Source: Polyangia bacterium (GTDB lineage: Bacteria; Myxococcota_A; Polyangia; Palsa-1104; JAEUJZ01). Taken from it: a stretch of DNA of 64,000 nucleotides. Below are positions 1-64,000 of the stretch, piece by piece (position 1 is the first letter of the stretch; each line of letters begins with the position of its first letter). The notes below the pieces were generated by a model. It had not been told where the DNA came from. It searched no databases and worked only from the letters and a program-made list of their open reading frames with translations. Both the position numbers and the translations under genes were made by a program. The stretch is taken from assembly GCA_046351595.1 (NCBI GenBank), contig JAXLYE010000002.1:1496022-1560021 (forward strand), written 5' to 3'.

Positions 1-153
1 GTCAGCATCGCCGCGTGGCAGCCGTGCCCGGGCAGCAGCCCCTGCACGTCGTTGCTGACCATGCCGTGGAGGAAGCGCTTACGGTCCTTGCCGACGACAC
101 GGAGGCGCGTGCGCTCGGCCGTCAGCGACCGGAAGGAGATCGTGTTCATCATC
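1..153 (-). CDS. YgfZ/GcvT-like folate-binding protein, N-terminal ~50 aa only; gene continues beyond the window start
   Basis: Minus-strand translation from ATG ~150/153: MNTISFRSLTAERTRLRVVGKDRKRFLHGMVSNDVQGLLPG, the typical N-terminus of the aminomethyltransferase folate-binding (YgfZ/GcvT) family. Strong GC3 bias. Confidence 0.5.
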
Positions 154-259
154 TGTCGGCACGTTAACCCAAGCCCCGCGCCGCGCAACACATTAGGCCG
201 CGCGCACGACGCGACGGGCGCGGTGGCCGTCGTCGCCGCCGTCGCCGTCGCCGTCGCCG

Positions 260-1846
<1,587 letters not shown>

Positions 1847-1921
1847 ATCAAGTCACGCCGCAAATCGAAGGCGCCTGGTGGCAAGGCACGCAGCAGGGCG
1901 CCCGGCGGTCACGGTGCGCGC

Positions 1922-1961
1922 AAAAAAAGACCCCGCGCCGGCGTGCGGCCGACGCGGGGTG
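1922..1961 (-). terminator. Rho-independent terminator (GACCCCGCG stem-loop followed by T7 on the minus strand)
   Basis: Plus strand reads aaaaaaaGACCCCGCG-ccggcgtgcggccga-CGCGGGGT. On the minus strand this is a GC hairpin followed by TTTTTTT, just downstream of the small minus-strand gene ending at 2016. Confidence 0.5.
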
Positions 1962-2015
1962 CTAAGTCGGGCGGCCCGCGGTGACGGCGTCTTCCGTCGC
2001 TGCGGGCCTCGGGGT

Positions 2016-2168
2016 TCAGGTGGTCTTCTTGTCCGTGGAGCCCTTCTTCGCGTCCTTGGCCTTCTCCGCGGTGGCGCCGCCCTTGTCCTTGTGCTCCTTG
2101 CCGTCGCAAGCCAGCGCCGGACCGGCCAGCAGCATCGAGCCAACCACCAGGGTGAGCAGGGTCTTCAT
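2016..2168 (-). CDS. Small secreted/lipoprotein-like protein (~50 aa), Lys/Asp-rich
   Basis: Internal start MKTLLTLVVGSMLLAGPALAC preceded by AGGAGG 6 nt upstream. Signal peptide with a Cys after LA, then a KDK-rich tail. A terminator lies immediately downstream. Confidence 0.45.
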   Translation of the reverse strand: MKTLLTLVVGSMLLAGPALACDGKEHKDKGGATAEKAKDAKKGSTDKKTT

Positions 2169-2308
2169 CGGGGTCCTCCTTCGCTCGAGAAAGCGCGCAG
2201 CCCTTCTTCCAACCGACTTCGACTGGTGGCCGCCGCGCCGGCACATTGCATCCGATGCCGCTGACAACGCCGGGCGCGCGCCGGCTATTCCTCGCCTCGG
2301 AGCGGGCC

Positions 2309-3346
2309 TCAGGCTTTCTCGGCGAGCCAGACCTTGCTGCGGAACCAGAGCTCGCTCTGCTTCACCTGGAAGCCGTGCGAGCGCAGGAGCGCGGGCACAT
2401 CGAGGCGCTGGTAGGCCTTGAAGTACGGCTCGTTGAAGGTGCGCGCGAACCAGTCGCTGACGTTGTGCGCGATCTCGCTGAGGTCGCCGCCGTAGTCACG
2501 CTCCTGCGCCGAGTCCATGAGCACGAGCCGGCCGCCGGGCTTGAGCACGCGCGCCATCTCGGCCACGACGTTCTCCTGCGCGCGCCGCGGCAGCTCGTGG
2601 AACAGCCAGATGCAGGTGACCAGGTCGAAGCGGCCGCTCCACTCGGGGCGCAGCGACTCGGCGTTCATCTGCAGGAACTCGGCGCGCTGGCCGCGGCCGC
2701 CGTGGAAGCGCCGCGCCACCTTGAGGTACGCGGGCGACAGGTCGATGCCGGTGACGTGGTGCTTGCGCCCCTGCGGACGCGCCAGCCCGAGCCACGTCGC
2801 GTTGCCGCAGGCCACGTCGAGGATGTCGAGGTGATCGCCGGGCGGGACGTGCTCGATGACGCCCTGGCGCATCAGCCGGTTGGCGCCGAAGAACAGCACG
2901 CGGATCTGCAGCTCGTAGGTCAGCGCCGACTGCAGCGACAGGTTGCCGTTCTTCTGGTTGTGGAAGTCGTTGAGGTAGTAGTCGGGGTAGGGGAACGAGT
3001 CGGGCGGGGTCACCGGCAGGCGGACGGTCCGGGCGCGCAGCTTGCGCAGCATGCGCGCCAGATCGAGCGGCAGCGCCGCCAGGAACACCGGCAGGAGCAG
3101 CAGATCCTCGCGCTCGGCCGCGCGCAGCGCCGCCGCGAAGCCGGGTCGCGAGAGCAGGCGGGCGTTGAGCTCGTAGATCTCGCGCGCGACGGCGGCCAGG
3201 GCCTCGGGGCGCTCGCCGCGGGGGCGGGGCACGGCGGTGCGGGCGATGGCGTGGGCTCCGGCGTGCACCATCGTGCGCAGCGCCGCCTCGGGGGCGTCGC
3301 GGAAGGACGTTACGACTTCTTCCAGACGGGGAAAGCTCGACAGCAT
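2309..3346 (-). CDS. Class I SAM-dependent methyltransferase
   Basis: 345-aa ORF with motif I-like LDVACGNATW, and VLKPGGRLVL as the post-motif II/III region. Confidence 0.8.
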   Translation of the reverse strand: MLSSFPRLEEVVTSFRDAPEAALRTMVHAGAHAIARTAVPRPRGERPEALAAVAREIYELNARLLSRPGFAAALRAAEREDLLLLPVFLAALPLDLARMLRKLRARTVRLPVTPPDSFPYPDYYLNDFHNQKNGNLSLQSALTYELQIRVLFFGANRLMRQGVIEHVPPGDHLDILDVACGNATWLGLARPQGRKHHVTGIDLSPAYLKVARRFHGGRGQRAEFLQMNAESLRPEWSGRFDLVTCIWLFHELPRRAQENVVAEMARVLKPGGRLVLMDSAQERDYGGDLSEIAHNVSDWFARTFNEPYFKAYQRLDVPALLRSHGFQVKQSELWFRSKVWLAEKA

Positions 3347-3534
3347 CGCGTCACCTCTTGGAGCGGGCAGGGTGAGACGTTCTTTGCCAGGGCTACTAGC
3401 AGGCTCGACGGTTCAGCCGGTCCACGGGACCGCCTTGCAATGATAGCCAACAGCAGCGACGGCGGCAGCCTGAGCTGTGGGCCTCTCCGTCGGCACCGCC
3501 GCCGCTTCACGTTTCCCCGTCGCCAAAATCGGCC

Positions 3535-3590
3535 TTTAATCTGATAATTTTTATGTAATTCAATTAACTGAACGAAAAGATAGAGGTTCC
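3535..3590 (+). promoter_or_regulatory. AT-rich promoter island plus RBS (AGAGG) for the S9 peptidase gene; GTG start at 3593
   Basis: taatctgataatttttatgtaattcaattaactgaacgaaaagatagaggttcccc GTG is a ~50-bp AT-rich stretch, very atypical for this genome, directly upstream of the ORF. Confidence 0.35.
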
Positions 3591-3592
3591 CC

Positions 3593-5872
3593 GTGCTGCG
3601 ACCGACTGCAACCGTCTCTGTCTCGCTGGCGCTCGCGCTGAGCGCGGCGATCGGGGCTCCGGCGACGGCTGCGCCCCGCCCGTTCACCTTCGATGACTAC
3701 GCCCGGCTGGTGAAGCTCGGCGACCCGCAGGTCACGCCGGACCTGCGCATGCTGTTCTTCTCGCAGGCGCGGGCGCGCCTGGACACCAACCGCTGGCAGA
3801 GCGCCATCTGGATGCAGCCGCTCGGGGCCGGCCTTGTGCCGAGCGGTCCGGCGGTGCAGTTCACCTTCCCCGAGCGCGGCCAGAAGGGCGAGGGCCAGGA
3901 CCTTTTGCCGCGCCTGTCGCCCGACGGGCAGAAGCTAGCGTTCCTGTCGACGCGCGACGGCGCCGAGCCGCAGCTGTACGTGCTCAACCTGCTCGGCGGC
4001 GAGGCGCGCAAGCTCACCAGCCTGTCCGCCGGGATCAGCGGCGCGCCGCGGTGGACGCCGGACAGCCGCGCCCTGATCGTGCCGGCGCGCCTGTTCGCCG
4101 ACTGCCCGCCGTTCCCGGCCGCCGCCGCCGCCGAGTGCGATCACAAGCGCTCCGAGGCGCAGGAGAAGAACCCGGTCGGCGCGCGCCTCATCGACCGGCT
4201 GTTCTACCGCCACTGGGACGACTGGTACGACGGGCGCCGCTCGCACCTCTTGCGCGTGGCGCTGCCCGACGGGGCGCTGCCGGCCAGCGGGCCCGCGACG
4301 GCGCCTGGCCCGGCGGCCGGTGCCGCGAGCGGGCAGGCGGCGCCTCAGGCGGTGCTGCCGGCGGCGCTCGTCGACCTGACGCCGGGCGACTGGGACACGC
4401 CGCCCATCGCCCGCGCCGGCGACGAGCCGTACGCCATCTCGCCCGACGGCAAGGAGCTGGCCTATGTGCAGAACCGCGACAAGGACATCGCGTCCTCGAC
4501 GAACAACGACATCTGGGTGGTGCCGCTCGGCAAGGACGGGGCGGCCGCGGGCCAGCCGCGCAATCTGACCAGCAAGAACCTCGCGACCGACGCGGCGCCG
4601 CGCTACTCGCCCGACGGGCGCTTCCTGTCGTACCTGGCGCAGCGGCGCGCCGGCTTCGAGGGCGACAAGTTTGAGGTCTGGTTATACGACCGCGTGACCG
4701 GCCAGAACCGCTCGCTCACCGAGAAGTTCGAGCACTCGGCCGGGGAGCTCGAGTGGTCGCCCGACAGCCAGCGCCTGTACTTCACCACCTCGGTCAAGGG
4801 CCGCGGCGCGCTCTACTCCGTCGACATCAGCGGCAAGACGCCGCCGGCCGAGCTCAACGTCGGTGACACGCACGCGATCTCGGTCGCGCGCACCAAGGAC
4901 GGGCCGACGCTGTACTTCCTGCGCGGCTCGCTCAGCCGCCCGCCCGAGGTGCACCGCCTGGACCTCGACGCCACGCACAAGCCGGCCGCCGCCGCCGCGG
5001 TGATGACGCGGCAGAACGACGCCGTGCTCGCGGAGCTCAAGCTCGGCGCCTCGAGCCAGCTGTTCGCCAAGAGCGCCGACGGGCTGAACCTGCACAGCCA
5101 CCTGGTGACGCCGCCGGACTTCTCGCCGAGCAAGAAGTACCCGGCGGTGGTGCTGATCCACGGCGGGCCGCAGGGCGCCTGGGAGGACTTCTGGCAGTGG
5201 CGCTGGAACGCGCAGCTGTTCGCCGGCGCCGGCTACGTCGTGCTCATGCCCAACCCGCGCGGCTCCGAGGGCTTCGGTCAGAAGTTCGTCGACGAGGTTT
5301 CGGGCGACTGGGGCGGCAAGCCCTACGACGACGTCATGCGCGCCGTCGACGTGCTGATGGCGCAGCCCTACATCGACGGCAAGCGCGTCGCCGCCCTGGG
5401 CGCCAGCTTCGGCGGCTACATGGTCAACTGGATCGCCGGCCACAGCGATCGCTTCGCCTGCCTGGTCAGCCACGCTGGCGTCTACGACCTGCGCTCGATG
5501 TACGGCGAGACCGAGGAGATCTGGTTCACGCGCTGGGAGTACCGCGGCGATCCGTGGGGCCCGGGCGCAGAGCTCTACGACAAGTTCAGCCCCTCGCGCT
5601 TCGCGCAGAACTTCAAGACACCGACGCTGGTCGTCGCCGGTGAGCACGACTACCGCGTGCCCTTTGGGCAGTCGATGCAGTTTTTCACCGCGCTGCAGCA
5701 GCGCAAGGTGCCCTCGCGCCTGCTCCTGTTCCCCGAGGAGAACCACTGGGTGCAGCGGCCGGGCAACGCGCGGCTGTGGTACGGCGTGGTGCTCGACTGG
5801 CTCAGCCGCTACCTCGGCGGCGCCAAGGTCGATCCCAAGGTCCTCGACACCGCCACCACGTTCGCGCGCTAG
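3593..5872 (+). CDS. S9 family serine peptidase (prolyl oligopeptidase/acylaminoacyl-peptidase-like) with N-terminal beta-propeller and signal peptide
   Basis: N-terminal signal peptide and TolB-like WD/propeller repeats (SPDGK.., YSPDGRF..). C-terminal catalytic domain: GGPQGAW, GASFGGYM with nucleophile Ser in GxSxGG, and EHDYRVP. Confidence 0.85.
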   Translation: MLRPTATVSVSLALALSAAIGAPATAAPRPFTFDDYARLVKLGDPQVTPDLRMLFFSQARARLDTNRWQSAIWMQPLGAGLVPSGPAVQFTFPERGQKGEGQDLLPRLSPDGQKLAFLSTRDGAEPQLYVLNLLGGEARKLTSLSAGISGAPRWTPDSRALIVPARLFADCPPFPAAAAAECDHKRSEAQEKNPVGARLIDRLFYRHWDDWYDGRRSHLLRVALPDGALPASGPATAPGPAAGAASGQAAPQAVLPAALVDLTPGDWDTPPIARAGDEPYAISPDGKELAYVQNRDKDIASSTNNDIWVVPLGKDGAAAGQPRNLTSKNLATDAAPRYSPDGRFLSYLAQRRAGFEGDKFEVWLYDRVTGQNRSLTEKFEHSAGELEWSPDSQRLYFTTSVKGRGALYSVDISGKTPPAELNVGDTHAISVARTKDGPTLYFLRGSLSRPPEVHRLDLDATHKPAAAAAVMTRQNDAVLAELKLGASSQLFAKSADGLNLHSHLVTPPDFSPSKKYPAVVLIHGGPQGAWEDFWQWRWNAQLFAGAGYVVLMPNPRGSEGFGQKFVDEVSGDWGGKPYDDVMRAVDVLMAQPYIDGKRVAALGASFGGYMVNWIAGHSDRFACLVSHAGVYDLRSMYGETEEIWFTRWEYRGDPWGPGAELYDKFSPSRFAQNFKTPTLVVAGEHDYRVPFGQSMQFFTALQQRKVPSRLLLFPEENHWVQRPGNARLWYGVVLDWLSRYLGGAKVDPKVLDTATTFAR

Positions 5873-5886
5873 CTCCTCGACCCGCC

Positions 5887-8800
5887 TTACTTCGACCCGC
5901 GCCGCAGCGACGCGCACAGCGCGCTCACCAGATCGAGCGCGGCGCGCGGCGACAGCTCGTCACAGTCCACCGCGTTGAGGCGCAGGAGCACCTCGTCCTC
6001 GGCGGCGCTGCGCGCAGGCTCCTGCGGCGGCGGTGGCAGCGGCGTCGGCTGCGCGGCCACGGCCTCGCCGAGCAGCAGCGACAGCTGCCCGGCACGCAGC
6101 GGCGGCACCCCGTGCACCGGCAGCGCCGCCTGGCCCTCGCGCTGCTGCGCCGACTCGAGCGCGTGCAGGATCTCGCGCGCGCGAACGAGCACGCTCTTGG
6201 GCAGCCCCGCCAGCTTCGCCACCTCGAGCCCGTACGAGCGGTTGGCGCCGCCCGGCACCAGCTTGTGCAAAAACACCACGTCGCCCTGGTACTGCCGCAC
6301 CGCCACCGAGAAGTTGCGCGCCCGCGGCCGCGCCGCCGCCAGCGCGCACAGCTCGTGGTAGTGCGTCGCGAACAGCGTCTTGCAGCCGATGACGTCGTGC
6401 AGATACTCGGCCACCGCCCAGGCGATCGAGACGCCGTCGTAGGTCGAGGTGCCGCGGCCGATCTCGTCGAGCACGACCAGCGAGCGGCGCGTGGCGCGGC
6501 GCAGGATCTGGCTGGTCTCGCGCATCTCGACCATGAACGTCGACTCGCCGCGCGACAGGTTGTCCGAGGCGCCGACGCGCGTGCACACGCGGTCGACGAT
6601 CCCGAGCTCGGCCTTGTGCGCCGGCACGAACGAGCCCATCTGACCGAGGATGCAGATCAGCGCCACCTGCCGCATCACCGTCGACTTGCCCGCCATGTTC
6701 GGCCCGGTGAGGATGAGCAGCTGCTCGCTGTCGGGATCGAGCGCGGTGTCGTTGGGCACGAAGCGCCCGCGCTCGGCCACCTGCTCGACGACGGGGTGGC
6801 GGCCGTCTTCGATCAGCGTGCGCAGGTCCGAGGTCATCTGCGGCCGCACGTAGCCGTGGCGGTGCGCGAGCTCGCCGAGGCCGCACAGCGCGTCGAGCTG
6901 CGCCACCCGCTGCGCCAGCGCGAGCAGCCGCTCGCTGTGCGGCGCGAGCGCCTGCCGCAGCGACTCGAACAGCTGCAGCTCCAGCTCGATCCGCCGCTCC
7001 TCGGCGCCGAGCACCTTGGCCTCGTACTCGGCGAGCTCGGTGGTGACGAAGCGCTCGGCGTTGACCGTGGTCTGCTTGCGGATGTAGTCCGCGGGCACGC
7101 GCGCAAGGTTCGCGCGCGTGATCTCGATGTAGTAGCCGAAGACCTTGTTGTAGCGGACCTTCAGCGACGTGATGCCCGAGCGCTCGCGCTCGCGCTCCTC
7201 GATGCGCTGGATGTGGTCCTTGCCGCCCTGCGACAGGTCGGTCAGCTCATCGAGCTCGGCGCTGAAGCCGCGGCGGATGAAGCCGCCCTCGCGGAAGGCC
7301 ACGGGCGGGCTGTCGACGATCGCCGCGGCGATGTGCTCGCGCAGGTCGGCGCACAGGTCACTGCCGAGATCGAGCAGCGGCGGCAGCCCGCCCGCGAGCG
7401 CCTCGAGCGCGGCGCCCGGCCCGGTGCCCGTCGGTGCCGCGGCCTGGCTGACGAGCTGCACGAGGCGCGGCAGGCAGGACAGGCTGTGCTGCAGCGCCGC
7501 CAGATCACGCGGCGTCGCCTGCTGCGTCACCAGGCGGCCGGTGAGCCGCTCCAGGTCGTGGATCTCCTTGAGCGCCTCGCGCGCCGCGTGCCGCGCCGCC
7601 TGGCGCTCGACCATGAACTCGACCGCGTCGTGCCGCCGCCGGATCGGGCCGAGCTGCATCAGCGGCTGCAGCAGCCAGCGGCGCAAGAGGCGCCCGCCCA
7701 TCGCCGTGCGCGTGTGGTCGATGACCGAGAGCAGCGAGCCCTGGCGCTTGCGCTCCATCAGCGTCGCCAAAAGCTCCAGGTTGGTCTTGGTCGACTCGTC
7801 GATGATCAGGCTGTCCGCGGGCCGGTACAGGCGCAGCCGGAACAGCGGCAGGCCGCCGGCGGGCTGGGTGGCGCGGGCGTAGCGCACGCACGCGGCGGCC
7901 GCGGCCAGCGCCAGCGGCCAGTCGCTCGCGCGCGGCGGCGCGTCGGTCAGCGCCGGCTCGCCCGCCTCGGCCTTCTTGTCCCGCTCCCGGTCCTTGTCCC
8001 GGTCCTTGTCTTTGGCCCGCGCGCCCGCCCCGCCCGCGGCCGCCGGCTCCTCGGTGAGCAGGCCGGTGAGCAGCGCCTGATCGTCGCGCGCGCTCTCGCT
8101 GCGGCTGATCCCGACCGGGATGCGCAGGCGGCGAACCAGGGCCGTGACCAGGGGGCTCGTGGCCTCGGCGGCGCCCGGGGCCAGGCCGAGCGCGTCGTGG
8201 CTGGTACCCGGGCCCGCGGGCGCAACCACCAGCGCCTCGGCGGGCTCGATGCGCAGCGCCTCCTCCAGCGCCTCGGCCTCACCGAGCTCGGTCGCCGCGA
8301 ACTCGCCGGTCGAGGCGTCGAGGTAGGCCAGCCCGACGCGATCACCCGATCCGTCCCGCGCGGGCAGCGGCGCCAGCGCGAGCAGGTAGTGCCCGGCCTT
8401 GGGCTCGAGCTGCTCCTCCTCGAGGATGACGCCGGGCGTGATGACCTGGGTGACGGCGCGCCGGACGATCTTCTTGGCCTTGCGCGCGTCCTCGACCTGG
8501 TCGCAGATCGCGACCTTCTTGCCCAGCGCGATGAGCTTGGCGACGTAGTGCTTGGCGGCGTGGTGCGGCACGCCGCACATCGGCACCGGCACCTCCTTGT
8601 TCTTGTCGCGCGCGGTCAGCGTCAGGTCGAGCAGCTGCGACACCACCACCGCGTCGTCGAAGAACATCTCGTAGAAGTCGCCGAGGCGGAAGAAGACGAT
8701 GCAGTCGGGGTAGCGCTCCTTGACCTCGAGGTACTGGCGCATCACCGGCGTGTCGACGGCGGGGATGGCGGTGCGGGCGCGCGCCGGGCGCGCCTGGGCC

Positions 8801-8958
8801 AGCGGGTCGCTCGCGCCGGGGGGCTCGGCGGCCTCGGCGCCCTCGGCGAGCCCGGCGTCGGCGAGCTGCGGCGGCAGCGTGTGCTCGGCCGCGCCGAGCG
8901 AGGAAGGATCCGAGTCCGCATCTACAGGCGAACTCGGCATGACAGCGACGGAAGACAT
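5887..8958 (-). CDS. mutS: DNA mismatch repair protein MutS
   Basis: TPVMRQYLEVKERYPDCIVFFRLGDFYEMFFDDA, Walker A GPNMAGKST, and DEIGRGTSTYDG. Has a ~70-aa low-complexity N-terminal extension and an internal KDKDRDKDRERDK insert. Confidence 0.95.
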   Translation of the reverse strand: MSSVAVMPSSPVDADSDPSSLGAAEHTLPPQLADAGLAEGAEAAEPPGASDPLAQARPARARTAIPAVDTPVMRQYLEVKERYPDCIVFFRLGDFYEMFFDDAVVVSQLLDLTLTARDKNKEVPVPMCGVPHHAAKHYVAKLIALGKKVAICDQVEDARKAKKIVRRAVTQVITPGVILEEEQLEPKAGHYLLALAPLPARDGSGDRVGLAYLDASTGEFAATELGEAEALEEALRIEPAEALVVAPAGPGTSHDALGLAPGAAEATSPLVTALVRRLRIPVGISRSESARDDQALLTGLLTEEPAAAGGAGARAKDKDRDKDRERDKKAEAGEPALTDAPPRASDWPLALAAAAACVRYARATQPAGGLPLFRLRLYRPADSLIIDESTKTNLELLATLMERKRQGSLLSVIDHTRTAMGGRLLRRWLLQPLMQLGPIRRRHDAVEFMVERQAARHAAREALKEIHDLERLTGRLVTQQATPRDLAALQHSLSCLPRLVQLVSQAAAPTGTGPGAALEALAGGLPPLLDLGSDLCADLREHIAAAIVDSPPVAFREGGFIRRGFSAELDELTDLSQGGKDHIQRIEERERERSGITSLKVRYNKVFGYYIEITRANLARVPADYIRKQTTVNAERFVTTELAEYEAKVLGAEERRIELELQLFESLRQALAPHSERLLALAQRVAQLDALCGLGELAHRHGYVRPQMTSDLRTLIEDGRHPVVEQVAERGRFVPNDTALDPDSEQLLILTGPNMAGKSTVMRQVALICILGQMGSFVPAHKAELGIVDRVCTRVGASDNLSRGESTFMVEMRETSQILRRATRRSLVVLDEIGRGTSTYDGVSIAWAVAEYLHDVIGCKTLFATHYHELCALAAARPRARNFSVAVRQYQGDVVFLHKLVPGGANRSYGLEVAKLAGLPKSVLVRAREILHALESAQQREGQAALPVHGVPPLRAGQLSLLLGEAVAAQPTPLPPPPQEPARSAAEDEVLLRLNAVDCDELSPRAALDLVSALCASLRRGSK

Positions 8959-9033
8959 GGGCCGGGCTTTAGCAGAACGGGGCCGGGCGCGTAAAGCGCC
9001 GCAGCGACAAGCAGGCCCGGCGGATGCCTTCGC

Positions 9034-9276
9034 TCAGCTCGCGATCACGGGCGCGCTCGGACCCGGCCCGCCCGCGGGCGACGGGTCTTCCACCCGCGGC
9101 ACTGGCATGTCGGGATCGTGCGCGGGCTCGGGGTCGCGGCGCGGCGGCTCGGCCGGCGTTGGATCGATCTTCGGCGGCTCGGGCTGCTGGCCCGGCGGCG
9201 GGTCGATCTCGGGCTGCGGCGGCAGCTTGGTGGGATCCGGCGGCGGCTCTTCAGGGATCTGCGTGGGCGTGGTCAT
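9034..9276 (-). CDS. Proline-rich small protein (TonB-linker-like EPP/KIDP repeats), hypothetical
   Basis: MTTPTQIPEEPPPDPTKLPPQPEIDPPPGQQPEPPKIDP... with ~90% GC3, consistent with real coding. Confidence 0.35.
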   Translation of the reverse strand: MTTPTQIPEEPPPDPTKLPPQPEIDPPPGQQPEPPKIDPTPAEPPRRDPEPAHDPDMPVPRVEDPSPAGGPGPSAPVIAS

Positions 9277-9361
9277 GCAATGAAGTCTGACCGCGCCCAT
9301 CGCCACGGCAATCGGGCAGCCCGGGCCGCGCCGCGCGCAGCGGCTCAGCCGCCCCGTCCCG

Positions 9362-10246
9362 TCATCCGATGATCGGCCGCTTGCGCTCGGCGTACAGGCG
9401 GTCGAGGGCCTGCTGCATGCGCTCGCGCACGAAGTTGAAGCACATCTCGGCGAGCTTGGGATCGTCCAGGTCGGCGGCGCTCAGCGGGCGGCCGAGGATC
9501 TGCTCGGCCAGCGCGACGATGTCGATGGGCTCGAGGATCTCGCAGGTGATCTTGGCGGGCAGCGGCAGCTGCGGGAAGCAGGCGCCCGGCCAGATGCCCA
9601 GCGGCAGGCCGGCGACGATCGGGAAGACGTCGGCGCGGAACAGGCGGCGGAAGCCGGCGCGCTCGGCGAACCAGGTGCCGCGCGCCAGGACGAAGAAGGT
9701 CTCGTGCACGCCGGCCGAGACCACCGGCGTCACGCGCAGCCGGCGGCGCAGCGCGTGGCGGATGAAGCCGGTGCGGCCGCCCAGGGTGATGCGCTTGCGC
9801 TCCCAGAACGGGCGGAAGGTCTCGCCGGCCGCGCCCGGGTAGATCAGCACCGAGTGGCCGGCGTCCATCACGCGGTCGAGGTTCTGGCGGTCCGCCAGCA
9901 CCGCGCCGATGCGCCGCAGCCCGTCGACGAAGCGCAGCACCATGTCGTGCACCAGGAAGTGCAGCGGGCGCTTGAAGTTGAAGTGGCGGTGCCACGCCGC
10001 GCCGATGATCAGCGCGTCGATCGGCAGCATGCCGCCGTCGTGGTTGGCGACCAGCATGGTCTGCTCGGGCGGCAGCCGCTCGGTGCCGCGGACCTCGGCG
10101 CGGAAGTAGTAGCGGAAGATCGGGTCGAGGTAGCGCACCACGCGGCGCGCCATCTCGGGATCGAACTCGAAACGGTCCCCTCTGCGTAGACGCTGCGGCA
10201 TCGTTTGGCGCTCCCAACCAATGCCTGAGGTACCGCCGTCTTTCAT
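9362..10246 (-). CDS. Lysophospholipid/glycerolipid acyltransferase (PlsC/LPLAT superfamily)
   Basis: LVANHDGGMLPIDALI as an acyltransferase motif-I-like region. Start MKDGG overlaps the upstream gene's stop as ATGA, indicating translational coupling. Confidence 0.7.
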   Translation of the reverse strand: MKDGGTSGIGWERQTMPQRLRRGDRFEFDPEMARRVVRYLDPIFRYYFRAEVRGTERLPPEQTMLVANHDGGMLPIDALIIGAAWHRHFNFKRPLHFLVHDMVLRFVDGLRRIGAVLADRQNLDRVMDAGHSVLIYPGAAGETFRPFWERKRITLGGRTGFIRHALRRRLRVTPVVSAGVHETFFVLARGTWFAERAGFRRLFRADVFPIVAGLPLGIWPGACFPQLPLPAKITCEILEPIDIVALAEQILGRPLSAADLDDPKLAEMCFNFVRERMQQALDRLYAERKRPIIG

Positions 10247-11217
10247 GCAAGCGCTCCGGCTGGCTGATCCGCCGGGCAGTCCGGATCCAGCTGCGCAGCG
10301 GCCGGCAGCGGGCCGAGCGCCCGGAACAGGCGGTGCACGGCCGCGATCACGGCCTCGGGGTGCTCGAACGTCGGCATGTGCCCGATCTCGGGTAGCTCCA
10401 CCAGCTCGCACCGCGGCATGCGCTTGAGCACCGAGCGCACGTCGTGCAGCCGCAAGAGCGTGTCGGCCTCGCCCCAGACCACCTGCGTCGGCACCGTGAT
10501 GCGCGGCAGCTCATCGATGAGATCCGTCGTGAGCTCGGCCAAGAGCGGGCAGGCGTGGTAGGCGAACTCCCAGGCGAAGCGCGGGTCGTAGCGGTCCAGC
10601 ACCTGGTGCATGAAGCGCTGCGCCCGCGCCGTCTTGCGCGTCGGCTTCGAGAAGATGAACTGCAGGATGAAGCGGAAGCTGCCGAGCATCACCCCAGCGA
10701 CGACGTTCGGCGTCAACAGGCGCGGCCCGACGCGGCGGTACACCGCCGGGAAGCGGTGCAGCCCGGCGCTGTTCAGGAGCACCAGGCCGAGCACTCGCTC
10801 GGGGTGGCGCAGCGCCAGCTCGAGCGCGACCCGGCCGCCGAAGGAGTGGCCGAGGACCACGACGCGCTCGAGCCCCAGGTGATCGAGCAGCCGCAGCGCC
10901 GCCGCGGTGACGTCGCCGATGCGCCAGGGCCGCCGCGGCTTGGCCGAGTGGCCGCAGCCCGGCATGTCCAGCCCGACGATGCGGCTGCTGGCGGCGAGCG
11001 CCGGTGCCACGTACTCGAACTGGGTGAAGTTGATGCCCAGGGCGTGCAGCATCAGGATCGGCGGCTGGCCCGCGCCCCCGTCGGGCTCCGCTCCGGGAGC
11101 GGCCACGGGCTCGCCGGTGTCGAAGTAGCACAGCGGGCCGTGCGGGCTGCCGAAGAAGCGGTCGGGGTACGGGAAGGTTTCGGAGCGCATCGGCTCCAGG
11201 CTGGGAACCCTCTGCAT
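10243..11217 (-). CDS. Alpha/beta hydrolase fold protein
   Basis: LGHSFGG nucleophile elbow, PILMLHALG, and a C-terminal H in GHMPTFEHP. Start MQRVPSL chosen; an upstream alternative exists at 11292. Confidence 0.8.
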   Translation of the reverse strand: MQRVPSLEPMRSETFPYPDRFFGSPHGPLCYFDTGEPVAAPGAEPDGGAGQPPILMLHALGINFTQFEYVAPALAASSRIVGLDMPGCGHSAKPRRPWRIGDVTAAALRLLDHLGLERVVVLGHSFGGRVALELALRHPERVLGLVLLNSAGLHRFPAVYRRVGPRLLTPNVVAGVMLGSFRFILQFIFSKPTRKTARAQRFMHQVLDRYDPRFAWEFAYHACPLLAELTTDLIDELPRITVPTQVVWGEADTLLRLHDVRSVLKRMPRCELVELPEIGHMPTFEHPEAVIAAVHRLFRALGPLPAAAQLDPDCPADQPAGALA

Positions 11218-11330
11218 GAGCAGGAATATAGAGCGCCGGACCCGCGCCGGAAACTGTCCGCTCGGCCCGCCACGTCGCCACGGCGGCACCAAAAGATCGA
11301 TCGGGCAGGTCGGGCCGGCTGGATCCGCGT

Positions 11331-11398
11331 GAAAACCCGATCCGGCGGGGTCGAAACGGGTCTTAGGGGCGTAAAACCCGATCCGGCGGGGTCGGGAC
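11331..11398. repeat. Two ~22-bp direct repeats (aaaacccgatccggcggggtcg) 46 bp apart in an intergenic region
   Basis: gaaaacccgatccggcggggtcgaaac ... gtaaaacccgatccggcggggtcgggac. Each copy contains a CCCG...CGGG partial palindrome. Confidence 0.4.
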
Positions 11399-11430
11399 GA
11401 GCCTTCCCGGCGAAAGGCTCGAGCCGGCGC

Positions 11431-11988
11431 CTAGGGCACCGAGCCGTCGGCGCACAGCGACTCGGGGGCGCGGTCGTAGTGGGCGGTGATGAAGGCGCGC
11501 AGCGACGGCAGGTCGACGCAGTCGGCGCGGTAGATGTTCTGCCACGCGGCCGCCGCCACCGGCACGTCGAGCAGCGGGTCCGGCGTGAGGACAAGGCGGC
11601 TGCGCACCGGCGCCTGGCACGCCGGATCCTGGGGCCAGCTCTCGAGCAGGCCGCGCAGCGCCGCCACCGTGTCGGGGCAGCCGGCGTCGCAGCGGTACAA
11701 GAGCACCACGCCGCCGTGCTCCAGGTTGTGGACGTAGTTGCCGCGCGGCAGCGGCTGCGTGTGCTCGCCCCAGCGCCCCCAGACCGGGTAGTGCGGGCCC
11801 GAGGCCGGCGGGTTTGTGCCGTAGCTCACCGCGGTGCCGGTCGAGACGTGCAGCGCGCCCTCGTCAGCGGTGGCGCGGGTCTCGGTCGGGCACAGCGGCG
11901 GCTGCGGCGTCACCACGTCCGCGCCGCAGGCGGGTGCGGCCAGAGCGGCTCCGGCGAGCAGGAACAGGGCGGCCCAAAGGGTCCTCAT
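11431..11988 (-). CDS. Secreted protein with DUF3105-like domain (signal peptide)
   Basis: Start MRTLWAALFLLAGAALAAPACG preceded by AAGAGGT. HNLEHGGVVLLYRCD motif. The longer ORF N-terminus is an Arg-rich artefact. Confidence 0.6.
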   Translation of the reverse strand: MRTLWAALFLLAGAALAAPACGADVVTPQPPLCPTETRATADEGALHVSTGTAVSYGTNPPASGPHYPVWGRWGEHTQPLPRGNYVHNLEHGGVVLLYRCDAGCPDTVAALRGLLESWPQDPACQAPVRSRLVLTPDPLLDVPVAAAAWQNIYRADCVDLPSLRAFITAHYDRAPESLCADGSVP

Positions 11989-12017
11989 CGTGTACCTCTT
12001 CTGCTGGGGCCTCGGCG

Positions 12018-12893
12018 TCAGGGCTTGGGCTCGCGGCTGCGGCGCCGCATGAGCCCCTCCTGGCCGGTGGACGCGACCAGGCGGCCGTCGCGCGAGAAGA
12101 TGCTGCCGCGCACCAGCCCGCGCGCGCCCGACGCCGACGGGCTGTGGATCACGTGCAAGAGCCAGTCGTCCATGCGGAACGGCCGGTGGAACCACATGAC
12201 GTGATCGAGGCTGGCGACCTGCATGGCGGGGTCGATCCAGGTCGCGCGGTGCGGCCGCATCGCGGTGGTGATGAAGGAAAAGTCCGAGCAGTACGCCAGC
12301 AGGTAGCGGTGCACCGCCGGATCGTCGGGCAGCGTGCCGGCGGCGCGCACCCAGACCGCGTGATCGGGCTCGCCGCGCTCGGGCTGGAACGGGTCGACGG
12401 GGTCGACGGGGCGCAGCTCGATCGGGCGGTCGGCCAGGGCGCGCTTGCGCGCGGTTTCGGGCAGGCGCTGGGCGTAGCGCTCCCACAGCTCACGCTCGCT
12501 CGGCAGGCCGTCGGGGCCGGTGACGCTCGGCATGCCGTCGGCGTGCTCGTAGCCGGGCTCGTCGACCTGGAACGAGGCCGAGAAGTTGAAGATCGGCCGC
12601 CCGCCCTGCACCGCCACCACGCGCCGCGTCGAGAAGCTGCCGCCGTCGCGGATGCGGTCGACGTGGTAGACGATCGGCCGCCGCGCGTCGCCGGCGAGCA
12701 GGAAGTAGGCGTGCAGCGAGTGGACGGGGCGGTCGGGCGGCACCGTCTGCACCGCCGCCGACAGCGCCTGCCCCAGGACCTGGCCGCCGAAGACCTGGCC
12801 CCAGCCGAGGTCCTGGCTCTGGCCGCGGAACAGGTTCTCTTCGATTCGCTCCAGGGCCAGAAGCTCCACCAGCTCGGTCAGCACTCGTGTCAT
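12018..12893 (-). CDS. tesB: Acyl-CoA thioesterase II (TesB family)
   Basis: MTRVLTELVELLALERIEENLFRGQS.. is the double hot-dog TesB N-terminus, with the paired second domain (LHAYFLLAGD...). Confidence 0.8.
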   Translation of the reverse strand: MTRVLTELVELLALERIEENLFRGQSQDLGWGQVFGGQVLGQALSAAVQTVPPDRPVHSLHAYFLLAGDARRPIVYHVDRIRDGGSFSTRRVVAVQGGRPIFNFSASFQVDEPGYEHADGMPSVTGPDGLPSERELWERYAQRLPETARKRALADRPIELRPVDPVDPFQPERGEPDHAVWVRAAGTLPDDPAVHRYLLAYCSDFSFITTAMRPHRATWIDPAMQVASLDHVMWFHRPFRMDDWLLHVIHSPSASGARGLVRGSIFSRDGRLVASTGQEGLMRRRSREPKP

Positions 12894-13187
12894 GCGCGCT
12901 GTTGCTCCATGAAAGGGCAGCCATCTTAGCAGCACTTCGCCCGCGCTTTGGCCGCGGTCTGCGGCCGTGCCGGGCGGTCGCTCGGCGCCGGCCGGTCCGC
13001 GAGCGGCAGACCGTGCCGGGCGGCCGTCGCTGCGCGCCCAAGGAGCAAGATTCGGCAACACAGGGGCACGGTCCCGTGCCCCCTGCTGGCGCGTAGGAGC
13101 TCCTCCTCTTCTGCTTTCCTGGTACTTCCTGGGCCGCGCGCTCCCCGCGCGGGTTTTGTCACCGGACAGAGTCCGGTGCCCTGTGTA

Positions 13188-14651
13188 TCAGGTCCGGCGC
13201 GCGGCGCGCGAGCCCGAGGCCGGCGACTTCCGGGCGCGCGAGCTGCCGCCGCTGGTGCCGTTGCCGCTGGTGCCGCTGCCGCTACTGGGGCTGGCTTCGG
13301 GCGGGCTCGCGCCGGCTGGGGCCGCAGGCTCCTTGGCTGCGCCCGGCTTGTTCGCGGGGTCCTTGTCCGCGCTCCGATCAGGCGCAGGCGCAGGCGCAGG
13401 CGCGGCGCCGTGGCCGTTGCCGGAGCGCGCGCTGCGGCCGCTGCCGACTTCGGTGCCGTCGCCCGCGGGCGGCGCCGCCGCGCGCGTCTCGCTGCCGCCC
13501 TTGTCGCTGCCCTTGTCGCTGTCCTTGTCGCCGCCCTTGTCGCTGCCGCTCGGGGCCTTGGGGCTGGTCGCGGGCTGCGCGCGCGCGGCCTCGAGCTCGA
13601 TGGTCTCGTGCTGCGTGCCCTCGCCCTGCCAGGGGCGGCCGGTGAGCAGGCTCTTGGCCAGGCCCGCCAGCACCACCACCTTGCCGGCCGGCGCGTCCCA
13701 GTACTCGGCGCGCTCGACCTCGACGCGCAAGAGGCCGAGCTCGGCGTCGTCCAGGCCCTTTGGGAACCACGCCTTGATGTAAGGCGTCCACAGCTCCTCG
13801 GCGCGCTTGCGATCGCGCGACACCGGGATGACGCGCCCGCGCCCGGACACCGAGATGTAGCGGTTGATCTTGGGGTCGGCGTAGCTGACGTTGGTGTGCT
13901 GATCCTCGCCGAGCTCCTCGCTCTTGCCGGAGTGCACGGCGGTGAAGAACCACAGCGTGCCGTCGAACTTCTTCATCTGCGTCGCCATCGGCCGGCTGCG
14001 CAGGGTGCCGTCGGCCTCGCGCGTGGTCAGCATGGCGATGCGCACGTCCTTGATCAGCTCTCCGATCTTCGCGATCTGGTCGGTGCGGTGCGCGGCCTCG
14101 CGCGTCTGCGGATCGAGCTGGAACGCCTCGAGCATCTTCTTGCAGAACGCGGGCAGGTCCTTGGGGCTGCGGCTGGTGATGAGCCCGCGGTCGCAGACGA
14201 CCTCCTCGTCGACCCAATCGGCGCCGGCGTTCACAAGGTCGGTGCGGATGCTGGTCCACGAGGTCAGCCGCCGCCCCGACGCGACGCCGGCGTCGATCAG
14301 CGTCCAGGGGCCGTGGCAGATCGCGGCGACCGGCTTGCCGGCGTCGAAGAAGTGGCGGACGAAGTCGAGCGCGCGCGGATCCTGCCGCAGCGTGTCGGGG
14401 TTGACGACGCCACCGGGCAAGAGCAGCGCGACGTAGTCCTCGGGCCGGGCGCGACCGAGGCCGGCGTCGATCGGGAACTCGTCGCCCTTGTCGGTGTGGT
14501 GGAAGCCGCGCACGGTGGTGCCGGTCGCGGGCGAGAGGATCTCGGGCACGAAGCCGACGTCGCGCAGCGCCTTGCGCGGCACCTCCAGCTCGACCTGCTC
14601 GAAGCCGTCGGCGACCAGGATCGCCACCTTGCCCTTGTGCTGTGATGTCAT
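13188..14651 (-). CDS. Fusion protein: DJ-1/PfpI-family domain + general-stress-protein-26/PNPOx-like FMN-binding split-barrel domain + C-terminal Gly/Ser/Pro/Asp-Lys low-complexity tail
   Basis: N-terminal KVAILVADGFEQVEL...AAICHGPW has the DJ-1/PfpI Cys-His motif. Middle region IAMLTTREADGTLRSRPM...YISVSGRGRV...EELW is GSP26/Pyridox_oxidase-like. Tail contains SDKGGDKDSDKGSDKGG. Confidence 0.75.
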   Translation of the reverse strand: MTSQHKGKVAILVADGFEQVELEVPRKALRDVGFVPEILSPATGTTVRGFHHTDKGDEFPIDAGLGRARPEDYVALLLPGGVVNPDTLRQDPRALDFVRHFFDAGKPVAAICHGPWTLIDAGVASGRRLTSWTSIRTDLVNAGADWVDEEVVCDRGLITSRSPKDLPAFCKKMLEAFQLDPQTREAAHRTDQIAKIGELIKDVRIAMLTTREADGTLRSRPMATQMKKFDGTLWFFTAVHSGKSEELGEDQHTNVSYADPKINRYISVSGRGRVIPVSRDRKRAEELWTPYIKAWFPKGLDDAELGLLRVEVERAEYWDAPAGKVVVLAGLAKSLLTGRPWQGEGTQHETIELEAARAQPATSPKAPSGSDKGGDKDSDKGSDKGGSETRAAAPPAGDGTEVGSGRSARSGNGHGAAPAPAPAPDRSADKDPANKPGAAKEPAAPAGASPPEASPSSGSGTSGNGTSGGSSRARKSPASGSRAARRT

Positions 14652-14750
14652 GGGAGGTCCTTTCCGAAGGGGTCTCTTGTCTCTGAAGCCGGGGATCGTC
14701 CGTCGGGAACGTCGCAGCGGACGGGCTCGGGCGCGCCGCCACGCTCGGCG

Positions 14751-15761
14751 CTACGTGGCGGGGCTGCCGGCGGGCGCGGGCACGATGGGGCGGCCAGCGG
14801 GCGGGCTCGCGGGCCCGGACTTGCCCGACCGCTCGTTCTGGACCTGCGCGCCGGTGCGCCCGTCCTCGGCGGCGATCTCGGCGCACGAGCGGACGTGCGA
14901 GCCGTAGCGCTCCGCGTAGTTCTGCGTGAACTCCGCCCCGAACAAGAGGATCTGCGCGGAGTAGTAGACCCAGCTGAGGATCGCGACGAGCGAGCCGGCG
15001 GCGCCGAACGTCGACGAGAAGCTGGAGAGCCCGAGGTACAGGCCGATGAGGTACTTGCCCAGCGTGAACAGCGCCGCGGTCAGCAGGGCGCCGATCCAGA
15101 CGTCCTTCCACGCCACCTCGGCGTCGGGGAGGATCTTGTACATCATGGCCAAAAGCGCCGTCGTCACCGCGAACGAGAAGAGCTGGTTGCCGAGCTGCAG
15201 CAGCACCGCGGAGAAGGGCAGCACCGTGAGGTAGTGGCTGACCGCGGAGACCACGGCGCTGAGCACCAGCGTCGCCAAGAGCAGCAGGCCCATGCCGAGC
15301 ACGAAGGCGAAGGACAAAAGGCGCGAGCGCAGAAGCGTCCACACCGTGTGGCCCGGCCGCGGCTGCGCGCCCCAGACGGTGTTGAGCGAGTCCTGGAGCT
15401 CGACGAAGACGCCGGTGGAGCCGATGAGCAGGGTGATGACGCCGATGATCGAGGCGAGGATGCCGGAGGCCGGCTTGCTCGCGCCGATCAGCATGGCCTC
15501 GACGGCCTTGCCCGGGACGTCGCCGAGGATGCGGCTGAGCTGCGCGGTGAGCTGGCCCTGCGCCGCGTCGCGACCGAACAGCAGCCCGGCCACGGACACG
15601 GCGATGACCAACAGCGGCGCGATCGAGAAGACGGTGTAGAAGGCGAGGGCGGCCCCCAGGCGCGGCGCCTTGGCGTCGAGCCAGCCGTTGACGGTGGCGT
15701 AAAGGAGCTCCCAGATCTTGCGCAGGATGCCGACCAGGCGCGAGCCGGTGTGCGTCTCCAT
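14751..15761 (-). CDS. YihY/BrkB (virulence factor BrkB / RNase BN-like) family inner-membrane protein
   Basis: Start METHTGSRLVGILRKIWELLYATVNGWLDAKAPRLGAALAFYTVFSIAPLL is the canonical YihY N-terminus. Six TM helices. Confidence 0.8.
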   Translation of the reverse strand: METHTGSRLVGILRKIWELLYATVNGWLDAKAPRLGAALAFYTVFSIAPLLVIAVSVAGLLFGRDAAQGQLTAQLSRILGDVPGKAVEAMLIGASKPASGILASIIGVITLLIGSTGVFVELQDSLNTVWGAQPRPGHTVWTLLRSRLLSFAFVLGMGLLLLATLVLSAVVSAVSHYLTVLPFSAVLLQLGNQLFSFAVTTALLAMMYKILPDAEVAWKDVWIGALLTAALFTLGKYLIGLYLGLSSFSSTFGAAGSLVAILSWVYYSAQILLFGAEFTQNYAERYGSHVRSCAEIAAEDGRTGAQVQNERSGKSGPASPPAGRPIVPAPAGSPAT

Positions 15762-15867
15762 GCTCTCGAGCTTGAAAGGTGCGGGCCGGTTCGCAACCTC
15801 ACAAATGCGGCGGAGCTGCCGTCGAGGAATGAGCTGCGCTGTGCTCGGGGGAGCCCTGACGGAGTCC

Positions 15868-15950
15868 GGATGAGGAGGAAGGAGGAGCGGAGCAAGAGAG
15901 GAGCGGAGCAAGAGAGGAGCGGAAGGAGGAAGCGCGGAGGAAGCGAGCGG
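15868..15950. repeat. GA-rich (minus-strand CT-rich) tract with 16-bp tandem unit gagcggagcaagagag x2 plus degenerate copies
   Basis: ggaggaaggaggagcggagcaagagaggagcggagcaagagaggagcggaaggaggaagcgcggaggaagcgagcgg lies between the lipoprotein stop and the YihY start. Confidence 0.45.
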
Positions 15951-15951
15951 G

Positions 15952-16992
15952 TTACGGGCGGTAGCCGACGCCCTGCAGCATGCTCGCGGCGGGGGCGGTG
16001 TTGGTCTGGCCGGTGCACGTGCCGTCGAACGCGGCGGTCGGCGCCGACAGCCAGTTGCCCGTCGAGGTCAGGGTGCCGCCGGTGCTGCAGACGCCGAAGT
16101 GCGCGGTCTTGTCGGTGACCAGGTTGCTGTTCGAGAACTTCACGCCCTTGGTGCTGTAGAGCATCAGGCCGTAGAAGTTGTCGTGGATGTACGAGTTGGT
16201 CACGTTGATGCCGGTGCCGGAGTTGAAGTGGAAGGCGCAGTGGCAGCCGGTGATCTCGACGTGATCGAACTGCGGGCTGGCGGCGGCGCCGGTGACGGTG
16301 ATGTGGTCCTGGCCGGAGTTGCCCTGGTCGACGAGCAGATCGGTGAAGGTCGGCGAGCTGTCGCTGATGTCGATGGGCGAGCCGCTCTGGCTGGTGCCGA
16401 GCGCGTGGATGACGGTCTTGGTGATGGTGGCGCTCGTGCGCAGGATGAGCGCCTTGCTGCTCATCTCGATGAGCGCGTGGTCGAGGGTGAGGGTGCTGCC
16501 GGCGAGCGCCTGGACGGCCTGGCTGGCGTGGCGGATCTCGACGTAGGCGAGGCTGGCGCTGCCGCCGCTGGCGACGGCGATGCTGCCCCAGGTGCCGGCG
16601 GTGGCGGCGTCCTTGCCCTGGAAGACGATCTTCGACTGCGCGGTGCCGGTGGCGCTGAGCGTGCCGCGCACGGTCAGCGACTTGTTGGTCGCGAACTTGA
16701 CGACGGTGCCGGGGGAGAGGGTCAGCGTCGCGCCGGCGGCCAGGGTGACGTCGTCGGTGATGTTGACGATGCCCGAGACGGTCTGGCTCATCGTCAGCGT
16801 GCCGGCGAGCGACGTCTCCATCGGCGTCGGGTTGGGGTTCGGGTTGGGGTTCGGATTGGGGTTCGGGTTGGGATCCTGGGTGACGGGACCCGGGCCCGTC
16901 ATCGTCGTATCGCCGCCGCAGCCGGCGGTGGCGAGGGTCGAGACCGAGAGGCCGAGCACAAGGCACAGGCTAAAGAACTTCATCCGCTTCAT
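15952..16992 (-). CDS. Lipoprotein with right-handed parallel beta-helix (pectate-lyase-like) domain and (PN)8 linker
   Basis: Start MKRMKFFSLCLVLGLSVSTLATAGC with an LATAGC lipobox, preceded by AAGGAG. DPNPNPNPNPNPNPNP linker. Gly/Thr/Ser-rich beta-helix repeats (TLT.., NSNLVTD..). Confidence 0.7.
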   Translation of the reverse strand: MKRMKFFSLCLVLGLSVSTLATAGCGGDTTMTGPGPVTQDPNPNPNPNPNPNPNPTPMETSLAGTLTMSQTVSGIVNITDDVTLAAGATLTLSPGTVVKFATNKSLTVRGTLSATGTAQSKIVFQGKDAATAGTWGSIAVASGGSASLAYVEIRHASQAVQALAGSTLTLDHALIEMSSKALILRTSATITKTVIHALGTSQSGSPIDISDSSPTFTDLLVDQGNSGQDHITVTGAAASPQFDHVEITGCHCAFHFNSGTGINVTNSYIHDNFYGLMLYSTKGVKFSNSNLVTDKTAHFGVCSTGGTLTSTGNWLSAPTAAFDGTCTGQTNTAPAASMLQGVGYRP

Positions 16993-17328
16993 AGGGGTGT
17001 ACTCCTTGCCGCACGAGTGGGAGGTCGGGGCCGCGCGCTGCGGGGCGGACCTCCGCCGAGGACCGGGATCGAGCGGCCTGATCGTATCCGATTTGCCGTC
17101 GCCAGGGGTGCCGGCGCGGGCGGCATCGGCTAGGCCAGGGAACTCGCTGGCAAGTTGCCGGCCGGCGTGGCTGTACGGGGTGCCAGAGTGTGTGTGCCGG
17201 AGCCGGGTCCGGAGCGTGTGACGGAGCGCGCTTGACGGCGCTTGCCGCGGTGGGATTAGCTGCCGCCCACACGCCGAGACAAGACGGCACACTCGTCCGG
17301 TAGACGTAGACAAGGACACCAGATACCC

Positions 17329-17682
17329 ATGGACTTCCTCTTTCTCGAAGGCCTCGAGGTCCCGTGCCGGGTCGGCTGCACGCCGCCCGAGCGCATGACG
17401 CCGCAGTCGCTGCGGTGCGACGTCCGGCTGTACTGCGGCTCGCTGCAGCGCGCCGGCCAGACCGACGATCTGGAGGCTACGATCGACTACCGCATCGCCA
17501 CCGACATGATCGCGGCGGTGCAGAAGAACGAGTTCCTGCTGATCGAGCGTGTCGCCGAGGTGATGGCCGCCGTGGCGCTGGCGCACCCGCTGGTCGACGA
17601 GGTGCAGGTGACCGTGCGCAAGCGGCCGCCGGTGCAGGGCCTGGAGATCGCGGGCGTGCAGATCACCCGCAGCCGCGCATGA
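17329..17682 (+). CDS. folB: 7,8-Dihydroneopterin aldolase (FolB family)
   Basis: 117 aa. MDFLFLEGLEVPCRVGCTPPER...DYRIATDMIAAVQKNEFLLIERVAE matches the FolB pattern. Confidence 0.7.
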   Translation: MDFLFLEGLEVPCRVGCTPPERMTPQSLRCDVRLYCGSLQRAGQTDDLEATIDYRIATDMIAAVQKNEFLLIERVAEVMAAVALAHPLVDEVQVTVRKRPPVQGLEIAGVQITRSRA

Positions 17683-18353
17683 AGGTCGTAAGCAATACGG
17701 CCATCTCGCTCGACGGCCGGATCAATACGCGCGAGGGGCGCTTCACCACCCTGGGCTCGGCGAAGGATCACGCTCGCATGAGCCTTCTGCGCAGCCAGGC
17801 CGACGCGGTGCTGGTCGGCGGCGGCACCTTCCGCAACTGGCCGCACCCGTCGCTGCCGGGCGACGAGCAGCTGCAGCCGGGGGCGGCGCCGATGTGGAAC
17901 GTGATCATTAGCCGCGGCCTCAACGTGCCGCTGTCCGAGACGTTCCTCGGCGAGCCGCGGATCCGGCCGCTGCTGCTCGTGCCGCGCGCGGCGCTGCCGC
18001 CGGGCTTTGTGGCGCCCGCCCGCCTCGAGGTCGAGACCTATGACCCGCCCGACGGGGCCGAGCCGGGCTCGCTGCCGGTGCCGTGGATCGTGCGCACGCT
18101 GGCGGCCCGCGGCATCTCGAACCTGCTGGTCGAAGCGGGCGGCGACCTGCTGTTCCAGTTCCTGGCAGCGGACGCGCTCGATGAGCTCAACGTGACCCTG
18201 TGCCCGCTCGTCATCGGCGGCGACACGCCGTCGCTGGCGGACGGGCCGGGCTTCCTGTTCCGCGAGATGCGCCGGCTCGCGCTGATCAGCGCCGAGATCG
18301 AGGGCGACGAGATCTTCCTGCGCTACCGCGTGCGGCGCGGCGACGCGGGCTGA
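17679..18353 (+). CDS. RibD C-terminal-domain / dihydrofolate-reductase-like reductase
   Basis: Start MKVVSNTAISLDGRINTREG overlaps the folB stop as ATGA. LVGGGTFRNW, and a C-terminal NVTLCPLVIGGDTPSL typical of bacterial bifunctional deaminase-reductase C-terminal domains. Confidence 0.7.
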   Translation: MKVVSNTAISLDGRINTREGRFTTLGSAKDHARMSLLRSQADAVLVGGGTFRNWPHPSLPGDEQLQPGAAPMWNVIISRGLNVPLSETFLGEPRIRPLLLVPRAALPPGFVAPARLEVETYDPPDGAEPGSLPVPWIVRTLAARGISNLLVEAGGDLLFQFLAADALDELNVTLCPLVIGGDTPSLADGPGFLFREMRRLALISAEIEGDEIFLRYRVRRGDAG

Positions 18354-18377
18354 GCCCCGGCGAGCCGACAGGCAGCG

Positions 18378-18767
18378 ATGTACGAGCTTACGATCGAGCG
18401 CTTCCTCCACGTCGCGCACGCGCTGCGCCTGCACGACGGCGAGCTCGAGCCCATGCACAGCCACAGGTGGCAGGTGCTGGTGCAGGTCTCGGCCGAGCGG
18501 CTCGACGCGATCGGCGTCGTCATGGACTTCAACGAGCTCGATCGGCTCGTCGCCGGGACGCTCGCCGAGTTCGAGGGCCAGGTGCTGAACCAGCTGCCCG
18601 CCTTCGCGAGCGAGAGCTGCTCGAGCGAGCGCATGGCCGAGCTGATCTACCGCCGGCTCCAGCCCAAGCTGCCGTCGGTGGTGCAGCTCGACTGCGTGAC
18701 CCTTTTGCGCGACGAGGCGATCCGCGCCCGCTTCAGCTACCGCCGCGCACCGCCGCGTATCCCGTGA
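18378..18767 (+). CDS. queD: 6-Pyruvoyl-tetrahydropterin synthase / 6-carboxy-tetrahydropterin synthase (PTPS/QueD family)
   Basis: MYELTIERFLHVAHAL...HSHRW carries the PTPS His motifs. 129 aa. Confidence 0.75.
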   Translation: MYELTIERFLHVAHALRLHDGELEPMHSHRWQVLVQVSAERLDAIGVVMDFNELDRLVAGTLAEFEGQVLNQLPAFASESCSSERMAELIYRRLQPKLPSVVQLDCVTLLRDEAIRARFSYRRAPPRIP

Positions 18768-18776
18768 GCTTCGGGA

Positions 18777-22625
<3,849 letters not shown>

Positions 22626-22701
22626 GGCGAGGGTTTTTACGTCACAAGCGTCGCCGCGCAAAGTCCCTATCGCGCGCCCACACCGGTGCTACAGTCGGGC
22701 C

Positions 22702-23067
22702 GTGACGCGCTGGAAGTGCCGCAAGTGCTCGTACGTCTATGACCCCGTGCGCGGCGATCCCGACGGTGGGATCGCACCGGGCACGCCGTTTGCGCGCATC
22801 CCCGACAGCTGGCGCTGCCCGGTGTGCGGTGCCACCAAGGCCGACTTCTACGAGCTGGCCGTGCCGGGGCAGGCCGCGCGTCCCGGCGCCGCGCCCGGGC
22901 CTGCTGCCGCCCCGCAGGGGCCTGCTGCCGTGCCGCCGGGTCCGGGCCCGCTGCCTGTGTCGACGCCGGCCGAGCGCCGCGCCGCCGGCGAGGCGGATCC
23001 GCGCGACGCCCCGCCCGCGCGCCCGCAGCTCTACTGGACCGTCGGCCCGCTCAAGGGCCGGCGCTGA
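22702..23067 (+). CDS. Rubredoxin-domain protein with Pro/Ala-rich C-terminal tail
   Basis: [48 protein letters not shown] is a rubredoxin fold with CxxC...CPxCG. Putative GTG start. The upstream part of the ORF is antisense to mfd. Confidence 0.55.
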
Positions 23068-23106
23068 GCGCCCCGCCCGAGCGGAGCGCCGCGCCCTTCC
23101 TTCTTC

Positions 23107-23721
23107 CTACTGCGAGCGGCCGCCGATCGACGCCAGGATCTTCTGGATCGCGTCGCGCGCCGCATCGATCTCGGCCTCGTAGCCGCCGAGCCACAGGCGG
23201 CCGACCGCGCCGAAGGTGATGACCTCAAGGAGGTGCACCTCCGCCGCCTTCTCGGCCTCGTTCGCCGCGATCGCCGCGTAGCCGGCCGGCGCCAGCTCCA
23301 GCGTATACAGCGTCTGCTTCTCGCCGATCATGTCGCCGTGGCGGAAGCGGTTGATGAGCTGCGAGTGGTAGCCCTCGATGCCGTTGATGATCTCCTCGGA
23401 CAGGATCTTCGGCTTGAGGCGCGCGCCCTCGTCGACGCCCATCTTCTCGAGGATGGCGGCGCCGGCCGAGCGCACCTCGCCCTGATCGAACGAGTGGACC
23501 TCGAGCAGGCCGTAGGCGCGCTCGACGATCTGCATGCCCGGGATGACCCGCGTGGCCTTGAGCGCCGTATCGGTGATCTGGTTGATGGCGATGCCCGGCG
23601 CGATCTCGACGAGCAGCGCCGCCTGCCGCTCCAGCGGCAAGAAGCCCTGCGCGACCGTCTGCAGAAAGCCGGTGAGCTGCGGCTGCAAGATGTCGAGGTA
23701 GCTGAAGGTGCGGAGTTCCAT
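23107..23721 (-). CDS. Tandem BMC-domain (BMC-T-like) bacterial microcompartment shell-protein homolog
   Basis: Two ~95-aa internal repeats. Each has the BMC pattern h-E-h...(D/N)xALKAxxVxL..G....GdvxxVxxA ([26 protein letters not shown]; [27 protein letters not shown]...[14 protein letters not shown]). 204 aa matches BMC-T size. Confidence 0.5.
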
Positions 23722-23887
23722 GGTTCGCGCCGAAGAGTTCTTGTGGGTGGCCGGGGTGGCGGTGCCAACGTGGCAGTAAACGAGCGGCGGGTTCCGTCGA
23801 GGCGGCGCCCTGCCGGTCGCGAGGGCCGCACCCTAGCACAAGCGCCGCGTGCCGCTCAACGCGCCTGCAGCGGCGTATTTTTTCGGC

Positions 23888-41316: not shown

Positions 41317-41796
41317 TCAGCCTCCTCCGCCCTTATCCGTCAGCGCGACGGTCGGGAATTTGGCCGAGATGACGATGTCCATCGTCTTGACGACCTTGTT
41401 GTAGATCACTGCGTCGTCCACCTTGATGGTGATGTCTTCCTTGTCCTGGTGCTCCTTCTTGGCAGCGGCCAGGGTGTCGGCAAGCTTCGCGTAGTCGTAC
41501 TCCTCGCCCTTCTTATCAATCTGGGTGCTCTCCCCGGTGGACTTGGAGAAGATGTACCCGTCTTGATTGATGAACAGGGTGAGCTGCACGGTCGGAGGAG
41601 GTGACTCGTCCGTCGGTGCGGCCCGGCCCTGGGCCTTCTGCGTCACGTCCATGCGCGCGAGCTGCGTCCACACGGCGGTGATGAGAAGGAACGAGATACA
41701 GCACGACAAGAGGTCGATAAACGGGACCAGGTTGATCGCGGCATCAAGGGGCTTTTTGCCGCCTTTGCCGCTCGGGGTAGGTGCTGCGCCGCCCAT
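41317..41796 (-). CDS. ExbD/TolR-family protein (second paralog)
   Basis: LVPFIDLLSCCISFLLITAV TM segment, an ExbD-like periplasmic domain, and a C-terminal GGGG. Confidence 0.8.
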   Translation of the reverse strand: MGGAAPTPSGKGGKKPLDAAINLVPFIDLLSCCISFLLITAVWTQLARMDVTQKAQGRAAPTDESPPPTVQLTLFINQDGYIFSKSTGESTQIDKKGEEYDYAKLADTLAAAKKEHQDKEDITIKVDDAVIYNKVVKTMDIVISAKFPTVALTDKGGGG

Positions 41797-41919
41797 CGGA
41801 TCACTCCTTCGTCAGAGACTCGGTGAAGGCCCCGGAAGCTCCTCGCTCCGCCGGTACTGCAGCGGTGCGGGCCCCGAGGCCCCTTTCTGACCCAAGCCCC
41901 CGTTCGTGTTCGTGTCGGC

Positions 41920-42576
41920 TTACGCGCCCTGGCCGCCGGCCTTCATCGCCTGCTTGTGGCCGACGACGAGGTTCACGACCTGGACCGAGACCTCGTTGAT
42001 GTCGTCGAGCGTGTGCTGCGTCCAGCCGTTGAGGATGGCGAACCACAGCAGCGCCGGGACCGCGCAGATGAGGCCGAACGCGGTGCAGTTCATGGCCTCG
42101 GAGATGCCCTTGGCGAGCAGGGTCGCCTTCATCGAGGGATCGACGCCGGCGACGCCAGCGAACGAGTGGATGAGGCCGAGGATGGTGCCGAGGAGGCCGA
42201 CGAGGGTGGCGACGTTGCCGAGCATGGCCAGGTAGCCGGTGCGCGCCTCGAGCCGCGGGATCTCCTTGAGCGCCTGCTCGTCCATCGAGGCCTGGACCTC
42301 GGCGTCGGGGCGGTTGAACTTGGTGAGACCAGCCTGGATGATGCGGGTGACCGGGGTCGGGTTGCCGCTGCAGACCTTGACGGCGCCCTGAATGTTGCCG
42401 GCCATGATCTGGCTCTTGAGCAGCGACAGGAGCTTCTCCTTATCGATGCCGGCCTTCTTCAGGTAGATCACGCGCTCGATCGAGATGCCCCACGCGATGA
42501 TCATCAGACCAAGGATCGGCCACATCGGCCAGCCACCTTCGTGGAACGCATCCGCCAGCGCCTTGAGCATGGACAT
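41920..42576 (-). CDS. MotA/TolQ/ExbB-family proton-channel protein (AglR-like candidate)
   Basis: Start MSMLKALADAFHEGGWPMWPILGLMIIAW. Three TM helices, and the conserved GLLGTILGLIHSF...TLLAKGISEAMNCTAFGLI region. Confidence 0.8.
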   Translation of the reverse strand: MSMLKALADAFHEGGWPMWPILGLMIIAWGISIERVIYLKKAGIDKEKLLSLLKSQIMAGNIQGAVKVCSGNPTPVTRIIQAGLTKFNRPDAEVQASMDEQALKEIPRLEARTGYLAMLGNVATLVGLLGTILGLIHSFAGVAGVDPSMKATLLAKGISEAMNCTAFGLICAVPALLWFAILNGWTQHTLDDINEVSVQVVNLVVGHKQAMKAGGQGA

Positions 42577-42960
42577 TGCCAGTACCTCCAGTGATCGGTT
42601 TGGGTCAGAACGTTGCGGCCATAGTACAAGCACGGCCAGTGCCAGCGGCCAAGATTTTTGGCCCGGCCGGCGAACCCTGCAGAACCCCGAGGCAAAACCG
42701 GATCAGCGACGGCGCGATCGTGGGGGAGGTCGCACCTTTAGGGGCGGGGAAATGCGCAACGGCAGCGGGGAATTTTGCCCCATCTCGACCCCCGCGCTGA
42801 CCCCCTCCGGGCCCCTGCATGGACCCGGCGTTGACCCCATCGGCGACCCAAGGAGCCCCTCTGAAGCGCAGCCTGGACCCAGGTTTGGACCCTTTGCGGC
42901 CAGCCGGTTCGGGACCGAGCGAAGGGCCGAGCGAGGGGCCGCACGCCCCTCTCGCCGCGC

Positions 42961-45102
42961 CTACCCGGTGCCGAGTCGGGCGCCCGGCAGCCCGAAGACC
43001 GCGAACGCCAGCCAGGCCGGGTCGCCCTCGGACCGGATCGACTCGCGCGCCTCGGCGATCGCCACCGCCAGCGGCCGGCCGGCGCTGAAGGCGCGGTAGA
43101 AGACCTCGGCGAACTGGCCGGCCTTCGCCGATGAGACCGGCCACGTCGTGGCGAGCACCGCGCCGACGCCGGCGGCCTGGAAGCGCTCGATCCACTGCGT
43201 GGTGCCGGCGGGCGACAGCGGCGCGCTCGGCGGGTTCGGCTCGCTCGCGCTGAGCAGGACGAAGCAGCCGTTGAGCGGCGGCGTCTGGCCGCTCTTGCGG
43301 TAGCGCACCGCCGGCGCGATCTGCACCGGCGTCAGCACGCCGTCTTCGAGGCGCAGGCTGGCGCCGCTCTTGTCGCCGCGGTCGAAGCCGCCCTGGCCGC
43401 TGATGTGCAGGCCGGCGATGCCGCCCTGCGCGAACAGCGCCTGGAGATCCGCGACCCGCCGCACTTGCTGCAGCCGCGCGTCGAGCTGCGCCAGGATCTG
43501 CTGCTCGCGCCGGACCAGCGCCTCGACGGCGGGCGGGGCCAGGAGGACACGCGGCGCCGGCTCGAAGCGGCTGCTGATGCTGCCGATGCCGGCGCGTGTC
43601 ATCGCCAGGCGCTCGGCCAGGTACGAGCCGGTCAGGCCGCGGCCGACGCGCACGAGCTCCCAGGGCACCCAGGTTTCGACGCAGTCGACCTGCAACAGCG
43701 TGCCCGGCTGGATCTGCCACAGCGCGTCGCGCACCGACGGCGGCAAGAGCGCGGCGGCCAGCGACTCGCCCAGGGTCTGCAGCGCCGACTCGCGCCCGCC
43801 GTCGGTCAGGGTGCCGATGCGCTCCAGGTCCTGGGTCGAGAGCATGGCGCGCACGCGATCGCCGAGCGGCACGTCGATGGGCGCCTCCCCGCTCGCCAGC
43901 GGCTCGCTGGTCTCGTCGCCGATCAGGCAGATCTCGACCTTGAGGCGGCGACGGCGCGACGCCTCGCTGCTGTGTGAGCCCGAGGTCGAGGGCGCGGGCG
44001 CGGCCTCCTTCTCGGGGTGATCACCGATCGGGCCGTACTCGCGCACGCGCAGCACCGCCTGCGGACCGCTGCCCTGCGGCAGGGTCTCCAGCGGCAGGCT
44101 GGCCTGGATGTCGCTCTGGACCAGCGGCTCTTTCGAGTCGCCGCTCTGCAGCTGCCGCACCTCGGGCCGCAGCACCAGGGTGCCGAGCCGCGCGCCGCGG
44201 TGGCAGATCGCGATCTCGACGCGGGCGGCGCCGGTCTCGCGGCCGCGCAGGTGCAGGACCAGGTCCCCCGACTGACCGCCCAGCTGCACCTGCATGCAGC
44301 CGTGGTCCGCCGGGTAGGCCTCGAGCTTGCCGTCGGGCAGGCTGAGGTAGATCTCGAGCGCGCAGGCCGAGCGCTGGCGCAGCCCCTGCTCGGCCCGTGT
44401 CGCGGTGCGGGCGTCGGCCCACAGCCGCAGGCTGATCTGCTCCTGCCCCGGCACCACCGCGGGCATGGCCGCGTGCAGGGTGAAGGCGAAGCCGACCTCG
44501 CGCAGGCCCGCGGACTCGCGCAGCGGCACGCGGTGGGGGCGCCCGTTCTCGGCCCGCCCCGTCGCCCACCCGTCGAGCCAGCTCATGCGGTGGGCCGGGC
44601 CGCGGCGCACCGGGTGCTCGCTCTCGCCCGAGGGCGTCTGTGGCTGCCCGGGCGGCGTCTGCTGCGCCGGCGGCGGGTGCATCGGCGTCGCGTGGCTGTC
44701 GCGCTCGGTGTCGGCGCTGGCCTGCGCCTGGATCGTGAACCCCGTCGGCGGCGGCCCGGTCGGCTGGCCCGCCGAGAGCTGCACGCTGATCACGAACTCG
44801 CCGATGTGCACCCGATCCTGCTCGGTGACGTGCACCGGCGCGAGCACCTTGCGGCCGTTGATATAGGTGCCGTTGGTGCTCTTCAGGTCGGTCAGCACCA
44901 GCCCCGTCGGCGTCGCCTCCAGCCGCGCGTGCCGCTTGGACACCTTGGCCGTCGGCAGCACCACGTCGTTGACGTCCGCGCGCCCGATGGTGACGAGCGC
45001 CTGGTCGAACTCGAACGAGCGGCTCTCGTTCTTGCTGCGGACGGTGACCACGAGCATTCGCGCGGACCTGGACCTGGGCGGCTTATTTTCGCACAGGTCC
45101 AC
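42961..45102 (-). CDS. FHA-domain protein with C-terminal CHAT-like (caspase-fold) domain in which the expected catalytic Cys position is Ser
   Basis: N-terminal FHA domain (VTIGRADVNDVVLPTAKVSKRHARLE...TNGTYINGRKV). C-terminal GLHISGQGG with the His retained, FVLLSASEPN where Ser replaces the Cys of the LSACE motif, and ATTWPVSS...FYRAF...AVAIAEA as the CHAT C-terminal signature. Confidence 0.65.
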   Translation of the reverse strand: MDLCENKPPRSRSARMLVVTVRSKNESRSFEFDQALVTIGRADVNDVVLPTAKVSKRHARLEATPTGLVLTDLKSTNGTYINGRKVLAPVHVTEQDRVHIGEFVISVQLSAGQPTGPPPTGFTIQAQASADTERDSHATPMHPPPAQQTPPGQPQTPSGESEHPVRRGPAHRMSWLDGWATGRAENGRPHRVPLRESAGLREVGFAFTLHAAMPAVVPGQEQISLRLWADARTATRAEQGLRQRSACALEIYLSLPDGKLEAYPADHGCMQVQLGGQSGDLVLHLRGRETGAARVEIAICHRGARLGTLVLRPEVRQLQSGDSKEPLVQSDIQASLPLETLPQGSGPQAVLRVREYGPIGDHPEKEAAPAPSTSGSHSSEASRRRRLKVEICLIGDETSEPLASGEAPIDVPLGDRVRAMLSTQDLERIGTLTDGGRESALQTLGESLAAALLPPSVRDALWQIQPGTLLQVDCVETWVPWELVRVGRGLTGSYLAERLAMTRAGIGSISSRFEPAPRVLLAPPAVEALVRREQQILAQLDARLQQVRRVADLQALFAQGGIAGLHISGQGGFDRGDKSGASLRLEDGVLTPVQIAPAVRYRKSGQTPPLNGCFVLLSASEPNPPSAPLSPAGTTQWIERFQAAGVGAVLATTWPVSSAKAGQFAEVFYRAFSAGRPLAVAIAEARESIRSEGDPAWLAFAVFGLPGARLGTG

Positions 45103-45275
45103 GGCGGGCTGTGAGCTCAGACTGACCGGAAGCTACAAATTCACCGCGCGCCGACGGGGCAATGGCGCGCGTGGCCGGCTGGGACGCGCTCGGTCCGAGC
45201 CTCTGTGTCGGGAGGAAGGTGTCAGGAAGGAGGCAGAAGGCGAGAGCGAGGCAGGAGGGCGGGAAGGCCCTCCCC

Positions 45276-46646
45276 TCAATGATGGATGGAGGTGAACATG
45301 CGGCGCAGGCGCACCACGGCGCGCTCGCCCGTGGACCACCAGATGAACCAGGCCTTGCCCTTGATCAGGCGGTAGTGGACGTAGTTGCCGAACGGCCAGA
45401 AGCGGCTGTCGTAGCTGTTGTCGCGGTTGTCGCCCATCACGAACACCGAGTCGTGCGGCACCAGGAACGAGTGGCACTCGCGCGGCGGCAGGTTCTCGGT
45501 GCGGGTGCTCTGCACCACGGTGTAGCTCTCGTCGCCGTTCCACTCGCGGTAGGCGACGCACGAGCTCCGGCGCCAGCTCGCGGCCGGGTTCTCCTCGTCG
45601 AAGTCCTCGTACTCGCAGGGGCCGGTGACGGGCTCGCGGCGCAGCTCGGTGCCGTTGATCTTCACGCGCGCGTCGATCAGGTTTGAGCCGTAGCCGCAGA
45701 CCTCGATGCTGTCGCCGGGGATGCCGACGATGCGCTTTATGTAGTCCTTCTCGGGGTCGTTCGGGAAGACGAAGACGATGACCTCGCCGCGGCGCGGCTC
45801 GCGCAGGTGCGACAGGATCTTGGTGTCCGTCCACGGGATGCGGGCGCCGTAGAGGAACTTCTTCACGAAGATGTGATCGCCGACCTCCAGCGTCGGGATC
45901 ATCGAGCCCGAGGGGATCTTGAAGGCCTCGATGACGAAGGCGCGCAAGAGCAGCGCGATCAGCACCGCGACGCCGATCGACTCGGAGTACTCGCGCGCGC
46001 CGCCCTTGCGGGCATCGGCCAGGTGCGCCTCGAGCTCGTTCTCCAGCGTCGTCAGCGCCCGCGCGATAGGATCGAGCGCACCGGTCGCCTCGGTGTCCTT
46101 GAGCGCCGTCTCGAGCCGCGAGGTCGCCGCGGTGACCGAGCCGCGCGCCTTCTCGGACAGCCGGCCGCCCTGCTTCTTCAGGCGCCGCCGCGACTCCTTG
46201 ACCGCGAGCTCGGCGTCGTGGCGCAGCACCAGCTCGTCGCGCGCGCGCTCGATGGTGCGGCGGAACAAGAGGTAGGGCACGCCGAGCACCGCGCCGACGA
46301 GCAGCCCGGCGAGCAGCGCCCGCGCCAGCCCCGGCCACGGCAGCCCCGACAGGTCGAAGCGGTTGGTGACCAGGATGACGGCGACGAACGCGGCGACGTA
46401 CAGCGGGAAGACCAGCAGCCAGATGTGCGTCAGCCCCTTGAGCAGCCAGCGCGGCGCCGGGTGCTCGCTCGCAGCGGGCGAGGCGGCGGCATCGACCGCG
46501 CGCGCGTCACCGTCCTTGTCGCTGTCGCCTTCATTGTCACCATCTGGGGCGCCCGCGCCCGACGGCGCGGAGCCCTCGGGGCTCGCGGCGGTCGCCGGCG
46601 CGCCGGGTTCGCTGGCCTCTTTTTCGGGCGGCGGCTTCTGGCTCAT
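45276..46646 (-). CDS. lepB: Signal peptidase I (LepB) with ~200-aa N-terminal extension (disordered + TM + coiled-coil)
   Basis: Catalytic boxes IPSGSMIPTL (Ser) and KRIVGIPGD (Lys), VMGDNRDNSYDSRFWG. Start MSQKPPPEKE lies 2 nt after the lepA stop. Confidence 0.85.
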   Translation of the reverse strand: MSQKPPPEKEASEPGAPATAASPEGSAPSGAGAPDGDNEGDSDKDGDARAVDAAASPAASEHPAPRWLLKGLTHIWLLVFPLYVAAFVAVILVTNRFDLSGLPWPGLARALLAGLLVGAVLGVPYLLFRRTIERARDELVLRHDAELAVKESRRRLKKQGGRLSEKARGSVTAATSRLETALKDTEATGALDPIARALTTLENELEAHLADARKGGAREYSESIGVAVLIALLLRAFVIEAFKIPSGSMIPTLEVGDHIFVKKFLYGARIPWTDTKILSHLREPRRGEVIVFVFPNDPEKDYIKRIVGIPGDSIEVCGYGSNLIDARVKINGTELRREPVTGPCEYEDFDEENPAASWRRSSCVAYREWNGDESYTVVQSTRTENLPPRECHSFLVPHDSVFVMGDNRDNSYDSRFWPFGNYVHYRLIKGKAWFIWWSTGERAVVRLRRMFTSIHH

Positions 46647-46648
46647 CG

Positions 46649-48571
<1,923 letters not shown>

Positions 48572-48708
48572 GCTCGTGCCAGGCTCTCTACAGGCTTCTT
48601 TAAACGGATCGCAAAACGCGGGGCCGCGGGGCGCGGCGTGCGGAGTATAGGGGCCCCTTGGGCCGGAAGGCTAGCAGCTAGGCCCGTGCCGGGACGAATC
48701 GTGGCGGC

Positions 48709-48939
48709 TCAGGTCCCGGGCGAAGCGCCCTCTTTGTCTTTCTCGCTGCGGCGCCACAGGTCATCGAACACGAGCTGGCGCTGCGGGTTTGTGAGCTCCT
48801 GGTGCCGCGCGAGGATCAGGTCGATGCCCTGGCGGATGTACTCGGCGACCGGCACCTTGGTGTGCTCGTTGAGGCGCTTTAGCGCCTCGTTCTGCTCCTC
48901 GGTGATGTAGATCGTCGTCGAGACCTTCCTGCGCGACAT
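48709..48939 (-). CDS. Ribbon-helix-helix (CopG/Arc/MetJ-like) small DNA-binding protein
   Basis: MSRRKVSTTIYITEEQNEALKRLNEHTKVPVAEYIRQGIDLILARH has the RHH beta-strand + two-helix pattern. Confidence 0.6.
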   Translation of the reverse strand: MSRRKVSTTIYITEEQNEALKRLNEHTKVPVAEYIRQGIDLILARHQELTNPQRQLVFDDLWRRSEKDKEGASPGT

Positions 48940-49087
48940 GCGGCGCAGCATACATGAGCCGGCTTTTGACGGAAAAAAAGCCCGCGCGGCCCGCCCGTTG
49001 AGCGCCCGTTGAGCGCCCGTTGACCGGTTGAAGACCCGATCCGCGAGCGCGTTCCGTTGTTGCCAAGCGGGGCCAAATCTTGGTCAG

Positions 49088-50248
49088 ATGGCCGCCATGC
49101 TGATGACCTTCTTCCGCGAAGAGCACGAGCTTTACCGTCGGTCCGTGAGCCAGTTCCTTGAGAAGGAGATCGCGCCCCACGCCGAGGAGTGGGAAAAGGC
49201 CGAGGAGTTCCCGCGCTGGGTGTTCAAGCGCTGCGGCGAGCTCGGCTTCCTCGGCTCGCACTTCCCCGAGGACTGCGGCGGCTCGGGCGGCGACTGGTGG
49301 TACAGCGCGGTCTGGGGCGAGTGCATGGTCAAGGCACGCAGCGCCGGCGTGGCCATGGCCCTCATGGTGCAGAGCGACATGGCGACGCCGATCATCGCCG
49401 AGCTCGGGACGCGCGAGCAGAAGGACGAGTTCCTCGCCCCGGCGCTGCGCGGCGACAAGATCGCGGCCCTCGGCGTCTCCGAGCCGGGCGCCGGCAGCGA
49501 CGTCGCCAGCATCCGCACCACCGCGCGCAAGGTCGGCGGCGACTACGTCATCAACGGCGCCAAGTGCTGGATCACCAACGGCACGCGCGCCGACTTCATC
49601 ACCCTGGCGGTGCGCACCGGCGCCGAGGGCTCCGGCTTCGGCGGCATCTCGCTCGTCACCTTCCCGACGGACGTCAAGGGCTTCAAGGTGACGCGCAAGA
49701 TCAAGAAGATCGGCAACCACGCCTCGGACACCGCCGAGCTGTCCTTCGAGGACTGCAAGATCCCGCAGCGGTACCTCCTCGGGCAGGAGAACCACGGCTT
49801 CTACTACATCATGATGAACTTCCAGGGCGAGCGGCTGATCGCGGCGGTCAGCGCCGTGTCCGGCGCCCAGCAGTGCCTCGACGAGACGATCAAGTACACC
49901 TCCGATCGCACCGCCTTCGGCCGCCCGATCCTCAAGTTCCAGGTCTGGCGCCACACGTTCGCCGAGCTCGCCACCGAGATCGAGGCCGCGCGCTGGCTCA
50001 CCTACCGCGCCGTCGACCTCTTCAACCGCAAGGAGGAGGCGGTCAAAGAGATCACGATGGCCAAGCTCAAGGCCGGCGAGCTCGCCTGCCGCGTCGCCGA
50101 CCGCTGCCTGCAGGCGCACGGCGGCTTCGGCTACGCCGAGGAGTTCCCGATCTCGCGCTACTACCGCGACGTCCGCCTGATCACCATCGGCGGCGGCACC
50201 TCGGAGATCATGAAGGAGATCATCTCCAAGCGCCTCGGCTGGGGCTGA
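49088..50248 (+). CDS. Acyl-CoA dehydrogenase
   Basis: Start MAAMLMTFFREEHE. ..GVSEPGAGSDVASIRTTA.., CWITNG, and C-terminal YRDVRLITIGGGTSEIMKEIISKRLG. Confidence 0.9.
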   Translation: MAAMLMTFFREEHELYRRSVSQFLEKEIAPHAEEWEKAEEFPRWVFKRCGELGFLGSHFPEDCGGSGGDWWYSAVWGECMVKARSAGVAMALMVQSDMATPIIAELGTREQKDEFLAPALRGDKIAALGVSEPGAGSDVASIRTTARKVGGDYVINGAKCWITNGTRADFITLAVRTGAEGSGFGGISLVTFPTDVKGFKVTRKIKKIGNHASDTAELSFEDCKIPQRYLLGQENHGFYYIMMNFQGERLIAAVSAVSGAQQCLDETIKYTSDRTAFGRPILKFQVWRHTFAELATEIEAARWLTYRAVDLFNRKEEAVKEITMAKLKAGELACRVADRCLQAHGGFGYAEEFPISRYYRDVRLITIGGGTSEIMKEIISKRLGWG

Positions 50249-50344
50249 GCGCGCGCCGTCGGTATACTGCCTGAATGTCGGCCGCGGCCGGGCGTCGAAC
50301 CGGCGTCAGGTGCTGCGGGACTCTGGGGTCCCCGGTCGGTCGAC

Positions 50345-51307
50345 ATGGAGGCGCTATCGATGGCCAATGACACGATGAACACTCCCCGCTCGTCGCTGCG
50401 CTCGCTCGCACGGGCTGCCCTCTGGGCCCTCGGCGCCGCGGCGCTCGCGGTCGGATCGAGCGCCGCCGCCCCGAAGCTGGCGAGCGCCGAGCCGGCCACC
50501 ATGCCCGGGGCGAGCGGGCAGGCGGCTGCTCCGGCTCCCGCCCCGCGCCCCGCCCCGAGCAACCGCCAGGGCGAGGCCTACACCTTCTCGCTGCGCTTCC
50601 TCGGCTCGGTCGACGCGGGCCGCGCCCGCCTGGCGATCGCGCCGCCGCAGAAGCGCGGCGCCGACACCGTGATCCACGTCGTCGGCGAGGGCGAGGCCGT
50701 CGGCTTCGCCAAGGCGCTCACCGGGCTGCACGAGGACTACCGCCTGGTCCTCGACGCCGGCACGCTCTTGCCGCGGCACATGCAGTTCAACGAGACCGGC
50801 ATGCGCACCCGCACCGCGACGCTGACCATGACCGGCAAGAAGATCGACATCACGGTCAAGCGCCCCGACAGCGAGCGCCGCGTCATCGCCACCATGCCGA
50901 GCGAGCCGGTCGAGCCGGTGGCGGTGCTGCTCATGCTGCGCGCCGCCCGCCTCAAGGACGGCGACAAGCTGGACCTGACCTTCATCGACGGCGCCGCGTT
51001 CTACCAGGGCACCATCGAGGTCGTCGGTCGCGAGGAGATCCGCACCGCCATCGGCGCGCGCGCCGCGATCAAGCTGGCCTGCCGCGGCGAGCGCATCAAC
51101 GAGTTCGGGCAGAAGGTGCCCAACCGCCCGGTGCGCCAGGGCACGGTCTGGGTCTCGGACGACGCCGAGCGGCTGCCGCTGCGCATCGAGGGCGAGAGCG
51201 AGCTCGGTCGAGCCGAGTTCGCCCTGACCAGCTACGACCTCGGCCGCCGCCCCCTGCCCCTGCCCAAGAAGCTCGTCGGCGTAACCGAGCACCAGGCAGC
51301 CGACTGA
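50345..51307 (+). CDS. Secreted protein, DUF3108-like
   Basis: Signal peptide (LARAALWALGAAALAVGSSAAAP). Single globular domain with YTFSLRFLG...ARLAIAP..., a beta-rich pattern typical of DUF3108. Confidence 0.5.
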   Translation: MEALSMANDTMNTPRSSLRSLARAALWALGAAALAVGSSAAAPKLASAEPATMPGASGQAAAPAPAPRPAPSNRQGEAYTFSLRFLGSVDAGRARLAIAPPQKRGADTVIHVVGEGEAVGFAKALTGLHEDYRLVLDAGTLLPRHMQFNETGMRTRTATLTMTGKKIDITVKRPDSERRVIATMPSEPVEPVAVLLMLRAARLKDGDKLDLTFIDGAAFYQGTIEVVGREEIRTAIGARAAIKLACRGERINEFGQKVPNRPVRQGTVWVSDDAERLPLRIEGESELGRAEFALTSYDLGRRPLPLPKKLVGVTEHQAAD

Positions 51308-51480
51308 CCCCGACCTTCTTCCGTAAGGAGGTGCGGGTGGCGCCGGAGGGAGGGCTCCCGACGCGCAAGCGGCGGGATTCCCGCAGGCGACAGGTCCCGC
51401 ACCGTGACTTCCAAGGACTCTGTGCTTGACACCAGAGCGGCGATCCAGTTAATTCCTTGGGCTCTCTAAGGAATCAGCGC

Positions 51481-51945
51481 ATGTCTACCCCGATTCGACG
51501 CACCCCGCAGCTCACCGCCAAGCAGGCCCAGGACAACCGCAAGTGGCACGTTGTCGACGTGGCGGGCCTGACGCTGGGCCGCGCCGCGACGCAGATCGCG
51601 ACGCTGCTCCGCGGCAAGCACAAGCCCACCTTCACGCCCAACACCGACTGCGGTGACTTCGTGGTCGTGCTCAATGCCCAGAAGGTCAACCTGACCGGCA
51701 AGAAGCTCGACGACAAGATCTACCGCCACCACTCGCTCTTCCTCGGCGGCCTCAAGGAGCGCCCGGCCAAGGAGATGATCGCCACCCGCTCGCACGAGGT
51801 CATTCGTCGCGCGGTGTGGGGCATGCTCCCCAAGGGCCCGCTCGGCCGCGTCATCATCAAGAAGCTCAAGGTCTACTCCGGCGCCGAGCACCGCCACGAG
51901 GCGCAGCAGCCGCAGAAGCAGACCTTGAAGACCATGCGTCACTAA
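51481..51945 (+). CDS. rplM: 50S ribosomal protein L13
   Basis: KWHVVDVAGLTLGRAATQIATLLRGKHKPTFTPNTDCGDFVVVLNA...YRHHSLFLGGLKE. Confidence 0.9.
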   Translation: MSTPIRRTPQLTAKQAQDNRKWHVVDVAGLTLGRAATQIATLLRGKHKPTFTPNTDCGDFVVVLNAQKVNLTGKKLDDKIYRHHSLFLGGLKERPAKEMIATRSHEVIRRAVWGMLPKGPLGRVIIKKLKVYSGAEHRHEAQQPQKQTLKTMRH

Positions 51946-51983
51946 ACGCGCTCAGACGAGCCTGAGAGATCACGAGTTCGCCA

Positions 51984-52385
51984 ATGGCTAACGTTGACCG
52001 AAACGCTGTGTACGCCACCGGCCGCCGCAAGGAGGCCGTTGCGCGTGTGTGGATGATGCCCGGCTCCGGGAAGATCACCATCAACCGCCGTGACATCGAT
52101 AACTTCTTCGGGCGCGCCACCTCGAAGATGATCCTGCGCCAGCCGCTGGAGCTTACCTCCACGACCGGCAACTACGACGTGTACGTCAACGTTGCCGGCG
52201 GCGGCATGACCGGCCAGGCCAACGCCATCAAGCTCGGCATCACGCGCGCGCTGATGAAGATGAACCCGGGGCTGCGCCCGTCGCTCAAGCAGGCTGGTTA
52301 CGTCACCCGTGACCCGCGCTGCAAGGAGCGCAAGAAGTACGGACAGCGCGGCGCCCGCGCCCGCTTCCAGTTCTCGAAGCGCTAA
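51984..52385 (+). CDS. rpsI: 30S ribosomal protein S9
   Basis: [28 protein letters not shown]...C-terminal [24 protein letters not shown]. Confidence 0.95.
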
Positions 52386-52443
52386 GCGCGATCGGCTCGC
52401 GGCTCGGATCGTCGATCCGGGTCGCGTCGGCTGCTCCCGTCTC

Positions 52444-52487
52444 GGAGCTCACGACCCCAGGTCGTGCGGCTCCGATGTCTATTTGTG
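52444..52487 (+). terminator. Putative intrinsic terminator after rplM-rpsI
   Basis: GGAGCtCACGACCccaGGTCGTGcGGCTCC nested hairpin followed by gatgtctatttgtgg. Confidence 0.4.
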
Positions 52488-52685
52488 GAGCGGCCTGGCC
52501 GCCGTCCGCCAGGGCGGTTGGTCGCCGTCCCCGCCTCCCTCCGCAACAACGCTTGAGCCTCGGGGCCCGCGATCGTGGATCCGGGCCCCGTGGTCGCGGC
52601 GTGCGGCTCCCGCCCGGGCGGTCCGCGTCCATCCTGTAGTAAGTCCACGTTGCGCTGGCGATCCCGGCTGGCGCACGATCGGATC

Positions 52686-53906
52686 ATGCACCGTCGCTTC
52701 AACATCACCGGCCCCTGCGTCCCGGGGCGCGACTACATGGTCGACCTGTCGGCGCGGCTCGTGCGGCCGGTGCAGGCGATCCGGCGCGGCGAGTCGCTCT
52801 TGCTCACGCGCGCCCGGCAGAGCGGCAAGACCACGCTCTTGCGCGAGCTCGCGGCGGCGCTGCGCCGCGAGGGCCTGGCCGTGGTCCTGTGCGCCATGCA
52901 GGTCGCCGAGGATCAGACGCTGACCGGGCTGTGCCGCCACATCGAGGCGACGCTGTCCCGCACCTATCCGCTGCCGAGCCTGCCCAAGTGGACGCCGATC
53001 GAGCCGCAGTCGACCTCGTTCTGCTACTGGCTGGGCGAGGCGCAGCAGAAGCTCGGCAAGCCGCTCGTCCTCATCCTCGACGAGTACGACGCGCCGCCGC
53101 GCAAGCTGGTGGTGAGCCTCCTGCGCAGCTTCCGCGCCGCGCTGTCGCTGGCCGACGAGCAGCGGCCCTTTGTGCACTCGCTGACCCTGTGCGGCAAGAC
53201 GCACGTGCGCGACCTGCGCGACGAGCTGCGCCCGGCGCTCGGCCAGCCGAGCGACGAGCTGCGCGGCACCGGCTCGCTGTGGAACGTCGCGGTGCCGCTG
53301 CCGCTGCCGTCGCTGTCGCGCTCCGAGATCGACACCCTGCTAGATTCTTATACGGCGGACAGCGGCGTGGTCTGGAAGCGCGAGGCGCGCGACGAGCTGT
53401 GGCGCAAGACCCGCGGTCAGCCCTGGCTGGTGAGCCGCATCTGCTACCAGCTCGACGAGCAGCTCGGCATGCCGCGCCGCCCCGAGATCCAGCCCGGCGA
53501 CGACGCCGCGGCCGACGCTGCCCCCGCTGGCGCCAGGCCGACCCGGGCCGCCGCCGCCGGCCCGACCGAGCCGAGCCCGACCGCGCCGAGCCCGACCGCG
53601 CCGGTGCAGCACACCGCGCCGCCGTCCGCCGCCGCCGTGCGCGCCGCCGCCGACCAGATCCTCGAGGAGGACTGCGCCCACCTGCTGAGCATCGGTGACC
53701 TTGTGGCCGGCCGGCGCGAGGCGCAGGAGATCGTCCAGCGCCTGCTCAGCGGCGAGGAGGTGCCGCTCGTGCGCGCCAACGAGGCGCAGTCCTACCTGCT
53801 CGACACCGGCCTGCTCGTGCCGTCGGAGTCGGGCCGCTTCGTCGAGCTCCACAACCCGATCTACGAGCGCTACCTCACCCGCTGGCTGCAGGAGCAGGCG
53901 GCCTGA
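52686..53906 (+). CDS. P-loop NTPase, AAA-like domain protein (stand-alone)
   Basis: Start MHRRFNITGPCVPGRDYMV. Walker A RARQSGKTTLL, Walker B LVLILDEYD. Ala/Pro-rich linker, then a C-terminal helical domain. Confidence 0.55.
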   Translation: MHRRFNITGPCVPGRDYMVDLSARLVRPVQAIRRGESLLLTRARQSGKTTLLRELAAALRREGLAVVLCAMQVAEDQTLTGLCRHIEATLSRTYPLPSLPKWTPIEPQSTSFCYWLGEAQQKLGKPLVLILDEYDAPPRKLVVSLLRSFRAALSLADEQRPFVHSLTLCGKTHVRDLRDELRPALGQPSDELRGTGSLWNVAVPLPLPSLSRSEIDTLLDSYTADSGVVWKREARDELWRKTRGQPWLVSRICYQLDEQLGMPRRPEIQPGDDAAADAAPAGARPTRAAAAGPTEPSPTAPSPTAPVQHTAPPSAAAVRAAADQILEEDCAHLLSIGDLVAGRREAQEIVQRLLSGEEVPLVRANEAQSYLLDTGLLVPSESGRFVELHNPIYERYLTRWLQEQAA

Positions 53907-54039
53907 GGCGTCCTGGCTCCGGGTCGGCTCCGGGTCGCGGCGGCCCGGCGCGCTCAGCGACGCGTCCGCCTGGCGCGGATTCGGCGCCCGCGTGAAAAAA
54001 AAGCTTGCTGAGCGCGCGCCCTCTGTCGACGATGCCGTA

Positions 54040-55383
<1,344 letters not shown>

Positions 55384-55500
55384 GCGGCGGCGCCCCGGAC
55401 CCCGGACCTCACTCAAGGGTGCGGGGCCCGGACAGCGACCGGCCAGACCTCCTTTGCCGCGCGCGCCGCGGCCCCAGCCAAGAGAGCCTCCATAGCCACC

Positions 55501-56430
55501 ATGAGCCACCCGATCCACCCGGCGTCCCCGACGCCCCACCCGACGTCCCTCGCCAGCGCGACCGCCTCGACCTTCACCGCCGTCGACGAGACGGCCGCGC
55601 GCATCCGCGCCTTCCTGCCGCCCGGGGCGCGACCGCGCGTCGCGCTCGTCCTCGGCTCGGGCCTGGGCGCCTATGCCGAGCAGCTCGAGGGCGCGACCTG
55701 TGCGGAGTACGGCGCGCTCGGCCTGCCGCGCTCGGGCGTGCACGGCCACGCCGGCCGCCTGTTCTACGGGCGCAGCCGGGCTCCCCAAGGCGACGGCGCC
55801 GGCCGCGGCGTCGAGATCCTGGCCATGCAGGGCCGCGTCCACGCCTACGAGGGCCACGACCTTTCGACCGTGGTCCTGCCGGTGCGCGCGCTCATCCGCG
55901 CCGGCTGCGAGATCGTGCTCCTGACCAACGCCGCCGGCGGCCTGGGCGAGGGGCTGGTACCGGGCGACCTGGTGCTCATCCGCGATCACCTGAACCTGCT
56001 CGGCAGCTCGCCGCTGCGCGGCGAGAACGACGAGCGCTTCGGGCCGCGCTTCCCGGACATGACGCAGGTCTATGACCCCGCGCTGCGCGCGATCGCCGAG
56101 CGCACCGCCGCGCGCCTGGGGATGCGGCTGCCGAGCGGCGTCTACGCAGCGGGTCTGGGCCCGCAGTACGAGACCCCGGCCGAGGTCCGCATGCTCAAGG
56201 GGCTGGGCGCCGATCTCGTCGGCATGTCGACGGTGCCCGAGGCCATCGCCGCCCGCCACATGGGCGCGCGCGTGCTCGGCATCAGCTGTGTCACAAACCT
56301 CGCCGCCGGCATCTCGCCGGTGCCGCTGTCGCACGACGAGGTGACCGAGACCGCGGCGCGAGTTCGCGCCGACTTCATCCGCCTGCTCGACGGCATCCTC
56401 GGCGAGCTCGGGGCGACGCTGGGCGCCTGA
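55501..56430 (+). CDS. Purine nucleoside phosphorylase (PNP/MTAP family)
   Basis: VALVLGSGLG, GHAGRLFYG, LTNAAGGL, MSTVPEAIAARHMGARVLGISCVTNLAAG. Confidence 0.9.
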   Translation: MSHPIHPASPTPHPTSLASATASTFTAVDETAARIRAFLPPGARPRVALVLGSGLGAYAEQLEGATCAEYGALGLPRSGVHGHAGRLFYGRSRAPQGDGAGRGVEILAMQGRVHAYEGHDLSTVVLPVRALIRAGCEIVLLTNAAGGLGEGLVPGDLVLIRDHLNLLGSSPLRGENDERFGPRFPDMTQVYDPALRAIAERTAARLGMRLPSGVYAAGLGPQYETPAEVRMLKGLGADLVGMSTVPEAIAARHMGARVLGISCVTNLAAGISPVPLSHDEVTETAARVRADFIRLLDGILGELGATLGA

Positions 56431-56474
56431 CCGGCCCGACCCCGCAGCACGGACCGAGCCCCACAGGGTGAGCC

Positions 56475-57137
56475 ATGGCCAAGCAGCCTCCCCAAAGCCA
56501 ACAGACCCCGCAACAGACCCCGCAGCCGGCGTCGCAGCGCACGCCCCCGCGTTCGAGCGCCGCCGTCGAGCCGCGCAGCGACGGCCCGCGTCCCTCGGCC
56601 GCGACCCCGAGCCCGCGGTCCGAGCCGGCCGGCGAAGGCGCGGCGCAGCGCGACCTCATCGACCTCACCACCAGCCAGCCGCTGCCGCCGGAGCTGCGCG
56701 AGCTGGCGCAGCGCGCGCGGGAGGCGCGGGCGCAGGCCTACGCGCCCTACTCGCGCTTCCAGGTCGGCGCCGCCGTGCGCGACGGCGAGGGCCGCATCTT
56801 CACCGGCGCGAACGTCGAGAACGCGTCGTACGGGCTGGCGGTGTGCGCCGAGCGGACCGCGGTGCTCGCCGCGGTGCTCGCCGGCGCGCGCGAGGTCACG
56901 CAGGTCGCGGTGTGCACCAGCCTGTGGCCCCCGGCCGCGCCGTGCGGCATGTGCCGGCAGACGCTGGCCGAGTTCGCGCACGACGCCGAGGTGGTGCTGG
57001 TCAGCCCGAGCGGCCCGGCGCAGCGCACGCGCCTGTCGGTGCTCCTGCCGCAGGCGTTCCGGCCGCGCGACCTCGAGGCCTTCGCCGCCCAGAGCGAGGG
57101 CAAGCCGCCGTCCTGGACCGGCACGAGGCGGACATGA
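56475..57137 (+). CDS. cdd: Cytidine deaminase with ~70-aa Gln/Pro/Ser-rich N-terminal extension
   Basis: CAERTAVLAAV...PCGMCRQ is the CDA zinc motif (C/H-A-E...PCxxC). Confidence 0.85.
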   Translation: MAKQPPQSQQTPQQTPQPASQRTPPRSSAAVEPRSDGPRPSAATPSPRSEPAGEGAAQRDLIDLTTSQPLPPELRELAQRAREARAQAYAPYSRFQVGAAVRDGEGRIFTGANVENASYGLAVCAERTAVLAAVLAGAREVTQVAVCTSLWPPAAPCGMCRQTLAEFAHDAEVVLVSPSGPAQRTRLSVLLPQAFRPRDLEAFAAQSEGKPPSWTGTRRT

Positions 57138-58510
57138 TCGAGCAGGGCTGGGCCCGCGCGGGCCGCTCGACCCTTGTCCGCGGCGGCGTGCTGGTCCCGA
57201 TCGAGCCGGGCGCGGGGTCGGGGCCCGGTGACGTGCTGATCACCGACGGCCGCATCGCCGCGCTCGGGGCCATCGAGCCGTCGGCGATCCCGCCGCAGAC
57301 CGAGATCCTCGAGGCGCGCGGCGGCGCGGTGCTGCCCGGGCTGGTGCAGGCGCACGTGCACCTGTGCCAGACGCTGTGCCGCGGCCAGGCCGACGACCTG
57401 CCGCTGCTCGCCTGGCTGCAGCAGCGGCTGTTCCCGTACGAGGCCGCGCTCGACGAGGACGACCTGATGCTGGCGGCGCAGATCGGGTGCGCCGAGCTGC
57501 TCTTGTCCGGGACCACCACGATCCTCGACATGGGCACCGTGCGCCACCAGGACGCGCTCTGCGCCGCGGTCGCGCAGACCGGCCTGCGGGCGACGCTGGG
57601 CAAGGCGATGATGGACCACCCGGACGTGCCGGGCGGGCTGCGCGAGACGACCGCGGCGTCGCTCGGCGAGTCCGACGCGGTGTGCCGCCGCTGGCACGGG
57701 CACAACGAGGGCCGGCTGCGCTACGCCTACGCGCCGCGCTTCGTCCTGTCGTGCACCGACGCGCTCCTCTGCGGGGTCGCCGAGCGTGTGCGCGACGTGC
57801 CGCCCGACGGCCCGCGCATCCACACCCACGCCGCCGAGCAGCTCGAGGAGATCGCGCTGGTGCGCGCGCGCTACGACCTCGACAACATCGCGGCGCTCAA
57901 GGCGCTCGGCGTCGCCGGTCCGCAGGCGGTGCTCGCGCACTGCGTGCACGTCGAGGGGGCCGAGCTCGGTGCCCTCGCCGCGAGCGGCGCGCACGTCGCC
58001 CACTGCCCGAGCAGCAACCTCAAGCTCGGCTCCGGCCTGGCGCCGGTGGTCGAGCTGCTCGCCGCCGGCGTCAACGTCGCGCTCGGGGCCGACGGCGCGC
58101 CCTGCAACAACCGGCTCGACGGCTTCACCGAGCTGCGGCTGGCGGCGCTCCTGCAGAAGGCGCGGCGCGGGCCGGCGGCGCTGCCGGCCAGGGAGGCGCT
58201 GCGCCTGGCCACGCTCGGCGGCGCGCGGGCGCTCGGGCTCGACACCGAGATCGGCAGCCTCGCGGTCGGCAAGCGCGCGGACCTCATCGTCGTCGATCGC
58301 TCGCGCCCGCACCACCTGCCGCTGTCGCCGCCCGAGTCGGCGCTGACCTACGGCGCCCACGCCACCGACGTGCGCGCGGTCTTCGTCGAGGGCGAGCTCC
58401 TGGTCCGGGACGGCGAGCTCTTGCCGCGCACCGGCCTTGATGTCGAGCGGCTGCGGGCGCTGGCCGACGAGCGCGCGCCGCGCCTTCTGCGCCGCGCCGG
58501 ACTGGCCTGA
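57134..58510 (+). CDS. Amidohydrolase-superfamily deaminase (MtaD/SsnA/guanine-deaminase-like)
   Basis: Start overlaps the cdd stop as ATGA. VQAHVHLCQTL is the HxH metal site, with HTHAAE, HCVH and ...GADGAPCNN (Asp). Confidence 0.8.
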   Translation: MIEQGWARAGRSTLVRGGVLVPIEPGAGSGPGDVLITDGRIAALGAIEPSAIPPQTEILEARGGAVLPGLVQAHVHLCQTLCRGQADDLPLLAWLQQRLFPYEAALDEDDLMLAAQIGCAELLLSGTTTILDMGTVRHQDALCAAVAQTGLRATLGKAMMDHPDVPGGLRETTAASLGESDAVCRRWHGHNEGRLRYAYAPRFVLSCTDALLCGVAERVRDVPPDGPRIHTHAAEQLEEIALVRARYDLDNIAALKALGVAGPQAVLAHCVHVEGAELGALAASGAHVAHCPSSNLKLGSGLAPVVELLAAGVNVALGADGAPCNNRLDGFTELRLAALLQKARRGPAALPAREALRLATLGGARALGLDTEIGSLAVGKRADLIVVDRSRPHHLPLSPPESALTYGAHATDVRAVFVEGELLVRDGELLPRTGLDVERLRALADERAPRLLRRAGLA

Positions 58511-58597
58511 TCGGACCGGAGCGGATCGGACCGCGAGCGAAACCACATGCACCCGCGCGGGGCAGGCTCCTGCGCGCTGAATGGGAGGGCACAAGAC

Positions 58598-59413
58598 ATG
58601 CAAGATGTACCTGCCGAGGTGCTGCGGCTGGCCGAGGACCTCAACTCGTACATGCCGCAGCGCAAGGGCGATCGCCGCCTGGAGAGCACGCGCTACGTCA
58701 TCTCGATGACGGAGCAGCCGGGCCCGCACGCCACGGTCGTGCAGCGCCTGCGCCTTGCGCCCGACGAGGTCGAGGACGTGGTCGCCGAGGTGCGCGCCTT
58801 CCTGCGCCGCGAGGGCCGCGCCGAGGCGACCTGGGAGATCGGCAACTCCGCCACACCGGGCGACCTGTACCAGCGCCTGCAGCGGCTGGGCATGGTGCCC
58901 TTCGAGCAGGCGCCGCACACGACGGGCATGGTCTTCACCGCCTCGGCCGACGTGCCGCCGGAGTGGAGCCGCGAGCTGCCCGGCGTCACGGTGACGCTCG
59001 TCGAGCGCGACGACCGCGCCGGGTTCCGCCGCGCGCAGCAGGTGTTCTGGGCCTGCTTCGGCTTCCAGCCCGAGACCGACGCCGACACGATCCTCGACAA
59101 GGACGCGGTCTGCTACGCCTGCTCGCCGCAGTGGCTGCGCTTCGTCGCGTGGCAGGACGGGGAGCCGCTGGCCGTCGGGGACGCGGCGCTGACGCCGGCG
59201 GGCGTGGTGCTGTGCGGCGGCGCCACGCTGCCCGCGCACCGCGGTCGCGGCCTGTACCGCGTTCTGCTCGCGGCCCGCCTGCGCGAGGCGCTCCGGCGCG
59301 GGACGCCGCGGCTGATCACGCAGGCCGGCAGGATGTCGCAGCCGATCCTGGCGCGCCTGGGCTTCCGCGCCGTCGCGTCGAACGACATCCTGTACGACCG
59401 GCAGGCGCTGTAG
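58598..59413 (+). CDS. GNAT-family N-acetyltransferase
   Basis: Start MQDVPAEVL after GGGAGGG. C-terminal AHRGRGLYRVLLAARLREA is acetyl-CoA-binding motif A. Confidence 0.7.
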   Translation: MQDVPAEVLRLAEDLNSYMPQRKGDRRLESTRYVISMTEQPGPHATVVQRLRLAPDEVEDVVAEVRAFLRREGRAEATWEIGNSATPGDLYQRLQRLGMVPFEQAPHTTGMVFTASADVPPEWSRELPGVTVTLVERDDRAGFRRAQQVFWACFGFQPETDADTILDKDAVCYACSPQWLRFVAWQDGEPLAVGDAALTPAGVVLCGGATLPAHRGRGLYRVLLAARLREALRRGTPRLITQAGRMSQPILARLGFRAVASNDILYDRQAL

Positions 59414-59455
59414 CCGCGGGCGCCGCCGCTCCCGACAGCGCCCCGGGCCCGTCCG

Positions 59456-59971
59456 TCACTGCACCGCCAGCGGGATCGGCTCGACGGGCAGCGGGTTGTG
59501 GTCGATGAGCAGCCCGCTCTGGCACACGAGCGTGACCGTGTCGCCGCGCGACAGGCCCTGCAGGTCGAAGCGCAGGTTGATCTCGCGCACGCCGCCGGGC
59601 TGCACCGCGAAGGTGCCGGCGCCGCCGCCGGGCAGTCGCGGCCGCAGGCCCTGCGCCGTCGACAGGAAGAAGGCGTCGCGCTGGATCTGCATCTGGCCGC
59701 CGGTGTGGTTGTAGACCTCGAAGGTCAGCGTGCCGCCGCGGGCGTCCTTGAGGAGGATGCGCGCGGAGCCGGCGATCACGAGCTCGGCGCGCTGCGGCAC
59801 GAGCTGCGAGCCGGCGACACAGCCCGAGGCCGCGAGCACCGGCCCCGCGACAAGGAGCGCCGCGAAGAGCGCGCGCCGGGCGAGCGGGCGCACCGAGGCA
59901 GGGCAGGGGCCGGGCGAGAGGGAGCACTGCGGGGGCCGCGACATCGACATGGCGTCTCCACGAGGTTGCAA
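59456..59971 (-). CDS. Lipoprotein / secreted hypothetical protein
   Basis: Signal peptide with LAASGC lipobox, then a beta-rich ~110-aa domain. Confidence 0.5.
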   Translation of the reverse strand: MQPRGDAMSMSRPPQCSLSPGPCPASVRPLARRALFAALLVAGPVLAASGCVAGSQLVPQRAELVIAGSARILLKDARGGTLTFEVYNHTGGQMQIQRDAFFLSTAQGLRPRLPGGGAGTFAVQPGGVREINLRFDLQGLSRGDTVTLVCQSGLLIDHNPLPVEPIPLAVQ

Positions 59972-59987
59972 GAGGGTCGGGCGACCG

Positions 59988-61955
59988 CTACACCGGCCGG
60001 GTCGCTCCCGACGAAGAAGGCGAGGGCGGCGGGGGCGGCGCGGGCGCTGCGGGCTCTGCGGGCGGTGCAGGCGGTAGCGGCGCCGCGGCGACGGCGACCG
60101 CCGACGCGTCCGCCGCGACCGGCGCCGGCTCGACCCGCGTCAGCCGCGCGATCGAGATCGGCAGCGGCAGCCCCTTGACCGCCAGCGAGAAGCGCGGGCC
60201 CAGGCGCACGCTCGCCCCGAGCTCGGCGGCGGCGCGCTCGCCCAGGTCGCCCGGCAGCACCACGTCGCCGGGGTGGGCCTCGCGCAGGAGCCGCGCCGCC
60301 ACAAGCAGCGGCACGCCGTAGTAGTCGAGGCGGCCGTTCTGGGTCAGGAGCGCGCACGGCCCGCTGTACAGGCCGACGCGCAGCGACAGCGGCTGCAGCT
60401 CGGGGCGCTCCTCGCGCAGCTCGGCGACGGCGAGCTGGGCCGCGGCCCCGGCGCGCGCGGCGGCCAGCGGGTCCCGGAACACGGCGCAGGCCCCGTCGCG
60501 GTCCGCGCGGATCAGCGCGCCGCCCTCGCGCTCGATGCAGGCGCGCAGCTTGTGGCGGTGGCTCTCGACCCGCGCGTACGTCGGCCCGTCCCCGAGCTGC
60601 GCGCAGATCTCGGTGGTGCCGGCGAGCTCGCTCAGCCACAGCGTCAGCGGCGGCACCGCCATCGCGACGCCGGGCGCGAGCAGCTGGTCCGGAAGGTGCT
60701 CGCGGAACAGCGGGTGCGCGGTGACCTCGTGCGCCAGCACCGCGTCGGTCCTGCGCTCGGTGCGCTCGATGGTGAGGTGGCGGGCGGGCGAGAGGTTGTG
60801 GCTGATCTCGAGCGTGCCGCCCACCGCCACCTCGACGCTCGCCGGCCAGATCCCGGGCCGGCCGTCGTCGCCCGCCGCAGCCGCCCCCGCGTCCCCGGCG
60901 CCGACGGTGAGCTCGGCCTTCTGCGGGCCCAGCGTGCTGACCCGCAGCTGGCCGCGCAGGCCGCCGCGCACGACCACCGCGTAGTCCCCGGGCTCGGTCG
61001 GCGCCGGCAGCGAGATGCGCGACTCGGGCTTTAGCACGAGCTGGGTCAGCACGTGCGGAAGCTGGCTCGGCCCCGGCCCGCTGTAGGCGCCCGCGGGCAC
61101 CGGCCGCAGCGCCGCCGAGGGGCGGAAGGTGACCTCGACGTTCGTCGCGAGGTCCACCGCGAACCCGATGTCGCACAGCTCGCAGCGCGTGGCCACCGGC
61201 AGCTCGCGCAGCTGCCAAAGGCGCGCCGTCGGCAGGCGGCAGCTCGGGCAGGTGACGTCCCAGCAGAGCGAGAGGAGCCCGTGCCCGGCCGCGAGAAGGA
61301 GCAGCCGCAGCGTCGCCTCGGGAGCCAGCTCGAGCGCGGTCGCGACCTGGGTCGGCGCCAGCGCCTCGACCTCCAGCGCGTCGAGGCCGCGCAGGTAGCT
61401 GGTCAGGCGCGCCACGTGCTCACGCTCGGTGGCGTCGAGCCGCGCCGCGACCTCGGCCTGCGCGCGCGAGAGCGCCGGCTCGCTGAGCAGCGGCGGTTTG
61501 AGCAGGCGGTTTGTGCCGCGCAAAAGCTCCGCGTCGGCCTGCGCGACCGTCCGCGACAGGTGCCACAGCACGACCTGCGCATAGATGTGCAGCACCGGCG
61601 CGAGCGCCGGCACCCGCGGCGTCATCGACAGCTCGATCGCCAGCCTGGTGCCCGACAGGAGCGGCGTCAGCGCGAAGCGCAGCTGCGTGCCCTCGATCGG
61701 CCCCTGCTTCATCGCCCGCCGCAGGCACAGCTGGGTCGGCACCGTCCACTCGGGCGGCAGCTCGGTGAAGGCCGGCCCGCGGCGCGCGAGCGGCCGCAGC
61801 TCCAGGCGCGCCCCGTCCGCGCTGGCCACCGGCGCCGGCGCGAGCGCGGGCTGCCCCAGCGCGCGGTACAGCCGCGCCGTGTCACCGAGCAGCGCAAAGA
61901 GCGCCCGGGGCGGCGCAGCACACTGGAGCTCCCGTCTGAGGACGATGGCGGGCAA
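59988..61955 (-). CDS. Class III adenylate/guanylate cyclase with N-terminal uncharacterised domain and CxxC...CxxC zinc-ribbon-like module (start uncertain; TTG at 61955 proposed)
   Basis: C-terminal cyclase homology domain (..YARVESHRHKLRACIEREGGALIRADRDGACAVF..., RVGLYSGPCALLTQNGRLDYYGVPLLVAARL). Upstream CWDVTCPSCRLP...RCELCD. The ORF 5' extension beyond ~61955 is antisense to the RRM gene leader. Confidence 0.65.
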   Translation of the reverse strand: MPAIVLRRELQCAAPPRALFALLGDTARLYRALGQPALAPAPVASADGARLELRPLARRGPAFTELPPEWTVPTQLCLRRAMKQGPIEGTQLRFALTPLLSGTRLAIELSMTPRVPALAPVLHIYAQVVLWHLSRTVAQADAELLRGTNRLLKPPLLSEPALSRAQAEVAARLDATEREHVARLTSYLRGLDALEVEALAPTQVATALELAPEATLRLLLLAAGHGLLSLCWDVTCPSCRLPTARLWQLRELPVATRCELCDIGFAVDLATNVEVTFRPSAALRPVPAGAYSGPGPSQLPHVLTQLVLKPESRISLPAPTEPGDYAVVVRGGLRGQLRVSTLGPQKAELTVGAGDAGAAAAGDDGRPGIWPASVEVAVGGTLEISHNLSPARHLTIERTERRTDAVLAHEVTAHPLFREHLPDQLLAPGVAMAVPPLTLWLSELAGTTEICAQLGDGPTYARVESHRHKLRACIEREGGALIRADRDGACAVFRDPLAAARAGAAAQLAVAELREERPELQPLSLRVGLYSGPCALLTQNGRLDYYGVPLLVAARLLREAHPGDVVLPGDLGERAAAELGASVRLGPRFSLAVKGLPLPISIARLTRVEPAPVAADASAVAVAAAPLPPAPPAEPAAPAPPPPPSPSSSGATRPV

Positions 61956-62025
61956 GGGATCCTCGTACGTTATCAGGCTAAGAGAACTGCCCCGTGTCCG
62001 TAAAGGGCGTGCATCCGGCGGGCGG

Positions 62026-62277
62026 TGGGGGCGGCCCCAGCTGACCGGGGGATCGGACCGGGGGACCGGACCCGGGGACCGGGGCGCAGCGCCGGGGTGG
62101 CGACAAAACTGAAGTCGGTGCGGCCCGATCATGATAAAACCGACGCAGGTCCCGTTCGCCTCATCTCGGTTCTCTGCGTCGCTGCTTTCGTGTCGGCCGC
62201 GTTCGAGTCTCAGTGAGAGCAGCCCACGGCGGCCTCTGAGGACGGCAGCGCCGTCCACGCGACGCAAGGAGACGAAG
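62026..62277 (+). promoter_or_regulatory. Long (~250 nt) 5' leader/promoter region of the RRM RNA-binding protein gene, containing GGACCGGGG x4 repeats and a GACGGCagcGCCGTC hairpin
   Basis: gaccgggggatcggaccgggggaccggacccggggaccgggg, then the hairpin just before the AAGGAG RBS at 62265. Confidence 0.35.
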
Positions 62278-62649
62278 ATGAGCAAGCGACTGTATGTTGG
62301 AAACCTCTCGTACAACACGACGGAGGAGGATCTGCGCGAGCACTTCCTCCAGTCGGGCTCTGTCGACGAGGTGAAGATCATGATGGACCGCGACACCGGT
62401 CGCCCCCGCGGCTTCGCGTTCGTCGAGATGAGCTCGGACCAGGAGGCGCGTGACGCGATCTCCCAGCTGAACGGCCGCGAGCTCGACGGTCGCTCGCTCA
62501 AGATCAACGAGGCGCAGGAGCGCAGCGGTGGCGGCGGCGGCGGCGGTGGCGGCGGCGGCTTCCGCTCGGGTGGCGGCGGCGGCGGCGGCGGCTTCCGCTC
62601 GGGTGGCGGCGGCGGCGGCGGTGGTGGCGGCGGCCGCGGCCGCTGGTAG
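62278..62649 (+). CDS. Glycine-rich RNA-binding protein (single RRM)
   Basis: RNP-2 LYVGNLS, RNP-1 RGFAFVEM, then a (G)n-FRSGG Gly-rich tail. AAGGAG RBS. Confidence 0.85.
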   Translation: MSKRLYVGNLSYNTTEEDLREHFLQSGSVDEVKIMMDRDTGRPRGFAFVEMSSDQEARDAISQLNGRELDGRSLKINEAQERSGGGGGGGGGGGFRSGGGGGGGGFRSGGGGGGGGGGGRGRW

Positions 62650-62749
62650 GCTCCTGCTCAGCCGGACGACAGCAGCTAGCGTCGGCGTTCACGGCGACGG
62701 TCGGCGACGGCGTCCGGCCGCTTGAGCCGATCCGGGCTACCGCAGCGGC

Positions 62750-62790
62750 ACGACCAAGCTCCGGGCCGCGGGCCGGGGGCCCGGACCTCT
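62750..62790 (+). terminator. Possible GC-rich hairpin terminator after the first RRM gene
   Basis: CCGGGCC-gcgggccggg-GGCCCGG stem-loop followed by acctctctccttc. Confidence 0.3.
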
Positions 62791-62862
62791 CTCCTTCAAA
62801 CCCTTCGCACGGCGCTCTCGCCCGCCAGCTGGCGGGACGAGCTGCGCAGATGGTGGACACAC

Positions 62863-63333
62863 ATGAGCTTTGGAGGACCTTCGGGCGGCAAGCGCCAGCG
62901 TGAGGCGAACCGCGACCGCAAGAAGAAGGACAAGGAAGATCGCCTGCGCCGCAACCGCGCCATGCGCGGCCAGGGCAGCGGCGGGGACAACTTTGAGCTG
63001 GGCGAGGTCGAGCGCCTGCCCGAGGTCAAGCTCGAGGACATCATCGTCTCGGGCGTGGCGCCGCGCGGGCCCAAGGGCTCGACCGGACCGACCAAACTCT
63101 TTGTCGGCGGGCTGAGCTGGGACACCGACGGCGCGCAGCTGCGCGAGGCGTTCAGCCGCTTCGGGCCGCTCGTCGAGGCCACCGTGGTCGCCGATCGCGA
63201 CACCGGTCGCTCGCGCGGCTTCGGCTTTGTCACCTTCGAGAAGCCGCAGGACGCAGCGACCGCGGCCCGACAGATGGACGGCTCCGAGCTCGACGGGCGC
63301 ACGCTGCGCGTCAACCCGGCCGACCGCGGCTGA
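62863..63333 (+). CDS. RNA-binding protein (C-terminal RRM) with basic Lys/Arg/Asp-rich N-terminal region
   Basis: RNP-2 KLFVGGLSWDT, RNP-1 RGFGFVTF. N-terminal RQREANRDRKKKDKEDRLRRNR. Confidence 0.8.
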   Translation: MSFGGPSGGKRQREANRDRKKKDKEDRLRRNRAMRGQGSGGDNFELGEVERLPEVKLEDIIVSGVAPRGPKGSTGPTKLFVGGLSWDTDGAQLREAFSRFGPLVEATVVADRDTGRSRGFGFVTFEKPQDAATAARQMDGSELDGRTLRVNPADRG

Positions 63334-63357
63334 CGCCCTGCAGACTCCGGGGCGGGT

Positions 63358-64000
63358 TCAGTCGCCCGTGTCGGCCCAGTGCTCGGCGACCGAGCGCGGG
63401 ATCCGCCACTCGTAGCGCTCCTCGCCGCGCAGCTTGCGGAAGACGCGGTTCAGCAGGCCGCTGCCGATGCGGCTCATGAGGCGCGCCAGCAATGCGCTGC
63501 GGTCCCCGGCCTCGTCGGCGACCGCGCTCAGCCAGCTCAGCGGACTGATCAGGCTGCGCGTCCAGTCGGCCTGCGGCACGGCCAGAAGGTCGGCGATGCG
63601 ATCGCCGCTCAGGTGGCGGATGAGCGCCGCCGGCATGCCGTCGAAGAGCTGCCCCGGCAGGACCTCGGCCAGAAAGGCCAGCAGGTTCGCGGTGAGCAGC
63701 TGCCCCTCCTCCGACGGGGCGTGCTGGCGCTCGGCGATGCGCTCGGCCAGGGCCAGGCCGTCGTAGTAGCGCTCGAGGTTGACGCGCGGATCGACGCCGA
63801 GCAGGTGCCCGACGACGCGGAAGGCGTGGTAGTAGGCTTCGCGCTCGTCGGCGGTCAGGCCGACGCCGAGGCGCCGAAGGCCCTCGGGCACCGCCACCGA
63901 GAACGACAGCAGCGTGCCGGCGAGATCCTCCTGGTTGATCGGCACGCCGAAGCCCGGATCCCAGCGCCCGTGACGGCGCAGGTGGTAGCGGATCGAGGCG
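63358..64000 (-). CDS. Hypothetical protein (DUF2236/MpaB-like C-terminal region?), partial; continues past the window end
   Basis: The minus-strand ORF runs off the 3' end of the window. It has high GC3 and conserved-looking YYHAFRVVGHLLGV and WRIPRSVAEHW segments. Confidence 0.4.
   Translation of the reverse strand, partial: ASIRYHLRRHGRWDPGFGVPINQEDLAGTLLSFSVAVPEGLRRLGVGLTADEREAYYHAFRVVGHLLGVDPRVNLERYYDGLALAERIAERQHAPSEEGQLLTANLLAFLAEVLPGQLFDGMPAALIRHLSGDRIADLLAVPQADWTRSLISPLSWLSAVADEAGDRSALLARLMSRIGSGLLNRVFRKLRGEERYEWRIPRSVAEHWADTGD

Follow-up and report, generated by a model that had tools for sequence, protein, structure and literature searches.

A BMC-T3 (HO-3341)-type tandem-BMC gene without neighbouring shell genes in a Polyangia genome: a probable satellite shell gene of a Haliangium ochraceum-type microcompartment

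The sequence analysed here, referred to below as the window, is a stretch of 64 kb from a bacterium of the Polyangia, a class within the phylum Myxococcota. It contains a complete open reading frame on the minus strand, starting with an ATG at 23721-23719 and ending with a stop codon at 23109-23107. The reading frame of 204 codons described in the initial annotation is thus present, and both peptide stretches quoted there were found in its translation. The protein is 100% identical to NCBI MFO0574978.1 (locus tag U1A78_13400), which is labelled as a "hypothetical protein" and for which the precomputed Pfam family is PF27545 (CsoS1D_N). The neighbours named previously, i.e., mfd, a rubredoxin-like gene, a short-chain dehydrogenase (SDR) gene and queA, were all recovered by Pfam, while promoter/terminator and tRNA scans and an Rfam search revealed nothing relevant close to the shell gene. 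The features of the locus are the following:

23107..23721, minus strand: BMC-T^dp gene of the T3 (HO-3341) type, complete in the list of open reading frames, 204 aa
23422..23721, minus strand: N-terminal "cryptic" permuted BMC domain, residues ~1-100, aligning to domain 1 of 5v76, 5v74 and CcmP
23110..23421, minus strand: C-terminal permuted BMC domain, residues ~101-204, with the PF00936 stretch and an AF2 pLDDT of 80-96
23518..23523, minus strand: pore-gate pair Glu67-Arg68, codons GAG CGC, from direct sequence reading and alignment offsets
18777-22661, minus strand: mfd/TRCF helicase, 1294 aa (Pfam)
22420-23067, plus strand: rubredoxin-domain reading frame (Pfam); domain in residues 97-143, then a tail of ~70 residues rich in Pro/Ala
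within 23888-25540, minus strand: queA (Pfam)
25075-25866, minus strand: SDR (Pfam)
26054-26644, plus strand: XRE-cupin regulator (Pfam)
26722-28044, minus strand: citrate synthase (Pfam)

The NCBIfam model of CcmP (NF053796) matched the window protein with an E-value of 3e-76 and 255.6 bits. Because this score does not reach the equivalog cut-off of 340 bits, the protein should be regarded as CcmP-like and not as CcmP proper. A search of the PDB returned end-to-end alignments to nine distinct sequences, all of them tandem permuted BMC-T shell proteins, with E-values from 9e-82 to 4e-39. The best match was 5V76, corresponding to H. ochraceum HO-3341 (BMC-T3; E 9e-82 over residues 1-203, 65% identity), and the others included 5V74 and 5V75, corresponding to H. 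ochraceum HO-5816 (BMC-T2; E 3e-70, 57-58% identity), the CcmP structures 4HT5 and 5LSR (E 4e-59, 50-53% identity), the CsoS1D structures 7DHQ and 3F56 (E 3e-48 and 2e-43, respectively, 35-45% identity) and the RMM double-ring trimers MSM0275 and MSM0271 (5L39 and 5SUH; E 1e-45 and 4e-39, respectively). The name HO-3341 is taken from the PDB title of 5V76, "Haliangium ochraceum BMC-T HO-3341", as a literature search on the locus tag Hoch_3341 gave no match. The CcmP model and the full-length PDB matches confirm the proposal that the protein is BMC-T-like, and its sequence assigns it, more precisely, to BMC-T^dp, the permuted, double-stacking and gated tandem-BMC subtype exemplified by CcmP and CsoS1D.

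The Pfam BMC model (PF00936), proposed as a check in the initial annotation, did not reach its gathering threshold (22.8 bits, E 9e-5, in two stretches, against 24.5 bits), the best stretch covering residues 141-195, and yet the same protein is matched by the CcmP model and by the PDB sequences given above. We interpret this low score as an artefact of the model, because the weakness of PF00936 is known for CsoS1D/CcmP-type proteins (Axen 2014, PMC4207490), because a T2 protein from a complete main BMC locus scores equally weakly (22.5 bits) and because the identical NCBI protein is assigned to PF27545. Using the lack of a significant PF00936 hit as an argument against a BMC identity, as had been suggested, is therefore misleading, since the model is weak for the BMC-T^dp subtype.

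The structure prediction that had also been suggested was carried out for the monomer and retrieved the BMC-T^dp fold: in a Foldseek search with the AF2 model, 5V76 was at rank 1 and ranks 1-33 were BMC-T^dp-type chains throughout. The mean pLDDT of the model was 67, with values of 80-96 in the C-terminal domain and below 50 in the N-terminal domain. This moderate confidence can be attributed to the input homologues, all of which were at least 74% identical, and the model adds little independent support to the family assignment. On the basis of the 65% identity to 5V76, the protein is predicted to form a pseudohexameric trimer, dimerised face to face around a chamber.

The protein had further been described as an internal duplication, with a BMC-domain pattern in each half. 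An hhalign comparison of the N-terminal and C-terminal halves recovered the proposed register, pairing E39 with E142, P42 with P145 and K55 with K158, but the similarity is faint at the sequence level (E 0.012 across 84 columns). Nevertheless, the duplication is certain because the solved structures of the homologues have tandem domains. As for the pattern itself, the peptides are present, but the spacing in domain 1 is one residue off (E-h-x2-G and G-x7-D).

Glu67 and Arg68 were placed by means of the PDB alignment offsets (query 1-203 to 5lsr 3-205, and query 1-193 to 3f56 79-272). In CcmP, the residues that gate the pore are Glu69 and Arg70, equivalent to Glu145/Arg146 of the Prochlorococcus (MED4) CsoS1D (PMC13316943), and the gating residues have been described as universally conserved across BMC-T^dp proteins (PMC8217296). 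In our alignments, E67 and R68 are invariant in 37 orthologues and kept in at least 97% of 90 homologues, a set that comprises both paralogue clades plus other phyla. The same degree of conservation was found for K55, in the ALKAT motif of domain 1, and K158, in the AEKAA motif of domain 2, which probably correspond to the KAAN motif of the facet interface (motif: PMC8217296).

The dN/dS of the shell gene relative to ten orthologues was 0.09-0.33, and the gene is therefore under purifying selection. An isolated gene, annotated at NCBI as a hypothetical protein, could be regarded as a decaying, non-functional relic of a BMC locus that was lost or horizontally acquired. This is highly improbable, as the reading frame is intact and has the same length as those of its homologues, about 60 alignment columns are invariant among the 37 orthologues, and the orphan state is common to a whole deep clade (see below), instead of being a recent accident. 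The pseudogene reading was rejected on the dN/dS values.

The genomic context of the shell gene could also be taken to indicate a function tied to its neighbours and not primarily related to microcompartments, the protein being a conduit of electrons or metabolites for the adjacent rubredoxin or its gene being co-transcribed with SDR-queA. Indeed, the rubredoxin reading frame is convergent with the shell gene, the two stops being 39 bp apart; SDR, queA and the shell gene are co-directional, with a gap of 166 bp before the shell gene; and the order shell gene-rubredoxin-mfd is kept in a 98% identical orthologue (L094). However, L094 is alone in keeping this order and the synteny is absent beyond such near-identical strains: rubredoxin and mfd had no match in any of the 80 loci of our genome-collection scan, including those of orthologues at 82-88% identity, and queA and SDR recur in only one of them (L002), at ~8 kb from the shell gene and on the opposite strand. 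Moreover, convergent genes are not co-transcribed, and other T3 genes adjoin tldD/pmbA or an EF-P-like gene. A tie to the neighbours is thus very improbable, and, given the absence of synteny among the 80 loci, we rejected any coupling of function with rubredoxin, mfd or queA.

Concerning SDR and queA themselves, the two genes abut or slightly overlap in the window, where a queA start at the methionine of MNPARAP... (~25081) would overlap the SDR stop (25075-25077), and they are also adjacent in L002 (15104-16947). These observations suggest that SDR-queA is a conserved, translationally coupled pair without relation to the shell gene.

Searches for other BMC genes in the 64 kb were negative. 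Using tblastn with PduA, CcmK2, HO-type BMC-H, EutN, CcmL and CsoS4A, the best E-value was 0.2, and when the reading frames of six main loci, including the aldehyde dehydrogenase (AldDh), were compared with the window, the sole match was the shell gene itself. This agrees with the earlier statement that the window holds no BMC-H, BMC-P or signature enzyme gene. Satellite BMC loci have been defined as contiguous shell genes with PF00936 only or PF03319 only (Axen et al., 2014, PMC4207490). The window corresponds to this shell-only composition, with a single BMC-T gene and nothing else related to microcompartments in 64 kb.

The orphan state is not restricted to this genome. Among the 80 loci of the scan, the closest of which was 88% identical to the window protein, no BMC-H or BMC-P gene was found within 10 kb of the BMC-T gene in the best 50 (L001-L050; 55-88% identity, almost all with Myxococcota-type MAG labels). 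Most of the remaining 30 (28 loci with 53-60% identity, mostly from Acidimicrobiia) are in main loci of the type T-H-P-...-P-P; the other two, L060 and L067, lack an adjoining shell gene and fall within the orphan clade.

The neighbour-joining (NJ) tree recovered two clades, the first uniting all orphans with HO-3341 and the window protein, and the second comprising HO-5816 and every main-locus T protein. We refer to them as the T3 and T2 clades, respectively. Ten clade-diagnostic positions differ between T2 and T3, and in the window protein nine of them are in the T3 state. Residue 113 is Asn instead of the clade-typical Thr. As regards genomic context, BMC-H, BMC-P and AldDh were directly downstream of the T2-type genes in every case inspected. 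The window gene shares both features of the T3 side, as it groups with HO-3341 in the tree and by identity (65% vs. 57%) and is separated from BMC-H and BMC-P according to the window searches. From these sequence comparisons, the window protein is the orthologue of HO-3341/BMC-T3.

The Acidimicrobiia-type main-locus T proteins (L051-L080) show the T3 state at 8/10 diagnostic positions, yet they branch beside T2 in the midpoint-rooted NJ tree.

The T3 genes display recurrent neighbours of their own. A same-strand tldD-pmbA pair (TldD/PmbA metallopeptidase) is located within ~3 kb downstream of the T3 gene in 12 of the best 50 loci (L008, L010, L011, L012, L013, L014, L016, L020, L022, L023, L028 and L029; e.g., L016:6600-9478 and L011:1132-4023). 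The aligned tldD region starts ~45-540 bp from the T3 gene in nine of the twelve and ~2.8 kb from it in L010. The twelve loci are spread over several subclades (L020, for example, is the sister of the H. ochraceum T3), and the linkage may represent an ancestral context or an operon. tldD and pmbA are absent from the 64-kb window. In L023 (10965-13581) and L028 (10726-13922), which are long contigs of "MFD" MAGs, tldD/pmbA are split into several frames, more likely because of frameshift-type assembly errors than because they are real pseudogenes. In five other loci (L017, L038, L039, L040 and L046), a gene for an EF-P-like protein of ~194 aa is located on the same strand, 18-33 bp downstream of T3.

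The Myxococcota-type main loci, retrieved via BMC-H and T2 homologue searches, have the gene order T^dp - BMC-H - BMC-P - AldDh - BMC-T^s. Two variations of this order were observed. In the main locus of the Polyangia MAG SMAG_U9502, a PduS-like gene (SLBB and 4Fe-4S dicluster domains; L099:6119-7219) occupies the usual place of BMC-T1 after AldDh, and in L115/L116 (5908-6525) a gene with a guanylate-cyclase domain is inserted ahead of T1.

When main loci, searched with nine main-locus proteins, were matched against the assemblies of the orphan T3 loci, there was one match, DATFWX01, the assembly of SMAG_U9502. The orphan T3 gene (L016), whose product shares 77% identity with the window protein, is on contig 62 of this assembly, and the main locus T2-H-P-AldDh (L099) is on contig 3; this co-occurrence in a relative comes from one binned MAG. 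As to the source genome, no shell protein with the U1A78 tag was present among the best 120 matches of the BMC-H and T2 searches, which reach down to ~82-84% identity, a limit that gives this absence little weight.

This last result, together with the lack of a second BMC gene in 64 kb, the orphan state of all the ~50 loci of the T3 clade and the fact that just one of them could be paired with a main locus from its own assembly, would fit a BMC fold co-opted outside microcompartments, a possibility already raised in the initial annotation. The genome would then be devoid of BMC-H and BMC-P genes, with the stacked trimer working on its own, for example as a soluble cage or as a particle that binds ligands. 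However, HO-3341, the best-studied member of the clade, is a shell component whose genome has a main locus; K55, K158, E67 and R68, i.e., the shell-contact and gate residues, are invariant; and the two kinds of locus, orphan T3 and main, co-occur in SMAG_U9502. We therefore consider co-option improbable. In the same way, it is improbable, although conceivable, that the T3 lineage is more than a spare shell tile and that some of its members, perhaps including that of this MAG, occur in genomes without BMC-H and BMC-P and form a free-standing stacked-trimer nanochamber. If this were true, a deep, conserved and always-orphan clade of at least ~50 species, mostly of Myxococcota type, with contexts such as tldD-pmbA and the EF-P-like gene, would have a role independent of microcompartments.

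The reading that we favour, with a probability of about 85%, is that the window gene codes for a satellite shell protein of an HO-type microcompartment, including the stacked-trimer air-lock mechanism. That the gene could be a satellite shell gene had been proposed from the outset, and this gains support from the orthology with HO-3341 and from the distribution of the paralogues, as the T3 clade, with its ~50 members, is all orphan, the T2 genes are in main loci and SMAG_U9502 has both. A main locus would be expected elsewhere in the source genome, outside the window.

The putative home of the protein, the HO-type microcompartment, is an aldehyde-dehydrogenase metabolosome. In its shell, three chains would form a pseudohexameric trimer and two trimers would stack face to face, producing a double disc that encloses a small chamber, with one of the trimers taking the place of a BMC-H hexamer in a shell facet. 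Each trimer would have a wide central pore of ~14 A, opened and closed by the loop carrying Glu67/Arg68. With a gated pore in each of the stacked trimers, the structure is proposed to work as an air-lock that admits metabolites or cofactors whose bulk exceeds the BMC-H pores, according to the model put forward for CcmP, CsoS1D and HO BMC-T2/T3 (PMC8217296, PMC13316943). The distal position of the T3 gene would presumably allow its dosage, and hence the permeability of the shell, to be regulated separately, as suggested for satellite loci generally (PMC8217296).

The fold, the gating, the membership in HO-type shells and the satellite encoding have all been published already, and what is new is a previously unannotated gene. 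Its identification gives a meaning to a "hypothetical protein" missed by PF00936 and indicates that the MAG from which it comes, a member of the Polyangia, probably carries an HO-type metabolosome. Furthermore, T3 was an orphan in 50/50 sampled loci whereas T2 was always in the main locus, which supports the idea of obligately distal, separately regulated shell paralogues.

Among known systems, the closest is the H. ochraceum BMC-T3 (HO-3341), with which the window protein shares 65% identity over the full length (204 aa in the window vs. 206 aa), the clade, the Glu-Arg gate and the interface lysines, in addition to the T3 states at 9/10 positions. Both genes are located away from a main BMC locus: none is present within 64 kb in the window, and Hoch_3341 is reportedly placed apart from the Hoch_5812-5816 cluster. 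The difference lies in the source, an uncultured member of the Polyangia, and in the neighbours, which are queA, rubredoxin and mfd in the window.

The H. ochraceum BMC-T2 (HO-5816; 5V75, 5V74 and 6MZU) has the same permuted tandem-domain fold and gate, with 57-58% identity, but it is a paralogue, and in the main locus the genes of its clade always immediately precede BMC-H, BMC-P and AldDh. The T2 proteins are also longer, at 212-213 aa. A terminal ...KFVD(R/K) tail, present in most of the T2 sequences that were read, is missing from the window protein.

The similarity extends to the carboxysomes. CcmP of the beta-carboxysome (4HT5 and 5LSR), itself a stacked trimer that encloses a chamber, is 50-53% identical to the window protein, and its Glu69/Arg70 correspond to E67/R68. 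The ccmP gene is also usually found outside the main ccm operon. In contrast to CcmP, the window protein has no carboxysome genes around it in the window, its host belongs to a heterotrophic myxobacterial lineage and its organelle would be an AldDh metabolosome. Finally, CsoS1D of the alpha-carboxysome (3F56 and 7DHQ) differs more, with 35-45% identity and an N-terminal extension of ~78 residues (query 1-193 corresponding to chain 79-272), but it shares with the window protein the BMC-T^dp architecture and the air-lock gating model.
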